Source of the DNA: Limnothrix sp. BL-A-16
GTDB lineage: Bacteria; Cyanobacteriota; Cyanobacteriia; CACIAM-69d
Assembly (NCBI GenBank): GCA_041937175.2
Contig: CP166615.1
Span: forward strand, 896,001 to 960,000
Direction: 5' to 3'
DNA length: 64,000 nucleotides
Shown piece by piece: positions 1-64,000 of this stretch; position 1 is the first letter of the stretch; each line of letters starts with the position of its first letter. A model generated the notes under the pieces. That model was not told the origin of the DNA. It saw only the letters and a program-made list of their open reading frames with translations, and searched no databases. A program made the translations under genes and the position numbers.

Positions 1-817
1 ATGCCACAAAGGGCCAGATCGAATCTGTTGGATCAGCAATTTTGGCGCTGTTGGTGGCGGCCGCTTCCAAGTGTGGCCAGGCAGGGCGGGTGCGCGCCAA
101 GTCAGCCAGCGTCACCGTATCTGGAACCGTTTTCGCTACACTCACCATCTGCCCCAAAAACGCCTGTTGCAGCGCCTCGCCCTCGGGCCAACCTGCCCGT
201 TGGGCCGCGAAAAACTCCCGAATCAGCGGATGCAGTCCATATTGCCGATCGCCCAGCCGCTCCAACAAACTCAGCCGCTCCAACTCCGCCCGCGCTGCTT
301 TCAGCTCTTCCTGATCGTCGCTGGGCCAACAACCCTGCACCCACTCCCACAACACCGGAGCCGATCCAAAGCAACCCAACAACACCGCCAGCCGTTGTGC
401 TTCCTGGCTCAGGGCTTGCCAGCTTAACTCAACGGCAACCCGCTCGACTGGATTGTTAAACATCACGCCAGTCTTTTGCTGATCGATTTTGCTGTTGATC
501 GCCGGTAAGCTAGCCGCCACCTCGCTCACTGTGGCCGCCGTCGCCGGATCGGCCGCCTCTTCCAGCACGATCGCCTCCAACAGCGTCCAATCGTCGAACG
601 GATTTTTCAGATTAGCCGCCGGGAGCCGCGCCGCCACCCGATCGCCCAGGGCCGCCACCTGATCGCGCATCGGAGCCACCAAAGCACCCACCGCTGTTCG
701 GATCTGGGGCAAGATCGGCTCCAGCACTTCCTGGGTTAACCGTTCGCTGGTGGTTTCCGCCGACTTTTTCAGCAGCAACACCCCGATCGCTACTTCGCCC
801 ATTGCCAACGGTTCCAT
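1..817 (-). CDS. Partial (runs off left edge) protein: small N-terminal helical domain joined directly to a winged-helix region of the cyanobacterial NB-ARC/TPR type
   Basis: Not in the ORF track. My translation from ATG 817 (AGGAGG at 830-825) is open to position 2: MEPLAMGEVAIGVLLLKK...VAVELSWQALSQEAQRLAVLLGCFGSAPVLWEWV...LSLLERLGDRQYGLHPLIREFF. ELSW...LHPLIREF is the segment that normally follows NB-ARC. Confidence 0.75.
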   Translation of the reverse strand, partial: MEPLAMGEVAIGVLLLKKSAETTSERLTQEVLEPILPQIRTAVGALVAPMRDQVAALGDRVAARLPAANLKNPFDDWTLLEAIVLEEAADPATAATVSEVAASLPAINSKIDQQKTGVMFNNPVERVAVELSWQALSQEAQRLAVLLGCFGSAPVLWEWVQGCWPSDDQEELKAARAELERLSLLERLGDRQYGLHPLIREFFAAQRAGWPEGEALQQAFLGQMVSVAKTVPDTVTLADLARTRPAWPHLEAAATNSAKIADPTDSIWPFVA

Positions 818-974
818 CACTTAACCTCCTGTGGAATTTGTCTAATCTGTCTCTGTTTTACAGCGTCGATCGAAAACATCGATCAGATTAGCGGCAGGCG
901 ATCGCGGGGCTGCTGGGGTGCTTGGGTGGGGCGATCTCGCAAAATCATCGATCGCCCAAAAAATCAATCAATAT

Positions 975-2801
975 CTAAACATCTGCTCCCAGCATTTGCA
1001 ATCGATAAAGGCTGGCGTAAAGACCATCCAAATCCATCAATTGATCGTGGGTTCCAGACTCCGCCAAACGCCCCCGCTTGAGAGCAAAGATGCGATCAAC
1101 ATTGCGAATGGTGGACAGTCGGTGCGCAATAATAATCGCTGTGCGATCGCGCATCATCCGATCGACCGCCGCTTGAATAACCGCTTCCGTGGCCACATCC
1201 AAACTGGACGTAGCTTCATCTAAAATCAGCACTTTGGGTTCTCGAATGGCCACCCGTGCAAAGGCCAAAAGCTGCTTTTGTCCGCCCGATAAATTGGTGC
1301 CGCGCTCACGCAATTCTGAATCATACCCTTGGGGTAATTGCTGAATAAATTCATCAATGCTGACTCGTTCGGCGGCGGCTTGTACCTCAGTCAGGCTGTA
1401 ATTTTCCCCGAGGGTAATGTTGCTTTTTACGTCGCCGGAAAAGAGAAATCCATCTTGCAAAATAATTCCTAATTCTCGACGCAAATCGGCCTGGGCCATG
1501 TCGCGAATGTCCACGCCATCGAGCAGAATTCGCCCTTCGGTGACTTCATACAAACGGCTGAGTAGCCGAATGATCGAGGATTTGCCTGCACCCGTGGGCC
1601 CCACGAAGGCTACTTTTTCGCCGGGATGAATGGTGAAGTCCAAATCATGGAGCACCATTTCATCGGGTTTGTAGCCAAAGGAAACATGCTCAAAGCGAAT
1701 TTCGCCACGGGTTTTCAGGCTGGCAAATTGGGCGCGATCGACCTTGGGTGGATCTTGGATTTCGATCGGCTCCGCGAAGATGCCGTTAATTCGTTCAATG
1801 GCGGTGAATCCCGCTTGAATGGCGGTGAATTTTTCGGCAAATTCTCGCAGGGGATCAAACATCCGCTGAGCAAAGAGAATAAAGGCCGCTAGGGTTCCAA
1901 ACTCGATTGTTTTGCCTGCCACCAATGCGCCGCCATACCAAAGCACTCCGGCGATCGCGACGAGGGAAATCCATTCCAAGGTGGCTGAAACGGCTGAGTC
2001 AAAAAAGATGGTGCGATCGACTTCGTGAATATAGTCTTGGTTGGTCTTCCGAAACTGTTTGGCGTTGTAGCGTTCTCGGCGGAACAATTGCACCACATTC
2101 ACACCCACCAGATTCTCTTGCAGCATCGAATTCAAATCCGATAACCGCTCTCGGGCCCGATAGTTGGCTTTCCGAAATTCCCCTTGAAAATAAACAATCG
2201 CCCCCGCGATCGGGATCAACATCAGCAACAGCAATAGTGCCAATTGCCATTGCAAGGTCAACATCGTGGCCACCAACACCACGATCGACAACAGATCGCT
2301 CACAATCCCGATCGCGCCCGTGGAAAAAACCTCACCCAAGGCATCCACATCGCTGGTTAGGCGGGTGATCAACCGACCCACGGGCGTGCGATCGAAAAAG
2401 CGCATGGCCAGCGCGGTCACATGATCAAATAAATCATTACGAATATCCGCCGTAATCCGTTGGCCCACTTCCTGCACCAAGTAACCCTGAAGCCCTTGGA
2501 GCGCCAACCGCACCGCCACCGTCACCAACACCAGCAGCCCCACCGTGTTCAGACCCGATCGCAGGGGCATCGCTTCCAGAAAATCCCAAGCGCTGGCCTC
2601 GCCCCGAATCAGCGAGATGGCTTGACCCACCAAAATCGGTTGCAGCGCATTGCCCAAGGACAAGGGCAGCAACAAAATCAGCGACACAATCAGCAGCTTG
2701 CCGCTGCGACGGGCGTAGGGCACCAGTCGCAGAAAAAGCCGCCAGTCAGTTTCAGAGCGGCGATCGGACGGGGTTTGCGCAGCAGCAAGATTCACAGTCA
2801 T
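975..2801 (-). CDS. ABC exporter, fused permease/ATP-binding protein (MsbA/multidrug type)
   Basis: N-terminal transmembrane domain; Walker A GPTGAGKS, signature LSGGQ, Walker B LILDEAT, H-loop IAHRL; ATG at 2801. Confidence 0.93.
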   Translation of the reverse strand: MTVNLAAAQTPSDRRSETDWRLFLRLVPYARRSGKLLIVSLILLLPLSLGNALQPILVGQAISLIRGEASAWDFLEAMPLRSGLNTVGLLVLVTVAVRLALQGLQGYLVQEVGQRITADIRNDLFDHVTALAMRFFDRTPVGRLITRLTSDVDALGEVFSTGAIGIVSDLLSIVVLVATMLTLQWQLALLLLLMLIPIAGAIVYFQGEFRKANYRARERLSDLNSMLQENLVGVNVVQLFRRERYNAKQFRKTNQDYIHEVDRTIFFDSAVSATLEWISLVAIAGVLWYGGALVAGKTIEFGTLAAFILFAQRMFDPLREFAEKFTAIQAGFTAIERINGIFAEPIEIQDPPKVDRAQFASLKTRGEIRFEHVSFGYKPDEMVLHDLDFTIHPGEKVAFVGPTGAGKSSIIRLLSRLYEVTEGRILLDGVDIRDMAQADLRRELGIILQDGFLFSGDVKSNITLGENYSLTEVQAAAERVSIDEFIQQLPQGYDSELRERGTNLSGGQKQLLAFARVAIREPKVLILDEATSSLDVATEAVIQAAVDRMMRDRTAIIIAHRLSTIRNVDRIFALKRGRLAESGTHDQLMDLDGLYASLYRLQMLGADV

Positions 2802-3353
2802 AGCCAACCGGTAGAGACACAAATCAAGCCGCCCTGACGGATTGGCGGCCGGGCCTGTTTGCAAAGGCGGGCAGACAATCGATCGGGGTGGCTTGACAGC
2901 AATTTCAGTACAGAGTCTCCTTCATTATCGCCCATGAATTCGCCCGCATGGCTCGATCGACCGGTGACAGCTCAGCGGCTCCGATTGCCCAGTGGATCTC
3001 TGTATCGCCCGGTCTTGATTGATACGCGATCGGGATCTGCAATCAATCACGATCAACCATAGCCAGATATCTGCCAAGGATGCGCAAACAGCAAGCAAAG
3101 TGGAATTTGACGAAGGAAAAAATCAGAAATGATCAGAAAAATTGACCGATCTGAAATTAGAGTGCGAACCAAGAATTAAGGAGTTTGAGGGTAGAAATCA
3201 GCAGAATTAGGGATGACATCTGAATTCGCCATGGGTTATGAATCTGAAGATTTCTGTTTTGGGTGCTCGTGTGTTGACTGCGAATTCTACCTGCCAGCTA
3301 GCCCCACAGAATAGCTACCCGCTAGCTCCCCAGGAAACGCCTAGGAATTTCTG

Positions 3354-4982
3354 ATGCCCCATCCTTGTGCTCCACGACTCGTTTATTATTCACTGTTGCC
3401 TTTTTTTGCCCTGATTTTAGGAATACCCACGGGGGCGATCGCCTCGGAAATTCCCCTGCTGACCTTGGCCGATCGCCCGGCGGTGGCCACCGCAGCCGAC
3501 CTGTTGGGAGCCGATCATTTCAGCACGGATGACCTGGCCCAGGTCACCGCCGTTTCACAGCTCTCGGATGTGCAACCCACCGATTGGGCGTTTCAGGCGC
3601 TGCAATCCTTGGTGGAGCGCTATGGCTGCATTGCTGGCTATCCCGATGGTACGTTCAAGGGCAACCGGCCCCTCAGTCGCTATGAGTTCGCGGCCGGTTT
3701 AAATGCCTGTCTCGATCGGATCAATGAGCTAATCAAATCCGCCACGGATCCACTCGCGGCCAAGGAAGACCTGCGGAAATTGCAAAAACTGCAAGAGGAA
3801 TTCGCAGCGGAGCTGGCCGGCCTGCGGGGGCGGGTGGATGCCTTGGAAGCCCGCACGTCCGAGCTGGCAGCCAACCAGTTTTCGACCACCACGAAGCTGA
3901 AAGGCGAAGTGATTTTTGCCTTAGATGATGTGTTTGGTAATGAGCGGGCTGGCGGCGGTGACTTGGATTACAACACCGCGTTTTCCTACCGAGCACGGCT
4001 GAACTTCAATACCAGTTTCACGGGTAAAGATGAGCTGCGGGTGCGGCTACAAAGCAACAACATCATCCCGATCGATGGGGCGGTGACGGGAACCAGCATG
4101 ACCCGCTTGGCTTTTGACGGCAACAGCAACAATCAGTTCCGATTGGACGATCTGCACTATCGTTTCCCGATCGGGCAGAAAACCCACATGTGGCTGATTG
4201 CCAGCGGTCAAGGAACTGACGGCATTGCCGATCCGTTGAATTCGTTTCTGCGCAGTGACAGTTCCGGTTCCCTGTCCCGGTTTGGCCGCTTTAGTTCGAT
4301 CTACCGCAGTGTGAGGGGCCCCGGGGTCGCGATCGAGCATGACTTTAGCGATCAGTGGTCGGTAGATTTGGCATACCGTGCGCCCCAGGGCAGCAATCCG
4401 GCTGATGAGGCGGGCCTGTTCAACGGCAGCTACGGGATTTTGGGCCAAATCCTATATCAGCCCAGCAAAAACGCTGGCATTGGCTTCACCTTCGCCCACA
4501 CCTACTTTGACGAAGCCGATGTGAACATCACGGACGGCGTAGGCAGTGCTTTTGCCCAACGGCCCTTCAGTCGGGTTGATACGTTGGCCAACTCCTACGG
4601 GTTGATCGGTTCGGTGCAGTTTAGTCCTCGTTTCAATCTGTCCGGTTGGGTGGGCTACACCGACGCAACAGCCAAGTCCGGCAATGATCGGGGAGCCAAT
4701 GCCGACATTTGGAATTGGGCCGTGACGATGGCCTTTCCGGATCTGTTCAAGGAAGGCAACTTGGGCGGGATTATTTTCGGGATGCCGCCCAAGGCCACCC
4801 AAAACGATGTGGACAGCCGGGAAGATCGCGATACCTCGTTCCATGTGGAGGCGCTCTACTACCACCAACTGACGGACAACATTGCCATTACACCGGGTGT
4901 GATTGCGATTTTCAATCCGGAGCACAACGCCGATCACGAGACCCAGGTGGTGGGGGTGGTACGCACTGTGTTCTCTTTCTAA
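3354..4982 (+). CDS. Cyanobacterial outer-membrane porin (SLH + coiled coil + OprB-type barrel), copy 1
   Basis: Signal peptide, SLH motif SQLSDVQPTDWAFQALQSLVERYGCIAGYPDG, FSTTTKL barrel start, C-terminal Phe (RTVFSF). Confidence 0.93.
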   Translation: MPHPCAPRLVYYSLLPFFALILGIPTGAIASEIPLLTLADRPAVATAADLLGADHFSTDDLAQVTAVSQLSDVQPTDWAFQALQSLVERYGCIAGYPDGTFKGNRPLSRYEFAAGLNACLDRINELIKSATDPLAAKEDLRKLQKLQEEFAAELAGLRGRVDALEARTSELAANQFSTTTKLKGEVIFALDDVFGNERAGGGDLDYNTAFSYRARLNFNTSFTGKDELRVRLQSNNIIPIDGAVTGTSMTRLAFDGNSNNQFRLDDLHYRFPIGQKTHMWLIASGQGTDGIADPLNSFLRSDSSGSLSRFGRFSSIYRSVRGPGVAIEHDFSDQWSVDLAYRAPQGSNPADEAGLFNGSYGILGQILYQPSKNAGIGFTFAHTYFDEADVNITDGVGSAFAQRPFSRVDTLANSYGLIGSVQFSPRFNLSGWVGYTDATAKSGNDRGANADIWNWAVTMAFPDLFKEGNLGGIIFGMPPKATQNDVDSREDRDTSFHVEALYYHQLTDNIAITPGVIAIFNPEHNADHETQVVGVVRTVFSF

Positions 4983-5144
4983 ATCCGGCGCGGCCATTCA
5001 ACGTAAATCCCTGATTCGGCTTTTTGGGAGTCGCAGAGGTGAATCATTGGCGGGAACCCAGCTTTTTCTGGGTAACGTTCGCTGCGGCTCACAGGTGACC
5101 GTGAATCTCCTCCCAAATGCTTGGCAATTATTGAGGACTAACCC

Positions 5145-6773
5145 ATGACCCATCGTTTTCTGCCACTACTCTCTCGCTCCGCTCTGTTGCCTGTTTTGAC
5201 CCTGATTTTAGGAATACCCACGGGGGCGATCGCCTCGGAAATTCCCTTGCTGACCTTGGACGATCGCCCCACGGTGGCCACCGAAGCCGACCTGCTGGGC
5301 ACTGATCCCTTAGGCACGGATGACCTGGCCCAGGTCACCGCCGTTTCACAGCTCTCGGATGTGCAACCCACCGATTGGGCGTTTCAGGCGCTGCAATCCT
5401 TGGTGGAGCGCTATGGCTGCATTGCCGGTTATCCCGATGGCACGTTCAAGGGCAACCGGCCCCTCAGTCGCTATGAGTTCGCGGCCGGTTTGAATGCCTG
5501 TCTCGATCGGATCAATGAGCTAATCAAATCCGCCACGGATCCACTCGCGGCCAAGGAAGACCTGCGGAAATTGCAAAAACTGCAAGAGGAATTCGCAGCG
5601 GAGCTGGCCGGTCTGCGGGGGCGGGTGGATGCCCTGGAAGCCCGCGCGGCGGAACTGGAGGCCAATCGCTTTGCGCCGGTCACCAAGCTCCAGTCTGAGG
5701 CCATGTTTGCCCTGGCCGATGTGTGGGGCGACGAAAAAGCCGGCGGCGGCGATTTGGACTACAACACCACCTTTGCCTATTGGGTGCGGCTGAATTTCAA
5801 CACCAGTTTCACGGGCAAAGATGAGTTGCGGGTGCGACTGCAAAGCAACAACATCATCCCGATCGATGGGGATTTGACGGGAACCAGCATGACCCGCCTG
5901 GGGTTTGACGGCAACAGCAGCAATCAGCTTCGGTTGGGGGATTTGTACTACCGTTTTCCCCTGGGCGATCGCACCCGAGCTTGGTTAATTGCCAATGGCC
6001 ACGGCACCGATGGGATTACGGATCCCCTGAACGTATACCTGCGTAGTGACAGTTCCGGGGCCCTGTCACGATTTGGGCGCTATAGCTCGATCTATCGCGG
6101 GTTGCGCGGCCCCGGCGTGGGAATTCAGCATCGTTTTAATCAACATTGGTCGGCCGATGTGGCCTACCGTGCGCCCCGAGGCAGCAGCCCGGATGATGAG
6201 GCGGGGCTGTTCAATGGCAGCTACGGCATTTTGGGGCAATTGCTCTATCAACCCACCCCCAGCACCAGCATTGGCTTCACCTTCACCCACACCTACTTCG
6301 ATGAAGCGGATGTGAACATTACGGACAACATCGGCAGCGCCTTTGCCCAGCGGCCGTTCGATCGGGTCGATACTGCCGCCAATTCCTACGGGTTGATCGG
6401 CGCGGTGCAATTCAGCCCCCGTTTCACCCTGTCCGGCTGGGTCGCTTATACGGATGCCGAGGCCAAAGCAGGAGGCGATCGGGGGGCCAATGCGGATATT
6501 TGGACTTGGGCCGTGACGATGGCTTTCCCGGACTTATTCAAGGAGGGCAATGTGGGCGGCCTGGTAGTGGGGATGCCACCGAAAACCACACGCAACGACT
6601 TGACCAGCCGCGAGGATCGGGACACGTCGTTGCATGTGGAAGCCCTCTACCGCCACCAACTGACGGACAACATCGCCATCACGCCGGGAGTGATCGTGAT
6701 TGTGAACCCGGAACATGATCAGGACAACGGCACGCAGGTGGTGGGCGTGGTGCGCACCACCTTTGCGTTCTAA
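5145..6773 (+). CDS. Cyanobacterial outer-membrane porin (SLH + OprB-type barrel), tandem copy 2
   Basis: Same length (542 aa) and architecture as copy 1; ends RTTFAF. Confidence 0.93.
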   Translation: MTHRFLPLLSRSALLPVLTLILGIPTGAIASEIPLLTLDDRPTVATEADLLGTDPLGTDDLAQVTAVSQLSDVQPTDWAFQALQSLVERYGCIAGYPDGTFKGNRPLSRYEFAAGLNACLDRINELIKSATDPLAAKEDLRKLQKLQEEFAAELAGLRGRVDALEARAAELEANRFAPVTKLQSEAMFALADVWGDEKAGGGDLDYNTTFAYWVRLNFNTSFTGKDELRVRLQSNNIIPIDGDLTGTSMTRLGFDGNSSNQLRLGDLYYRFPLGDRTRAWLIANGHGTDGITDPLNVYLRSDSSGALSRFGRYSSIYRGLRGPGVGIQHRFNQHWSADVAYRAPRGSSPDDEAGLFNGSYGILGQLLYQPTPSTSIGFTFTHTYFDEADVNITDNIGSAFAQRPFDRVDTAANSYGLIGAVQFSPRFTLSGWVAYTDAEAKAGGDRGANADIWTWAVTMAFPDLFKEGNVGGLVVGMPPKTTRNDLTSREDRDTSLHVEALYRHQLTDNIAITPGVIVIVNPEHDQDNGTQVVGVVRTTFAF

Positions 6774-7063
6774 GTTCTGCGTTCTAGTAGCGCGACAGGC
6801 TGAATACATTGGGTCAAAGTTGCAGAGCCAGTCGTGGTAACAAGGGGCTTGAGCATCTTGTTGCTTAACGATCATGTGACGGTAACAGCCATGTAAGTTG
6901 ACCCAGCAAATTAAGGTAGCCGCGCTACTAGGTTCGTTTGCGAAGGGTTTTGCCGGTGTTGGGAGCCGATCGCCTGGTTCAGTTTTGGGGCCGAGGCGAT
7001 CGGTCATTTTGCGCTGGAGATCGGGGCGATCGGGGCGGAATCTAGCGGCTAACAGGTGCTTGA

Positions 7064-7089
7064 ATGCAGAAATTGCATGAAATTCATGC
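7064..7089 (+). promoter_or_regulatory. NtcB (LysR-type) binding site upstream of nirA
   Basis: ATGC-AGAAATT-GCAT (7064-7078) matches ATGC-N7-GCAT. It overlaps a second dyad GCATGAAATTCATGC (7075-7089) just upstream of the NtcA box. Confidence 0.8.
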
Positions 7090-7111
7090 TTAAAACGGAT
7101 TCTGTAAAGTT

Positions 7112-7157
7112 TTTTGTAACTTGGATTACAAAAGCCCTGGGGCGCGATCGCTAGCAT
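7112..7157 (+). promoter_or_regulatory. NtcA-activated promoter of the nir operon
   Basis: GTA-ACTTGGAT-TAC (7116-7129, GTA-N8-TAC) flanked by TTTT/AAAA, followed 22 nt later by a TAN3T -10 box, TAGCAT (7152-7157). Confidence 0.9.
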
Positions 7158-7265
7158 TTGCCCATTCTCAGCTCTAGCAACTACAACTTCTGACCGAATA
7201 CTCCCTGGCTCCGGCCAGCGGTCAGAAGTTTTTACCCACCGGCATTGACCCCCTCGCTGGTAACT

Positions 7266-8822
7266 ATGGCTCAAGCGATCGCCCCGGCAAGTTCCAAACT
7301 CACCAAGTTTGAGAAATTCAAAGCCGAAAAAGACGGACTGCAAGTTAAACAAGAACTCGCCACTTTTGCCCGCTTGGGTTGGGAAAACCTCCCCGAAGAC
7401 GACCTGAATCACCGTCTGAAGTGGCTAGGGGTGTTCTTTCGCCCGGTCACTCCCGGAAAGTTCATGTTGCGGATGCGGTTGCCCCACGGCATTTGCACCA
7501 GCGGCCAACTGCGCGTCCTCGCCAGCATCGTTGAGCGCTACGGCGACGATGGCAGCGCCGACATCACCACCCGCCAAAACCTGCAATTACGCGGGATTCG
7601 GCTGGATGACATTCCTGAAATTTTCCAACAGCTCGATCGCTCCGGCCTCACCAGCATCCAATCGGGCATGGACAACGTGCGCAACATCACCGGCTCCCCC
7701 GTGGCCGGCATTGATGCCGACGAGTTGATCGACACCCGGGGGCTGGTGCGCAAAGTGCAGGACATGATCACCAACAACGGTGATGGCAACCCCAGCTTCA
7801 GCAACCTGCCCCGCAAATTCAACATCGCGATCGACGGCAGCCGCGACAACTCGGTTCATGCCGAAATTAACGACATCGCCTTCATCCCCGCCTACAAAGA
7901 CGACAAACTCGGGTTCAACGTCGTGGTGGGCGGGTTCTTTTCCGCCAGCCGCGTGGCTCCCGCCATTTCCCTCAATGCCTGGGTGGATCCGCGCGATGTG
8001 GTTTCCCTCTGCGAAGCGATCTTGGTGGTTTATCGGGATCATGGCCCCCGTGCCAACCGCCAAAAGTCTCGGTTGATGTGGCTGATTGACGAGTGGGGAA
8101 TTGAGAAATTCCGGGCCGCCGTGGAAAAGCAACTGGGATTTCCCCTGCTCACCGCCGCCGCGAAGGACGAATATTGCTGGGACAAACGCGACCACATCGG
8201 CATCCACGCCCAAAAACAAGTGGGCCTCAACTATGCCGGGTTACACATTCCCGTGGGTCGGCTGAATGCACGCCAAATGTTTGATCTGGCGCGGCTGGCG
8301 GATATCTACGGCAGCGGTGAACTGCGCTTCACCGTTGAGCAAAACGTGATCATCACCAACATTCCCGATTCCCGGTTAGCGGTTTTTACCCAAGAGCCGC
8401 TTTTAAAAACCTTCTCGATCGCCCCGGCCCCCCTCGTGCGGGAACTGGTCTCCTGCACGGGGTCGCAGTTTTGCAACTTTGCGCTGATTGAAACCAAACA
8501 GCGTGCCTTGGCCGTGGCCCAAGCCGTCACCGATCGGGTCAAGCTTCCCCGGCCGGTGCGGATTCACTGGACCGGCTGCCCCAACTCCTGCGGCCAACCC
8601 CAAGTGGCCGACATCGGCTTGATGGGCAGCAAGGCTCGCAAGGATGGCAAAACCGTTGAGGCCGTGGATATTTTCCTTGGCGGCAAGGTGGGCAAAGACG
8701 CGCACTTGGGCGATCGGGTCATGAAAGGAATTCCCTGCGAAGACCTGAACGATGTGCTGGTGGACTTGCTGGTGGAGCATTTCCAAGCCGAGCGCAAAAC
8801 GCCCGCCCTGGCCGAGGCCTAA
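7266..8822 (+). CDS. nirA: Ferredoxin-nitrite reductase
   Basis: DITTRQNLQLR, NLPRKFNIA, 4Fe-4S/siroheme Cys motifs CTGSQFC and GCPNSCG; first gene of the nitrate operon. Confidence 0.97.
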   Translation: MAQAIAPASSKLTKFEKFKAEKDGLQVKQELATFARLGWENLPEDDLNHRLKWLGVFFRPVTPGKFMLRMRLPHGICTSGQLRVLASIVERYGDDGSADITTRQNLQLRGIRLDDIPEIFQQLDRSGLTSIQSGMDNVRNITGSPVAGIDADELIDTRGLVRKVQDMITNNGDGNPSFSNLPRKFNIAIDGSRDNSVHAEINDIAFIPAYKDDKLGFNVVVGGFFSASRVAPAISLNAWVDPRDVVSLCEAILVVYRDHGPRANRQKSRLMWLIDEWGIEKFRAAVEKQLGFPLLTAAAKDEYCWDKRDHIGIHAQKQVGLNYAGLHIPVGRLNARQMFDLARLADIYGSGELRFTVEQNVIITNIPDSRLAVFTQEPLLKTFSIAPAPLVRELVSCTGSQFCNFALIETKQRALAVAQAVTDRVKLPRPVRIHWTGCPNSCGQPQVADIGLMGSKARKDGKTVEAVDIFLGGKVGKDAHLGDRVMKGIPCEDLNDVLVDLLVEHFQAERKTPALAEA

Positions 8823-8913
8823 CCAAACCTGGTCATCACCTCCTAACACCCAACAGACCACGCGATCCTCCCCGATTGTTAACTTCCCTTCTTTACCCTC
8901 AAACTCAGCAACC

Positions 8914-10254
8914 ATGAGCAGCTTTTCCCGCCGCAAATTCCTGTTCACCGCCGCCACCGCTGCCGGAGCCACCGTCGCAATTCATGGTTGTGCTGCTGGA
9001 GGTGGCAACCAAGCCGCCAGCAGCCCGGCCGGTGGCGACTCCGCCGGGGGCAGCCCTTCGCCGGCCGCCTCGATCGCCCCGCCGGAAGTGACCAAAGCCA
9101 AGCTCGGTTTCATTGCCCTCACCGACGCAGCCCCTCTGATCATCGCCAAGGAAAAGGGCCTCTTCGCCAAATACGGAATGCCCGACGTGGAGGTCATCAA
9201 GCAAGCCTCCTGGGGGGCAACCCGCGACAACCTGGAATTGGGTTCAGCCGGTAACGGCATTGACGGGGCACATATCCTCACCCCAATGCCCTATTTGATG
9301 ACCACCGGCAAAGTCACCAAAAAGCCTCTGCCGATGAACATCCTGGCCCGTCTGAACACCAACGGTCAGGGTATTTCCCTCAGCAAGGATTACTTGGGCA
9401 AAAAGATCACCCTTGATAATCAGCCCTTCAAGGAAGCCCTAGCCAAAGCCAAAGCAGGCGGCAAGGACGTGAAAGTGGCGGTCACTTTCCCCGGCGGCAC
9501 CCACGATCTCTGGATGCGCTACTGGCTGGCGGCTGGCGGCATCGATCCCAATAAAGATGTATCCGTGATCGTGGTTCCTCCAGCACAAATGGTTGCCAAT
9601 GTAAAAACCAACACCATGGAAGCCTTCTGTGTGGGTGAGCCTTGGAATGCCCAAACCGTTGCCCAAAAGGTCGGTTTCTCGGCCTTGGTGACCGGCGAGC
9701 TGTGGAAAGATCACCCGGAAAAGGCCTTTGCGATGCGTGCCGATTGGGTGGAAAAGAACCCGAACGCCACCAAAGCCCTGACCATGGCCGTGCTGGAAGC
9801 GCAAATGTGGTGCGACAAGCCCGAGAACAAGGCAGAAATGTGCGACATCATCAGCAAGCGCGAGTGGCTGAAGATCAAGGCGGAAGATATTTTGGGTCGT
9901 TCCCAAGGCAACATTGACTTTGGCGATGGGCGCAAGGAAGAGAACTTCCCGCTAGCCATGAAGTTCTGGGCAGACTTTGCCTCCTATCCCTTCAAGAGCC
10001 ACGACCTGTGGTTTGTCACGGAAGACATTCGCTGGGGTTACTTGCCGGAAAGTACTGACACCAAGGCTCTCATTGATCAGGTGAACCGGGAGGACATTTG
10101 GCGCGAGGCAGCCAAGGCGCTGGGTGTGCCCGAGGCGGAAATTCCCAAGGATACGTCGCGTGGGGTGGAAACCTTCTTCGATGGGGTGAAGTTTGACCCA
10201 GAAAATCCCAAGGCCTATCTCGATGGTCTGAAGATCAAAGCCATGAAAGCCTAG
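8914..10254 (+). CDS. nrtA: Nitrate/nitrite ABC transporter substrate-binding lipoprotein
   Basis: Tat-like SRRKFL and lipobox IHGC; LGFIALTDAAPLIIAKEKG; FCVGEPWN; lies between nirA and nrtB. Confidence 0.94.
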   Translation: MSSFSRRKFLFTAATAAGATVAIHGCAAGGGNQAASSPAGGDSAGGSPSPAASIAPPEVTKAKLGFIALTDAAPLIIAKEKGLFAKYGMPDVEVIKQASWGATRDNLELGSAGNGIDGAHILTPMPYLMTTGKVTKKPLPMNILARLNTNGQGISLSKDYLGKKITLDNQPFKEALAKAKAGGKDVKVAVTFPGGTHDLWMRYWLAAGGIDPNKDVSVIVVPPAQMVANVKTNTMEAFCVGEPWNAQTVAQKVGFSALVTGELWKDHPEKAFAMRADWVEKNPNATKALTMAVLEAQMWCDKPENKAEMCDIISKREWLKIKAEDILGRSQGNIDFGDGRKEENFPLAMKFWADFASYPFKSHDLWFVTEDIRWGYLPESTDTKALIDQVNREDIWREAAKALGVPEAEIPKDTSRGVETFFDGVKFDPENPKAYLDGLKIKAMKA

Positions 10255-10397
10255 GGTCTGTTGTCATTTCCTGGAATCTAGTGAGGATGGTTGATCTGCC
10301 ATACCCAAATGATCGCAACAAGGGGCTTAAGCCCCTTGTCCCCACGATCCGTTCACGCTGGAATCAGGGTTTTAGACAATTTGACAACAAGCCCTAG
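10251..10397. mobile_element. MITE-like element (about 147 bp) with terminal inverted repeats and a central perfect palindrome
   Basis: Left end CTAGGGTCTGTTGTCA; reverse complement of right end CTAGGGCTTGTTGTCA. Central 22-bp palindrome ACAAGGGGCTTAAGCCCCTTGT (10318-10339). Related copies at about 6838, 18815 and 48290. Confidence 0.7.
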
Positions 10398-10838
10398 GGC
10401 TGGGTTGTGAATCGAATGTTGTCAGGCAATCGAAACCTTTGATTCAGGAATGGTTGCCATATTGAAGAGAAGGCTGAAGCTACCATCAACGGTTTTCCTC
10501 GATCGAGATTGCTTGATCAAGATCGCTCGATCAAGATCGTCAGCTCGAAATTACCGAGTCCAACGACTGTAGACAACCAGTGAATCAAATGACTTGATCC
10601 AGTGGCTTGACTCCAATCATCAGACCAACGCATCTCAAGTGCATCAGATCAATGGTTGAGATCAATGGTTGATCAATGGTTAGTGAGCAGAAGTGATCAG
10701 ACTTGCTAATTTCGTTGATGGTGATCCGTTGCTTGAGGATTTCAGTCATCTGCGGACAAGAGCAACGATCGACTCAGGCTCAAAAATCGAATGCTCAACG
10801 ATCGATTGAGGATTTAATCACACTCAGGTTTGACCACC

Positions 10839-11678
10839 ATGGCTGCAAGTAGTTCTAGTTCGCTCGTTGATTCGATTATTCGCTTTGTGCCGCTGTCTAA
10901 GAAAAATGCCCGTAAAGTGATTGCGGCCATTGCGGGAACGCTCATTTGCTTAGTGGCTTGGCAGGCGATCTGCTCCATTCCCGGAGCACCCCTGCCGGGG
11001 CCATTGGAGGTGTTTAGCGACACGCAGGAATTGATTGTGGGTGCGTTCGATCGCACGGATCCGAATAGCACCGACGTGGGCATTTTTTGGCATTTAATGG
11101 CCAGCTTGCAGCGGGTGGCGATCGGCTTTTCAGCGGCGGCAATTATTGGGGTTTTAGTAGGGATTGTGATCGGCAGCAATCCGCTAATCAATGACGCGCT
11201 GGATCCGGTTTTTCAACTGTTGCGAACCATCCCGCCATTGGCTTGGCTGCCCATTTCCTTGGAAGCCTTGAAAAACAACCAATCAGCGGCATTGTTTGTG
11301 ATTTTCATTACGGCGGTTTGGCCCGTTTTGCTGAACACAGTAACCGGTGTACAGCAAGTGCCCCAGGACTACAAAAACGTGGCTCGGGTGCTGCGGTTGG
11401 GTCGGGTGGAATATTTCCTGAACGTGCTGTTTCCGGCCACGGTTCCCTATGTGTTCACGGGTCTGCGAATTGGTGTGGGTCTGTCGTGGTTGGCCATTGT
11501 GGCGGCGGAAATGCTGGTGGGCGGTGTTGGCATTGGGTTCTTTATTTGGGATGCCTACAACAGCTCGCTGACCAGTGAAATTATCCTGGCGCTGATTTTT
11601 GTGGGCTTGGTGGGGCTGTTGCTCGATCGATTCGTGGCCTTTTTGGGCAGCCTTGCCGTGCCGCCGGAACGCCGCTAA
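10839..11678 (+). CDS. nrtB: Nitrate ABC transporter permease
   Basis: Hydrophobic permease with SLQRVAIGF, LRTIPPLAWLP and WLAIVAAEML; the start could be TTG 10830. Confidence 0.95.
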   Translation: MAASSSSSLVDSIIRFVPLSKKNARKVIAAIAGTLICLVAWQAICSIPGAPLPGPLEVFSDTQELIVGAFDRTDPNSTDVGIFWHLMASLQRVAIGFSAAAIIGVLVGIVIGSNPLINDALDPVFQLLRTIPPLAWLPISLEALKNNQSAALFVIFITAVWPVLLNTVTGVQQVPQDYKNVARVLRLGRVEYFLNVLFPATVPYVFTGLRIGVGLSWLAIVAAEMLVGGVGIGFFIWDAYNSSLTSEIILALIFVGLVGLLLDRFVAFLGSLAVPPERR

Positions 11679-11730
11679 CGGGCGAAGTTTGGGCATAGCT
11701 TGATCACTCACTCCTCGATCGCACAACACC

Positions 11731-13746
11731 ATGACTCCTTTTCTGGAAATCGATCACGTTGACAAAATCTTTCCGCTGCCGGGGGGCGATCGCTACATCG
11801 CGCTTCAAAACATCAACGTTGAGATCAAGCAGGGGGAATTTATTTCCCTGATTGGTCACTCCGGTTGCGGTAAGTCCACCCTGCTGAACATCATTGCGGG
11901 CCTCGATCGCCCCACCAGTGGCGGGGCCATTTTGAACGGTCGCCAAATCGAAGCCCCCGGGCCCGATCGGATGGTGGTGTTCCAAAACTATTCCCTGCTG
12001 CCCTGGAAAACCGTCCGCGACAACATCGCCCTGGCCGTGAACACGGTGCTCAAGAACCTGCCCAAGGAAGAGCGGCGGGCGATCGTGGAAGAAAATATTC
12101 AGCTCGTTGGGTTGGCCCACGCGGCCGATAAGCTTCCCGGCGAACTGTCCGGCGGCATGAAACAGCGGGTGGCGATCGCCCGGGCCCTGGCCACGCGGCC
12201 CCAGGTGTTGTTGCTTGATGAACCCTTCGGGGCCTTGGATGCCCTGACCCGGGGCGGCCTGCAAGAGCAACTGATGCGCATTTGCGAAGAGAGCCATGTC
12301 ACTTGCGTGATGGTGACCCACGATGTGGACGAGGCCCTGCTCCTGAGCGATCGGGTGGTGATGCTCACCACTGGCCCCGCCGCCCATGTGGGGCAAATTC
12401 TGGAAGTGGATATTCCCCGTCCCCGCAGCCGCATGGATGTGGTGAACCATCCCAGCTACTACAGCCTGCGCAACGAAATCGTTTACTTCCTCAATCAACA
12501 AAAACGTTCCAAGAAACGGAAAATTGCGGCCCCTGTGGTGGCGGCTGGCAACGGCCTGGAAAAGGTCAACTTGGAGCTAGGCTTCATTCCCCTCACCGAC
12601 TGTGCGCCGCTGGCGATCGCGCGGGAAAAAGGCTTCTTTGCCAAGCATGGTTTGGAGCAGGTGACCCTTCAGCGCAAACCCAACTGGAAATCGATCGCCC
12701 ATGGAGTCGCCAGCGGCCAGCTCGACGCGGCCCAAATGGTGACCGGAATGCCCTTGGCCATGACCCTGGGCAGCAGCGAAAGCGAACCCGTGCCGATCCA
12801 AGCCTCCATGGTGCTGTCCCGCAACGGCAACGCCATCACCTGGGGCAAGCGCCTGATTGAACAGGGCGTGAATGACCTGGCCACCTTCAAGAGCCTGATT
12901 GAGCGGGATCCGGACAAGGTACATACCTTCGCCATGGTGCATCCGGCTTCCATGCACAACCTGTTGCTGCGGCATTGGTTCGCCTCCGGAGGCATTGACC
13001 CCGATTGGGATATCAGCTTGGCCACCGTACCGCCGCCACAGATGGTCTCGAACCTGAAGGCGGGCAACATTGACGGCTATTGCGTGGGCGAGCCTTGGAA
13101 CTCCCGAGCCGTGCAAGAGGGCATTGGTCAAATTATCGCCACCGATCTCGACCTGTTCCCGGGCCATGTGGAAAAGGTGCTGGGGGTGCGGGAAGATTGG
13201 GCCCAGGCCTATCCCAATACCCATGCGGCGCTGCTGACGGCCCTGCTGGAGGCCTGTGAATATTGCGATGATCATCGCAACCGGGCCGAAGTGTTGGAAA
13301 TTTTGGCCCGCCCCGACTATGTGGGGCTGCCCGTGGAAATGATTGCGCCCGGGTTCCTGTCGCCGCTCGATCGGGGGGATGGCTCTGAGTCCCAAGCGCT
13401 CTACACGTTCCATCAGTTCTTTGTGAACCGATCGGCCTGTCCCGACAGGGTGCAGTCCCTTTGGACCTTGGCCCAGATGGCCCGCTGGGAAATTACCCCC
13501 TTCCCCCGCAACTGGGTGGAGGTGATGGAACGGGTGAACCCCACGGCCACCTATCTGACTGCGGCTCGCAATTTGGGACTGCCGGAGGTGGAATTAGACC
13601 GCAAGCCGATCGTCCTGTTTGATGGCCAGACCTTTGACCCCGATCGCCCGATCGACTACCTCGACAACCTGGCGATTAAGCGCAATATCCGTGTGGCCGA
13701 AATTCGGGTCGATGAAATCTTTAGTTGCTCCGTTTCCCCTAGTTAA
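11731..13746 (+). CDS. nrtC: Nitrate ABC transporter ATP-binding subunit with C-terminal NrtA-like regulatory domain
   Basis: GHSGCGKS, LSGGMKQ, LLDEPF; C-terminal LGFIPLTDCAPL...YCVGEPWN domain. Confidence 0.96.
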   Translation: MTPFLEIDHVDKIFPLPGGDRYIALQNINVEIKQGEFISLIGHSGCGKSTLLNIIAGLDRPTSGGAILNGRQIEAPGPDRMVVFQNYSLLPWKTVRDNIALAVNTVLKNLPKEERRAIVEENIQLVGLAHAADKLPGELSGGMKQRVAIARALATRPQVLLLDEPFGALDALTRGGLQEQLMRICEESHVTCVMVTHDVDEALLLSDRVVMLTTGPAAHVGQILEVDIPRPRSRMDVVNHPSYYSLRNEIVYFLNQQKRSKKRKIAAPVVAAGNGLEKVNLELGFIPLTDCAPLAIAREKGFFAKHGLEQVTLQRKPNWKSIAHGVASGQLDAAQMVTGMPLAMTLGSSESEPVPIQASMVLSRNGNAITWGKRLIEQGVNDLATFKSLIERDPDKVHTFAMVHPASMHNLLLRHWFASGGIDPDWDISLATVPPPQMVSNLKAGNIDGYCVGEPWNSRAVQEGIGQIIATDLDLFPGHVEKVLGVREDWAQAYPNTHAALLTALLEACEYCDDHRNRAEVLEILARPDYVGLPVEMIAPGFLSPLDRGDGSESQALYTFHQFFVNRSACPDRVQSLWTLAQMARWEITPFPRNWVEVMERVNPTATYLTAARNLGLPEVELDRKPIVLFDGQTFDPDRPIDYLDNLAIKRNIRVAEIRVDEIFSCSVSPS

Positions 13747-13830
13747 GGGGCCCGCCTGTGGCCCGATGCCGATCGCCCCAACTCTTCATCCTCTGACTCG
13801 ATCGACCCCTTCTTCAGCCCTGGCAATCCT

Positions 13831-14673
13831 ATGCAAACCCTCTCTTCTCAAACCGTCCCGCCCATGGTTGTCGCAGCGGAACCCGATTTTTTGGTAATTG
13901 ACCAAGTGTCCAAGGTCTATCAAACGCCCAAGGGGCCCTATCCCGTGCTGGATGGGGTCAATTTGCGGGTGGCCGAAGGTGAATTTGTTTCGGTAATTGG
14001 TCACTCGGGTTGCGGCAAGTCCACCCTATTGAACATGGTTTCGGGCTTTGCGGAACCGACGGCGGGTGAAGTGCGCCTAGAACAGCAACGAATCACCCGG
14101 CCCGGCCCCGATCGGATGGTGGTGTTCCAAAACTATGCCCTGCTGCCCTGGAAAACCGTTTTGGAAAATGTGTTGTTGGCGGTGAAAGCCGTTTACACCA
14201 CCCAACCCAAGGAAGCACAGCGGCAATTGGCCCTGAAGTATTTGGAAATGGTGGGGCTGAGCGAGGCGATCCACAAACGGCCGGCGGAAATTTCCGGGGG
14301 GATGAAACAGCGGGTGTCGATCGCCCGGGCCCTGGCCATTTGCCCCAAGGTGTTGATTTTAGATGAACCCTTTGGGGCGTTGGATCCCATCACCCGCGAA
14401 GAATTGCAGGACGAGTTGCTGCAAATCTGGCGGGAAAATCAGGTCACGGTGTTGATGATCACCCACGACATTGATGAGGCGCTCTACCTGTCCGATCGGT
14501 TGGTGATGATGACCAACGGCCCCGCCGCCAAGATTGGGGAGGTGATGGATATTCCGTTCCCCCGACCGCGCGATCGGGCCCGACTTTTGGAAGATCCCAA
14601 ATATTACGAACTGCGCAACTACGCGCTCGACTTCCTCTACAACCGCTATGCCCACGATGACGCGGCGGAATAG
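13831..14673 (+). CDS. nrtD: Nitrate ABC transporter ATP-binding subunit
   Basis: GHSGCGKS, ISGGMKQ, LILDEPF; follows nrtC. Confidence 0.95.
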   Translation: MQTLSSQTVPPMVVAAEPDFLVIDQVSKVYQTPKGPYPVLDGVNLRVAEGEFVSVIGHSGCGKSTLLNMVSGFAEPTAGEVRLEQQRITRPGPDRMVVFQNYALLPWKTVLENVLLAVKAVYTTQPKEAQRQLALKYLEMVGLSEAIHKRPAEISGGMKQRVSIARALAICPKVLILDEPFGALDPITREELQDELLQIWRENQVTVLMITHDIDEALYLSDRLVMMTNGPAAKIGEVMDIPFPRPRDRARLLEDPKYYELRNYALDFLYNRYAHDDAAE

Positions 14674-14739
14674 GCCCTAGGGTCGGCCCCCGATCGGCTC
14701 TGGGTTTTGCTTTTTCCTCAGTTCAACATTCAGTTCAAC

Positions 14740-14761
14740 GCCCCGCCAGGGGCATTTTTTT
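14740..14761 (+). terminator. Possible intrinsic terminator or attenuator between nrtD and narB
   Basis: GCCCC-GCCA-GGGGC stem-loop followed by A and T7. Confidence 0.5.
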
Positions 14762-14872
14762 GACTCATGGCCCGCTGGGATCGTTGTCTAGCTGATTGGT
14801 TTGACTGCCTTTGCCCTGGCTCGACCTATTTTCACCACTTATTCGCAACTTAGAAGTTGTTTTAACTAATCC

Positions 14873-17011
14873 ATGGAATCTGTCAGAACCGTTTGTCCCT
14901 ATTGCGGCGTGGGGTGTGGTTTGGAAGTGGTGCAAGGGCCGGCGGGGCCCAAGGTGCGGGGCGATCGGGCCCATCCTTCCAGCCAAGGCATGGTTTGCGT
15001 GAAGGGGGCAACGATTTTGGAGTCGATCGACCGCGATCGGCTGCTGTACCCCCTGTGGCGATCCGCTTTGGATCAAGACTTTCAGCGGATTAGTTGGGAC
15101 GAGGCCTTTGAGGCGATCGTGGATCGCATCCAAACCGTTTTGGCCAACCAAGGGCCCGACGGCCTCTGTATGTATGGCTCCGGGCAGTTTGTCACGGAGG
15201 ATTACTACACGGCCCAAAAGCTGATCAAGGGTTGCCTGGGAACCAACAATTTTGATGCCAATTCGCGGCTTTGCATGTCTTCGGCCGTCTCGGGCTACTT
15301 ACGCAGCTTTGGAGCCGATGGACCTCCCTGTAGCTATGACGATTTGGAGCTGACCGATTGCCTGTTCGCGATCGGGACGAACACGGCCGAATGTCACCCG
15401 ATCGTCTTTAACCGGTTCCGCAAACACCACAAGGCCAACCCCGATCGGGTGCGATTGGTGGTGGTGGATCCCCGCTGCACCGAAACAGGTCAGGTGGCCG
15501 ATCTCCATTTGCCCATTCGCCCCGGCACGGACATTGATTTGTTGAACGGCATGGCCCACCTGTTGCTGAAGTGGGATCAGATCGATCGCGCCTATATCGA
15601 AGCCCACACGGGCGGCTTTGCAGCCTACGAAGATCTGCTGCAACATTACCAGCCCGATCGTGTGGCCGATCGCTGCGGCATTGCGGCGGAGTCGATCGAG
15701 GCGGCGGCCCGGATTTGGGCCCAGAGCGATCGGGTCTTGTCCCTTTGGTCCATGGGCATTAACCAATCCTCCGAAGGCACAGCCAAAGTGCGCAGCATCA
15801 TTAACCTGCACCTGCTGACGGGGCAAATGGGCAAACCGGGCGCGGGGCCCTTTTCCCTCACCGGACAACCCAACGCCATGGGCGGCCGCGAGGCCGGCGG
15901 CTTGTCGCGGTTGCTGCCGGGCTATCGCTCCGTTACCAATCCCCAGCACCGGGCCGAAGTGGAGGATTTTTGGAACCTGCCCCCGGGCCGCATTTCCCCC
16001 ACACCGGGCCGGGCCGCCTGGGAAATTGTGGAAGGGCTGGAGGCGGGAGCGGTGGGCCTGTTGTGGATTGCGGCCACCAATCCCGCCGTGAGTTTTCCCG
16101 ACCTGAACCGCACCAAAGCCGCCCTGAGCCGATCGCCCTTCACGATCTATCAAGAAGCCTATTACCCCACGGAAACCAGCGCCTTTGCCCATTTGCTGTT
16201 GCCGGCCACCCAATGGAGCGAAAAAACCGGCACGATGACCAATTCCGAGCGGATGGTGACCCTTTCCCAGGCGTTTCAGCCCCCTCCGGGAGAAGCCAAG
16301 GAAGATTGGGCCATCTTTGCGGAGGTGGGCCGACGGCTCGGCTTCCAAGAACAGTTTTGGTTCCAATCCTCGGCGGAGGTCTACGGCGAATTTGTGCAAC
16401 TGACCCAAGGCCGTCCCTGCGACATGACCGGTTTGAGCCACGATCAGCTCAGAACCGCCGGCCCCCAACAATGGCCGTTCCCGGCGGATGGGGCGATCGA
16501 CCCTCCACAGCCAGCCCCCACCAAGCGGTTGTATACCGATGGGCAATTCCACACCCCCGATCGGCGGGCGCAATTTCTGGCGGTTCACTCGCGCGGGCTG
16601 GCGGAACCACCCGATGCGGCCTATCCCTTCGTGTTGACCGTGGGCCGACTCTATGGCCATTGGCACACCCAAACCCGCACCGGTCGAATTGAAAAAATCA
16701 AAAAGCTGCACCCAAATCCCTTCATCGAAATTCATCCCAAGGATGCGGAACCCTTGGGCATTCGGGAGGGCGATTGGGTGGCGGTGAAGTCGCGCCGGGG
16801 CGATGGGCGGTTTCCGGCGAAGGTGACTCGGGCGATCGCGCCGGGAACCGTGTTTGTGCCCATGCATTGGGGATCCCTGTGGGGTGACGGGGCCGAAGCC
16901 AATGCCCTCACCCATCCGGAAGCTTGTCCCGACTCCTTTGAACCGGAACTGAAGGCTTGTGCGGTTCAGTTACAAAAACTGGCCGCGCCGTCCACCGCTG
17001 CGGATAATTGA
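14873..17011 (+). CDS. narB: Ferredoxin-nitrate reductase (molybdopterin)
   Basis: CPYCGVGC...C Fe-S motif, [32 protein letters not shown]. Confidence 0.96.
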
Positions 17012-17081
17012 GGTTGGTCCGCCAGATCTCGCTTGCAACCTGTGAAGCTGCAAGTTATCCAACTCACTCGAAGGGTTTGAA

Positions 17082-17390
17082 ATGTCGAAATCTGTCAGTA
17101 ATGAAGCGATCGAAACCCTGGCCGCAGAGATGGGCGATGTGGCCTATCTGGACATTGCCAAATGGCATCTCGATTTGGCCCATGCCAATTTGCATAGTGC
17201 CCTCGCTGAAAAAATCTATCCCCTCTTGCTCGATCGCACCTTCAGCCGTGCCAAACTGACCGCTTTGTTAGGGGAAATGGCGATCGAAATTGGAGCCGGT
17301 AAGCGATCGATTCCCCTGCTGGATTTCATTCCCGATCGGGAAGTGGAACGGCTTTATCAGGCGATCGATGACTACCAAGCCAAGCTCTAG
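17082..17390 (+). CDS. Small conserved cyanobacterial protein (DUF3181-like)
   Basis: IETLAAEMGDVAYLDIAKWHLDL...IGAGKRSIPLLDFIP resembles this family as I recall it. Confidence 0.75.
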   Translation: MSKSVSNEAIETLAAEMGDVAYLDIAKWHLDLAHANLHSALAEKIYPLLLDRTFSRAKLTALLGEMAIEIGAGKRSIPLLDFIPDREVERLYQAIDDYQAKL

Positions 17391-17612
17391 GAAGACGAAT
17401 CAGAGTGCCAATTGGGGGGGCTAATTAAAAGGCTCATGAGTCATTTTCGGTTGCGGCCCCATTGCTCAGCCATCGATGCCAACCATGCAAAATCACTCCC
17501 AAGTCACTCCAAAGTCAAGAAGTCCTCAAAGTTGGTACGCTAACTGACCGTTGCGATCGCCCGGGCCGTGCCTACAATATGGGGTTGTTTTCTCGCAGCT
17601 TGAGCAAAATAC

Positions 17613-18818
17613 ATGGGTCGCGCCAAGAAAGTTGTCCTCGCCTACTCCGGCGGTGTGGATACCTCCGTTTGCATTCCCTACCTGATGCAGGAATGGGGCG
17701 TTGAAGAAGTCATTACCCTGGCCGCCGACTTAGGGCAAGGCGACGAACTGGGCCCCATCAAGCAAAAAGCCCTCGACTCCGGAGCCAGTACTTCGCTGGT
17801 GGCGGATCTGCGGGCCGAGTTTGTGCAGGATTATGCGTTCCCGGCCCTGCGGGCCAATGCCCTTTACGAAAACCGCTATCCCCTGTCAACGGCCCTGGCG
17901 CGCCCGCTGATTGCCAAGGCGCTCGTGGAGGCGGCGGCGGAATATGGCGCAGACGCGGTAGCCCACGGCTGCACGGGCAAGGGCAACGACCAAGTGCGGT
18001 TTGATGTGGCGATCGCGGCCCTCGATCCCAGCATCAAGGTGTTGGCTCCGGCTCGCGAGTGGGGCTTCAGCCGCGAAGAAACGATCGCCTACGGGGAAAA
18101 GTTCGGGATTCCCGCGCCCGTCAAGAAAAAGTCGCCCTTCAGCATCGATCGCAACCTACTGGGCCGCAGCATTGAAGCGGGCCCCCTCGAGGATCCCTGG
18201 ACGGAACCGCCGGAAGAAATTTACCTGATGACCAAGGCGATCGCCGACACGCCGGATGAGCCGGACTATGTGGAAATCGGCTTTGAAGCGGGCACACCGA
18301 TCACCCTGGACGGCCGCACCTTGGACTCGATCGCCCTGATTGAAGAACTCAACACCCGCGTTGGCAACCACGGCATCGGCCGAATCGACATGGTGGAAAA
18401 CCGCCTGGTGGGGATTAAGTCCCGCGAAATCTATGAAGTGCCGGCCCTGTCGGTGCTGATCGCCGCCCACCGGGATCTGGAAAGCCTGACCCTGACCGCC
18501 GATGTGAGCCACTACAAGCGCGGCATCGAAGAAACCTACAGCCAACTGATCTACAACGGTCTCTGGTACAGCCCCTTGAAGGCAGCGCTGGACGGATTCA
18601 TTAACGAAACCCAAAAGCGGGTCACCGGCACGGTGCGGATCAAACTGTTCAAGGGCAATGCGGCGATCGTCGGTCGCAAGTCCGAACAGAGTCTTTACAC
18701 GCCGGAACTGGCCACCTACGGGTCTGATGATGAGTTTGACCACAAGGCCGCCGAGGGCTTCATCTATGTTTGGGGTCTGCCGACGCGGGTTTGGTCAGAA
18801 AAACTGCGCCAAGGCTAG
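17613..18818 (+). CDS. argG: Argininosuccinate synthase
   Basis: [32 protein letters not shown]. Confidence 0.98.
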
Positions 18819-19045
18819 GGCTGGTCGGCAAATTGTCCGAGATTCTCTTGCCTGAAACCCTGATTCCGCCGCGAAGATCGTAGGGAGCAAGGGGCTTGAT
18901 GGCCTGTCGTCATTTCCATCGCCGTAGGGGTTGGGTCTCCCAACCCTAACCCGAGTGATCGCCACAACCCCGCCCAGCCCTGGAACCGGGATCGCAGGGG
19001 CTGGGCGTGGAGACCCCGCCCCTACGATTAAACCCATGACAGGCC
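18815..19045. repeat. Composite repeat: inverted half-copy of the 10.3-kb MITE, then a TIR-bounded GTAG-type REP doublet
   Basis: 18815-18899 matches the reverse complement of the right half of 10251-10397. 18901-19045 is bounded by GGCCTGTC...GACAGGCC and contains GTAGGGGTTGGGTCTCCCAACCC (18924-18946) and inverted GGGCGTGGAGACCCCGCCCCTAC (19003-19025). Confidence 0.7.
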
Positions 19046-19125
19046 CTTAACCCGTTTCAGCCAGTCTCGATCGGCTGGTTGGAACGGGTTTAAACTGGGA
19101 AAGCGACCCTGAGGCAAAAGTTCCC

Positions 19126-20790
19126 ATGCTGTTCACTCAAGTGCTTCGGGGAAGGATTGCCCATTGGTGGCCTAAGCCATCTCAGCGATCGCCCCAAACA
19201 ACCACCCCAACCTTGCCCGAGCTAAGGACTGAATCGATCGCCCCGCAACCCGCCACAGGCGATCGATCGGGGCCATTGGGCCGATCGAGCTGGCGGTGGT
19301 CATCGTTGCAGGGGCGACTCACCCTTGAACTAGGGGCGATCGCGGTCTTGAGCCTGAGCACGGCGGCCCTTTGGTCCACCTGGCAAATGGAGCAGACCCT
19401 CGCCACCGCCCACAAGCAAACCCTCAGTTACATTTCCCAGCGATTTCCCGAGGAGTTGGCCCTCTACGATCAGCACGAGGGGCTGGCCAGAGGATTAACC
19501 ACCACCATTGACAAGGTGGCCATGGCGGGGCTGTTAGCTTGGGTCACCGATGATCAAGGGCGCTTGCTGGCTCAACCCAAAGATGACCAGAATTATCAGA
19601 TCGCTCGAGATTTGGTGCAGTCGTTACCCAGCACCACCCAGCGGTTGACCATTGTTCACCGCGATGGACGGATTTGGGTCTTGTGTGAGCGGCCCTTGAC
19701 GGTACGGGGCCGGGCGATCGGGCGGGTCTACTTTGCCCAAGACGTGAGCCATGATTGGCACAAGCTCCATGGCAGTCTGCGGCTGCTGTGGTTGGTGAAT
19801 GGTGTAGCCATGGTGGTTGCACTGGGGGCGATCGGGCGGCGAATTCGCTTAGCCCTCATGCCCCTAGCCACCATGAGCCAAGTGGCCAGCGCCGTTTCTG
19901 CCGATGACTTGGCTGGGGCCCGCCTGGAGTTGCAAGGGGCCCCCGATGAAGTCCGGGGCTTAGCCCAAGCCTTCAATGAGATGTTGGCGCGGCTGTCGCG
20001 CTCTTGGGAACAACAACGGCAATTTGTGGGCAATGTTTCCCATGAATTGCGCACCCCGCTCACGGTGGTGTTGGGTTACTTGCAAAGCCTCCTGCGGCGC
20101 AGCACCAACCTGAATGACTATCAGTTGCAAGCCTTGACCACGGCGGAAGCGGAGGCCGATCGCACCGTGCGCATGTTGCAGGACTTGTTAGATCTGGCCC
20201 GCATTGACAATCGGCAACTGCACTTGCGGCAAGCGCCGATCGTTCTCAATACCTTGCTGTCGGAGGTGACGGACTGGCAACGGCTGGCCTGCGATCGGCC
20301 CATCCATTTGCATCTGGTGGCGGAGGATGTGGTGGTGCTGGCTGACCGCGATCGCCTGACCCGAGCCATTCGGAATTTGCTCGATAATGCCGTGAAATAT
20401 TCCGCCCCCGAACAGCCCGTGACCCTGCAACTGAGTGATCAGGCGGACTGGGCCACCATTGAAGTGCGCGATCGCGGCATGGGCATTCCTCCGGATCAAC
20501 AAGCCCGGGTGTTTGAGCGGTTCTATCGGGGCGAAGATGAAATGACCCGATCGCGCGATGGCACGGGCTTGGGCCTGGCGATCGCCAAGGGAGCCGTGGA
20601 AGGGATGGGCGGCCGCATCGATCTGCAATCGCAACCGGGCCTGGGCAGCACCTTCACGATCAGACTTCCTCGCTGGAACATATCCTCTGCATCCGATCCA
20701 TCCGTTGATCAATCCTTGATTGATGGCCATTATGGTTTCACCCTTGAAGCTCAATCCCCCCACAGCCCGAATTCTGGTGGTGGAAGATGA
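19126..20790 (+). CDS. Membrane sensor histidine kinase with HAMP domain (ManS-like)
   Basis: Two TM segments, HAMP, H-box VSHELRTPL, N-box NLLDNAVKY, G-boxes DRGMGI and GTGLGL. Confidence 0.9.
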   Translation: MLFTQVLRGRIAHWWPKPSQRSPQTTTPTLPELRTESIAPQPATGDRSGPLGRSSWRWSSLQGRLTLELGAIAVLSLSTAALWSTWQMEQTLATAHKQTLSYISQRFPEELALYDQHEGLARGLTTTIDKVAMAGLLAWVTDDQGRLLAQPKDDQNYQIARDLVQSLPSTTQRLTIVHRDGRIWVLCERPLTVRGRAIGRVYFAQDVSHDWHKLHGSLRLLWLVNGVAMVVALGAIGRRIRLALMPLATMSQVASAVSADDLAGARLELQGAPDEVRGLAQAFNEMLARLSRSWEQQRQFVGNVSHELRTPLTVVLGYLQSLLRRSTNLNDYQLQALTTAEAEADRTVRMLQDLLDLARIDNRQLHLRQAPIVLNTLLSEVTDWQRLACDRPIHLHLVAEDVVVLADRDRLTRAIRNLLDNAVKYSAPEQPVTLQLSDQADWATIEVRDRGMGIPPDQQARVFERFYRGEDEMTRSRDGTGLGLAIAKGAVEGMGGRIDLQSQPGLGSTFTIRLPRWNISSASDPSVDQSLIDGHYGFTLEAQSPHSPNSGGGR

Positions 20791-21442
20791 TGCCAATTTG
20801 GCGCGATTTGTGGCGGGAGAATTGGAACTGGAGGGCTATGGGGTAACTGTGGCAACCACAGGCTTGGAGGGGCTGAACGCCGCCCGATCGAATCCGTCGC
20901 CGGATCTGTTGATTTTGGATTGGATGTTACCGGGGCTGTCGGGTTTGGATCTTTGTCTGCGGTTGCGAGAAACGGGATTGCAGGCCCCCATTATTCTGTT
21001 GACGGCCCGGGATGAAATTCTCGATCGGGTCACGGGCTTGAATGCGGGCGCGGATGATTATGTGGTGAAACCCTTCAGTATTGCGGAGCTGTTGGCGCGG
21101 GTGCGGGCCCACTTGCGGCGAGTTTCGCCCCACGAACCCGATCAAATCACCCTGGCAGATTTAACCCTGAATCCGCTGACCAGGGAGGTGCAACGCGGGG
21201 GCGATCGGGTGGACTTAACGGCCAAGGAGTTTGATTTACTGGAGTTTTTGTTGCGCCATCCTCGTCAGGTCATTTCGCGCGATCGACTGTTGGAATCCGT
21301 TTGGGGCAATAACTTTGGCGGCGAATCTAACATCGTGGAAGTTTATATCCGAGCCTTGCGGATCAAATTAGAAATGGCCCAGCGCCCTCGCCTGATCCAC
21401 ACCTTGCGGGGGGTCGGTTATGTTTTGCGCGAGTCGCCCTGA
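20732..21442 (+). CDS. OmpR-family response regulator (ManR-like)
   Basis: ILVVEDD, LILDWMLPG, KPF; winged helix ending TLRGVGY; overlaps the 3' end of the kinase. Confidence 0.92.
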   Translation: MVSPLKLNPPTARILVVEDDANLARFVAGELELEGYGVTVATTGLEGLNAARSNPSPDLLILDWMLPGLSGLDLCLRLRETGLQAPIILLTARDEILDRVTGLNAGADDYVVKPFSIAELLARVRAHLRRVSPHEPDQITLADLTLNPLTREVQRGGDRVDLTAKEFDLLEFLLRHPRQVISRDRLLESVWGNNFGGESNIVEVYIRALRIKLEMAQRPRLIHTLRGVGYVLRESP

Positions 21443-21459
21443 TTGAGCGATGGCTTGAT

Positions 21460-23439
21460 TTAGCGATCGGGAGCGGAGCCTGTCCAGGTTTGATCGCCAA
21501 CGATCACGCGGAGGATGCCCCCTTCCCAATCTTGGGTGATCAACGGTCGATCGGGGCGGGCTGGGTTGCGCGATCGATAGGCCGCAAACTGGCCCCAATC
21601 GAGCGTTTCCCCGTTGCGTTTCACAACCGGGCGATCGGGCCCCCGTTGGGTCACGGCCAGTTGATTGCCCTGGGAACCGGTGAAAGTAACTGTATTTTGG
21701 TTCACAACCCAGCGCGATCGCCCCAACACCGCCGCCCGAAACGCAGCAAAGTTGCGATCGGCTCCCGGTTCTCCAACCTCCATGGCCCAGCCCGTGAGGG
21801 TTCCGGCAGGGCGATCGGGGCGGGCCACCCACAGTTGATCCGTGGGATAGCGCTTTTGCAGTTGGGTGGTTTCGCTGTTGTTGACCTGGGGCAGCGTCAG
21901 CCCGATCGGGTAAATGGCAATCCAAGTTTCAGCCAACTGCCAAAACAAAACCGGCTGACCGGCGGCAGTTTGGGCCGTTTCGCTGGCGGCCGCTTGGGGC
22001 AAACTCCACTGAAACGGGGCCCGCCCATCATTCAGCCACACCAACAGGGGCCCAAACTGCCCGATCGCGTCGTGGGTGTCCGGTTGGTGGTGGGTAGAAA
22101 TTGTCTCGGGATTCACCCCGGAACCGGCCAGCAGGTAATCCACGCCCCGGCTGGGATTCGTGGCCAACAGTTTAAAACCGTTCACATCATTGATCGACCC
22201 TTGGGCCAGGCTGCCCAATTGGAAGGTGCGGCCAAAGTAGAGCGTTTCGTAATACAAGGGACGATCGCGCGCCCCCGGTTTCCAATGTTCATAGGTGGGT
22301 TTGCCCGCAAACACTTCCTGGGGGCGATCGAACCGTTTGCGCGCCAGGGCCACCGCCACGGCCGGCGGTCGGTAACCACTGGTGAGGGCATGAACACCAT
22401 CGGGGTCGGGATCCGGATCCGGGGCGATCGCCTCCCCAAAATATAAATTCAGCAGTTTGCTCGCCAAAGCCGTCAAGGGCGCATTTCCCTTGCTAGCGTC
22501 GCGTTTGCTGGGGCCCCCAAAGCCGCCGCGCCAATATTTCAGCGCTCCGGTGATGCTTAACCAATCCAGGGCGGCCTTGGCGGTGGCCCGCATTTCCGGT
22601 TCCGGCGCAAAGTCGTAGAGATTCAGCCAGGCGGTGAATGTGTGGCCCCAGTAGGTTTCCGAGTCCCATTCCCCCTGACCAATTTTGTAAAGATTGCGGG
22701 CGAAACTTTGCAGGCGATCGCGGTAAATAGCGGCGGTTTCTCGGTTGCCGGCTTCCATGGCAAACAGATAAACGGCCGTTTCTCGCATCGATCGCAAATT
22801 ATCGGTGTTGCGGCAATCCACCCAGGTGATGCAGTTATCGCGCGATCGATTCCAAAAGGGCTGCGGGGTGCTGAAAAACTGCTTCAGGGGATCCAACTTT
22901 GTCCAGAGGGCGGCTCCCTGCTTCATCCGATCGCGATAGGCCGGATCGAGGAATTGCCCAAAATAGAAATATTTGCGCACCTGCCCTTTCAGGGTAAAGG
23001 CGGGATAGAAATCAATGCCAAGGGTATGTTCGGTGCTGCTGGGGATCGGGTCGGGCTTTTGCAGGAAGGCGATCGCCCGATCGCGGTTGCCCGCCAAAAA
23101 GTCCAGCATTGCTTTGGGATAGGACTTTTTTTCGTTTTCAAAATAGCCATTGCCATAGGTTTTGGGGTTAGCAAATTGGGCAATCAGGGCCCGTCCTCGG
23201 GCTTGGTAGGCCGCTTCCCACTCGGCGGGCCAAGGGTTGGCTCCGTCGGGCGGAACGATCGGGATATTGGCGGCGATCGGGCTGGGGGTGGGCGATTGCT
23301 GTTCGGGTGAGGATTGGGGCGATCGCTCCATGGGTGAGGATTGGGGCGATCGGGGGGCCTCCGCTTGAACCGCACAACCCGCCACCATTACCCAGCCGAT
23401 CGTGGCCACCCATCCGTAGGCGCTAGTTTTTTGACTCAC
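21460..23439 (-). CDS. Large hypothetical lipoprotein
   Basis: 659-aa ORF with lipobox VAGC, an S/P/Q linker and a globular aromatic-rich body; GTG start. Confidence 0.75.
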   Translation of the reverse strand: MSQKTSAYGWVATIGWVMVAGCAVQAEAPRSPQSSPMERSPQSSPEQQSPTPSPIAANIPIVPPDGANPWPAEWEAAYQARGRALIAQFANPKTYGNGYFENEKKSYPKAMLDFLAGNRDRAIAFLQKPDPIPSSTEHTLGIDFYPAFTLKGQVRKYFYFGQFLDPAYRDRMKQGAALWTKLDPLKQFFSTPQPFWNRSRDNCITWVDCRNTDNLRSMRETAVYLFAMEAGNRETAAIYRDRLQSFARNLYKIGQGEWDSETYWGHTFTAWLNLYDFAPEPEMRATAKAALDWLSITGALKYWRGGFGGPSKRDASKGNAPLTALASKLLNLYFGEAIAPDPDPDPDGVHALTSGYRPPAVAVALARKRFDRPQEVFAGKPTYEHWKPGARDRPLYYETLYFGRTFQLGSLAQGSINDVNGFKLLATNPSRGVDYLLAGSGVNPETISTHHQPDTHDAIGQFGPLLVWLNDGRAPFQWSLPQAAASETAQTAAGQPVLFWQLAETWIAIYPIGLTLPQVNNSETTQLQKRYPTDQLWVARPDRPAGTLTGWAMEVGEPGADRNFAAFRAAVLGRSRWVVNQNTVTFTGSQGNQLAVTQRGPDRPVVKRNGETLDWGQFAAYRSRNPARPDRPLITQDWEGGILRVIVGDQTWTGSAPDR

Positions 23440-23504
23440 GGTTCAATCCCCTCGCCCCTCAGTCGGTAAGCTGAAAAGTCCTGTCTCTTCCTGGCACCCA
23501 ACCC

Positions 23505-25418
23505 ATGAGCGATCGCCCTTCCGTTGCCATCCTAGCGCCCACGCCTCGTGGTCTGCGGTTGGCCCAACAAATCCAAGCGGGACTGCCTGGCTCCGTGATT
23601 TGGACGAAGGATTCGGCCCAGGGCCGTGCGGCGGCGGGTTCCCGGGATGCCCTTCGCACCTATGAAGACTTTCGGGCCCTGGTGGCCGATCGCTGGATGG
23701 TGGGGCAACCGCTGATTTTTGTGTTGGCGGTGGAGGCCACGGTGCGGGCGATCGCCCCCCATTTACAAGACAAACGCACGGAACCGGCCGTGGTGGCCGT
23801 TGATGAAACGGGGCAGTATGTGATCAGCCTTTGCGGCGGGCATTTGGGCGGGGCTGATGCCTTGACCCGACAGGTGGCGGGGCTGTTGACGGTGGAGCCG
23901 GTGATCACCAGTGCCGCCGAAGGGCAGCAGCTCCCGGCGATCGATCTGTTGGGCGATCGCTACGGTTGGCGACGGGGCCAAGGGGATTGGCTGGGGGTAG
24001 CCAGCGCGATCGCCCGGTTCGAGACCGTGGGCGTGGTGCAAACTTGCGGCTGGAATCTGTGGATTGAGGAGTTGCCGGAGTTTCACCCCTTTGTGCTTTT
24101 GTCGGAAGCGGACTTGGCAGAGGTGGACGAGTTGCCTTCCAATCTGCGGGCGATCGTTTGGATTAGCGATCGCCCCTTGCCGTCCTTGCCCTTGCCCGCA
24201 GTGGCCTGGCATCCGCGCACCCTTTGGGTTGGCATTGGTTGCGAGCGCCACACCCCCGAAGGTCAGATCGCGGCGGCCTTGGCCCAAGTGTTGGAGCAAG
24301 CGGATTTGGCTCCGGAGGCACTTGCTGGGATTGGTTCGATCGACCTGAAACGGGATGAAGTGGGGTTGCTGGCCTTAGTCGATCGGCTCGATCTGGCCGC
24401 CCGTTGGTTCACTGCCGCCGCCCTGGCCCCGATCGCCGTGCCCAACCCTTCGGAGGTGGTGCGCGCAGAAGTGGGCACACCCTCAGTGGCGGAAGCATCA
24501 GCCCGGTTGGCGGCCGACGGAGCCGAGCTAATTCGGGAAAGACAGGGGTTTCGGGCCCCCAACGGTGGTTCCGGCGCTTGCACGATCGCCCTGGCTCGGG
24601 CCGATCGGGAATATACCCCCCACCTGGGCAAGCTGTGGCTGATTGGTACGGGCCCCGGCTCCTTGGATCAGCTCACCCCCGCCGCCCGCGCTGCCCTCAG
24701 CCAATGCGACATCATCATCGGCCATCAACTTTGCCTAGATCTGCTGCGCCCCCTGTTGCATCCGGGGCAAATCATTGAAGGCAGTCCCATCACCCACGAA
24801 AAGCAGCGTGCGGAACGGGCGATCGACCTGGCGGAGCGGGGGCTAAGGGTGGCGGTGGTTTCTTCCGGTGACTGTGGAATTGATGCCATGGCCGGGTTGG
24901 TGCTGGAATGTTTGGCCGCCCGCAACTGGGACGGCCAAACCCCGCAGGTGGAAGTGTTGCCCGGAATCACCGCCTTGCAAGCGGCCGCCGCCCGCGTGGG
25001 TGCGCCCCTAATGCATGATTTTTGCGCCATTTCCCTGTCGGACTTGCTCACGCCCTGGCCCGTCATTGTGCAACGGTTGCAGGCGGCGGCGGCCGGAGAC
25101 TTTGTGGTGGCGTTATATAACCCCCGATCGCAAACGCGCCAAACCCAAATTGAAACGGCCTTCGAGATTTTGCGGGCCCAGCGATCGCCCGAAACCCCTG
25201 TAGTTCTGGCTCGATCGCTCCACCGTCCCGATGAACAGATCACCATCGCCACCCTAGCCACGGTCGATTTGCAGGCGATCGATATGCTCACCGTCGTTTT
25301 AATTGGCAACGCCAGCACCTTCACCCACAGCGGCAAGGTGATCACCCCCCGAGGCTATGCCGTGGCTCATGCATTCCTGTCTGCCACAACATCTACTCCC
25401 GATTCATTAGGAGATTAA
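23505..25418 (+). CDS. cobJ: CbiG-CobJ fusion (precorrin-3B C17-methyltransferase)
   Basis: CbiG motifs VISLCGGHLGGAD, LWVGIGCER, VGTPSVAEA; methyltransferase motifs IGTGPG, SSGD, PGITA, HDFCAISLSDLLTPW, YNPRS, TPRGY. Confidence 0.93.
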   Translation: MSDRPSVAILAPTPRGLRLAQQIQAGLPGSVIWTKDSAQGRAAAGSRDALRTYEDFRALVADRWMVGQPLIFVLAVEATVRAIAPHLQDKRTEPAVVAVDETGQYVISLCGGHLGGADALTRQVAGLLTVEPVITSAAEGQQLPAIDLLGDRYGWRRGQGDWLGVASAIARFETVGVVQTCGWNLWIEELPEFHPFVLLSEADLAEVDELPSNLRAIVWISDRPLPSLPLPAVAWHPRTLWVGIGCERHTPEGQIAAALAQVLEQADLAPEALAGIGSIDLKRDEVGLLALVDRLDLAARWFTAAALAPIAVPNPSEVVRAEVGTPSVAEASARLAADGAELIRERQGFRAPNGGSGACTIALARADREYTPHLGKLWLIGTGPGSLDQLTPAARAALSQCDIIIGHQLCLDLLRPLLHPGQIIEGSPITHEKQRAERAIDLAERGLRVAVVSSGDCGIDAMAGLVLECLAARNWDGQTPQVEVLPGITALQAAAARVGAPLMHDFCAISLSDLLTPWPVIVQRLQAAAAGDFVVALYNPRSQTRQTQIETAFEILRAQRSPETPVVLARSLHRPDEQITIATLATVDLQAIDMLTVVLIGNASTFTHSGKVITPRGYAVAHAFLSATTSTPDSLGD

Positions 25419-26819
25419 TTGGAAAATCACTCAAAACAACCCAAAATGACTTGAAATTAGCACTTTTCTTCATCATTGCTCCACAATCATCCCGTTTTTC
25501 TACCAATCTTTGAAGCTTGGGTGAAGCGGCAAAATTCAAAAGGAATCCCGGGAATGATCGCGAAATGGCAATTGGCTCATTTTTGCGGAATTTTGAGCAT
25601 ATCGACCAGATTTTGTTGGTCAATCTACCCCAGTCGCGATCAAAGTGTAAAAATTGATGCTTTGGCAACCCTCTAAAAAAACAGGTTTCGTCATTTTTTT
25701 AGACCTTGACAGCATTGGTGAAGATTGAAATCGACAATGATTGCGATCTCATGGGGTAAATTTTTATGCACTATATCCTGATTTAGCGCAGCAAGTTGTG
25801 TAGTATCTTGACTTGCTGACAGGCTTAAATGCGAAAGAAATCAGGAGAATCAATATTTATTGAGATTTTTTTAAACCATTCAGTCATATTTGGGCCATTA
25901 ATTTCTTGACAATCATTCTCTGAGTTTGTCAAGCAATTACTTGATTGTGAGTGATTTTCGTAAATGTGAAAAAAATCTCAAAGCCCTGAAGAGCAGGCTT
26001 TGTAAGCATCTAAGAAAACCGTAAATTAAAATTACTACTCATTCATAATGTTAGTTTGCAAGGTCTAGACTGTTCTAAGAAACGGCTTTGACCAATAAAA
26101 GGCCTTGGGGAGCAGCCCTCAAGCCAACACGATCATCAAGAAAAGTTAATGACTGCTCGAAATCAACTAAATTATTATTTAATAATTGAATATGTCCTGA
26201 TGATCTCTGGGTTAACTCTCGCCATTTCTTCAGTAGATTTCCCGATTGCCACTAGATGACTGTTTGTAGACCATGACAACGTTTGAGTGCGCTCAGCCGG
26301 TTCTTAAATCAGTTCAGTAGGAGGTAAGCTTGGAGTATCAATTAAGACATAACATTGGCACTGGCTTTGGGTTCATCGCTATTTATTAGCGAAATCAAGC
26401 AATCCTGCGAGCAAAATTGACCACCACTCAGTGCTCTACAGCCCAGGCGGGATCGATATTTGCAGCGGAAAAATTTTTCTGAAAATTGACTCAAGACTTA
26501 GATCAAAACTACTGTGCCGATTTTGCAAAGTTGTCGCTTAGCGGCAGGTCTTTGGATAAAGCTGGTGCATTGGTTGCTGTTGGGTCGAAGGTTAGTTTCA
26601 TAACTGTCATTCAGGCTCACAAGGGGTCATTAAAGACGATCGGGTTGCAGTTGGGGGTGGGAGTCCAGGGCCAAAGACTTGGCCAGCGATCGATGAATGG
26701 TTTGAGGGATTGATGATTGGTGAATGATGCTCGAGTGATCATTTGGGGACGACGGGAGCGTCGTGATCAATTAGCCATGGGTCAAATGGGTCAATGGGTT
26801 GGATTGGGAGTGTCCATCA

Positions 26820-28310
26820 ATGACTGAAGCAGCAACGGGATGGACAAAGGTGTCGCGGACGCTGGCGACGGTGGTGCAGCGACGGGCTTCGGGCGTGTTG
26901 GTGCTGGAGCGGGGGCCGAGTCGCTGGCGCTTGATTTTTTTGCAGGGTCGCTTGCTATGGGCGATCGATGAGCAGTTTCGGATTCGCCGTTGGCAGCGGG
27001 CCCTGAAGCGATCGGGGATGAATCTAAAGCCGGTTGCGCTGACGGAAACGGCGCGGCCCCTGTGGGAGGTGTGGTGGTTGGCAACGGCGCTGTTGGCGGG
27101 CCAAGTCACCCCAGCGCAGTTGCGATCGGGGTTGGAGTCGGTGGCCCAGGAGGTGCTGTTTGCGGCGGCGAGTGATCCCACGGTGGTGTCTCACTGGGAT
27201 AAATATGTGCCCGCTTTGCCGGACACAAGGGCGGTGGCGCAACAGTTGCTTGGCAGTGAGGCCCTGTTGGCGGTGATGCAGTCGGTGGTGAAGTTGCTGC
27301 AACGGTGGGAGTCGGTGGGATTGTCGCCGGAGCAGGCCGATCACGCGCCCCAGTTGTCCCAGTTGGATTGGTCTCCGTCAGCAACAACTCAAAATGACCG
27401 ATCGACGTTTTTAACGTTGGCTCCGTTGCTGAATGGTCAACGATCGACCTGGGATGTCTCGCTGGTGATGAAACAGCCCATGTCGATCGTCGTGCATCTG
27501 CTGCATCACTTGGTGGAGCGTGGGGGCTTGGATTTTCTGCCCTTGGACGATCGCCCGGCGGACACGGTGCTGAATTTGCTCTTTACGCCGCAAGCAGCGC
27601 CAGTTAAGCCCCCACAGTCCGCAGCGCCCCAGGACAGAGCCGCCACCGCTCCAGGGCGATCGGGCGGGCCGGCGGCGAACCCGACCCCAGCACCCCAACC
27701 CACTTCAGCAACCCAAGCTCCCAATTCTGAGCAACCCTTGGTGATGTTGATTGATGACGATCCGATGGTGGGCAAGCTGCTGCGCCCCGTGGTGCATCGT
27801 TTGGGTTGTCGGTTTGTGCATATTACGGAGCCGACAAGGGCTTTGGCGGCGGCGATCGAGCAGCGGCCAGATATGGTGTTGCTGGATTTGGTGATGCCGA
27901 TCGTGAATGGCTATGAGCTTTGTACCCAGTTACGACGGGTGAACCTGTTAGCGAATGTGCCGATCGCGATTGTCACCAGCAATCGCGGGGCGATCGACCG
28001 GGTGCGGGCCAAGCTGGTTGGGGCTTCGGCCTTTGTACCCAAGCCCTTACGCCTAGAAAAGGTGGCCGCGCTGCTTCAGCAATACTTGCCCGATCGATTG
28101 CAACCGCCACCCCAGGACAATCCCCAACGACCACAACCCTCGCCAACAACCGCAGCCACCCTCCCCAAGTCACCGCGCAATGGTGGTGGCTGGCATCCGG
28201 CCCCTGCCGCTGGCATTCAACCCAACAACGCCGGCCCCCTAAATCGGTATCTAATCGGTGAAGAAATGCTCAACAATCGCTATGAATTCGGAGTTTTGGC
28301 GAAACAATAG
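26820..28310 (+). CDS. PatA-family response regulator (PATAN + REC), PixG/PtxA-like
   Basis: N-terminal PATAN-like region (GVLVL...WRLIFLQGRLLWA); REC LIDDD...LLDLVMP...DRVRAKLVGASAFVPKP; heads the chemosensory cluster. Confidence 0.88.
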   Translation: MTEAATGWTKVSRTLATVVQRRASGVLVLERGPSRWRLIFLQGRLLWAIDEQFRIRRWQRALKRSGMNLKPVALTETARPLWEVWWLATALLAGQVTPAQLRSGLESVAQEVLFAAASDPTVVSHWDKYVPALPDTRAVAQQLLGSEALLAVMQSVVKLLQRWESVGLSPEQADHAPQLSQLDWSPSATTQNDRSTFLTLAPLLNGQRSTWDVSLVMKQPMSIVVHLLHHLVERGGLDFLPLDDRPADTVLNLLFTPQAAPVKPPQSAAPQDRAATAPGRSGGPAANPTPAPQPTSATQAPNSEQPLVMLIDDDPMVGKLLRPVVHRLGCRFVHITEPTRALAAAIEQRPDMVLLDLVMPIVNGYELCTQLRRVNLLANVPIAIVTSNRGAIDRVRAKLVGASAFVPKPLRLEKVAALLQQYLPDRLQPPPQDNPQRPQPSPTTAATLPKSPRNGGGWHPAPAAGIQPNNAGPLNRYLIGEEMLNNRYEFGVLAKQ

Positions 28311-28915
28311 AGAAAGGATTGTATGGGGTTGCCACCTACGCCCGATCGGGATGTGGGAATTGGATGTGGGGACTGTGTGAGGCTTCGGGTTTAAGTTCAT
28401 CCGTTGAAACAGACGAATGAAACAGATGGATCAGTAAGCCATGAGAAATCAAGCCGATTGAGTCTCGTTTGCACTGAATTGGGATTGAGGTTCAACTTGA
28501 GGTTCATCAACAAAAAACCACAATTCTTGCAGGAAATTGACAATTTGCAAGCTGCGAGATCGATATCAAACAGGGGCGATCGGGGCAAGTTAAAACTACT
28601 GATCCAACCGATGTCCTAACCAATGACCCAAGCGATGATCAAGCCAATCCCAGCTACCAATCCCAGCTAATTGAATTGATCAACCAGTGATTAGGCATCA
28701 GTCCGGCAATGATCAGGGTGTGCTATTGGGGTTGCCATTGGGCCCGTGAGGCCTGGAATTGAGAGAAATAATTGGGTTCGGGACACTGAACCATTGACTG
28801 TCCATGGGCCCGGCCGGGGCCTGCACCATGGCCAGGTTCCGGCTGAAGCGTCAGCCGAGGCGGGCCAGGACGGCCAATTAAAAATTGGGTTTTTGGATGT
28901 GGGAGAACGTGGGCG

Positions 28916-31900
28916 ATGGACGCACAGCAGCAAACCGCATTGATTCAGCAGGCTTTGGATGCCAACCCCCAGGCGATCGCCCTGCTCATTCGCGATCGAC
29001 TGGAACCAACCATTACCGTGAAGGCGGCCCTGAAGGAGGGATGTTTATATCTGCTGCTAGCCGGTGAGCAAGCCCCTTCGGCCCGCTTGGCCTTGGAAAC
29101 CGTTGAACCGGCGATTGAGGATTTGGCCGTGGCCGGGTTGAATCGGGCCGTGATCCAATCGGTGAAGGTGGGTGGCCAAGCGCTGGATGAGCGATCGCCC
29201 AAATGGTGCTATCACATCGACTTGCCGCCCTTGCCCTATGGCCAAAATGACGATCAGGCAACAGACCCGATCGTCAACTTCTTGGAGTCCCAGGCGCAAA
29301 GCATGGCCAATGGCGTGGCGGCCTTGATCAGCGATCCGCCCTTGGCTGTCCTGTCGGACGTTGCTGGGCCGGAGTCCCAGAATGGTCATGGGGTTGCGGT
29401 GGCTTCACCTGAACCCGCGATCGATCCTGAACCCGCGATCGAGGTGGGAGAGGATTTGGACTTGGTGACTGATTCTGATGCAGCGTTGTCTGATTCAGCG
29501 CTGTCTGATTCAGGGGGCGAGGTGGCGGCTGATGCGATCGAAATTCCGATCGAAATTCCAACCGATCTTTTAGCCGAAGACGCAACCAGCAGCTCAACCG
29601 AAGAGGCAACTGAGGATTTCCCCAAAGACGCAACCAGCAGCTCAACCGAAAACACAACCGGAGATGTGACCGAGGACTGCAATCAGTCAGCGGCCACGGA
29701 TCTTGACCGACCGGATCTAGACCCGATCGCCCCAGAGTCGATCGCCCCGGAAGTCATCACGCCGGAAGAAATACCAACTCCACCATTGCCCGCCCCCACG
29801 GAAGCGACCCAACTGCAAGCCACCTTGGCCGCCCTGACGGGTTTGGCCAGCACCCTGGAAAAGGCGGCAGCCTCTCTGATCACGGCTGTGGGGTCGATCG
29901 CCCCGTCGCCGTTGGCGGCTCCCGAGTTGAGTGCTGCGGAGTCGATCGCGCCGGCCGTTGAATCGGTGGAAATAGCTGAATCAACACCTGAGCCAGAACC
30001 CGTACCAGAACTCGCATCAGAAACAGAGGAACCCGATGCCCCGATCGCGGTGGATGGGCAGGACTTAGGGGCGATCGATGTCCTGGACTCGTTGCCCCCA
30101 GAGGAACCCAGCGAACTAGAGCCAGATACCCTCAGTCTGGATCCCGATGCCTTGGCCCTCACCGAAGCAGAGTTAGCCGACTGGGCCGCGATCGAGGAAG
30201 AAGGCATGGCGGAACCCAATCCCGAGGCCCTGGCTCCGGAACCGGAACCGGCGATCGACTCCTTACCCGAGCTGGAAACCTTGGTGGAACCAGCGATCGA
30301 CTCAGCAACCCTGATTGATGAGTTAACCAGCGATGCCGCGATTGATGAAATGATCGACGAAACGATCGAAGAGGTCATGGATGAGGCGGCGGAACTGGTC
30401 GATGAGCTGGCGGCTGATTCCGAGCTGGTGGATGCCTTAGAAGACACGGAAAATTTGCTGGAATCCCCTGGCACGTTGGGAGATGACGGGGCGAGCCTGG
30501 ACTCCGATCGAGAAGCAGCGATCGACCCGATCGACCTCGCAGAGCCGGCCACCGAGCCAACGGAAATTTCCCCAACGCCAGAATCAGAGCCGATCGGGAC
30601 AGTTTTGGCCGCGATCGCCCCAGACAGCGGCAAAACCATCGCTGAAAAAGTGACCGACGCAATCAGCAGTCTGGTGCAGTTGGTGGAACATCATCCCAAC
30701 GCGGACGTGAACACGGCGTTGGCGGCGATCGCTCGGCTGAGCGCTTTGGCCAGTCCGCCTTTGGTAGCTGCTCCGGAGCCAATCGCCTTAAGCCAATCGC
30801 CTGAACTCTCCTCAGAACCCTTAGAGCCAGCCGCGATCGACTCAGCGAATCTGGAATTACCCAATCCAGAATTACTTGATCCGGCACTCGTTGATCCAGA
30901 AACTCAGGAACCAACTGATCTAGAACCAATTGATCTAGAACCGATCGATTCAGAACTAACTGATCAAGAACTAACCGATCAAGACCTCAGCGATCTGCAA
31001 TTGGACTTGACTGAATCGGATGAATTGAATGATTCAACTGATTTAACTGATGCGCAGGATTCTGATCAGTTGATCGCTCTAGACCAGCTACCGGAACTGC
31101 CAGAGATTGCAGAACTCGCTCAGGAAGAAACTGACCCGATCGGGGAACTGGATGATGAATTAACCAGTGATGAACTTGGCGATGAATTCGATGAATTCAG
31201 TGATCAGTTGGCTAGTGAACTGGGTGATGAATTAACCAGTGATGAACTGGATAATGAATTAACAGGTGATGAACTGGATGATGAATTGAGCCTGGTTGAT
31301 GAAGATCTAGCCGGTGAAGATCTAACCGAACCACTAGCCAGTGCAGACCCAGAAATCGCGCAGCCTGGCACAGCCGAAACGGAACTGATTGTAGAACCCA
31401 CAACCATCAGCCCTCGGGAAGCCCTCAGCACCATTGCGCAACTGACCCAACTGGCAGAACATCGCAGCGATCTGGATCTGAACGCCGCGATCGCCACGAT
31501 CGCCCGTTTGGCTGGCTTTGCTCCCGAGCCGATCGCCCCGCCGCCAGAACCACCTCCCGCAACGGCGGCCCCCACTGAAGCGACAGACTCAGAATCGGCA
31601 GTCGTTTCTGAATCGGCCGCAATTGTTGACGAATTGGAAGAGAGTGCTGAATTAGCTGAATCAGAAGATCCTGAATCAGAAGCACTGGATTTGGAACCAG
31701 AAGGGGCGATCGATTCCTCGGAGGATCTATCAGACCTATCCGATGATTTATCCGATTTGTCAGACTTGGCTGATCTATCGGATTTGGCCGATTTAGATTC
31801 AACGACTGTTGAGATAACTGACCCGATCGAGCCAGCTCCTCCCGAGGTGATGGCCGAGGATTTAGCCGATGAATTAGCTGAAGATGATCTAGCTGAATTA

Positions 31901-33478
31901 GCTGATTTGGCTGAAGAAGTTGAGCCAGATGATTTATCAGACTTGACCGATTTATCAGACCCGATCGAGCCAAACAATGTCGATGAAAACATTGATGAAA
32001 ACGTTGGTGAATTAGCTGATTTGGCTGAAGGAGTTGAGTCAGGTGATCTAGATGATCTAACAGATGATCCAGCCAATTTCACCGAATCCCTAGAGCCGGT
32101 TAATGCAGAGCCGATCAAACCATTGCCCGACCCGATCGAACCGCTGCAATCCCCGGAATCTCCCGTTATCCCGGATGAACGCAGCGGTTTGGTCAATTTG
32201 GTGGCGCAGTTATTAGCCGAATCCAGCGATCCCCGATCGGCGCTGCTGGCCCTGGCGGAATCCTTGGGCGATGGCGCGTCGGCTGCCCCTCGCGAGCCGG
32301 AGCCTGTCTCGATCGCCCCCGCTGAATCTGCTGAATTAGCCCAAGCGGCCGAGTTAGCGGCATCCACCGAGCCGATCGAAACGGCTGCAATCACCGAATC
32401 AGTTGAGGCCAGCGAATCGCCTGAATTCACGGAATCTACTGAAGCGGCTGACACTGAAGCGGCTGACACTGAAGCGGCTGACTTAGAAGCATTACCGGAA
32501 TTGGTCGATTTTCTGGATTTATCTGAGGAACCGGAACCCGATCCCGCAGCTAGTACCGAGCCGTTGCCGGAATTGCCGGAATTGGCGGAATTGGCGGAGT
32601 CCCTGCCGGAAGCCCCTGCTGCAATCTCCTTCGATTCGGAACCAGATCTGGGGCCAGATTCGGGGCAAGACGATGAACCCTTAAGCTTTTTTGGAGACGA
32701 CGACGATGAGCCGTCCGGTTTCTTTGGGGATGAAGGATTTGCAGCCCTGGTGGACATTGCCAACCAAGCCCTAGCCGCCGAAACCGCTGATGCAGCCGCC
32801 GCTCCGGCGGCGGTGGTGGATCCGGAGCCTGCGCCGGTTCAGGAGCCGGAACCGCCCTTGCCGGTGGTGGAGGCGGCCGAGCCGGCCCCGATCGCCCCGC
32901 CGGAGCCGGAACCCAGCGCCCCGCCCGCGCCTATGGATCCGCTCACACAATGGCTGCAACAGGGCGATGGATCCGCCATTTTGAACCTGCCCACCAGGTC
33001 GGCCGGCAGCGCCCTCAGCACCGATGGCCAGCGTTTCCTGCGTTTTCACCTGGGCTTTGAGGATACGGCCCTGCTCCCGATCGATGAGGTGCGGGAAGTG
33101 CTGCGAATTGCGGCCACGGACATTTTGCCCGTGCCACATATGCCAGAATCGGTCTTAGGGGTGTACAACTGGCGCGGTGAAATCATTTGGACGATCGACC
33201 TTAACCAGTTGGTGGGCTTCCCGGCCATTGCACCGGATTTGACAGCCACCTCCTCCGCCATTGCCATTGTGCTGGAGTGTGATGGCCAGAATCTGGGTCT
33301 GGTCGTGCCCCAAATTGAAGATATTGAGTGGCACGATTCTCCGAATGTTCAGCCGCCCAGCGCGGGCTTGTTTCCCGATCGGCTCTTGCCCTTTGTTCAG
33401 GGCTACCTCAGCGAGGCCAGCAGTATGGTGCTGAATCCCAGCGCGATCGCCCGGGCCAGCGCCCAACAGGCTGGCTAG
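28916..33478 (+). CDS. cheW: Giant CheW-domain protein: N-terminal globular domain, very long acidic low-complexity region, C-terminal CheW
   Basis: CheW from about 33029: FLRFHL...LLPIDEVREVL...PVPHMPESVLGVYNWRGEIIWTIDL; single open frame of 1520 aa. Confidence 0.85.
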   Translation: MDAQQQTALIQQALDANPQAIALLIRDRLEPTITVKAALKEGCLYLLLAGEQAPSARLALETVEPAIEDLAVAGLNRAVIQSVKVGGQALDERSPKWCYHIDLPPLPYGQNDDQATDPIVNFLESQAQSMANGVAALISDPPLAVLSDVAGPESQNGHGVAVASPEPAIDPEPAIEVGEDLDLVTDSDAALSDSALSDSGGEVAADAIEIPIEIPTDLLAEDATSSSTEEATEDFPKDATSSSTENTTGDVTEDCNQSAATDLDRPDLDPIAPESIAPEVITPEEIPTPPLPAPTEATQLQATLAALTGLASTLEKAAASLITAVGSIAPSPLAAPELSAAESIAPAVESVEIAESTPEPEPVPELASETEEPDAPIAVDGQDLGAIDVLDSLPPEEPSELEPDTLSLDPDALALTEAELADWAAIEEEGMAEPNPEALAPEPEPAIDSLPELETLVEPAIDSATLIDELTSDAAIDEMIDETIEEVMDEAAELVDELAADSELVDALEDTENLLESPGTLGDDGASLDSDREAAIDPIDLAEPATEPTEISPTPESEPIGTVLAAIAPDSGKTIAEKVTDAISSLVQLVEHHPNADVNTALAAIARLSALASPPLVAAPEPIALSQSPELSSEPLEPAAIDSANLELPNPELLDPALVDPETQEPTDLEPIDLEPIDSELTDQELTDQDLSDLQLDLTESDELNDSTDLTDAQDSDQLIALDQLPELPEIAELAQEETDPIGELDDELTSDELGDEFDEFSDQLASELGDELTSDELDNELTGDELDDELSLVDEDLAGEDLTEPLASADPEIAQPGTAETELIVEPTTISPREALSTIAQLTQLAEHRSDLDLNAAIATIARLAGFAPEPIAPPPEPPPATAAPTEATDSESAVVSESAAIVDELEESAELAESEDPESEALDLEPEGAIDSSEDLSDLSDDLSDLSDLADLSDLADLDSTTVEITDPIEPAPPEVMAEDLADELAEDDLAELADLAEEVEPDDLSDLTDLSDPIEPNNVDENIDENVGELADLAEGVESGDLDDLTDDPANFTESLEPVNAEPIKPLPDPIEPLQSPESPVIPDERSGLVNLVAQLLAESSDPRSALLALAESLGDGASAAPREPEPVSIAPAESAELAQAAELAASTEPIETAAITESVEASESPEFTESTEAADTEAADTEAADLEALPELVDFLDLSEEPEPDPAASTEPLPELPELAELAESLPEAPAAISFDSEPDLGPDSGQDDEPLSFFGDDDDEPSGFFGDEGFAALVDIANQALAAETADAAAAPAAVVDPEPAPVQEPEPPLPVVEAAEPAPIAPPEPEPSAPPAPMDPLTQWLQQGDGSAILNLPTRSAGSALSTDGQRFLRFHLGFEDTALLPIDEVREVLRIAATDILPVPHMPESVLGVYNWRGEIIWTIDLNQLVGFPAIAPDLTATSSAIAIVLECDGQNLGLVVPQIEDIEWHDSPNVQPPSAGLFPDRLLPFVQGYLSEASSMVLNPSAIARASAQQAG

Positions 33479-33613
33479 GACGCTTGGTGATCGGGATTGA
33501 GATTGGCCCTCGGGGCGATCGTGCCAATCCTTCCCCACTGTTGCGGGGAAACCCCCCAGTCCTGAGCTTGTTTTTCCAACTCACCTTTTTCCAGCCCGCT
33601 TCTATCCCCCCTG

Positions 33614-33673
33614 TAACTTTGCCTAACTTTGCCTAACTTGGTTTGACCTTGCTGAACTTTGCCTGACCTTGCT
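33614..33673. repeat. Degenerate 10-bp tandem repeat, six units (TAACTTTGCC-like)
   Basis: TAACTTTGCC TAACTTTGCC TAACTTGGTT TGACCTTGCT GAACTTTGCC TGACCTTGCT, between cheW and the MCP gene. Confidence 0.75.
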
Positions 33674-33832
33674 TGGCTCCCTTTGCCCCGAGGGCCCCAG
33701 TGTGACAGTGATTTCCATCGTGATTGGGAACTGCTGAATGGTTGCTGATCTCCTGGCTTGCCGCCTGGCTGGCGCACTGGTAACGGCTCTATGACTCTCT
33801 GTTCTTCCGATTGCTCTCTGGCCTAAATTCCT

Positions 33833-36800
33833 ATGACTGCTTACTTTGATGCTTCGCGCACGGCTCGTGACGATCGCCAGGCCCGCAACAGCACTCCCCC
33901 CGTTGAACACAGCCCCACTCCTGATTTGCGCCGTTTCCAAGATGCAGTCGATGCCTTAAAGGCGGAGTTGGAACGATCGGGCCGGCCCGATCGGTTTGTG
34001 ATGGAAAAGATGGAGCAAATTGAGCAGTTTGCGGAGTCGATCGGTACAACCCTGGTGACCACCGATGGGGAAGCGGCTAGCGGGAACCGCCTACCGGTGG
34101 ATGGGATTGATCGCGCCATCGAAGACAGCCAAAGTTTGGATGAACTGTTGCGGCGGCTTTGCCAAGAATTGCGGTTGCAACTGTCGGCCGATCGGGTGGC
34201 CATTTACCGGTTCAATTTCGACTGGACGGGGGAATTTATCACCGAGTCCATGGCCCCCGGTTGGATGGCTCTGGTGGGGAACACCTTCCGCGACACTTAC
34301 TTTGAAAGCACCCAAGGCAACCGCTACAACACCAAGGATGTTTACCAATGCGAAGACATCTATCGCGGTGGCCTCAGCGCTTGCCATGTGCAGCTCATTG
34401 AACGGTTCCAAGGGCGAGCCTACATGATTGCGCCGGTTTTCCAGGGCGATCGGTTGTGGGGGTTGCTGGCCATTTATCAAAACAGTGGCCCGCGTCCCTG
34501 GAGTCCCCTGGAAGCGGAACTGGTGAAATATGCCAGTGAGCAGGTGAGCCGCAGCATTGCCCAGCTCAGTGCGATCGAGAAGCTGCAAAAACAAGTGGGC
34601 CGCCAACGGGCGATCGCCACGATCGTGGACAAGATTCACCAATTCCTGGATCTGGCCACGATCATGCAAACCACCACCGATGAACTGCGGATTTTGTTGG
34701 AGTGCGATCGCGCCGCCGTCTATCGATTCAGCGACGATTGGAGCGGCGATTTCGTCTCGGAATCCGTGGGTCGGGGTTGGAAACCGCTGTTGGGCAAAAC
34801 CTTCCGTGACAGCTACTTTGAGCGCACCAAAGGCGGCCGCTACATCAACGGCGAAACCCTGACCGTGGCAGACATCCAAACCCAAGACTATGATCCCTGC
34901 CACCTGAAATTGCTGGAGCAGTTCCAATGCCGGGCTTACATCATTGCCCCTGTGATTGCCAGCGATAAACTGTGGGGGCTGTTGGCGGTCTATCAAAACG
35001 ATCGGGTGCGCAGTTGGGAACCGGAAGAAACCGACCTGGTGACCCAAATGGGCCAGCAAATGGGCGTGGCGGTGCAACAGGCGGAATACCTGAAGCAGCT
35101 TCAGGATCAAAAACTGCAGCTTGAGCGCAACGTGCAGCAAGACCGCGCCCTGCTGACAGTGATGAACAAAATCCGTGAATCCCTGGACATTGACAACCTC
35201 TTTGCCACCACGACCCAGGAAATTCGCCAAATTTTCCAGGCCGATCGCGCCTGCATCTTCCGGTTCGATCCGGACTGGAGCGGTGAGTTTGTGGCCGAAG
35301 CGGTCACCCCCGGTTGGCAACGACTGCTCGATCGCGACGGAGCCGGCCTGCGGGATGGCAACAACCGACGGGGCGGGCGCTCTCTGGCCCGCGTCGAAGA
35401 CAGCTATTTGCAAGACAACCAGGGCGGTCGCTATCGCCAGGGCGAAACCCTGCTGGTGAACGATATTTACCAAGCCAACTTCAGCCGCTGCTATCTGGAC
35501 TTGCTGGAACAGTTCCAAGCCAAGGCCTACGCGATCGCCCCGATCTTCAAGGGCAATGACCTTTGGGGCCTGTTGGCGGTTTACCAAAACAGCAACTCCC
35601 GCCAGTGGGAAGAACTGGAAGGGCAAATTCTGTCTCGGTTGGGAACCCAACTGGGCTTGGCCCTGCAACAGGCGGAGTATGTGGAACAGCTCAAAACCCA
35701 AGCGGCCCAGCTCCAAAAATCCGCCGAACGGAATAAGGCCATTTCCGCGACGATCGACAAAATCCGCGCTTCCCTGGACATCCGCACCATCTTCCGCACC
35801 ACCACCACGGAATTGCGCCAAATTCTGGAGGTCGATCGGGTCGGAATTTATCAATTCCAGCCGGACTGGAGCGGGCAGTTCATGGCGGAATCTGTGGGCC
35901 CCGGTTGGTTGCGGCTGTTGGACTCTCCCGACAGTGACGGGAGTTTCCAAACGGAAATGAGCGATTGCGAAGCCATCAACGGCCTAACCCAAGCGCGCCC
36001 CACCAACGCTGGCCGGGTACGGGATACCTACCTCCAGGAAAACGAAGGGGGCCGCTATGCCCGAGGTGAAAGCTTTGTGGTTTCTGATATCTACAAAGCC
36101 GGATTCACCCCCTGTTATCTGAGTGTGCTGGAACGGTTCCAAGCCCGCGCCTATGCGATCACCCCGATCTTTCAGGGCGATCGACTGTGGGGGCTGCTGG
36201 CGATTTACCAAAACAGCGGCCCGCGTCAGTGGGAAACCTCCGAAGTGGAATTCGTGGCCCAGGTGGGGGCCCAGTTGGGCATCGCCCTGAAGCAGGCGGA
36301 AACCCTGGCGGAATTGCAGCGGAAATCGGCCCAGGTGGAAGAGGCCGCCCAACGGGACAAGGCCGCCCGCGAAGCTCTGCAACAGAAGGCCCTAAACCTG
36401 CTGATGGCGGTGCGGCCGGCCCTGGAAGGGGATCTCACCGTGCGCGCGCCGATTACCGAAGACGAAGTGGGCACGATCGCCGATGCCTACAACAACACCC
36501 TGCAAAGCCTGCGGCAGATTGTGGTGAAGCTGCAAGAAACGGCGGCTAAGGTGTCGAATACCTCCACCACCAGTTCCAGCGCCATTGGTGAGCTGTCTAA
36601 CCAAGCCCAGCAACAATATCGGGCCCTGTTGGAAGCGGTGCAGCGGGTACAAACCATGGCGGAAGTCAGCACGGATGTGACCCAAAATGCCCAGCAGGTG
36701 ACCCTGGCGGTGCAACGAGCCACCAACACGATCCAGGAAGGCGACGCGGCCATGAACCGGACGGTGGATGCCATTCTGTCGATTCGGGACACGGTGGCGG

Positions 36801-37363
36801 AAACGGGACGCAAGATTCGGGCCCTGAGCGAATCGTCCCAAAAAATCTCGAAGATCGTGAGCCTGATTGGCAACTTCACCACCCAAACCCAACTGTTGGC
36901 GCTGAATGCTGCCATTGAGGCAACGCGGGCCGGGGAATATGGTCGCGGCTTCACGGTGGTTGCCGATGAGGTGCGATCGCTTGCCCGACAGTCGGCCGAT
37001 GCAACCACGGAAATTGCGGCCCTGGTGGAAGAGATTCAGGCGGAAACCCAGGCGGTGGCCCAGGCCATGGAAGCGGGGATTCAGCAGGTGGTGGCGGGGA
37101 CGAATCTGGTGAGCGATACCCGATCGAACCTGAGCGAAATTGTGGATGTGACCGCCCAAATTGGTCAGTTGGTGGAGGGCATTAACCAAGCCGCCGCCAG
37201 CCAAACCCAACAGGCCCAAGCGGTGGCCCACACGATGACGGAGGTGGCAACAATTGCCGATCGCACCTCCTCCAGTTCCGTGGCCCTGACCGCTTCCTTT
37301 GAGGATCTGTTGGCCATGTCCCAAGAGCTGCAAGCCAGCGTGGGTCGGTTCAAGGTGAACTAA
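33833..37363 (+). CDS. Soluble methyl-accepting photoreceptor with four cyanobacteriochrome GAF domains (PixJ/PtxD-like)
   Basis: Four GAF repeats with bilin-binding Cys (CH, CH, CY, CY); MCP tip [34 protein letters not shown]; no TM helix seen. Confidence 0.93.
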
Positions 37364-37551
37364 CGGCCAGGGCACTGGCTCCACTGCCGATCGCCATGGG
37401 GGTGATTGGGCCGCGCCTGAGTTGCGCCTAGGCTGCCCCCCGGTGGCTGATCGGCCCCAGCTTGAGCCGATCGCCCCCCTTGTAACCCCCTTTTGTTCCC
37501 TGTTCGTGTTTTCCCAACAGACCGAAACCAGGTCGTTTCCGGTAGCCCCCT

Positions 37552-38736
37552 ATGCTCGATCCCGCCATCCGCGAGGAAGCCTACGGATACTTCCTCAGTG
37601 AGTCCCAAGACCTGCTGCGATCGATCGAGACGGATTTGTTGCAACTGCGCGACGATCCCTCGAAACAGCGGATCCATGCCCTGATGCGTGCCACCCACAC
37701 CCTGAAGGGGGCTTCCGCCAATGTGGGGCTGGAAACCATCTCCACGATCGCCCACCACATGGAGGATGTGTTTCGGGCCCTGTTTGACCCGGATGCTGAA
37801 GTGGAGGTGGAACTAGAGGGGCTGTTGTTTCAGCTCTATGAATATTTGCGTTTGGCCCTGACCACCCAATGGGAACAGGGACGAGAAGCCGATCAAGAGG
37901 TGTTGGATCAGGCGATCGATGCTTTTGCTCGGATCCAAACCCTGTTGGGAGACTGCTTCGAGCGCGAACAAAAGCTGCCCACCTCCGCTGAACTGGGGTT
38001 TGACCTGGTGCAGTCGATCTTTGAAACGGGGGTGAAGGAACGAATCGATCAGTTGGCGGCCCTGGTGGCGGCGGCGGATGGGCCGGCGGCCTTGGAAACG
38101 GTGGCCACCCAATCGGAGGTGTTTACGGGGTTAGGGGAATCCTTGGGGCTGCCGGGGTTCCAGGCGATCGCGGAGGCGGCACTCCAGGCCGTGGCCAACC
38201 AGGGCGATCGGCCTTTGGCGGTGGCCCAGGCGGTGTTAAGCAATTGGCAAGCGGCCCAACAGGCGGTTTTGGCGGGCGATCGCACCCAAGGCGGTGAGGT
38301 TTCGGCGGAGTTGGCGGCTCTGGCGGGTCAGGAGCCGAAGCCGGGAGATCTGGACGATTTGGCCGATGGCACGCTGGATCTGAGTATGGATCTCAGTGAC
38401 GAGATGCCGGCCGGTTGGTTGGATTTGACCGATGGTACGTTGGATCTGACCACGGATCCCCCGCCTGCCCCCACACCTGCCCCCCGATCGCGGGTGGATC
38501 GCCTGCGATTTCCGCACCCACTCCAGCGCCCGTTGCCACACCGGTTCCGACCCCGCCCACCCCCCGCCCGCTCCCTTGGTGACGGCGGAAGCGGCCCCCC
38601 GTGGGACTCCAGAACCAACGCGATCGGCGGAACCGCAACGGGTGGACAGCAAACCCCTAACCCCGACTCCCCTGATTCGGGTAGAAATCGATCGGCTGCA
38701 ATCCCTGCAACACCTGGTGGGGGAGCTGCTGATTAA
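37552..38736 (+). CDS. cheA: CheA-like hybrid kinase, N-terminal Hpt part (frame-split from the downstream part)
   Basis: Hpt motif LMRATHTLKGASA plus a second helical domain; the reading becomes implausible after the C6 run at 38480-38485. Confidence 0.75.
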   Translation: MLDPAIREEAYGYFLSESQDLLRSIETDLLQLRDDPSKQRIHALMRATHTLKGASANVGLETISTIAHHMEDVFRALFDPDAEVEVELEGLLFQLYEYLRLALTTQWEQGREADQEVLDQAIDAFARIQTLLGDCFEREQKLPTSAELGFDLVQSIFETGVKERIDQLAALVAAADGPAALETVATQSEVFTGLGESLGLPGFQAIAEAALQAVANQGDRPLAVAQAVLSNWQAAQQAVLAGDRTQGGEVSAELAALAGQEPKPGDLDDLADGTLDLSMDLSDEMPAGWLDLTDGTLDLTTDPPPAPTPAPRSRVDRLRFPHPLQRPLPHRFRPRPPPARSLGDGGSGPPWDSRTNAIGGTATGGQQTPNPDSPDSGRNRSAAIPATPGGGAAD

Positions 38737-40612
38737 TGAAAATCGTCAAAGCTTGCAGGATGAACAGTTGCGATCGGCCCTGGAACGATTTCGCCAAGGC
38801 CTGCGCCAACACCGTCGCTTGCTGGCGGAAGCACGCGATCGCCTGGAAAAACGCCCCAACGATCGCCGATCGCTCAATGGTTCTCCCGCCGCCACCAGTG
38901 CCAACGATCTGATTTTGCAACAGTCGATCGATGCGGCCCTCGACAGTGCCGAGCGGCTAGATTCCACGGCGGAAGTGGTGGAACGCTACGCCCAACAAAC
39001 GGCCACCACCCTCGACAAACAGCGCCGACTGTTGGGTCAGGTGCGCGACAGCCTGATGGATACCCGAATGCAACCGGCGGCGGCCGTGTTCGATCGCTTC
39101 GGGCCCTTGGTGCGGCAACTGTGCGCCCGCTATGGCAAAACGGTGCATCTGCGAGTGGTGGGGGAACGGGTTGCCATTGACAAGGTGGCGATCGAGCAGC
39201 TTTATGATCCCCTGCTGCACTTGGTCCGCAACGCCTTTGACCATGGCATTGAAACCGTTGAAGAACGGCGCGATCAGGGCAAACCCACCGAAGGGACGAT
39301 CGAGCTGCGGGCCCAGCAACAGGGCAACCATGTGTTGATTTGGGTGGCCGACGATGGCAAAGGCATCGACCCCCAACGGTTGCGACAAAAGGCGATCGAA
39401 CGCGGTTGGCTCACGCCCGATCGGGCCCAAACCACCTCAGATCAAGCCCTCTTGGATCTGTTGTTTGAGCCGGGCTTTTCCACCGCCGACAAAATCACCG
39501 ATCTGTCTGGGCGCGGCGTGGGCTTGGACGTGGTGCGATCGCAAATGCGATCCCTCAAAGGCTCCGTCACCATCCAATCGAGTCCCGGACGCGGCACGGC
39601 CTTCATTTTGCGGGTGCCCCTGAGTTTGATGACCGCTCGCCTGTTGGTTTGTCAGGCCGATCGCGCCGCCTATGCCCTGCCCTCAGAAAGCGTCCGCCAA
39701 ATTCTGATTCCTCAACCGGAGCAAACCCAAATGCTCGGGGGACAGCGGATTTTGCGGTGGCGAGCCAGCAGCGAAGATCCCGAAATCACCATTCCCATTC
39801 GCAAGTTGGCGGAACTGATGCGCTACAGTTCCTTGGCTCCGGGCCTGTTGCGATCGGACATGGGCGCAATCACACCGTTTTTGAGCAATCGCCTTGCGCC
39901 CCTGCTGTTGATGGATGCCGGTGACACCCCCGTGGCGATCGAGGTGGATGGGGTTGTGGGTGAACAGGAACTGGTGTTGCGGCAACTGTCGGAAGCCCTG
40001 CCCGCCCCACGCTATATCTATGGCTGCACCATTTTGGGCGATGGGCGCATGGTTTTGGCGATCGACGGCAACGAACTGTTGGCCCAAGTCGAGGCCGTGC
40101 CGATCACCGCCGCCACTCCCCTACAGTTGCCCACACCTGCCGCACCCACCGCGATCGCCCCGGAATTGCCCGCTGAGTTGCCCAATGCCCCGATCGCGCC
40201 CCCCAGTCCCGCCCCCGCCCAAGGCAGCAAAACCCTGCTAGTGGTGGAAGATTCCGACACCGAGCGCCGCCTTTTGACCCTGACCCTGGAGCGCCAGGGC
40301 TATCGTGTGGTGCAAGCGGCCGACGGGCTAGAAGCCTTGACCCAGCTTCGCCAGCGCTCCGATATTGATCTCGTCATTTCCGATATTGAAATGCCGCGCA
40401 TGACGGGCTTGGAGTTCTTGAACGCCCGCCGCCAGCATCCCAACGCCGCCCAAGTGCCCGTGATTTTGCTGACTTCCTGTAGCGGCACGCAGTATAAACA
40501 GGTGGCCCTAAGCCTGGGAGCCGCAGACTATATGCTGAAGCCTCACGTTACCCCGGAACTGGTGGCCAGCATTGAACGGCTAACGGGCGATCGGGCGGCG
40601 GCAGTGGTTTAG
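38576..40612 (+). CDS. cheA: CheA-like hybrid kinase, dimerisation/HATPase/CheW/REC part (PixL/PtxE-like)
   Basis: IRVEIDRL...LVGELLI, HLVRNAFDHG, DDGKGID, GFSTA...SGRGVGLD, CheW domain, C-terminal REC ISDIEMP. Confidence 0.88.
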   Translation: MVTAEAAPRGTPEPTRSAEPQRVDSKPLTPTPLIRVEIDRLQSLQHLVGELLINENRQSLQDEQLRSALERFRQGLRQHRRLLAEARDRLEKRPNDRRSLNGSPAATSANDLILQQSIDAALDSAERLDSTAEVVERYAQQTATTLDKQRRLLGQVRDSLMDTRMQPAAAVFDRFGPLVRQLCARYGKTVHLRVVGERVAIDKVAIEQLYDPLLHLVRNAFDHGIETVEERRDQGKPTEGTIELRAQQQGNHVLIWVADDGKGIDPQRLRQKAIERGWLTPDRAQTTSDQALLDLLFEPGFSTADKITDLSGRGVGLDVVRSQMRSLKGSVTIQSSPGRGTAFILRVPLSLMTARLLVCQADRAAYALPSESVRQILIPQPEQTQMLGGQRILRWRASSEDPEITIPIRKLAELMRYSSLAPGLLRSDMGAITPFLSNRLAPLLLMDAGDTPVAIEVDGVVGEQELVLRQLSEALPAPRYIYGCTILGDGRMVLAIDGNELLAQVEAVPITAATPLQLPTPAAPTAIAPELPAELPNAPIAPPSPAPAQGSKTLLVVEDSDTERRLLTLTLERQGYRVVQAADGLEALTQLRQRSDIDLVISDIEMPRMTGLEFLNARRQHPNAAQVPVILLTSCSGTQYKQVALSLGAADYMLKPHVTPELVASIERLTGDRAAAVV

Positions 40613-40667
40613 GTTTAGGGGTGACCTCAATCACCCATGGAGCGATCGGGCAAAAACCAGCCAGCCC

Positions 40668-41939
40668 CTAGCTCCGGCGGCTTTTGTTGGTGGCCAGCTT
40701 CAAGAAACTCTGGTAAGTGGTGGCGATCGCCTGAACCCGCCGGGCCTGATCCGCATAGACACATTCCCACTGCGTGACGGCGCGCCCTTCTCGGGAGCAA
40801 ATGCCCAACAGGCCTGAGGCGCGGTTCGTGCCGTTTCGGATATCCAGCCGATCGTTGCTGTCTAAATAAAAGGAAGCCGTTCGGGCCCAAGCATAGGCCT
40901 CCAGCCCCGAGAGGCCCCCCCGCCGGGCGATCGCCAAGGCCTGGGGAAACCAGCGGGAGTGAACCGGGCTGGCTTGGTTATACAGGTCGATCGCATTGAC
41001 CAAGGCTTGCAAGTCTTCGTAGGGATCAATGCCAGCGGCATACAGATCCGTGAGGGCCGTGGGCAACCGCCCAGACAACCGCTCCACACAGGCCCGATCG
41101 GCCACGGCCAAATTCCCGCCACTGCGGCCCTGGTCACTGCAAGCCCCGTAGTTGGTGACCCGCTGCCCCCAAGACAAATTGCCCGGATCCGTGTGGCCGT
41201 AATAGTTCGGGGTGGGCTGCACAAACAGACTGCCGTTTTGCACCATCAACCGATAGTTTCCTTCGGCCACCCCCACGGCCACCACCCCCATGGAGGTAGG
41301 GCTTTGGAAGATTTGGGCATAAACCGGCAAATCTTTCTGCAAATTAAACGCCCGCTGGGGAGCCTGCTCCATCCAAAACATCGTTTGGCCGTTGGGGGCC
41401 GGCCGGGTGGGTGGCGCGGTGGACGGCTTGGCGTTGCTCGGTTTCAACGGAGCGGCCGGCGTGGGGCGGGCGGTGGTTGGGGCCGCTGCTGGGGCCGACT
41501 GGGTTGGGTTGGGTTGGCTACCGGCGGTGGCCCCTGTGCCGCTGTTGGGGGCAGCACCGGTTTGGCCGGGTGCTGCGCCGCTGGTGGTGGGAACCGTGGC
41601 CATGGATTCCAGGTTGGCGGCAAAGGGATCCGAAATGGGCACATCTCCGTTGCTGCCCCCGGTTGGCTGACTCGCGATCGAGCCGGAACCCGATCGGGAC
41701 GCATCATCACCGGGTAAGTCAAAACTGAGGGGCGACACCGGCAAGGGTGTGCTGGCCTCCGTTTTGGGCTGGGCTTGCTTGCCGGCCGTGAGTGGCAGGG
41801 CAATTAACACGATTGCCGTGCCCGCAACACCAAGGGCGATCGACCGTCCCCACAGGATACGCCCAGGGGAAGCTGGACTAGACACCAGGGAGTTTGCAAC
41901 AGATTTCACGATCACAGGTTGCCAACCCAACGTTGACAA
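40668..41939 (-). CDS. Membrane-anchored hypothetical protein (TM, P/A/T-rich linker, C-terminal domain with AEG...YYGHTDPGN)
   Basis: 423-aa ORF with one hydrophobic segment, a long linker and a globular C-terminus; start uncertain. Confidence 0.7.
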   Translation of the reverse strand: MSTLGWQPVIVKSVANSLVSSPASPGRILWGRSIALGVAGTAIVLIALPLTAGKQAQPKTEASTPLPVSPLSFDLPGDDASRSGSGSIASQPTGGSNGDVPISDPFAANLESMATVPTTSGAAPGQTGAAPNSGTGATAGSQPNPTQSAPAAAPTTARPTPAAPLKPSNAKPSTAPPTRPAPNGQTMFWMEQAPQRAFNLQKDLPVYAQIFQSPTSMGVVAVGVAEGNYRLMVQNGSLFVQPTPNYYGHTDPGNLSWGQRVTNYGACSDQGRSGGNLAVADRACVERLSGRLPTALTDLYAAGIDPYEDLQALVNAIDLYNQASPVHSRWFPQALAIARRGGLSGLEAYAWARTASFYLDSNDRLDIRNGTNRASGLLGICSREGRAVTQWECVYADQARRVQAIATTYQSFLKLATNKSRRS

Positions 41940-41997
41940 GAAAATAGAACAACCTACCGAGTGTCTACTTTAGCTTACGGTTTCAAATTGCACAGAA

Positions 41998-42882
41998 TTA
42001 TTTCGGGATCGTTGTCTTATAGGCGCGAATCGCCGCTTGTGTGCCTTGTTGCGCGCCCTGGCCCCCGTCAAGGGCGCTAACCCGCTGAAAGATCTGATTT
42101 GCCAGTTCCGTCACCGGTAAAGCACAGTGGCCGGCGGCTTCCGCCACCAGACGCAAATCCTTTTGCATATGGGCGATCGCAAAGCCCGGGGCCAAATCCT
42201 CCGCCAAAATTTTCGGCCCCAAATTGGCCAAGGCCCAAGACCCGGCCGCTCCGGTGCTGCAAACCTCAATCACCAATTGCGGATCCAAATTCTGGGCAGC
42301 GGCCAATTGCAGGGCCTCGCACAGGGCCAGCATGTGACCGGCGGCCAACACCTGGTTGCAGAGCTTCACCGCCTGGCCACTGCCGATCGGGCCACAGTGG
42401 CGAATGGTTTGGCCCATGAATCCTAACCAAGGGTGCGATCGCTCAAAATCCGCCAGCTCACCCCCCACCATGATCGTCAAGGTTCCCCGCTGGGCCCCCA
42501 CGTCTCCCCCGGAAACCGGCGCATCCAAAAACCCAAACCCCAGCGATCGCAAGGCCGTTCCCAGCTCGATCGCCGCCACACTCCCGATCGTGGTGAAATC
42601 CACAAACAGCGCCCCGGCCCGCGCCGCCGTCGCCGCACCGCCCGCTCCCAACAACACCTGCCACACATCGGGCACATCGCCCAAGCAGGAAAAGACCAAA
42701 TCCGCCTCGGCCACCGCTGCGGCCAAGTCGAGAGCGATCGTCACGCCCGCCGCCGCCGCTTGGGCCACCGTCGGGCGATCGGGCGTGCGATTCCAGCCCC
42801 GCACCGTTGCGCCACTCCGGGCCAAGTTGGCAGCCATGGCGCTGCCCATCACGCCCAATCCCAAAAATGCAATTTCGGTCAT
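41998..42882 (-). CDS. NAD(P)-dependent beta-hydroxyacid dehydrogenase (3-hydroxyisobutyrate/tartronate semialdehyde reductase family)
   Basis: AFLGLGVMGSAMA, LDAPVSGG, GSGQAVKLCNQ; ATG 42882 taken as start. Confidence 0.92.
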   Translation of the reverse strand: MTEIAFLGLGVMGSAMAANLARSGATVRGWNRTPDRPTVAQAAAAGVTIALDLAAAVAEADLVFSCLGDVPDVWQVLLGAGGAATAARAGALFVDFTTIGSVAAIELGTALRSLGFGFLDAPVSGGDVGAQRGTLTIMVGGELADFERSHPWLGFMGQTIRHCGPIGSGQAVKLCNQVLAAGHMLALCEALQLAAAQNLDPQLVIEVCSTGAAGSWALANLGPKILAEDLAPGFAIAHMQKDLRLVAEAAGHCALPVTELANQIFQRVSALDGGQGAQQGTQAAIRAYKTTIPK

Positions 42883-43095
42883 GCTGTCCACTTCTTGAGT
42901 CTGTAAGAATTCTTGGCTCGTCAGGAGATTGATGCAAGAAGCCGATGGGTTGGTTCCGCCAACAGGATCCCGATCGCAATCCCGATCGCACCCAAAACAA
43001 TTGCTAATCAGGGTTCGATCGGGGAGGGGTACGGGATAGGCGATAATTGCCCTGGCGCTTGGGTTGCGCCGTTCCCGTTGTCTCCGTTGCGCACC

Positions 43096-44517
43096 ATGTC
43101 CTACTTCGTTTCGCCCCGCTTCACCGAGAAAGTCGCCGTCCACGCGGTCAAGAACTTCCTGAACTTGCCGCGCGTGCCCGTGCCGCTGATTTTGGGCATT
43201 CATGGCAAAAAAGGCGAGGGCAAAACGTTTCAGTGCAACCTGGTCTTTGAGCAAATGGGCATCGACGCGGTGCATATTTCCGGTGGCGAACTGGAAAGCC
43301 CCGACGCGGGCGACCCGGCCCGGCTGCTGCGGTTGCGCTACCGGGAAGCCTCGGACATGGTGAAAGTACGCGGGCGAATGTGCGTGCTGTTGATTAACGA
43401 TATTGATGCGGGTGCGGGCCGGTTCGATCGCCTGACCCAATACACGGTGAACACCCAACTGGTGAACGCCACCCTGATGAACATTGCCGACAACCCCACC
43501 AATGTGCAGTTGCCCGGCAGCTATGACAGCGAACCGGTGCGCCGGATCCCGATCATCGTCACGGGCAACGACTTTGGCACGCTCTATGCGCCCTTGACCC
43601 GCGATGGGCGGATGGAGAAGTTTTATTGGGAACCGACGGCGGCGGAACGGCTGGAAGTGGTGCGCGGCATGTTTGAGGGGCTGGGCTTGGCCGATCGCGC
43701 CGTGGCCGAGCTGGTGGAAACCTTCCCTAAGCAGTCCGTGGACTTCTTTGGGGCCATGAAATCGCGGGTCTATGACGACCTGGTGCGGCAATTCATCCAA
43801 GACACGGGCTTGGCTCAGGTGTCGAATCGGTTGCTGAAATCCAAGGAAGCGCTGCCCCAGTTTGCGGAACCGCAACCGACCCTGGAGCAACTGAAGGCGA
43901 TCGGGGCGGCCTTGGTGAAGGAGCAAGATCGAATTCAAGAACTACATCTGGTGGCGACCTACAATCCCCACCGCGAGGCCAATTCCGCCAGCGAAACGGT
44001 GAGCCAAAACGGCCAGGGCGAAACCAACGGGCTACAGGGTCGATCGCGCCCCTACAGTGCCGAACCGCCAGGGGCCCCAGCGCCCGAACCGGCCGTGGCG
44101 ACCCACACTCAAACCCAGCCGATCGCCCCAGAACCTAAACCCGGCGGCGCTCCCCGGCCGAACCTGGAACCGGAGTTGCCGCCCCTGAGTGGCAACCCAG
44201 ATCTGGAAGCGAAGTTGGAATATCGCAGCAGCCAGCGGCCGAAGTTGGTGCAACCCTTGGGCCCGACAATTCGATCGCAGCTCGTGCCGATCGTCAACAA
44301 TGGCTATCGGCTGGGGATCGAGGTGGCCGACAAGCGCCACTACAACGCGAATTCCTGGCAATGCTACGGGACGGCGGAACCGCACCAGGAAACGGAGGCG
44401 ATCGGGAAGTTGGAAACCTGTCTGGCGGAAAACCTGGATTGTTATGTGCGGTTGGTGGCGATCGACCCCGATCGCAAGCAACGGATCCGCGAGGTGATCG
44501 TCCAGCGCCCGCAATAG
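43096..44517 (+). CDS. rca: Rubisco activase-like AAA+ protein with C-terminal RbcS-like (SSUL) domain
   Basis: GIHGKKGEGKTFQC, LLINDIDAG, LYAPLTRDGRMEKFYW; C-terminal SSUL YVRLVAIDPDRKQR. Confidence 0.93.
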   Translation: MSYFVSPRFTEKVAVHAVKNFLNLPRVPVPLILGIHGKKGEGKTFQCNLVFEQMGIDAVHISGGELESPDAGDPARLLRLRYREASDMVKVRGRMCVLLINDIDAGAGRFDRLTQYTVNTQLVNATLMNIADNPTNVQLPGSYDSEPVRRIPIIVTGNDFGTLYAPLTRDGRMEKFYWEPTAAERLEVVRGMFEGLGLADRAVAELVETFPKQSVDFFGAMKSRVYDDLVRQFIQDTGLAQVSNRLLKSKEALPQFAEPQPTLEQLKAIGAALVKEQDRIQELHLVATYNPHREANSASETVSQNGQGETNGLQGRSRPYSAEPPGAPAPEPAVATHTQTQPIAPEPKPGGAPRPNLEPELPPLSGNPDLEAKLEYRSSQRPKLVQPLGPTIRSQLVPIVNNGYRLGIEVADKRHYNANSWQCYGTAEPHQETEAIGKLETCLAENLDCYVRLVAIDPDRKQRIREVIVQRPQ

Positions 44518-44524
44518 TTCGGCT

Positions 44525-45142
44525 TTACGATCGTGCTGGTTGCAGAGTCGCGCCCAAGCTGCGCAGGATTTGCAGCACGTCGTAGAGTTCGTTGCCGGGA
44601 TTCAGCAAGGAAAATAGGCGGGAGTTGGCGTAGCGCTTGGATATCCCGTCGGTTTTCAAAAATAGAAATTCGTTGCCGGTGGTGATTAGGCCATAGCTGG
44701 GGCGATCGCCCTGGGGATTGGCTAACAAGTAGGCGAGGGCTTGGGGGATGGCTCGCAGGGCGGAAAAGTCGCTGCGTTTGGATTCGATCACCAGCACCCA
44801 GAGGCGATCGTGCAGCACCAACACGTCAATGCGGCCGCGGACGATCGCCCCTTGATCTTCGGCGGTGATTTCGATGCGGCTTTCGGTTTGAATCCGGAAG
44901 GGTTTTTGATAGAAACCGGCGAGGTCGAGCAGGGGGGCAAGCACGACCATTTTTACGCCGTCTTCGAGTAGGGGCGGGTCTTCGAGCAGGGTTTGGAAGT
45001 TTTGTTTGACGAGATCGAGCAGTTGTTGTTCGAGGGGGCTGAGGCTGGCTTGGGGCGATCGCCACTCGGGAAAAAAATCGGCATCTTCCACGGGATTAAA
45101 CGGGTGGATAGGGTTTGCCTTTGGCGGCGTAGTAGGCCTCAA
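44525..45142 (-). CDS. PD-(D/E)XK nuclease-like protein (cyanobacterial type I restriction R N-terminal-like family); 5' end possibly replaced
   Basis: GRIDVLVL...VLVIESKR...AIPQALAY...YGLITTG; its TTG start lies inside the NACHT gene. Confidence 0.75.
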   Translation of the reverse strand: MRPTTPPKANPIHPFNPVEDADFFPEWRSPQASLSPLEQQLLDLVKQNFQTLLEDPPLLEDGVKMVVLAPLLDLAGFYQKPFRIQTESRIEITAEDQGAIVRGRIDVLVLHDRLWVLVIESKRSDFSALRAIPQALAYLLANPQGDRPSYGLITTGNEFLFLKTDGISKRYANSRLFSLLNPGNELYDVLQILRSLGATLQPARS

Positions 45143-47432
45143 TCTGGGCGATCGGGTGCAGCATGGTGGCTTCGATGTCTTGCCGCACTTCTCGGGACAA
45201 ATAACAATCAGTATTCAAACATTCTGCCAACCGCAGATTAGCATCATAGTATTTCTGCAAAAGCGCTTTTTGTTGTTCAGAGAATTGCCAGTCGTGGCCA
45301 ATGTTTCGATGCTTGACCATTGCATCTCGTAAAGATCTGATCCAGTCTTGTCCTTCATTTTTCAACCATTCTCTTTTCTGCTCCCAGGATAAGTTTTTGA
45401 TGGGCTTCAATTGGCTTTGTAGATTAGCTAGTTGATCTACCAAGTCTTGGTTATTTAGCCGGCGAGCGCGAGCGAGAGCGCTATCGAGAGCGAAATCTCG
45501 ATCTCGATCTCGATCAAGAGCGCGAGCGAGAGCGCGAGCGAGAGCGCTATCGAGAGCGAAATCGAGACCGAGATCGAGACCGAGATCGGGAGCGCGAGCG
45601 AGAGCGCTATCGAGAGCGCGAGCGAGATCAATAGTGCTATCGAGAGCGAAATCGAGAGCGAAGTAGAAGGCAATTACTGCGTGCAGTTTGTAGGACGTTT
45701 GCACCCATTCTGCTTTTTCAGTTGCCCAGACTAAAACAGCCTGCAATTGCGGATCGTCAGCCAATAGACTGTCCGTAGCTTGCTTGAGGGTTAACAACAA
45801 TTTATCGCCCTGGCGAACACTATTAGCCGCTAGCAAGGTGACTTCTCGCCAAGATTTGTCAGGTAAGTGTTGAGCTAAGATTTGCCAATTGTGACCAGCA
45901 GCAATTTCTCGTGCAGCAAAGTATTCATGAAAGGTTAGATGTGAAAAGGAATAAACCCCGCGTGCTCGTTCCGTGAGCAAGCCATGTTGAGCAACAAGTG
46001 ATCGTAGAATCGCTTCACTGTCTAACAACAAGGTTTCTGGATCATCTTTGGCATCTGGTAAGTTATGGATATAGTCCATGATTTGATCTTCTGCCACGCC
46101 CTGGTCAAAAAAATAAGCTCCCTCTTGAAACTTTACTAGCGCTAATTGAGAAAGCAAATCCTTCTTTCGATTAATCGATAGGTTCTTATAGATCTGATCG
46201 CGATATATATTTCGCTTATTGTCCCACTTTTTCAGTAACAGCTCTACACCCTCTTCATAGAGCTTGGCTCGGTTGGTCGGAAAATCACCAATCTCCTCAA
46301 AAACCAAGCATAGTAAAGTTAGTAATAAAGGATTGTTAGCTAGCTCTAGAATTGGCTTTTTGTTTTTTAGATGATCTAAAAATTCCTCGACTTTGGATGA
46401 ATCTTGGTGATAAGCAAACCAATTTTCGACGAACTGCCGGATTTGTTTTTGTGAAAAATCGGCTACTTCTACTTCGGTGAAGCGCTCGAATATGTATTCC
46501 TTGGCAGCAATTCGACAAGTAGCGAGAATGTGATTTTTCGGGAAACGATCAACCCAAGCCCGCATTTCCCGAATCGTCCGATCAGTGTGAATTGCCAACA
46601 CTTCATCTAGCCCATCCAATAAAACCAAAGCTTGACCATGTGTCAGACATTGATTCAGAACTAACTCAGCATTGGCAATTCCACAATTAGTCCACTGACG
46701 CGATATAAAGCTCAGCAAGCTTGGCTCACCCGGAAATTCTGTCCATTCCTTAAGCGTCACAAAAATGGGCACAAGATCGCCGAGAAATTCCCCATCTAAA
46801 CAAGCAATGGTCAAATACTTCAAAAATGTAGTTTTGCCTGCACCCGGTCGCCCCAAAACCATCAGCGTTTTATGCCGAGTAACAGCTTCTAGTCCTGAAA
46901 TTTTGCCTTGGCGAACTGTACCTAAGCAAAATCGGTCAAACTCCTCAAATTCATCCAATTTCCCAAGCAGTTCCGATGAGCTAAGGCGCTGATTGGCCGT
47001 CAGCTTTTCCAGCACATTCACTTGGGTATAAATCGTACCGAGGGCGATCGGCTGTTCCATATTCAGCACCCGCATCGTGCCGCACCGCCGCCGCAAATCC
47101 GCCTCCACATGCGATCGCACCCACGCCACATTGATCGCATCCGATGCCACTGTCGGAGCAGGCGGCTCGCCAGTTGCTAACTCAGCAACTTCCTGCCAAT
47201 TCAGCCCCAGCAGATCGCACAAACCAATAAAAATTCCCCGATCGACTGGATCACCCTTAAAAGCCTTGGCGATCGTCGCCCGCGATACACCTTGATGTTC
47301 TTTGCCATCGCTCTTTCGGTACTGAACAAAATCCCCAATAACGCTTTTTCGGTAGCGCATCTGTTTCAGGGCTTCAGCCAGCTTTTCGCAGCCTGCTGCC
47401 GTGGCTTTCAGCGATCGTTCGTTGCGGGCCAT
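45096..47432 (-). CDS. NACHT-family NTPase with N-terminal HTH-like region and C-terminal helical conflict-system domain (NCH2-like)
   Basis: Walker A GRPGAGKTT, Walker B LVLLDGLDE, TCR, NPLLLTLL, FSHLTFHEYFAA; C-terminal HRNIGHDWQFS...YYDAN. Confidence 0.92.
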   Translation of the reverse strand: MARNERSLKATAAGCEKLAEALKQMRYRKSVIGDFVQYRKSDGKEHQGVSRATIAKAFKGDPVDRGIFIGLCDLLGLNWQEVAELATGEPPAPTVASDAINVAWVRSHVEADLRRRCGTMRVLNMEQPIALGTIYTQVNVLEKLTANQRLSSSELLGKLDEFEEFDRFCLGTVRQGKISGLEAVTRHKTLMVLGRPGAGKTTFLKYLTIACLDGEFLGDLVPIFVTLKEWTEFPGEPSLLSFISRQWTNCGIANAELVLNQCLTHGQALVLLDGLDEVLAIHTDRTIREMRAWVDRFPKNHILATCRIAAKEYIFERFTEVEVADFSQKQIRQFVENWFAYHQDSSKVEEFLDHLKNKKPILELANNPLLLTLLCLVFEEIGDFPTNRAKLYEEGVELLLKKWDNKRNIYRDQIYKNLSINRKKDLLSQLALVKFQEGAYFFDQGVAEDQIMDYIHNLPDAKDDPETLLLDSEAILRSLVAQHGLLTERARGVYSFSHLTFHEYFAAREIAAGHNWQILAQHLPDKSWREVTLLAANSVRQGDKLLLTLKQATDSLLADDPQLQAVLVWATEKAEWVQTSYKLHAVIAFYFALDFALDSTIDLARALDSALARAPDLGLDLGLDFALDSALARALARALDRDRDRDFALDSALARARRLNNQDLVDQLANLQSQLKPIKNLSWEQKREWLKNEGQDWIRSLRDAMVKHRNIGHDWQFSEQQKALLQKYYDANLRLAECLNTDCYLSREVRQDIEATMLHPIAQIEAYYAAKGKPYPPV
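45463..45662 (-). repeat. In-frame 12-bp-unit repeat array inside the NACHT gene
   Basis: Units such as GCTCTCGATAGC, GCTCTCGCTCGC and GGTCTCGATCTC encode ALDF/ALDS/ALAR/GLDL tetrads. Confidence 0.85.
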
Positions 47433-47608
47433 GGGGCGATCGAGTGGAGAACCGCCTCTATTTTGCGAGAGAACCCACGCGATCGGCTAGCTATCCCCCG
47501 TAACGTAGCCTAGAAAATTGCTGCCACACCCACCTTGCTAGCACCTTTGGACAAGCTCAGGTCAATCCGCAACCAGATGAGTATTAGGTGTTTAGACCTT
47601 ACAAGGTG

Positions 47609-47956
47609 CTAATCAGACAGCGTGCTTTGAATTTGTTGAATTTGACTGATTAGGGGCGGTAGATCATGAATAATTGTTTCCCAAACGATATCTAAATTGA
47701 CTCGAAAATATTCATGAATAGCAATATTCCGCATTCCTCTCAAATCTTTCCAGGGAACTTCTGGATGGCTTATTTCAATATCTGGCAATAAACTTGCTGC
47801 TGCTTCACCAATAATCGCAAAGTTGTATAGAACAGCGCGAATTGTCCGAAGATCCTGTTCAAACCCTTGGCGATTAACATCATTGGTGAATAACTGAATC
47901 TCCTGCGCGGCCGTCAGAATATCTTGCAGTCGCTGTTGGATCGATCGAGAAGGCAT
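47609..47956 (-). CDS. hepT: HEPN ribonuclease toxin (DUF86/HepT-like)
   Basis: IIGEAA and the RX4HXY motif RNIAIHEY; downstream of an MNT gene. Confidence 0.9.
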   Translation of the reverse strand: MPSRSIQQRLQDILTAAQEIQLFTNDVNRQGFEQDLRTIRAVLYNFAIIGEAAASLLPDIEISHPEVPWKDLRGMRNIAIHEYFRVNLDIVWETIIHDLPPLISQIQQIQSTLSD

Positions 47957-48236
47957 GAACTAAATCCTGAGAGACAGACGATCGCAAATGGTCTTTTAGC
48001 GAATCTGGCGTTCCTAAATCCACGGGACGATCAAGCCACGTTTCCAAAAAACGATGGAGTCGAGCAAAGGTTAATAGCCCCACAGGTCGCGAAAACTCCA
48101 CCAGCAGATCCACATCACTGTTGATGGTGGCTTGATTACGAGCGACAGAACCAAACAGAAATAGTGTCTTTACGCCCAATGCTGCCAAATCCTCACGATG
48201 AGCCTGAAAACAGGCGATCGCGTCTTGGCGCTGCAT
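47880..48236 (-). CDS. mntA: Minimal nucleotidyltransferase antitoxin (MntA-like) with C-terminal extension
   Basis: GSX10DXD motif FGSVARNQATINSDVD and RPVDL; ATG 48236. Confidence 0.9.
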   Translation of the reverse strand: MQRQDAIACFQAHREDLAALGVKTLFLFGSVARNQATINSDVDLLVEFSRPVGLLTFARLHRFLETWLDRPVDLGTPDSLKDHLRSSVSQDLVHAFSIDPTATARYSDGRAGDSVIHQ

Positions 48237-48289
48237 GGGTTTTCCCTCAACCGACGATTCTGGGTTCATGGGCTTGGCCGACTTTCCGT

Positions 48290-48438
48290 GCCTCAATCAT
48301 CGTAACAAGGGGCTTAAGCCCCTTGCTGCCCCACGATCTCGTCACGGTGGAATCAGGGTTTTGGGCGATTTGACGATACCCCCTAAGCCCCTTGCCCCCA
48401 ACAATCAACCGCTCCAGACAAGGGGCTTAAGCCCCTTG
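48290..48438. repeat. Copy of the MITE-like repeat plus an extra palindrome
   Basis: CAAGGGGCTTAAGCCCCTTG at 48306-48325 and 48419-48438; GGAATCAGGGTTTT...ATTTGAC...CCCTA matches the right half of 10251-10397. Confidence 0.75.
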
Positions 48439-48598
48439 CCCCCAACGACCTCGCCCCGCCTAGCGCGATCGCAAGGGCGATCGATGTCTTTGACAAAACT
48501 CAGACAGTCAAACAAAAGCCAGACAGCTTACTCAGAACACGTTTCAGCGATTTCGGCTGATCATCGAATTGTTCACGAAATCGCAGGAGCCACCTCCC

Positions 48599-48835
48599 AT
48601 GAAACGTCCCCAGATCTATCAACAACTGCTGATCGTCTCCGTTTTGTTCACCGCCCTCTCGGGTGGGGCCGCCATCCACCTGGCCAGCCAACCTCAGATC
48701 AATTCCCAACAATCCGAACTGTTCCAAACCTTCAAAGGCCTGTTTGAAAAAGGCGTGTTGGGCATCGGCGGCCTGGTGCTGGGCAAAATGACGGGCTACT
48801 TTCCCGATCGGCCGCCCAACAACCCCGATCAATAG
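48599..48835 (+). CDS. Small membrane protein, hypothetical
   Basis: 78-aa ORF with two hydrophobic stretches; AGGAG lies upstream of ATG 48599. Confidence 0.6.
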   Translation: MKRPQIYQQLLIVSVLFTALSGGAAIHLASQPQINSQQSELFQTFKGLFEKGVLGIGGLVLGKMTGYFPDRPPNNPDQ

Positions 48836-49067
48836 AATCGCGGCCCAGCGCGACTTGCGGATCTCCGGCCAACGCACCGGCTCGTGATATCATCGAAAGT
48901 CGCGCTTTCTAACACCTAGACAGGCGCTAAATTTGTTGAACCAATTTAATGGACTGCCAAGCCAGACAGCAGTTGGGTGCAGCCGTGAACCGTTCCCGTG
49001 CGATCGCCCCCGCTTCCGTTTGGTCAACGCTTAGTCCGCCAATCGCCCACTCGGAGCTAGCCCAACC

Positions 49068-49205
49068 ATGACCAAGCGTACTCTTGAAGGAACCAATCGC
49101 AAGCGCAAGCGTGTTTCCGGCTTCCGTGCCCGGATGCGGACTAAGAACGGTCGCCGCGTGCTGAATGCTCGTCGCCGTCGCGGTCGCGCTCGGTTGGCGG
49201 TTTAA
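49068..49205 (+). CDS. rpmH: 50S ribosomal protein L34
   Basis: Not in the ORF track. Translates to [45 protein letters not shown]; directly upstream of rnpA. Confidence 0.97.
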
Positions 49206-49267
49206 GGATTGCTCACCGGCAGTCTGTCACAGGGTGGTTGAGCGATCGCCCCTACACCCAAACGTGC

Positions 49268-49690
49268 ATGGCCTTACCCCAAGCCTACCGACTTCGACAT
49301 CGCCATGACTTTGACCGAGTGTATCGGCAAGGCAAACGGTATCGCAGCAAGCACCTAACCCTTTGGGTCTACCGGCCATCGGCAAGCCCCGCGATCGCCC
49401 CCAGCGAACCATCGGCGGCCATTGCCCCCACGCTGCCCACCCTGGCCCCGGCTCCGAAAGTTGGCATCAGCATCAGCCGCAAAGTTGATAAACGCGCCGT
49501 TGTGCGCAATCGGCTGCGGCGACAAATTCACGGTATTTTGTGCCAGCACTTGCCGACCATGCCCCTCGGTTGGCTGGCGGTGATTAGTGTGCGTCCAGCC
49601 ATGCCCCTGTGTCAGTACCCCCAAATTCTGCAAGAATTGGAACAGTTGCTGACCGCCGCCAAGTTGGATTTGGAGCAAGCCAGCGTTTAA
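49268..49690 (+). CDS. rnpA: Ribonuclease P protein component
   Basis: MALPQAYRL...FDRVY...GISISRKVDKRAVVRNRLRR. Confidence 0.95.
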   Translation: MALPQAYRLRHRHDFDRVYRQGKRYRSKHLTLWVYRPSASPAIAPSEPSAAIAPTLPTLAPAPKVGISISRKVDKRAVVRNRLRRQIHGILCQHLPTMPLGWLAVISVRPAMPLCQYPQILQELEQLLTAAKLDLEQASV

Positions 49691-49790
49691 ACCGTTGTGT
49701 TTGCGCTGTTGACTTTGCGCCATTCCCCAGGGGCGGCGATCGCCCAATTCGCCCCATTTGGCCCGCACTGAACCTTACGAGCACTGGACT

Positions 49791-50177
49791 ATGGGTATCA
49801 AGGAAGATGTTTACTATGAGGGCGGCCCCCACCGTGGCGATTTGATCGTCAACCTGCTGTTGGGTCTAACGATCATTTGCCTGCCCCTCACCATCGGCTC
49901 GATCGTGCGGGCCTTTTGGTTGCGCTATCGCATCACCAGCCGCCGCATTTCAATCACCAGCGGTTGGCAAGGGCGCGATCGCTCCGATGTGATTTATCCC
50001 GAAATTCGCGCCGTTGTGGCCGTGCCCCGGGGGTGGGGTGCTTGGGGTGATATGGTGCTGACCCTCAAGGATGGTAGCCGCCTGGAAATGCGATCGGTTC
50101 CCAACTTCCGAGCCGTCGCCGACTACATCAACGAGCGGATCGGCGCAGCGGCCCAAACCGCCACCAGCAAGCGCTAA
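49791..50177 (+). CDS. Bacterial PH-domain protein of the cyanobacterial rnpA-yidC operon
   Basis: MGIKEDVYYEGGPHRGDL...YRITSRRISI; conserved position in this operon. Confidence 0.9.
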   Translation: MGIKEDVYYEGGPHRGDLIVNLLLGLTIICLPLTIGSIVRAFWLRYRITSRRISITSGWQGRDRSDVIYPEIRAVVAVPRGWGAWGDMVLTLKDGSRLEMRSVPNFRAVADYINERIGAAAQTATSKR

Positions 50178-50546
50178 ACCGCCCGATCGCCCCCTCGCTG
50201 CTCATGTTCAACCCTCCTGCTTGCACGGCCTTGTGGCTTCCGGCGGAGGGTTACGTGTTGATTAGGCTGTGACGATTGGCCTGTGACGATTGGGGCGGCA
50301 TTGGCGGCCCGCGGCCAGGGCGGTAGTCCCCACTGGGTAACCGCCCCCCAAGGGACTCCACTTTGCATAAGCTGAAGTCACATCTTTGGGCTAGGGTGGC
50401 TCTGGTTCATGGGGTGAGCGTTCGGCTCGATCGCGTCACCCTGGGCCAGCCTTGCTGTTTTGCCTTCGTTTAACGAATCGTTGACCGCCCGTTGACGGTT
50501 TTTTGATAACTTTTAACAACTCGATCGCACAACCGACGCAACGCGC

Positions 50547-51773
50547 ATGGATTTCGGAGTTGGATTTCTCTCAAACAACGTCATGCTGCCGATCCTGGAT
50601 TTTTTCTATGGAATCGTGCCCAGCTATGGCCTCGCCATCATCGCCCTGACGCTGGTGGTGCGCTTTGCCCTCTATCCGATCAGCGCTGGCTCCATCCGCA
50701 GTATGCGGCGGATGAAGATCACCCAGCCGATCATGCAGAAGAAGATCAAGGACATTCAAGAGCGCTACAAAAACGACCCCACGAAACAGCAGGAAGAACT
50801 CAGCGCCGTTTACAAGGAATTTGGGAACCCCCTGGCCGGTTGTTTCCCGATTCTGGTGCAAATGCCCGTGCTGATTGCCCTGTTCACCACCCTGCGTGGC
50901 TCGCCGTTTGCGGATGTGCCCTATTCCGTGAATCTGCAAATTTTGCCCCAGGAGCAAATTGAGCGGGTGCAACCGGAAGCGTTTGCCACTCCGCCCAAGA
51001 ACATCTACATTTCCGACAGCACCCACTATCCCGTGGTGGGTTTGCTGCCCGGTGGCACGCGCCTGGCCGTGGGTGACACCACCAAGCTGGAGTTCCAAAC
51101 GCCCGAAGGCAAAACCCTGACCACCCTGGCCACAGAAGCCGGTGGGGACATTGACCTCTCGCCCAAGTGGCAGGTGATGAAGGGAGCCGAGCGGGTGCAG
51201 TTGGGCCCCAACGGTGAAATCACGGCGCTGCAACCGGGAGATGTGACCCTGCAAGGGACGATTCCCGGCCTGGCGGCGAGCAAGGGCTTCCTGTTCATCA
51301 GTGCGCTGGGCCATGTGGGCGCAGTGGACGATGAGGGGATCCACTGGGATATTGTGGCGATGGTGCTGCTGTTTGGCTTGAGCCTTTATGTCAGCCAATC
51401 GATTTCCAGCCAAGGGGCAACGGATAATCCGCAACAGGCGGCGGCAAATAAGCTGACTCCGATTATTTTTTCGGGGATGTTTCTGTTCTTCCCCCTGCCG
51501 GCTGGGGTGTTGATGTACATGGTGGTGGCGAACCTGTTCCAAACGGCCCAAGCGTTCATTTTGTCTCGGGAACCGCTGCCGGAGAATATCCAAAAGATGG
51601 CGGAAGCTCAGGGCATTGTGGATGTGAAGGCGGTGGCGGTGGATGGCGCTACGGGCCGGCTGCCGTTTGAACCCAAGAGCACCAAGGCCAGCAGCCCGGC
51701 GAAGAATCAGCCGAGCAAGGGCCCAGGCAACAAACCCAGCACGAACAACAACAAGCAGAAGGGCAAGTCGTGA
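50547..51773 (+). CDS. yidC: Membrane protein insertase YidC/Alb3
   Basis: [38 protein letters not shown]. Confidence 0.96.
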
Positions 51774-52267
51774 TGAGTGATCCGGGCGATCGGGGACGAA
51801 TTTGGCTGGAGGGGCTGCTGGCGCGCTTGGGTTTGCCAACCCAGGTGCAGGCCGAGCACGACCCGATCGATCATGTGCTGAACTATTGGCTCACGATCGA
51901 CGCTTCGCCCTGGTCTCCGGAGCAAATCACCAGCGTGGTGGGTGAAGCGGGGGTGACCCTGGATGCGATGCAGTATTTGGCGAATATGCTGCTGAACGTG
52001 GGGGTCGATCGGGATGACCATTGTGGTTACACGATCGAACTCAACGGCTACCGGGCCCAGCAACGGGCCGAGCTGGAGTCGGTGGCGGCCAATGCGGTGT
52101 CGCAGGTTCGTGAAACGGGGGAGTCGGTGGCGATCGACTCACTCTCCTCATCCCAGCGCAAACAGCTCCACGCCATGCTCGCGGCCTACGAAGACATCGC
52201 CACCCACAGCGAAGGCCAAGAACCCCACCGCCGGTTGGTGGTGGCCCTGAAGTCAACCGAAGCCTAG
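51770..52267 (+). CDS. Jag/KhpB-like R3H RNA-binding protein
   Basis: [17 protein letters not shown] (R3H), [16 protein letters not shown] overlap with yidC. Confidence 0.88.
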
Positions 52268-52396
52268 CTTGACCCGCGCCGCCGGGCCTTGGGGGTTCGG
52301 CGGTTTGGGTCGGGCTGGCCATTCGGGAATGGCCAGTGGTTTGCTGCCATTCCCGATCGCACCCATCTTTACCCTCCCCGCTGCGGGGTTCCTACC

Positions 52397-52903
52397 GTGG
52401 ATTCGGTCTATATTCCCCACATCCTGAAGGCCACCAATCGAACGATCGGTTGGGAATTCAAGGATTTTCTGCCAGGCTTGGAAACCCTCACCCCCGTGCG
52501 CGGCAAGTTGCGTGTGGTTCACCGGGGCAATTTTCTGGAGGTGTCAGCCCAGGCGGAAGGAATTGTGACTCTCACTTGCGATCGCTGCCTTTGTCAATAC
52601 AATCAGCGGCTGGTGGTCGAGACCCAAGAGCCAATTTGGTTGGATGAGGCGGCGGAGTCCAAAGATTTACCCCTGGAACGGGAAATCAGCGCTGAGGATT
52701 TGCAAGAATCCTTGTCGCCAACGGGTTATTTTTATCCCGAAGATTGGCTCTATCAGCAATTTTGTCTTGAACTGCCCGCCCAGCAGCTCTGTAGCGAAGA
52801 CTGCCAAGGGATTCTGGAACCGGAAGACGCTGCGGAGGCCCAACCGGCGATCGATGCTCGCTGGTCTGCCCTGGCTTCCCTGAAGAACCAACTCGATCGC
52901 TAA
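52397..52903 (+). CDS. YceD/DUF177 family protein
   Basis: LTCDRCL, LCSEDCQG, IDARWSAL; GTG start at 52397. Confidence 0.9.
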   Translation: MDSVYIPHILKATNRTIGWEFKDFLPGLETLTPVRGKLRVVHRGNFLEVSAQAEGIVTLTCDRCLCQYNQRLVVETQEPIWLDEAAESKDLPLEREISAEDLQESLSPTGYFYPEDWLYQQFCLELPAQQLCSEDCQGILEPEDAAEAQPAIDARWSALASLKNQLDR

Positions 52904-52956
52904 GGCTCCACCGAAAGCCGGTTCTGTGCATGGCTGGCCGCCTTATGCCTAATGGC

Positions 52957-53619
52957 TTAACGGACTTGGCAACGGGGCGGCATTTCCATCAGCGTCAAGG
53001 GTTTCAGCGGCGGATGGCCCACCCACTGGCGCTGAATTTCGCAGTGATTTACCTGGATCGCTTGGTTCGATCGCCCCTGAGTATCCGCCTTGAGCTGAAT
53101 TTGATAATCCGAGGGCAAATTGCGGGCAAAGGGTTTGTTCACCAGCACCTGTGTCCAGCGCAGCGGCGTTAGCTCCGGGGGCGATCGATGCTCACCGATC
53201 ACCCAAGCCGTGTCTGTATTGCCGCTGGTGTAGATGCGGTACTGCTGGTTGAGATTGGGCGACACCAGCGCACCCGCCCAGGCTTGTAGCTCTGCGCCGT
53301 CGCGGGCAAACCGCCCATGCTCCTGATAAAACGCCTGCTGGGCCCGCACCACCGATCCCACCGTGGGCTGCAAGGGAGAACCACAGGCACAGGCCGGCGG
53401 CGAGGCCACCCACACCAGACCACCCGCCAGCACCGTGCTCACCACCAGAGCGCTGGTCAGCCAAGGGGAAACCCGCCAAGCGAAGAATGGGTGCTGGTGG
53501 CTGGGTGCTATGGGGCGATCGGGCGCGGGCTGTCCGTCGTTGGGTTGGTCGCCACGGCTTGCACCAAAATCCGTCTCAAAATCAGAACTTTGAAGATCAG
53601 AACTTTGATGCTGTTTCAT
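52957..53619 (-). CDS. Type IV pilin-like (G/H-type) protein
   Basis: Single TM followed by VGSVVRAQQAFYQEHGRFA, similar to the pilin G/H motif. Confidence 0.6.
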   Translation of the reverse strand: MKQHQSSDLQSSDFETDFGASRGDQPNDGQPAPDRPIAPSHQHPFFAWRVSPWLTSALVVSTVLAGGLVWVASPPACACGSPLQPTVGSVVRAQQAFYQEHGRFARDGAELQAWAGALVSPNLNQQYRIYTSGNTDTAWVIGEHRSPPELTPLRWTQVLVNKPFARNLPSDYQIQLKADTQGRSNQAIQVNHCEIQRQWVGHPPLKPLTLMEMPPRCQVR

Positions 53620-53684
53620 ACGGGTGCTTTTGAGGTGGTCTAAGGCGGCGGCAGGGTCATGCCAGCGGGCCGGCGGCGCATGAA

Positions 53685-54245
53685 CTAGCGCAACTTTTGC
53701 TTAATGAACGTCACAAGCTGGGTCAACTGCTTCTTCAGTTGATCCACTTCCGCTTGCAAGGTTGCCACTTTTTGCTCCAGAGCCTGGATTTCAGCGGCAG
53801 AAGCACCCGGAGCCGCCATGGGCGCAGCGGCCGGGGCAGCGGCCGGCGGTGGGGCCACGGCCGGAATCCGCGAAGCGATCCGCATGGCTTCTTTGATGGA
53901 CTCGATTAGCTCTTTCTTTTCAAAGGGCTTTTCGATGAAGGCAAATCGCTCGAAGGGTTCCGAAATTTTTTCGGTCACTTCTTCCTTGCGCCCCGACATC
54001 ACCAGCAGCGGAATCGCTTGCAGGTGGGGTTGGGTTTGAATTTCTTGATAGACTTCCCAGCCGCTCTTTTTGGGCAACAGGAAATCCAACATGATCAGGT
54101 TGGGATGTTCTTGCTGAATGAGCTGTAGCCCTTCGAGTCCGTCTTTGGCTTCGAGGACTTCAAAGTTTCCGGCTGGCAACATTTCTTTGACGCGCTGCCG
54201 AATCACTTTGCTGTCATCGATGACGAGGATTTTGTGTGTTGCCAC
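53685..54245 (-). CDS. Response regulator (REC + C-terminal coiled coil)
   Basis: ILVIDDS, IMLDFLLP, EKPF; P/A linker and heptad tail. Confidence 0.9.
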   Translation of the reverse strand: MATHKILVIDDSKVIRQRVKEMLPAGNFEVLEAKDGLEGLQLIQQEHPNLIMLDFLLPKKSGWEVYQEIQTQPHLQAIPLLVMSGRKEEVTEKISEPFERFAFIEKPFEKKELIESIKEAMRIASRIPAVAPPPAAAPAAAPMAAPGASAAEIQALEQKVATLQAEVDQLKKQLTQLVTFIKQKLR

Positions 54246-54798
54246 GACTTTCTCCTTAGGCTTGCGTGCAGACGAGTCGGGAGTGATAGGGGCGATCGCC
54301 CTTCAAGGGGGCGGCGCGTTGGATGAAAAGTTAGGAAGCGATCGCTTAAGACTGAATTCAGCCACCATCGGGGCCGAAAACAGGCTGGCAATGGGTATCC
54401 CTGCTTAAGATACGAGCGATCGGGACTCTCGGGTAGTATCCGGGGGAAAAATCTTTCCGAAAACTCCCGAAGACCGTTGCAAATCCTGGGGTTGAGTTCG
54501 CCAAAGATTTTCAGCAATATTTCCAGGTCACTGGATCGGCAGCTAAGCCCCTTGGGCCTCTGCGACTCCAGTATATGGCGATCGTCCCGAGGTTTGAAAA
54601 GCCCCACCGCTGGCGTGATGAGTTCCCCGATCGCGGCTGTGGCTTTTTCTGAGGCCGCCTACATGGGCGATCGCCCGGATAGTTGCCCCCCAAATTAGCC
54701 CAAACCCTCGCTCCGCCATCACCCAACCAATTGTCCCGCAATTCTTACGCCACAAATTTTTACGCCACAATAGGGGAAATTCATTTTCCAAAATCCAT

Positions 54799-55719
54799 TT
54801 GCCGCCTGTGTCGCCGTCCTCTTCTTCCAGTGCCGCCAGTTCCGCTGTGCCCGACGGGTTGCCTACCTGGCTGAAGCCCCGATTAGGCCGGGCCAGTGAG
54901 TTAGCCGAAGTGCAGCGCATTATCAAGCAGCGGCAAATTCACACCATTTGCGAGGAGGGCCGCTGCCCCAATCGGGGGGAATGCTATGCCAATCGAACCG
55001 CAACGTTTCTGTTGATGGGGCCCGTTTGTACCCGATCGTGCGGTTTTTGCCAGGTGGACAAGGGCCATGCGCCAATGCCGATCGACCCGGAGGAACCCCG
55101 CAAGGTGGCGGAGTCGGTGGCGCTGTTGGGGTTGCGCTATGTGGTGCTGACTTCGGTGGCGCGGGATGATTTGCCCGATGGGGGCGCAAGTGTATTTGCA
55201 CAGACGATCGCCGCCATTCGATCGCAATGCCCTGGCACGGACATTGAAGTGTTGACCCCGGATTTTTGGGGCGGCCAGCCTGACCCTCGGGCCAAGCAGC
55301 GATCGCGGGTGGAAGCGGTGGCGGCCTTGCGCCCCGCTTGCTATAACCACAACCTGGAAACGGTGGAGCGGCTGCAAGGCCCCGTGCGGCGTGGGGCCAA
55401 ATATCACCGATCGCTGGATGTGTTGCGCTGGGTGAAAGAACTGGATCCCACCATTCCCACCAAGTCCGGGCTGATGTTGGGCCATGGGGAAACGGAGGCG
55501 GAAATCTTGCAAGCCCTGCAAGATTTGCGATCGGTGCATTGCGATCGGCTGACCTTGGGCCAATACCTACGCCCGTCCCTAGACCATCTACCCGTCCAAA
55601 AATATTGGACACCGGCCGAATTTGACCGCCTGGGAAACCTGGCCCGTGAGCTGGGATTTACCCAGGTGCGATCGGGGCCCCTGGTACGCAGTTCCTACCA
55701 TGCGGGGGAGGCGGATTGA
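54799..55719 (+). CDS. lipA: Lipoyl synthase
   Basis: [12 protein letters not shown], radical-[12 protein letters not shown]-terminal RSSY; start uncertain. Confidence 0.96.
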
Positions 55720-55773
55720 GCTGAAGGATTGCCCAAATAATCGCCCATGGGTCGATCTCGCCTGATCACTCCC

Positions 55774-56310
55774 TTACAGGCTCAAGGGGCGATCGCCGTC
55801 GGTGAAATAGACCCGATCGACCGGCCAAAGTCGATTGCGCGTGAGGGTCGCCTGCAAACTGCCAAACAGGGTTAACTGTTCGCAACTGGATAGGGATTGA
55901 AACTTGCGGCGGCCATCGGGATTCAGGCGCAGGTCAATGGTGACCGATCGCTTGGCCGTGTCCAAGCTGATGCGATAGTGGCGCAGGTCAAAGGCCGGAT
56001 CGGGTTTATCGCCAGTGGCTTCAATCAACAGCCGCCCCACGGCCGCTTCCAAGGGGCGATCGCGCGGGACTTTCACGGACTGGGCCACCAAGCCTTTGCA
56101 AGCACCGTCCGGTTTATATAGATCCACCGAAACCGTATCGGGCAGTGGATCCGAATCAATTGCCGCCGCCTGGGCGGAAGGGTCGCCGGTCAAATTACAG
56201 CCCGCCAACCCCGGCACAGCCGCCAGGGCCAGCAGCGCCAAGACCAGAGCAGCACGGCGAGGGGTTGCGGGTCGCGAAGACTGAGGAAACCTGGGGCGAT
56301 CGAGCATCAT
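55774..56310 (-). CDS. GerMN-like (sporulation/spore germination domain) lipoprotein
   Basis: Lipobox LAGC; SLSSCEQLTLFGSLQATL motif. Confidence 0.72.
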   Translation of the reverse strand: MMLDRPRFPQSSRPATPRRAALVLALLALAAVPGLAGCNLTGDPSAQAAAIDSDPLPDTVSVDLYKPDGACKGLVAQSVKVPRDRPLEAAVGRLLIEATGDKPDPAFDLRHYRISLDTAKRSVTIDLRLNPDGRRKFQSLSSCEQLTLFGSLQATLTRNRLWPVDRVYFTDGDRPLSL

Positions 56311-56739
56311 GGCGAAAATTCCAACGAGGAGTAGTGCTGAAGGGGTGCTGAAAGGAAGGTGACTCAATCTTGCCGGTTTGGGTCAGCCAGCGTCCCCGAA
56401 CTGGAAAGCTTTCTGAATTGGGTCTGAATGGAGTCTGAATTGGGGCCAGATCCATGATTGGTCGGGGACTGGGCGGCAGGGGGTCGGGGGCTGAATGGGG
56501 TGTTTAAAATCTAGTGCTGATTGGGCGCTGAATCGATGTTTGCTTGGGTGCTTGGTCGTTGATTGGCCGGTGCTTGATCGGTTCTTCAAAGGCGCGATCG
56601 CCCAATCCGTATAAACCGCCTTGTAAACCATGGATTCGGCCCCTGATTCGATCGCCGGGGCAAATCCCCTCCACCAGCGCACCCGTTTGCGCTGCATTTG
56701 CGCTTCAATGGATTGCTGGCCCGCATTTCCCCTCGCCCC

Positions 56740-57735
56740 ATGACCACTGCAAGCTGGACCCACCGCCACGTCTTATCGTTGGCGGAGTTCTCGCGCGAAG
56801 ACTACGACACCGTGTTGACCACCGCCGCTAGTTTTCGCGAGGTGTTGTCCCGTCGCACTAAAAAAGTGCCCACCCTTCAGGGGCAAGTGGTCACCAACCT
56901 GTTTTTTGAACCCTCGACCCGCACCCGCAGCAGTTTTGAGCTGGCGGCCAAGCGCCTGTCAGCGGATATTCTCAACTTTGCGCCGGGATCATCTTCGCTC
57001 ACCAAGGGGGAAACGATCCTAGACACAGCCAAAACCTATTTGGCCATGGGGACGGACATTATGGTGATTCGGCACCAGCAGGCCGGTGTGCCCCAGTCGA
57101 TCGCGGCGGAGATGGATCGGCTGCAGTCCGGGGTGAGTGTGCTGAATGCGGGGGATGGTCAACACGAACACCCTTCCCAGGGATTGTTGGATCTGTTCTC
57201 CATCTGCCAGGTGTTGAATCCCCAAAAACCGTCGATCGGGGACTTGCGGGGTAAAAAGGTGGCGATCGTGGGCGATATTTTGCACTCACGGGTGGCCCGA
57301 TCGAACCTGTGGAGTCTGACGGCTGCGGGGGCGGAAGTCCATTTGGCCGGGCCGCCAACCCTGTTGCCTCGGGAATTTGCCCAATTTTTGCCGCCAACGG
57401 CCGATCGATCGCCCCTCCAAATCCATTGGCAACTGGAGCCGGCCTTGGCCGATGCAGATTTTGTGATGACCCTGCGGTTGCAACAGGAACGGATGAGCCA
57501 ACACCTGTTGCCCAGCTTGCGGGAATATCACCAACGCTATGGCATCACGCGCGATCGACTGCGGCTCTGTCAGCCCCAAGTGCGGGTGTTGCACCCGGGC
57601 CCCACGAATCGCGGCGTGGAGTTGGCTTCCGATGTGATGGATGACCCGGCCCTGAGCTTGGTTCCGGATCAGGTGACCAGCGGCATTGCGGTGCGCATGG
57701 CGTTGCTTTACCTGATTGGGGGCGGCAAGGGCTAA
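56740..57735 (+). CDS. pyrB: Aspartate carbamoyltransferase catalytic subunit
   Basis: [28 protein letters not shown]. Confidence 0.97.
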
Positions 57736-57793
57736 CTTGTTAACTCATTCTCCAGTCAAGCATCCGGGGGCAATTGCGCCACCGTTTAACAAA

Positions 57794-58777
57794 ATGCCGG
57801 TTTATTGGTTTTGGGGTGAGGATGACTTTGCGATGCAGCGGGCGATCGACCCGTTGCGATCGCGCGTGGATGCGGCTTGGGAAAGTTTTAATTTTGAAAA
57901 AATCCCGCCCGATCGCGAGGATGGCCTGTTGGTGGCCCTGGCCCAGGCGGTGACTCCTCCCTTTGGGGCGGGCGATCGGCTGGTGTGGCTGGCGGAAACG
58001 GTCTTGGCCCAACGCTGTCCCGATGATTGGTTGCGGGAGTTGGAACGCACCCTGCCCCAAATTCCCGACAATGCCATTTTGCTGCTCACCTCCCGCCCAA
58101 AGCCCGATGGCCGCCTCAAGTCCACCAAATTGCTCCAAAAGGCCAAAAACACCGAAATTCAGGAATTTTCCCCGATTCCTCCTTGGAAAACCGAGGAGTT
58201 GTTGCAACAGGTGAAACGAGCTGCCCAAGCGATGAAGGTGAAAATTAAGCCCGAAGCGGCGGAGTTGTTGGTGAACGCGGTGGGCAACAACACGCGCCAA
58301 CTCTACAGCGAGCTGGAAAAGCTGCAATTATTTGTGGGCGATCGCCCGATCGGTACGGAAGACATCAATCGCCTGGTTTCCGTTTCCACCCAAAGCAGTT
58401 TGGAGCTGGCGAAGGCCATGTCTTTGGGGCAAATTTCCCAATCGTTGAAGCTGATTGCGGATTTGATTGCCCGGAATGAAAATCCCTTACGGATTCATGC
58501 TTCTTTGGTCACTCAGTTTCGACTGTGGCTGTGGGTGAAGCTGATGCTCGATCGGGGCGAGCGGGATGATTTGGTGATTGCCAAGGCGGCGGATTTGGGG
58601 AACCCCAAGCGACTATTTTTCATTAAGAAAGAAGTGCAACCCATGGGACTCAAAGCACTCCAAAAAAGCCTCCAGCTTCTCTTGGAGCAAGAAACCCTCC
58701 TGAAGCGGGGCAGCGACCCGATCGAAACGCTGCAATCTAAGGCGATTGAACTCTGTTTGCTGTTCCAAAAAAACTAA
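57794..58777 (+). CDS. holA: DNA polymerase III delta subunit
   Basis: MPVYWFWGEDDF, TPPFGAG, KPDGRLKSTK, ELEKL. Confidence 0.93.
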   Translation: MPVYWFWGEDDFAMQRAIDPLRSRVDAAWESFNFEKIPPDREDGLLVALAQAVTPPFGAGDRLVWLAETVLAQRCPDDWLRELERTLPQIPDNAILLLTSRPKPDGRLKSTKLLQKAKNTEIQEFSPIPPWKTEELLQQVKRAAQAMKVKIKPEAAELLVNAVGNNTRQLYSELEKLQLFVGDRPIGTEDINRLVSVSTQSSLELAKAMSLGQISQSLKLIADLIARNENPLRIHASLVTQFRLWLWVKLMLDRGERDDLVIAKAADLGNPKRLFFIKKEVQPMGLKALQKSLQLLLEQETLLKRGSDPIETLQSKAIELCLLFQKN

Positions 58778-59001
58778 GCAGCAGAATCATTGTCTTCCAA
58801 AAAGTAATGGCTCAAGCAGGATCAAAATCTCAAAGAATAATCGACAAATGGTCGGCCAACGGATCGGCTAATTGATTAAATCCTTGCTGATTTTAGCTTC
58901 AAACTCCAAGAAATTTGCGACAATAGGCATAGGACAAAAAATCAGACAAAGATTAATTGCCTCCCGATTTGCAGCACCAAAATTTCAAGCAGGGAATACC
59001 A

Positions 59002-60075
59002 GTGGCTCCACCCCCCATCCGAGTGCTGTTGGTTGAAGATTCCGAAATTGCCATCCGACTCCTGCGGCGGGCGATCGAGAGTAATGGTGCGCTGCAAGTG
59101 GTGGGCACGGCCCGCACGGGACTGGAAGGGTTGGAACTCCTGAAAGCCACCGATCCCGATGTGATTTGCACGGATTTGCACATGCCGCGCATGAATGGGC
59201 TGGACTTTACCCGCGAGGTGATGGGGCGATCGCCCCGGCCCATTTTGGTGATCAGCAACTCCGTTCGTGAAAACGATCAACGCACGGTGTTTGAGTTGCT
59301 GGAGGCGGGGGCAGTGGATGTGTTTCCCAAGCCGGTGATGAGTTCGCCGGAGCAATATACCCAAGTGGCGACCCAGTTGATTGCCAAAATTCGAGTGCTG
59401 GCGGGGGTGAAGGTTTTCAAGCTGCGGCGATCGCCATCCTCCTCGCCGTCACCCGCGATCGCGCTGCCGTCGGCGCTGGTGCAAGGGCCGGTGACCGAAC
59501 GGGCGATCGGGGCGATCGGCGCTTCCACGGGCGGCCCCCAGGCCCTGCGGGAGATTTTGAGCCAATTACCGCCGCGTTTTCCCCTGCCGCTGGTTTGCGT
59601 GCAACATATCAGCACGGGCTTCTTGCGGGGGTTGCTGGATTGGCTCAGCCTCAATTGCGCGCTGTCGATTCAAATTGCCCAGACGGGCCAAACTCCCCAG
59701 CCGGGCGTGATTTACTTTCCGCCGGAAGGTCACCAGTTGGAGTTTGATCCGCAAGGGCGGTTCGTTACCTTTCGCACGGAACCGGTGGATGGCCATTGCC
59801 CCTCGGTGACGGCCACCTTTCGCTCCATGGCTCGGGTCTTTGGCAAGCGGGCGATCGGGATTTTACTGACGGGCATGGGCAACGATGGCGCAAGGGGCCT
59901 GTTGGAACTGTCCCAAGCGGGCGGCTGGACGATCGCCCAGGATGAAACTAGCTCTGTGGTGTTTGGAATGCCCCGAACGGCGATCGAGCTGGGCGCGGCC
60001 AAACAGGTGCTCCCCCTCAGCTCGATCGCCCTGCATTTGGTGGAACGCAGCGGCAGCCTGGCCCGCTCTGGCTGA
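59002..60075 (+). CDS. cheB: Chemotaxis response regulator protein-glutamate methylesterase
   Basis: REC LLVEDS...CTDLHMP; catalytic [23 protein letters not shown]. Confidence 0.94.
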
Positions 60076-60161
60076 TTCCCCCCGCAGGCCCTCGCGTCCG
60101 GGAACCCGATAGGCCACAATGGAGAGCGCATCATCCATCGGTTCGATCGGGTTCTCCTGCC

Positions 60162-63100
60162 ATGTCTTTTGTTGGTCTCCACATCCACAGCGATTACAGC
60201 CTGCTCGATGGGGCGAGTCAACTGCCCGCTTTGATCGATCGGGCCATGGAACTGGGAATGCCCGCGATCGCCCTGACGGATCACGGAGTGATGTATGGGG
60301 CGATCGAACTGCTGAAAGTTTGTCGCGGCAAACCCATTCGCCCCATTATTGGCAACGAAATGTATGTCATCAATGGCAGCCTTGATGACAAACGAAAATT
60401 ACCGAAATATCACCAAGTTGTCCTGGCGAAAAATAAGCAGGGCTATAAAAATCTCGTCAAACTAACTACCGTTTCTAACCTGCAAGGGGTGCGTGGAAAA
60501 GGCATTTTTGCCCGTCCTTGTATTAATAAAGAATTACTAGAAACCCATCATGACGGCCTAATTGTTACCAGTGCTTGCTTAGGTGGCGAGATTCCCCAAG
60601 CCATCTTGGCCGGGCGCTTTGACGTGGTGGAACGGGTTGCCCAATGGTACAAAGAAATTTTTGCCGATGATTTTTATCTGGAATTGCAAGATCACGGCTC
60701 CCAGGAAGATCGGGTGGTGAATGTGGCGCTGGTTCGGCTCGCTCGCCAGTTCGATATTCAACTGATTGCCACCAACGATTCCCACTTCATTTCCTGCTTT
60801 GATGTGGAAGCCCATGATGCATTGCTTTGCATCCAGACCGGCAAACTAATTACAGAAAATAAACGACTGCGCTACAGCGGTACGGAATATCTGAAATCGG
60901 CCGAAGAAATGGCTCAATTGTTTCGCGATCACCTCACCGATGATGTGATTCAAGAGGCCATTAGCAACACTCTGAAGGTGTCCGAAAAAATCGAAGATTA
61001 CGACATTTTGGGCCAACCCCGGATTCCCGACTTTCCAGTTCCCCCGGGTCACACGGCCGATACCTATGTGGAAGAAGTGGCTTGGCAAGGTCTTTGTGAT
61101 CGCTTGGGTTTGGCCTCTCGACAGGAATTAATCGATCGTCATCCTGAGTACACAGAGCGCCAAACCTACGAACTAAACATGCTGCAACGCATGGGCTTTT
61201 CGGCCTATTTCCTTGTGGTTTGGGACTACATCAAATTTGCTCGCGATCACAACATTCCCGTGGGCCCCGGTCGGGGCAGTGCCGCCGGTTCCCTCGTCGC
61301 CTATAGTCTCGGAATTACCAATATTGATCCAGTACACCATGGCTTGCTGTTTGAGCGATTCTTGAACCCAGAACGGAAATCCATGCCAGACGTGGATACG
61401 GATTTCTGCATTGAAAAACGGGATCAAGTAATTGATTACGTCACCCAAAAATATGGAACCGATCGGGTGGCGCAAATTATCACCTTCAACCGGATGACCT
61501 CCAAAGCCGTGTTGAAGGATGTGGCACGGGTGCTGGATATTCCCTACGGGGAAGCCGATCGAATGGCCAAAATGATTCCCGTTTCGCGGGGCAAGCCAGC
61601 CAAGTTAAAAGTGATGGTTTCTAACGAAACACCCGCCCCCGAATTTAAGGAAAAATATGATAAAGATGAGCAGGTTCCCGGCGCGTTACCGGGGGTGACC
61701 TATCGCCGCTGGCTCGATATGGCTATGCGGATTGAAGGTACTAACAAAACCTTTGGGGTTCATGCGGCCGGCGTGGTCATTTCCGCCGATCCCCTCGATG
61801 AAATTGTGCCCTTACAACGCAACAATGATGGCTCGGTGATCACTCAATATTACATGGAAGATATTGAGGCCGTTGGATTGCTGAAGATGGACTTTTTGGG
61901 TTTGAAAAACCTAACCATGATCCAAAAAACCATTGATTTGATTGAGCGCACCAGTGGCAAAACCATTGATATTGATAGTGTGCCGGAAGATGATCCCAAT
62001 GCTTACAAACTGCTTGCTAGTGGTGATTTGGAAGGGATCTTTCAGTTGGAATCTTCCGGAATGCGCCAGGTGGTGCGTGATTTGAAGCCGTCTAATTTGG
62101 CTGATATTTCTTCAATTTTGGCGCTCTATCGGCCAGGGCCCCTTGATGCCGGTCTGATTCCACAGTTTATTAACCGGAAGCATGGTCGAGAGGCGATCGC
62201 CTATGACCACGAAATGTTGGAACCGATTTTGAACGAAACCTACGGGGTTTTGGTGTTCCAAGAACAGATCATGAAAGTCGCCCAAGAGTTGGGGGGCTAT
62301 ACCTTGGGTGAAGCGGATCTGCTGCGGCGGGCCATGGGGAAAAAGAAAAAGGAGGAAATGGAAAAACACCAAAGCATTTTTGTTGATGGGGCCGCACGCA
62401 ATGGCATTAAGAGCAAAATTGCCGAAAGTTTGTTTGAGCAGATGGTGAAGTTTGCGGAATATTGCTTTAACAAATCCCACTCGGCAGCCTATGGCTATGT
62501 GACCTACCAAACGGCTTATTTGAAAGCCAATTATCCCGTTGAATATATGGCGGCGTTGTTGACTTCCAACAGCGACGATCGGGATAAGGTGCAAATGTAC
62601 ATTGCCAGTTGTTTGCGCCTGGGCATTGACGTGGAGCCGCCGGATATTAATCGATCGGATGTGGATTTCACACCGCTCAAGGATGCGTCTGGAAAACGGG
62701 GCAAAATTCTGTTTGGCTTAGGTGCAGTTCGGAACTTGGGCTTAGGGGCGATCGAGTGTTTGTTGCAGGCGCGATCGGAAGGTGGACTCTTTCAATCTTT
62801 GGCCGATTTGTGCGATCGAATTGACTTGCGATCGGTCAACCGACGGGCCTTGGAAGCATTGGTGCAGTGCGGTGCATTGGACTGTTTGCAAGCCAATCGC
62901 CGTCAATCAATGGCTGATTTGGAGTTAATTATCGATTGGGCCCATAGCCGGGCAAAGGATCGGGCCAGTGGCCAGGGTAATCTGTTTGATTTGGCTATGG
63001 GAGTGGAATCTTCAAATCATGCCAAAACACCGGAGAATGTGTTGGATTTGGCTCCCAAAGCGCAACCGATGGATGATTATCCCAAACAAGAACGGTTGAA

Positions 63101-63728
63101 TTTGGAGAAGGAATTACTCGGATTTTATATTTCCGATCATCCCCTGAAGGATATTCAAAAACCCTCTCGATTGTTGGCTCCCATGAACCTGTCAGAACTG
63201 GGTGAGCGACCCGATGACAAGGCCACGGTGAGCGCCATTGTGATGTTGAATTCCGTGAAACCGGTGGTGACCAAAAAGGGCGATCGAATGGCCATTGTGC
63301 AAATTGAAGATCTGACGGCTCAGGCGGAGGCGATTGTGTTTCCCCGGGCCTATGAGCGAATTCACCCACTGATTCAGCCTGATCGACAGTTGATGATTTG
63401 GGGCAAGATCGATCGCCGTGATGATCAACCCCAATTCATCATTGAAGATGCGGAACCCATTGATCAAATTCAACTGTTAACGATCGAAATTTCTGCTGAT
63501 TTAGCGGGCAACATTGAACAACAACACCAGTTACGAACCTTGCTGCTGAATTGGGCGGGGGATGATGCCAAAACGCCCGTGATTGCCATTGTGCGCGGAG
63601 AGGACGGCCGCCGTGAATTGGTGCGGTTTGGCCCCCAATTCCGGGTACGCGATCCGGGAGCCGTCACCCACGCGCTTTCCAACGCGGGATTTGCTGCCCG
63701 ATCGATGGCCTTGGTTAGTGCATCCTAG
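60162..63728 (+). CDS. dnaE: DNA polymerase III alpha subunit, full length, no intein
   Basis: [44 protein letters not shown]-terminal OB fold; 1188 aa in one frame. Confidence 0.97.
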
Positions 63729-63743
63729 GGTTGAGAGGGATCT

Positions 63744-64000
63744 ATGATGCGAATTTTGGTGGTGATTCCGCACTTCTTTCGCCCTGATGCTGATGGGAAA
63801 TATGGTTCCGCCAGGCGCGATCCCCGGCCGCGAATTGCTGCCCTCAGCCAGGCAATTCAGGCACTGCATAGCCTTTTCAATGCTCACCAGGTTGCCTTCC
63901 AAGATCAACCCCAACAGGGACTACAAATTCAGCGGGTTAACCAATGGACGAGTTGTGAACTGGATATTCTGCTTTGCACAACGGGCGATCGTCATCTGTT
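63744..64000 (+). CDS. Partial hypothetical protein (runs off right edge)
   Basis: Not in the ORF track. GAGAGGGA then ATG 63744; open frame MMRILVVIPHFFRPDADGKYGSARRDPRPRIAAL...LDILLCTTGDRHL. Confidence 0.7.
   Translation, partial: MMRILVVIPHFFRPDADGKYGSARRDPRPRIAALSQAIQALHSLFNAHQVAFQDQPQQGLQIQRVNQWTSCELDILLCTTGDRHL

Follow-up and report, generated by a model that had tools for sequence, protein, structure and literature searches.

The closest functional analogue of the adaptor described here is ParP of Vibrio. Its N-terminal domain binds ParC, its C-terminal SH3-like CheW/P5-like domain integrates into the array, and a long proline-rich linker runs between the two; the protein couples array formation to array placement (PMC5706961). 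In Synechocystis, type IV pili and phototaxis are under the control of the Tax1 pathway, which is described with two CheW-like adaptors, Sll0040 and Sll0044 (PMC11181946). In this study, we analysed a stretch of 64,000 nucleotides from Limnothrix sp. BL-A-16 (contig CP166615.1, positions 896,001 to 960,000; hereafter the window), in which the following genes were found.

26799..28310, + strand: response regulator, probably PatA/PixG-type, 503 aa, first gene of the operon; REC at residues 315-425
28311..28915, + strand: gap between regulator and CheW genes, 605 nt, short junk ORFs only
28916..33478, + strand: giant CheW adaptor gene (P0001), 1520 aa, identified by Pfam; orthologues of 1320-1826 aa
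33833..37363, + strand: receptor (MCP), 1176 aa; four GAF domains, HAMP and MCP signalling domain (Pfam)
37552..40612, + strand: CheA as two overlapping ORFs, 37552-38736 (Hpt) and 38576-40612 (dimerisation, ATPase, CheW-like, REC; Pfam)

A Tax/Pix-type operon with a single CheW gene

The genes form a Tax/Pix-type pilus chemosensory operon. Like Tax1, compared here by its published description (PMC11181946), it combines a PatA-type regulator, a CheW, a GAF-containing MCP and a CheA with a C-terminal REC. However, it differs from that description in four respects: it is without a single-domain CheY (PixH) gene, it has one CheW gene (no second one was found in the operon) instead of two, its receptor has no predicted TM helix, and its CheW carries a head domain and a giant linker in addition. 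The order regulator, CheW, multi-GAF MCP, CheA was conserved among the operons compared.

In the regulator, Pfam detected Response_reg (E 2.5e-19), together with a PATAN/DUF4388 match that, at 22.7 bits, fell short of the 25-bit cut-off; for the L007 orthologue the DUF4388 score was 37.2 bits. The gap 28311..28915 contained no CheY (PixH) gene and no Rfam match, and a search of positions 25300-29100 returned a single one (sR28 at 26960-27044, E 0.43). Contigs of RNA libraries X14 and X15 spanned 28328/28348-29112/29115, and the gap may be a 5' leader. Contigs of three RNA libraries covered pieces throughout the giant CheW ORF, linker included, and hint at its transcription, though at low depth and from metatranscriptomes of related strains in which DNA was possibly included. 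The MCP carried a Cys-His motif in two of its GAFs (residues 184 and 356). The initial annotation had described it as lacking a TM helix, which agrees with our finding that none was predicted and that no 19-residue window exceeded a Kyte-Doolittle value of 1.48 (a crude test). In the sister genome G002 the CheA gene is intact (1020 aa); compared with it, the window's copy has lost one nucleotide in each of two C runs, at 38480 and 38559, which accounts for the split. This frameshift and a split of the giant gene in G001 (916 + 634 aa) may be assembly errors; they could also mean that the system is dispensable in culture.

Anatomy and conservation of the giant CheW

The ORF starts with ATG, 8 nt downstream of an SD-like GGGAGAA, and runs through 1520 codons with zero internal stops. 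The three-part layout initially proposed was borne out by the reading frame, the Pfam CheW match, the linker composition and the AF2 fold of the head; the parts are a ~107-aa N-terminal alpha/beta domain, a polyanionic linker of ~1,230 aa and a normal CheW domain.

28916..29236, + strand: N-terminal head domain, residues 1-107 (AF2, cluster matches, HMM)
29237..32932, + strand: polyanionic, mostly disordered linker, residues 108-1339 (composition, AF2)
29810..29905, + strand: helical island 1, residues 299-330; nearly invariant in 4/4 Limnothrix-type proteins
30152..30196, + strand: island 2, residues 413-427; conserved in 4/4 Limnothrix-type sequences
30635..30760, + strand: island 3, helix-turn-helix hairpin, residues 574-615; paralogous copy of island 4
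31406..31531, + strand: island 4, helix-turn-helix hairpin, residues 831-872; turn motif R-x-D-x-D-x-N
32189..32290, + strand: helical island 5, residues 1092-1125; conserved within the genus
32702..32773, + strand: island 6, residues 1263-1286; acidic Phe-Phe motif, then a short helix
32936..32968, + strand: junction motif W-L-x-Q-G, residues 1341-1351
33035..33445, + strand: CheW domain, residues 1374-1510 (Pfam PF01584)

CheW was the sole Pfam match in the protein (E 3.6e-21; 75.7 bits, cut-off 23.5). The domain matched the solved CheW structure 2qdl (E 3.3e-7) and was 100% identical in amino acids to that of G002 despite a dS of 0.21. The W-L-x-Q-G motif before it was present in 11/11 proteins examined, long and short. 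At the other end, AF2, a check suggested at the outset, gave residues 1-110 a confident fold (mean pLDDT 91.2, pTM 0.81) with the order helix-helix-strand-strand-helix-strand-strand. The head had no match among Pfam and NCBIfam models; 177 clusters matched it at E<=1e-3, and an HMM of 24 CheW-unlinked members of the family scored it at 59.4 bits. By sequence comparison, it is a member of a cyanobacterial alpha/beta module family. Since the head occurs in seven other proteins of the same genome and is elsewhere fused to such different modules as Pilin_GH, TPR-GUN4, WD40, SHOCT, EcsC and PrsW, it is not specific to chemosensory arrays.

Residues 106-1370 (1265 aa) consisted mainly of A (15.0%), E (14.6%), L (12.3%), D (11.8%), P (11.2%) and S (8.8%), and held only 5 K and 10 R against 334 acidic residues (D+E 26%), giving a net charge of -319. 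When all 2072 stop-to-stop frames of 300 aa or more in the genome were screened, two contained an acidic tract of >1000 aa poor in K and R, the giant CheW being one of them, so its composition is far from chance. The tandem repeats of the linker had a period divisible by 3 in 14/14 rows. In the AF2 model of residues 540-905, 210 of the 366 residues had pLDDT <50. Nevertheless, the linker is not featureless, and its disorder is interspersed with conserved helical islands, which had been overlooked in the initial annotation. Islands 3 and 4 were modelled as helix pairs (model residues 36-53 and 59-73, pLDDT 75-86; 294-310 and 316-328, pLDDT 75-84). The hairpin type of island 4 is kept in all three genera compared (phmmer E 1.8e-8 to 3.8e-5 against G003, G004, G005 and G006), and an HMM of the motif found no protein in the genome beyond the giant CheW, the next best match having E 1.5. 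Island 1 had weak counterparts outside the genus in G003, G005 and G006 (E 0.009-1.9), and island 5 was strong inside the genus and weak (E 2-10) in other genera. A second copy of the acidic Phe-Phe motif of island 6 lies just upstream (residues 1252-1262).

The GTDB family of the window's genome (f1) is one of freshwater filamentous cyanobacteria. Five further genomes from it had intact equivalents of 1320-1826 aa (1544 aa in G002, and 1826, 1390, 1320 and 1321 aa in G003-G006), and with the window's genome they represent three genera. Three database proteins (1586, 1628 and 1612 aa) have the same uninterrupted architecture. Compared with G002, at 90% nucleotide identity, 22/22 indels in the gene were multiples of 3. 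For the same pair, dN/dS was 0.00 in CheW, 0.01 in the islands and 0.03 in the head, and reached 0.37 over 963 codons of the linker; the island value is partly circular because the islands were picked by conservation among close relatives. The linkers of the long proteins (1025-1521 aa) contained 25-34% D+E and 0.8-1.7% K+R, and net charge was -313 to -353 in 8/9 long proteins; composition is thus kept while the sequence drifts. Proline content varied three-fold between genera (4-17%), which means that chain stiffness is not conserved.

HubP of Vibrio and FimV of Pseudomonas combine a periplasmic LysM domain with a TM helix and a FimV C-terminal domain, and neither is known to carry a CheW domain. 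They resemble the giant CheW in having a very long stretch of acidic, low-complexity sequence in the cytoplasm and a link to polar or pilus-related organisation. However, the giant CheW has no LysM domain, TM helix or FimV C-terminal domain; membership of this group was rejected, and the kinship suggested by the initial annotation comes down to an analogy in acidity.

An in-frame ATG at 32933 (Met1340), initially proposed as the start of a short isoform, does exist, with no purine-rich SD before it. Met1340 was found only in the window, P0002 and G002, with N in P0003, T in P0004 and no Met in the other two genera, and a conserved short isoform is therefore unlikely.

Short orthologues and the growth of the linker

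The head and CheW also occur together in much shorter proteins. In G017 (285 aa) and G040 (367 aa), the head (71.5 and 72.8 bits) is followed after 8-9 residues by W-L-x-Q-G and then by CheW. These two, with P0156 and P0157 (annotated as 'chemotaxis protein CheW' in Synechococcales MAGs), share head, motif, CheW domain and operon with the giant form, whereas their junction is 8-9 residues against 1025-1521. In the length survey proposed along with the first description, head+CheW frames >400 aa were confined to f1 among 301 sampled cyanobacterial genomes, and 12 genomes from five families had full-length matches of 289-361 aa. No intact f1 gene of the giant type had a short linker. Judged from these sequences, the head+CheW fusion is ancestral, and because short orthologues (285-367 aa) occur in other families, the giant form represents a family-specific expansion of the linker. 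The operon is of the known Tax/Pix type (PMC11181946) and the fusion of head and CheW has a short form in other cyanobacteria, and the claim of an undescribed system is not upheld.

Possible roles of the giant linker

Our preferred reading, held tentatively and at somewhat less than an even chance, is that the giant CheW serves as the working adaptor in a photosensory operon of Tax/Pix type that controls pili, and that it consists of a head, a leash and a plug. In the signalling array the plug, the C-terminal CheW, would slot in between CheA and the TM-less multi-GAF receptor. The head, a ~107-aa cyanobacteria-specific module, would bind something and could be the older partner-binding or positioning element, as it adjoins CheW directly in other families. 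The leash would be the 8-9-residue junction, grown in f1 to 1,000-1,500 residues and to a disordered polyanion of about -320, on which the conserved helix-turn-helix islands may be docking sites. Such a chain would be a long, flexible tether, and at the density of an array it would also behave as a charged brush. How far the head can extend from the array would depend on it, and it would provide several sites for docking, an arrangement that resembles ParP. In ParP, as published (PMC5706961), the N-terminal domain likewise serves a positioning partner, and a long low-complexity linker leads to a C-terminal domain that enters the receptor-CheA core unit. The fusion of CheW to a tether, as first proposed, therefore has a documented precedent, while the tether function itself is what we infer. 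However, the ParP linker is described as proline-rich whereas that of the giant CheW has >1,000 residues at about -320; the giant-CheW operon contains nothing equivalent to ParC, the ParA-like ATPase with which ParP is partnered; the head belongs to a cyanobacterial family unrelated to the N-terminal domain of ParP; and ParP supplements an ordinary CheW whereas the giant protein is the sole CheW of its operon.

Alternatively, the linker could be a pure polyelectrolyte brush or spacer with no specific anchor, a thick anionic coat on the CheA/CheW face of a cytoplasmic array that fends off nucleoid, ribosomes, thylakoids and other arrays and prevents aggregation of the soluble array. Charge (-313 to -353 in 8/9) and composition are conserved while length, proline and sequence are not, the same kind of acidic tract occurs in the Hmp-type CheA and MCP here and in the Hmp-type CheA of 4/4 other families, and the receptor has no predicted TM helix. 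We nevertheless regard this as unlikely: it leaves unexplained why the head and the hairpin islands are constrained at a CheW-like level (dN/dS 0.01-0.03) and why each of the three genera retains the head at the end opposite CheW. A largely neutral expansion, by repeat slippage in a length-tolerant junction, with only the CheW domain mattering, perhaps as a short product, would account for the abundance of short tandem repeats whose periods are whole codons (14 rows), the rapid indel turnover (22 indels at 90% nucleotide identity), a linker dN/dS (0.37) far above that of the domains and the short orthologues that get by with a 9-residue junction. However, 1,000-1,500 residues persist in three genera with no intact short-linker gene in f1, every indel is in frame, dN/dS is below 1, islands and total charge are conserved, and Met1340 is neither conserved nor preceded by an SD, which makes such an origin quite improbable.

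A condensate scaffold, in which islands are stickers and acidic stretches spacers, and the giant CheW cross-links the array into a membraneless body, would suit the multivalent conserved islands (six within the genus, one or two hairpins in every genus) between low-complexity spacers. We rate it slightly lower still: with a net charge of about -320, each chain resists self-association unless it is neutralised by divalent cations or by a polycationic partner, and no polycationic partner was seen in the operon. Lower again, and very improbable, is an element responsive to divalent cations, whose polyanion and D-x-D-x-N turns would bind Ca2+ or Mg2+, compact or extend the chain and so tune signalling. 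Ca2+ matters for cyanobacterial photomovement, 334 of 1265 residues are acidic, and the hairpin turn D-x-D-x-N-x-x-(I/L) agrees with an EF-hand loop over positions 1-8; however, the canonical Gly6 and Glu12 are missing from it, AF2 gives a 5-residue turn and not a 12-residue loop, and Pfam finds no EF-hand. A missed stop or assembly error fusing two genes, which the first description had itself named as a way to be wrong, might be suspected from the 1-nt indels in C runs of the neighbouring CheA gene in the same assembly. This artefact has next to no probability and is refuted by the comparative data: five further genomes and three database proteins, of independent origin, show the same uninterrupted architecture, indels are in frame, and head and CheW are fused in the short orthologues too.

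The acidic linkers of Hmp-type CheA had also escaped the initial annotation. We found no published description of such a linker in cyanobacterial Hmp/PilL-type CheA. It was present in all five families examined (the window's own and 4/4 others), whereas the CheW tract was confined to f1 among the 301 sampled genomes, and a similarly acidic tract was seen in both the Hmp-type CheA and the MCP of the window's genome. The Hmp/PilL-type CheA linkers (22-30% D+E and 1.3-3.4% K+R over 940-1870 residues) resemble the giant CheW linker in composition, in the class of pilus chemosensory system and in their occurrence in the window's genome; however, there the tract lies inside the kinase, joining P1 to P3 (Hpt to kinase core).

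Anatomy of the giant CheW and its operon

CheW is commonly viewed as the smallest building block of chemosensory arrays, a single domain of about 150-200 aa. The only stand-alone CheW of the operon analysed here has 1520 aa, in a genome with 8 CheW-like domains. The features of the region are:

23505-25418, cobalamin-synthesis fusion gene (CbiG plus methylase)
25419-26798, AT-rich stretch of 1.4 kb
26799-28310, PatA-type regulator, 503 aa, with REC and a weak PATAN
28311-28915, gap of 605 nt
28916-33478 (+), giant CheW, one ORF of 1520 codons with an ATG start and an SD-like GGGAGAA 8 nt upstream; head domain at 28916-29236
33833-37363, receptor (MCP), 1176 aa, with four GAF, HAMP and an MCP signalling domain
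37552-40612, CheA with a C-terminal REC

The sole Pfam domain in the giant protein was CheW (PF01584) at residues 1374-1510, scoring 75.7 bits (cut-off 23.5), and this part matched the solved CheW structures 2qdl (E 3.3e-7) and 2ho9, the latter from E. coli (E 2.3e-4). Residues 106-1370 consisted of 26.4% D+E and 11.2% P with 5 K and 10 R, at a net charge of -319. Across the whole 4.56-Mb genome, 2072 stop-to-stop frames reach 300 aa or more, and acidic, K/R-poor tracts of >1000 aa occurred in 2 of them, one being the giant CheW. This rarity, together with the ORF, Pfam, composition and AF2 data, therefore indicated that the initial annotation had described the three parts (head, acidic tract, normal CheW) accurately. 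Its comparison with the polar landmark HubP/FimV was not borne out, and membership was rejected: Pfam recognized CheW only, neither LysM nor the FimV C-terminal domain was found, the C-terminus being the CheW domain itself, and no TM helix was detected in the protein (19-residue hydropathy maximum 1.53).

The MCP and CheA genes lay directly downstream of the giant CheW, and the gene order was identical in all 6 related loci read. The PATAN match of the regulator reached 22.7 bits in the window and 37.2 bits in the orthologue at one of these loci (L007). The gene set (PATAN-REC regulator, CheW, GAF-bearing MCP and CheA with C-terminal REC) has a Tax1/Pix-type make-up, and no ORF of a size fitting a second single-domain CheY (PixH) was found in 28311-28915 or in any other space between genes of the operon. 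The proposal of an undescribed system was thus given up; the giant CheW is an unusual variant of the CheW adaptor in a known kind of system. The claim that the partner MCP has no TM helix was supported, as the receptor carried no TM-grade hydrophobic segment (hydropathy maximum 1.48). Two of its four GAFs had a Cys-His pair (residues 184 and 356), which we take to be the position where bilin-binding GAFs carry the chromophore cysteine. The D-x-C-F motif was absent from the receptor, so that its GAFs, if they are cyanobacteriochromes, would not be of the DXCF blue/green type. The same gene set is found in the Synechocystis Tax1 phototaxis system, where the PatA-type regulators have PilB1 and PilC as their targets (PMC11181946). 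Phototaxis has also been reported in Pseudanabaena (PMC8365994).

In the window CheA is read as two ORFs (394 and 678 aa) that overlap, while its counterpart in the sister genome (G002) is a single 1020-aa ORF. The split was caused by two single-base deletions relative to G002, one in the C run at 38480 and one in that at 38559, within 38440-38600; they could be a homopolymer assembly error or a recent inactivating frameshift. A designed split CheA was rejected.

The gap at 28311-28915 contained no ORF, and its conservation against G002 was similar to that of the flanking genes (90.8% over 26021-29451). Gaps of 270-630 nt were present at the equivalent position in related loci, and the depth of RNA-library contigs over 28311-28915 was above that of the coding region. 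This stretch may be a long 5' leader. The AT-rich stretch between the cobalamin-synthesis gene and the regulator (GC 0.40-0.46 versus about 0.58 around it) had no credible ORF. The only Rfam match over 25300-29100 was sR28; its position, 26960-27044, falls just within the regulator gene, and its E of 0.43 is at chance level.

Distribution, origin and selection

A survey of CheW lengths in cyanobacteria, started from the CheW part, covered 41 genomes, of which 33 lay outside the window's GTDB family (f1). The long open frames were confined to f1 (1543 aa in the own genome, then 1567, 1836, 1406, 1337 and 1325 aa), where the related genome G001 also had a 656-aa piece and G007, 72% complete, a fragment; in the 33 outside genomes every match lay in a frame of 162-391 aa. 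The distribution was drawn from genome searches, since word-indexed homologue searches yielded only 3, 2 and 3 proteins. The giant proteins read from f1 loci had 1826 (G003), 1390 (G004), 1320 (G005), 1321 (G006) and 1544 aa (G002), with an overall D+E content of 26-30%. Furthermore, database proteins with a head domain at 82-96% identity had 1586, 1628 and 1612 aa, one of them labelled Limnothrix sp. by its source.

Between the window and G002 (90% nucleotide identity) the giant gene differed by 22 indels of 3-198 nt, all 22 multiples of three, and the period of the tandem-repeat rows in the gene was divisible by three in 14 of 14.

dN/dS (Nei-Gojobori) of parts of the giant CheW gene, window against sister genome G002
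Head domain: 0.03
Linker (963 codons, 81% aa identity): 0.37
Conserved islands: 0.01 (partly circular, islands being chosen by conservation among close relatives)
CheW domain: 0.00

The giant CheW is a real gene kept by selection, and an artefact, with two genes joined by a missed stop or an assembly error, is highly improbable given the intact counterparts in other genomes. Contigs from three metatranscriptome libraries gave pieces throughout the giant ORF including the linker, at low depth and 90-100% identity, and ended where the linker turns strain-variable; this is compatible, at the level of RNA and not of protein, with the gene being transcribed over its whole length in related strains, DNA carry-over being possible. 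In the 110-contig draft G001, from the same genus, the gene (L005, contig C57, 2596-7240, minus strand) was split into 916- and 634-aa ORFs abutting inside the linker; a database protein of 1612 aa (P0004) has the same N-terminus but is intact.

Short orthologues from other cyanobacterial families (G017, 285 aa; G040, 367 aa) consisted of the head domain, 8-9 residues, a W-L-x-Q-G motif and then CheW. In the f1 proteins W-L-x-Q-G stood about 25 residues ahead of CheW, and an insertion of 1025-1521 residues preceded the motif. An HMM built from 24 head-domain proteins without a link to CheW scored 38-73 bits on all CheW-linked proteins run (8 long, 2 short). Among 301 sampled cyanobacterial genomes, full-length head-plus-CheW matches were present in 12 from 5 families (frames of 289-361 aa) and partial matches including the head in 4 more, and head-plus-CheW frames of >400 aa were found in f1 only. 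Since the frames of >400 aa occur in f1 and short forms elsewhere, the giant form is, as read from these sequences, an older head-plus-CheW adaptor whose junction has expanded specifically in f1. Full-text searches of the open literature brought up no account of a CheW that is giant or acidic, and a term search of a survey of CheW architectures (bioRxiv 10.1101/2022.05.07.491035) gave no mention of cyanobacteria.

The linker and its possible role

Alignment of four Limnothrix-type proteins (48-93% overall identity) revealed seven near-invariant stretches, with drifting sequence in between.

Near-invariant stretches of the linker region in the four-protein alignment (residues)
299-330
413-427
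574-615, hairpin
831-872, hairpin
1092-1125
1263-1286
1341-1351

The two hairpins are copies of one helix-turn-helix motif of about 40 residues with the turn R-x-D-x-D-x-N. The motif recurred in other f1 genomes (phmmer, E 1.8e-8 to 3.8e-5), with two copies each in G003 and G005 and further matches in G004 and G006, and an HMM of 13 copies found it in no other protein of the genome (next best E 1.5). AF2 of residues 540-905 modelled each hairpin as two helices (pLDDT 75-86) and placed 210 of the 366 residues below 50, a prediction in keeping with a disordered chain bearing islands that are folded or able to fold. Two acidic Phe-Phe motifs were located at residues 1252-1275. In an EF-hand two helices flank a 12-residue loop, D-x-[DN]-x-[DNS]-G-x-[ILV]-x-x-x-E; the hairpin turn agrees with it at positions 1, 3, 5 and 8. 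However, this identity was rejected, Gly6 and Glu12 being absent in 13 of the 13 listed copies, the AF2 turn having 5 residues and Pfam reporting no EF-hand.

In the long proteins the linker varied 1.5-fold in length (1025-1521 residues) and from 4 to 17% in proline. Its net charge was between -313 and -353 in 8 of the 9 long orthologues, despite linker lengths of 1025-1344 aa and a proline content of 4-14%, the exception being G003 (-424, in a sequence with 33 masked residues), and charge density was higher in the shorter linkers of the nine. With only three lineages represented, the near-constant charge counts as an observation rather than a statistical test.

The reading we favour, tentatively and at slightly under even confidence, is a tether with docking sites, because head and hairpins show the same degree of constraint as CheW, for which a mere spacer would have no need. 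The CheW domain would be inserted in the receptor-CheA lattice, which would place a chain some 1,230 residues long at each lattice position. For unfolded chains Rg scales approximately as 0.19 x N^0.6 nm; by this scaling the linker would have an Rg of around 14 nm and its ends would lie roughly 30 nm or more apart, with a contour of about 450 nm, and lattice crowding and charge repulsion would extend it further. The head would thus have a range of tens of nanometres around the array, and the chains would jointly make up an anionic brush. Among documented mechanisms, that of ParP comes closest. The N-terminal domain of ParP binds the polar determinant ParC, the C-terminal CheW/P5-like domain enters the core unit, and a long proline-rich linker between them couples array formation with localisation (PMC5706961). 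However, ParP is encoded beside the ParA-like ATPase ParC, whereas the operon here holds the regulator, CheW, MCP and CheA only. By this analogy the giant CheW is probably ParP-like in function.

A brush acting without any partner would have the same polyanionic chains, but as a spacer alone it would not require a head and hairpins as constrained as CheW, and we regard it as rather unlikely. Neutral expansion of the linker, set beside both the drift between islands and the near-constant charge, seems improbable. A little more improbable still is a scaffold for a condensate, in which the islands would act as stickers but the charge of the chain would oppose self-association, and a chain responding to cations, with its acidic composition and hairpin turns, appears the most doubtful of these.

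On a more speculative and unlikely idea, in which polyanionic chains are a general building principle of such arrays, a cytoplasmic photoreceptor array would lie within a brush tens of nanometres thick, of about -320 per chain with the charge conserved, bearing helix-hairpin docking sites and, at the tip, the head domain; the brush would either leash the array to the polar pilus machinery or bound a charge-stabilised signalling compartment. A whole cyanobacterial family retains a CheW ten times the usual size, with selection on frame, charge, short helical islands and terminal head. To our knowledge, the cellular placement of arrays without transmembrane receptors and the communication between cyanobacterial photoreceptor arrays and the pilus motor are poorly understood; the giant CheW gives genetically easy access to both questions. 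Its linker could be exchanged for the 9-residue junction that short orthologues have naturally, and the head and hairpins, defined baits in a search for partners, make the giant CheW directly testable.

The head-domain family and acidic tracts elsewhere

AF2 with a 31-row alignment predicted residues 1-110 as a confident globular fold (pLDDT 91.2, pTM 0.81) of two helices followed by strand-strand-helix-strand-strand. The N-terminal domain claimed initially thus stood, and a convincing structural relative did not emerge: Foldseek of the model against PDB gave nothing at E<=0.001 (best E 0.061), and the best VIA-align (wide) hits, the KhpB/Jag N-domain and 4hlb, had a Z of 7.2, in the range usual for unrelated small alpha/beta sandwiches. 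A two-copy homodimer prediction scored 0.02 versus a mark of 0.42, which speaks neither for nor against binding. A phmmer search of 1.84 billion representatives with the head domain retrieved 177 clusters (50% identity) at E<=1e-3, 23 of them at E<=1e-10; the relatives were all cyanobacterial proteins without a named family, and the matches were nearly always N-terminal and often in tandem. Among the 150 matches listed, 74 were scanned with Pfam; in these no model covered the head domain, CheW occurred in none, and 45 had no Pfam family whatsoever.

Pfam families in the 74 scanned head-domain proteins (number of proteins)
SHOCT: 7
TPR with GUN4: 6
Pilin_GH: 4
TPR alone: 3
EcsC: 3
WD40: 2
PrsW: 2
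Pentapeptide: 1
7TMR-DISM (weak match): 1

NCBIfam had no match for the whole giant protein or the head, the protein Atlas gave unnamed cyanobacterial clusters only for the head, and no description of the head was found in the open full-text literature. The window's genome encodes 8 head-domain proteins; among the other seven (L013-L019) one had PGA_cap, one a sub-threshold DUF1574 and five no Pfam family. Judged by these matches, the head is a promiscuous, cyanobacteria-specific N-terminal module, and the analysis delimits an unannotated cyanobacterial domain family (the 177 clusters).

Acidic tracts were also present in the Hmp-type system of this genome (L012, G000:C1:2834949-2844828). Its CheA has 1822 aa, with Hpt at 8-99, the dimerisation domain at 1174 and between them an acidic tract of up to 867 aa, and its MCP has 1337 aa with a 464-aa acidic tract. 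Orthologous CheA genes encoded 1700-2700 aa in most of 27 sampled families, and in all four outside families examined (L020-L023) the middle of CheA, between Hpt and kinase core, had 940-1870 residues with 22-30% D+E and 1.3-3.4% K+R. The acidic linker was present in Hmp-type CheA of all 5 families examined, the window's included; thus, by sequence comparison, acidic linkers are common on cyanobacterial pilus chemosensory kinases, and on CheW an f1-specific novelty. The acidic Hmp CheA linker was not found described in the open full-text literature either. In the Hmp-type kinase the chain lies between the phosphorylation site and the kinase core. That polyanionic disordered chains are a general, so far undescribed building principle of cyanobacterial pilus-controlling sensory arrays, forming a brush or compartment, with their placement on CheW independent, is a speculative and unlikely idea.

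The second giant acidic protein of the genome (G000:C1:584311-589428, minus strand; L011:4309-9417) has 1702 aa with 23% D+E and 1.6% K+R. Pfam families, the head domain and the hairpin motif were not found in it; its N-terminal part of about 250 aa is coiled-coil-like, and one hydrophobic segment lies near residue 511.
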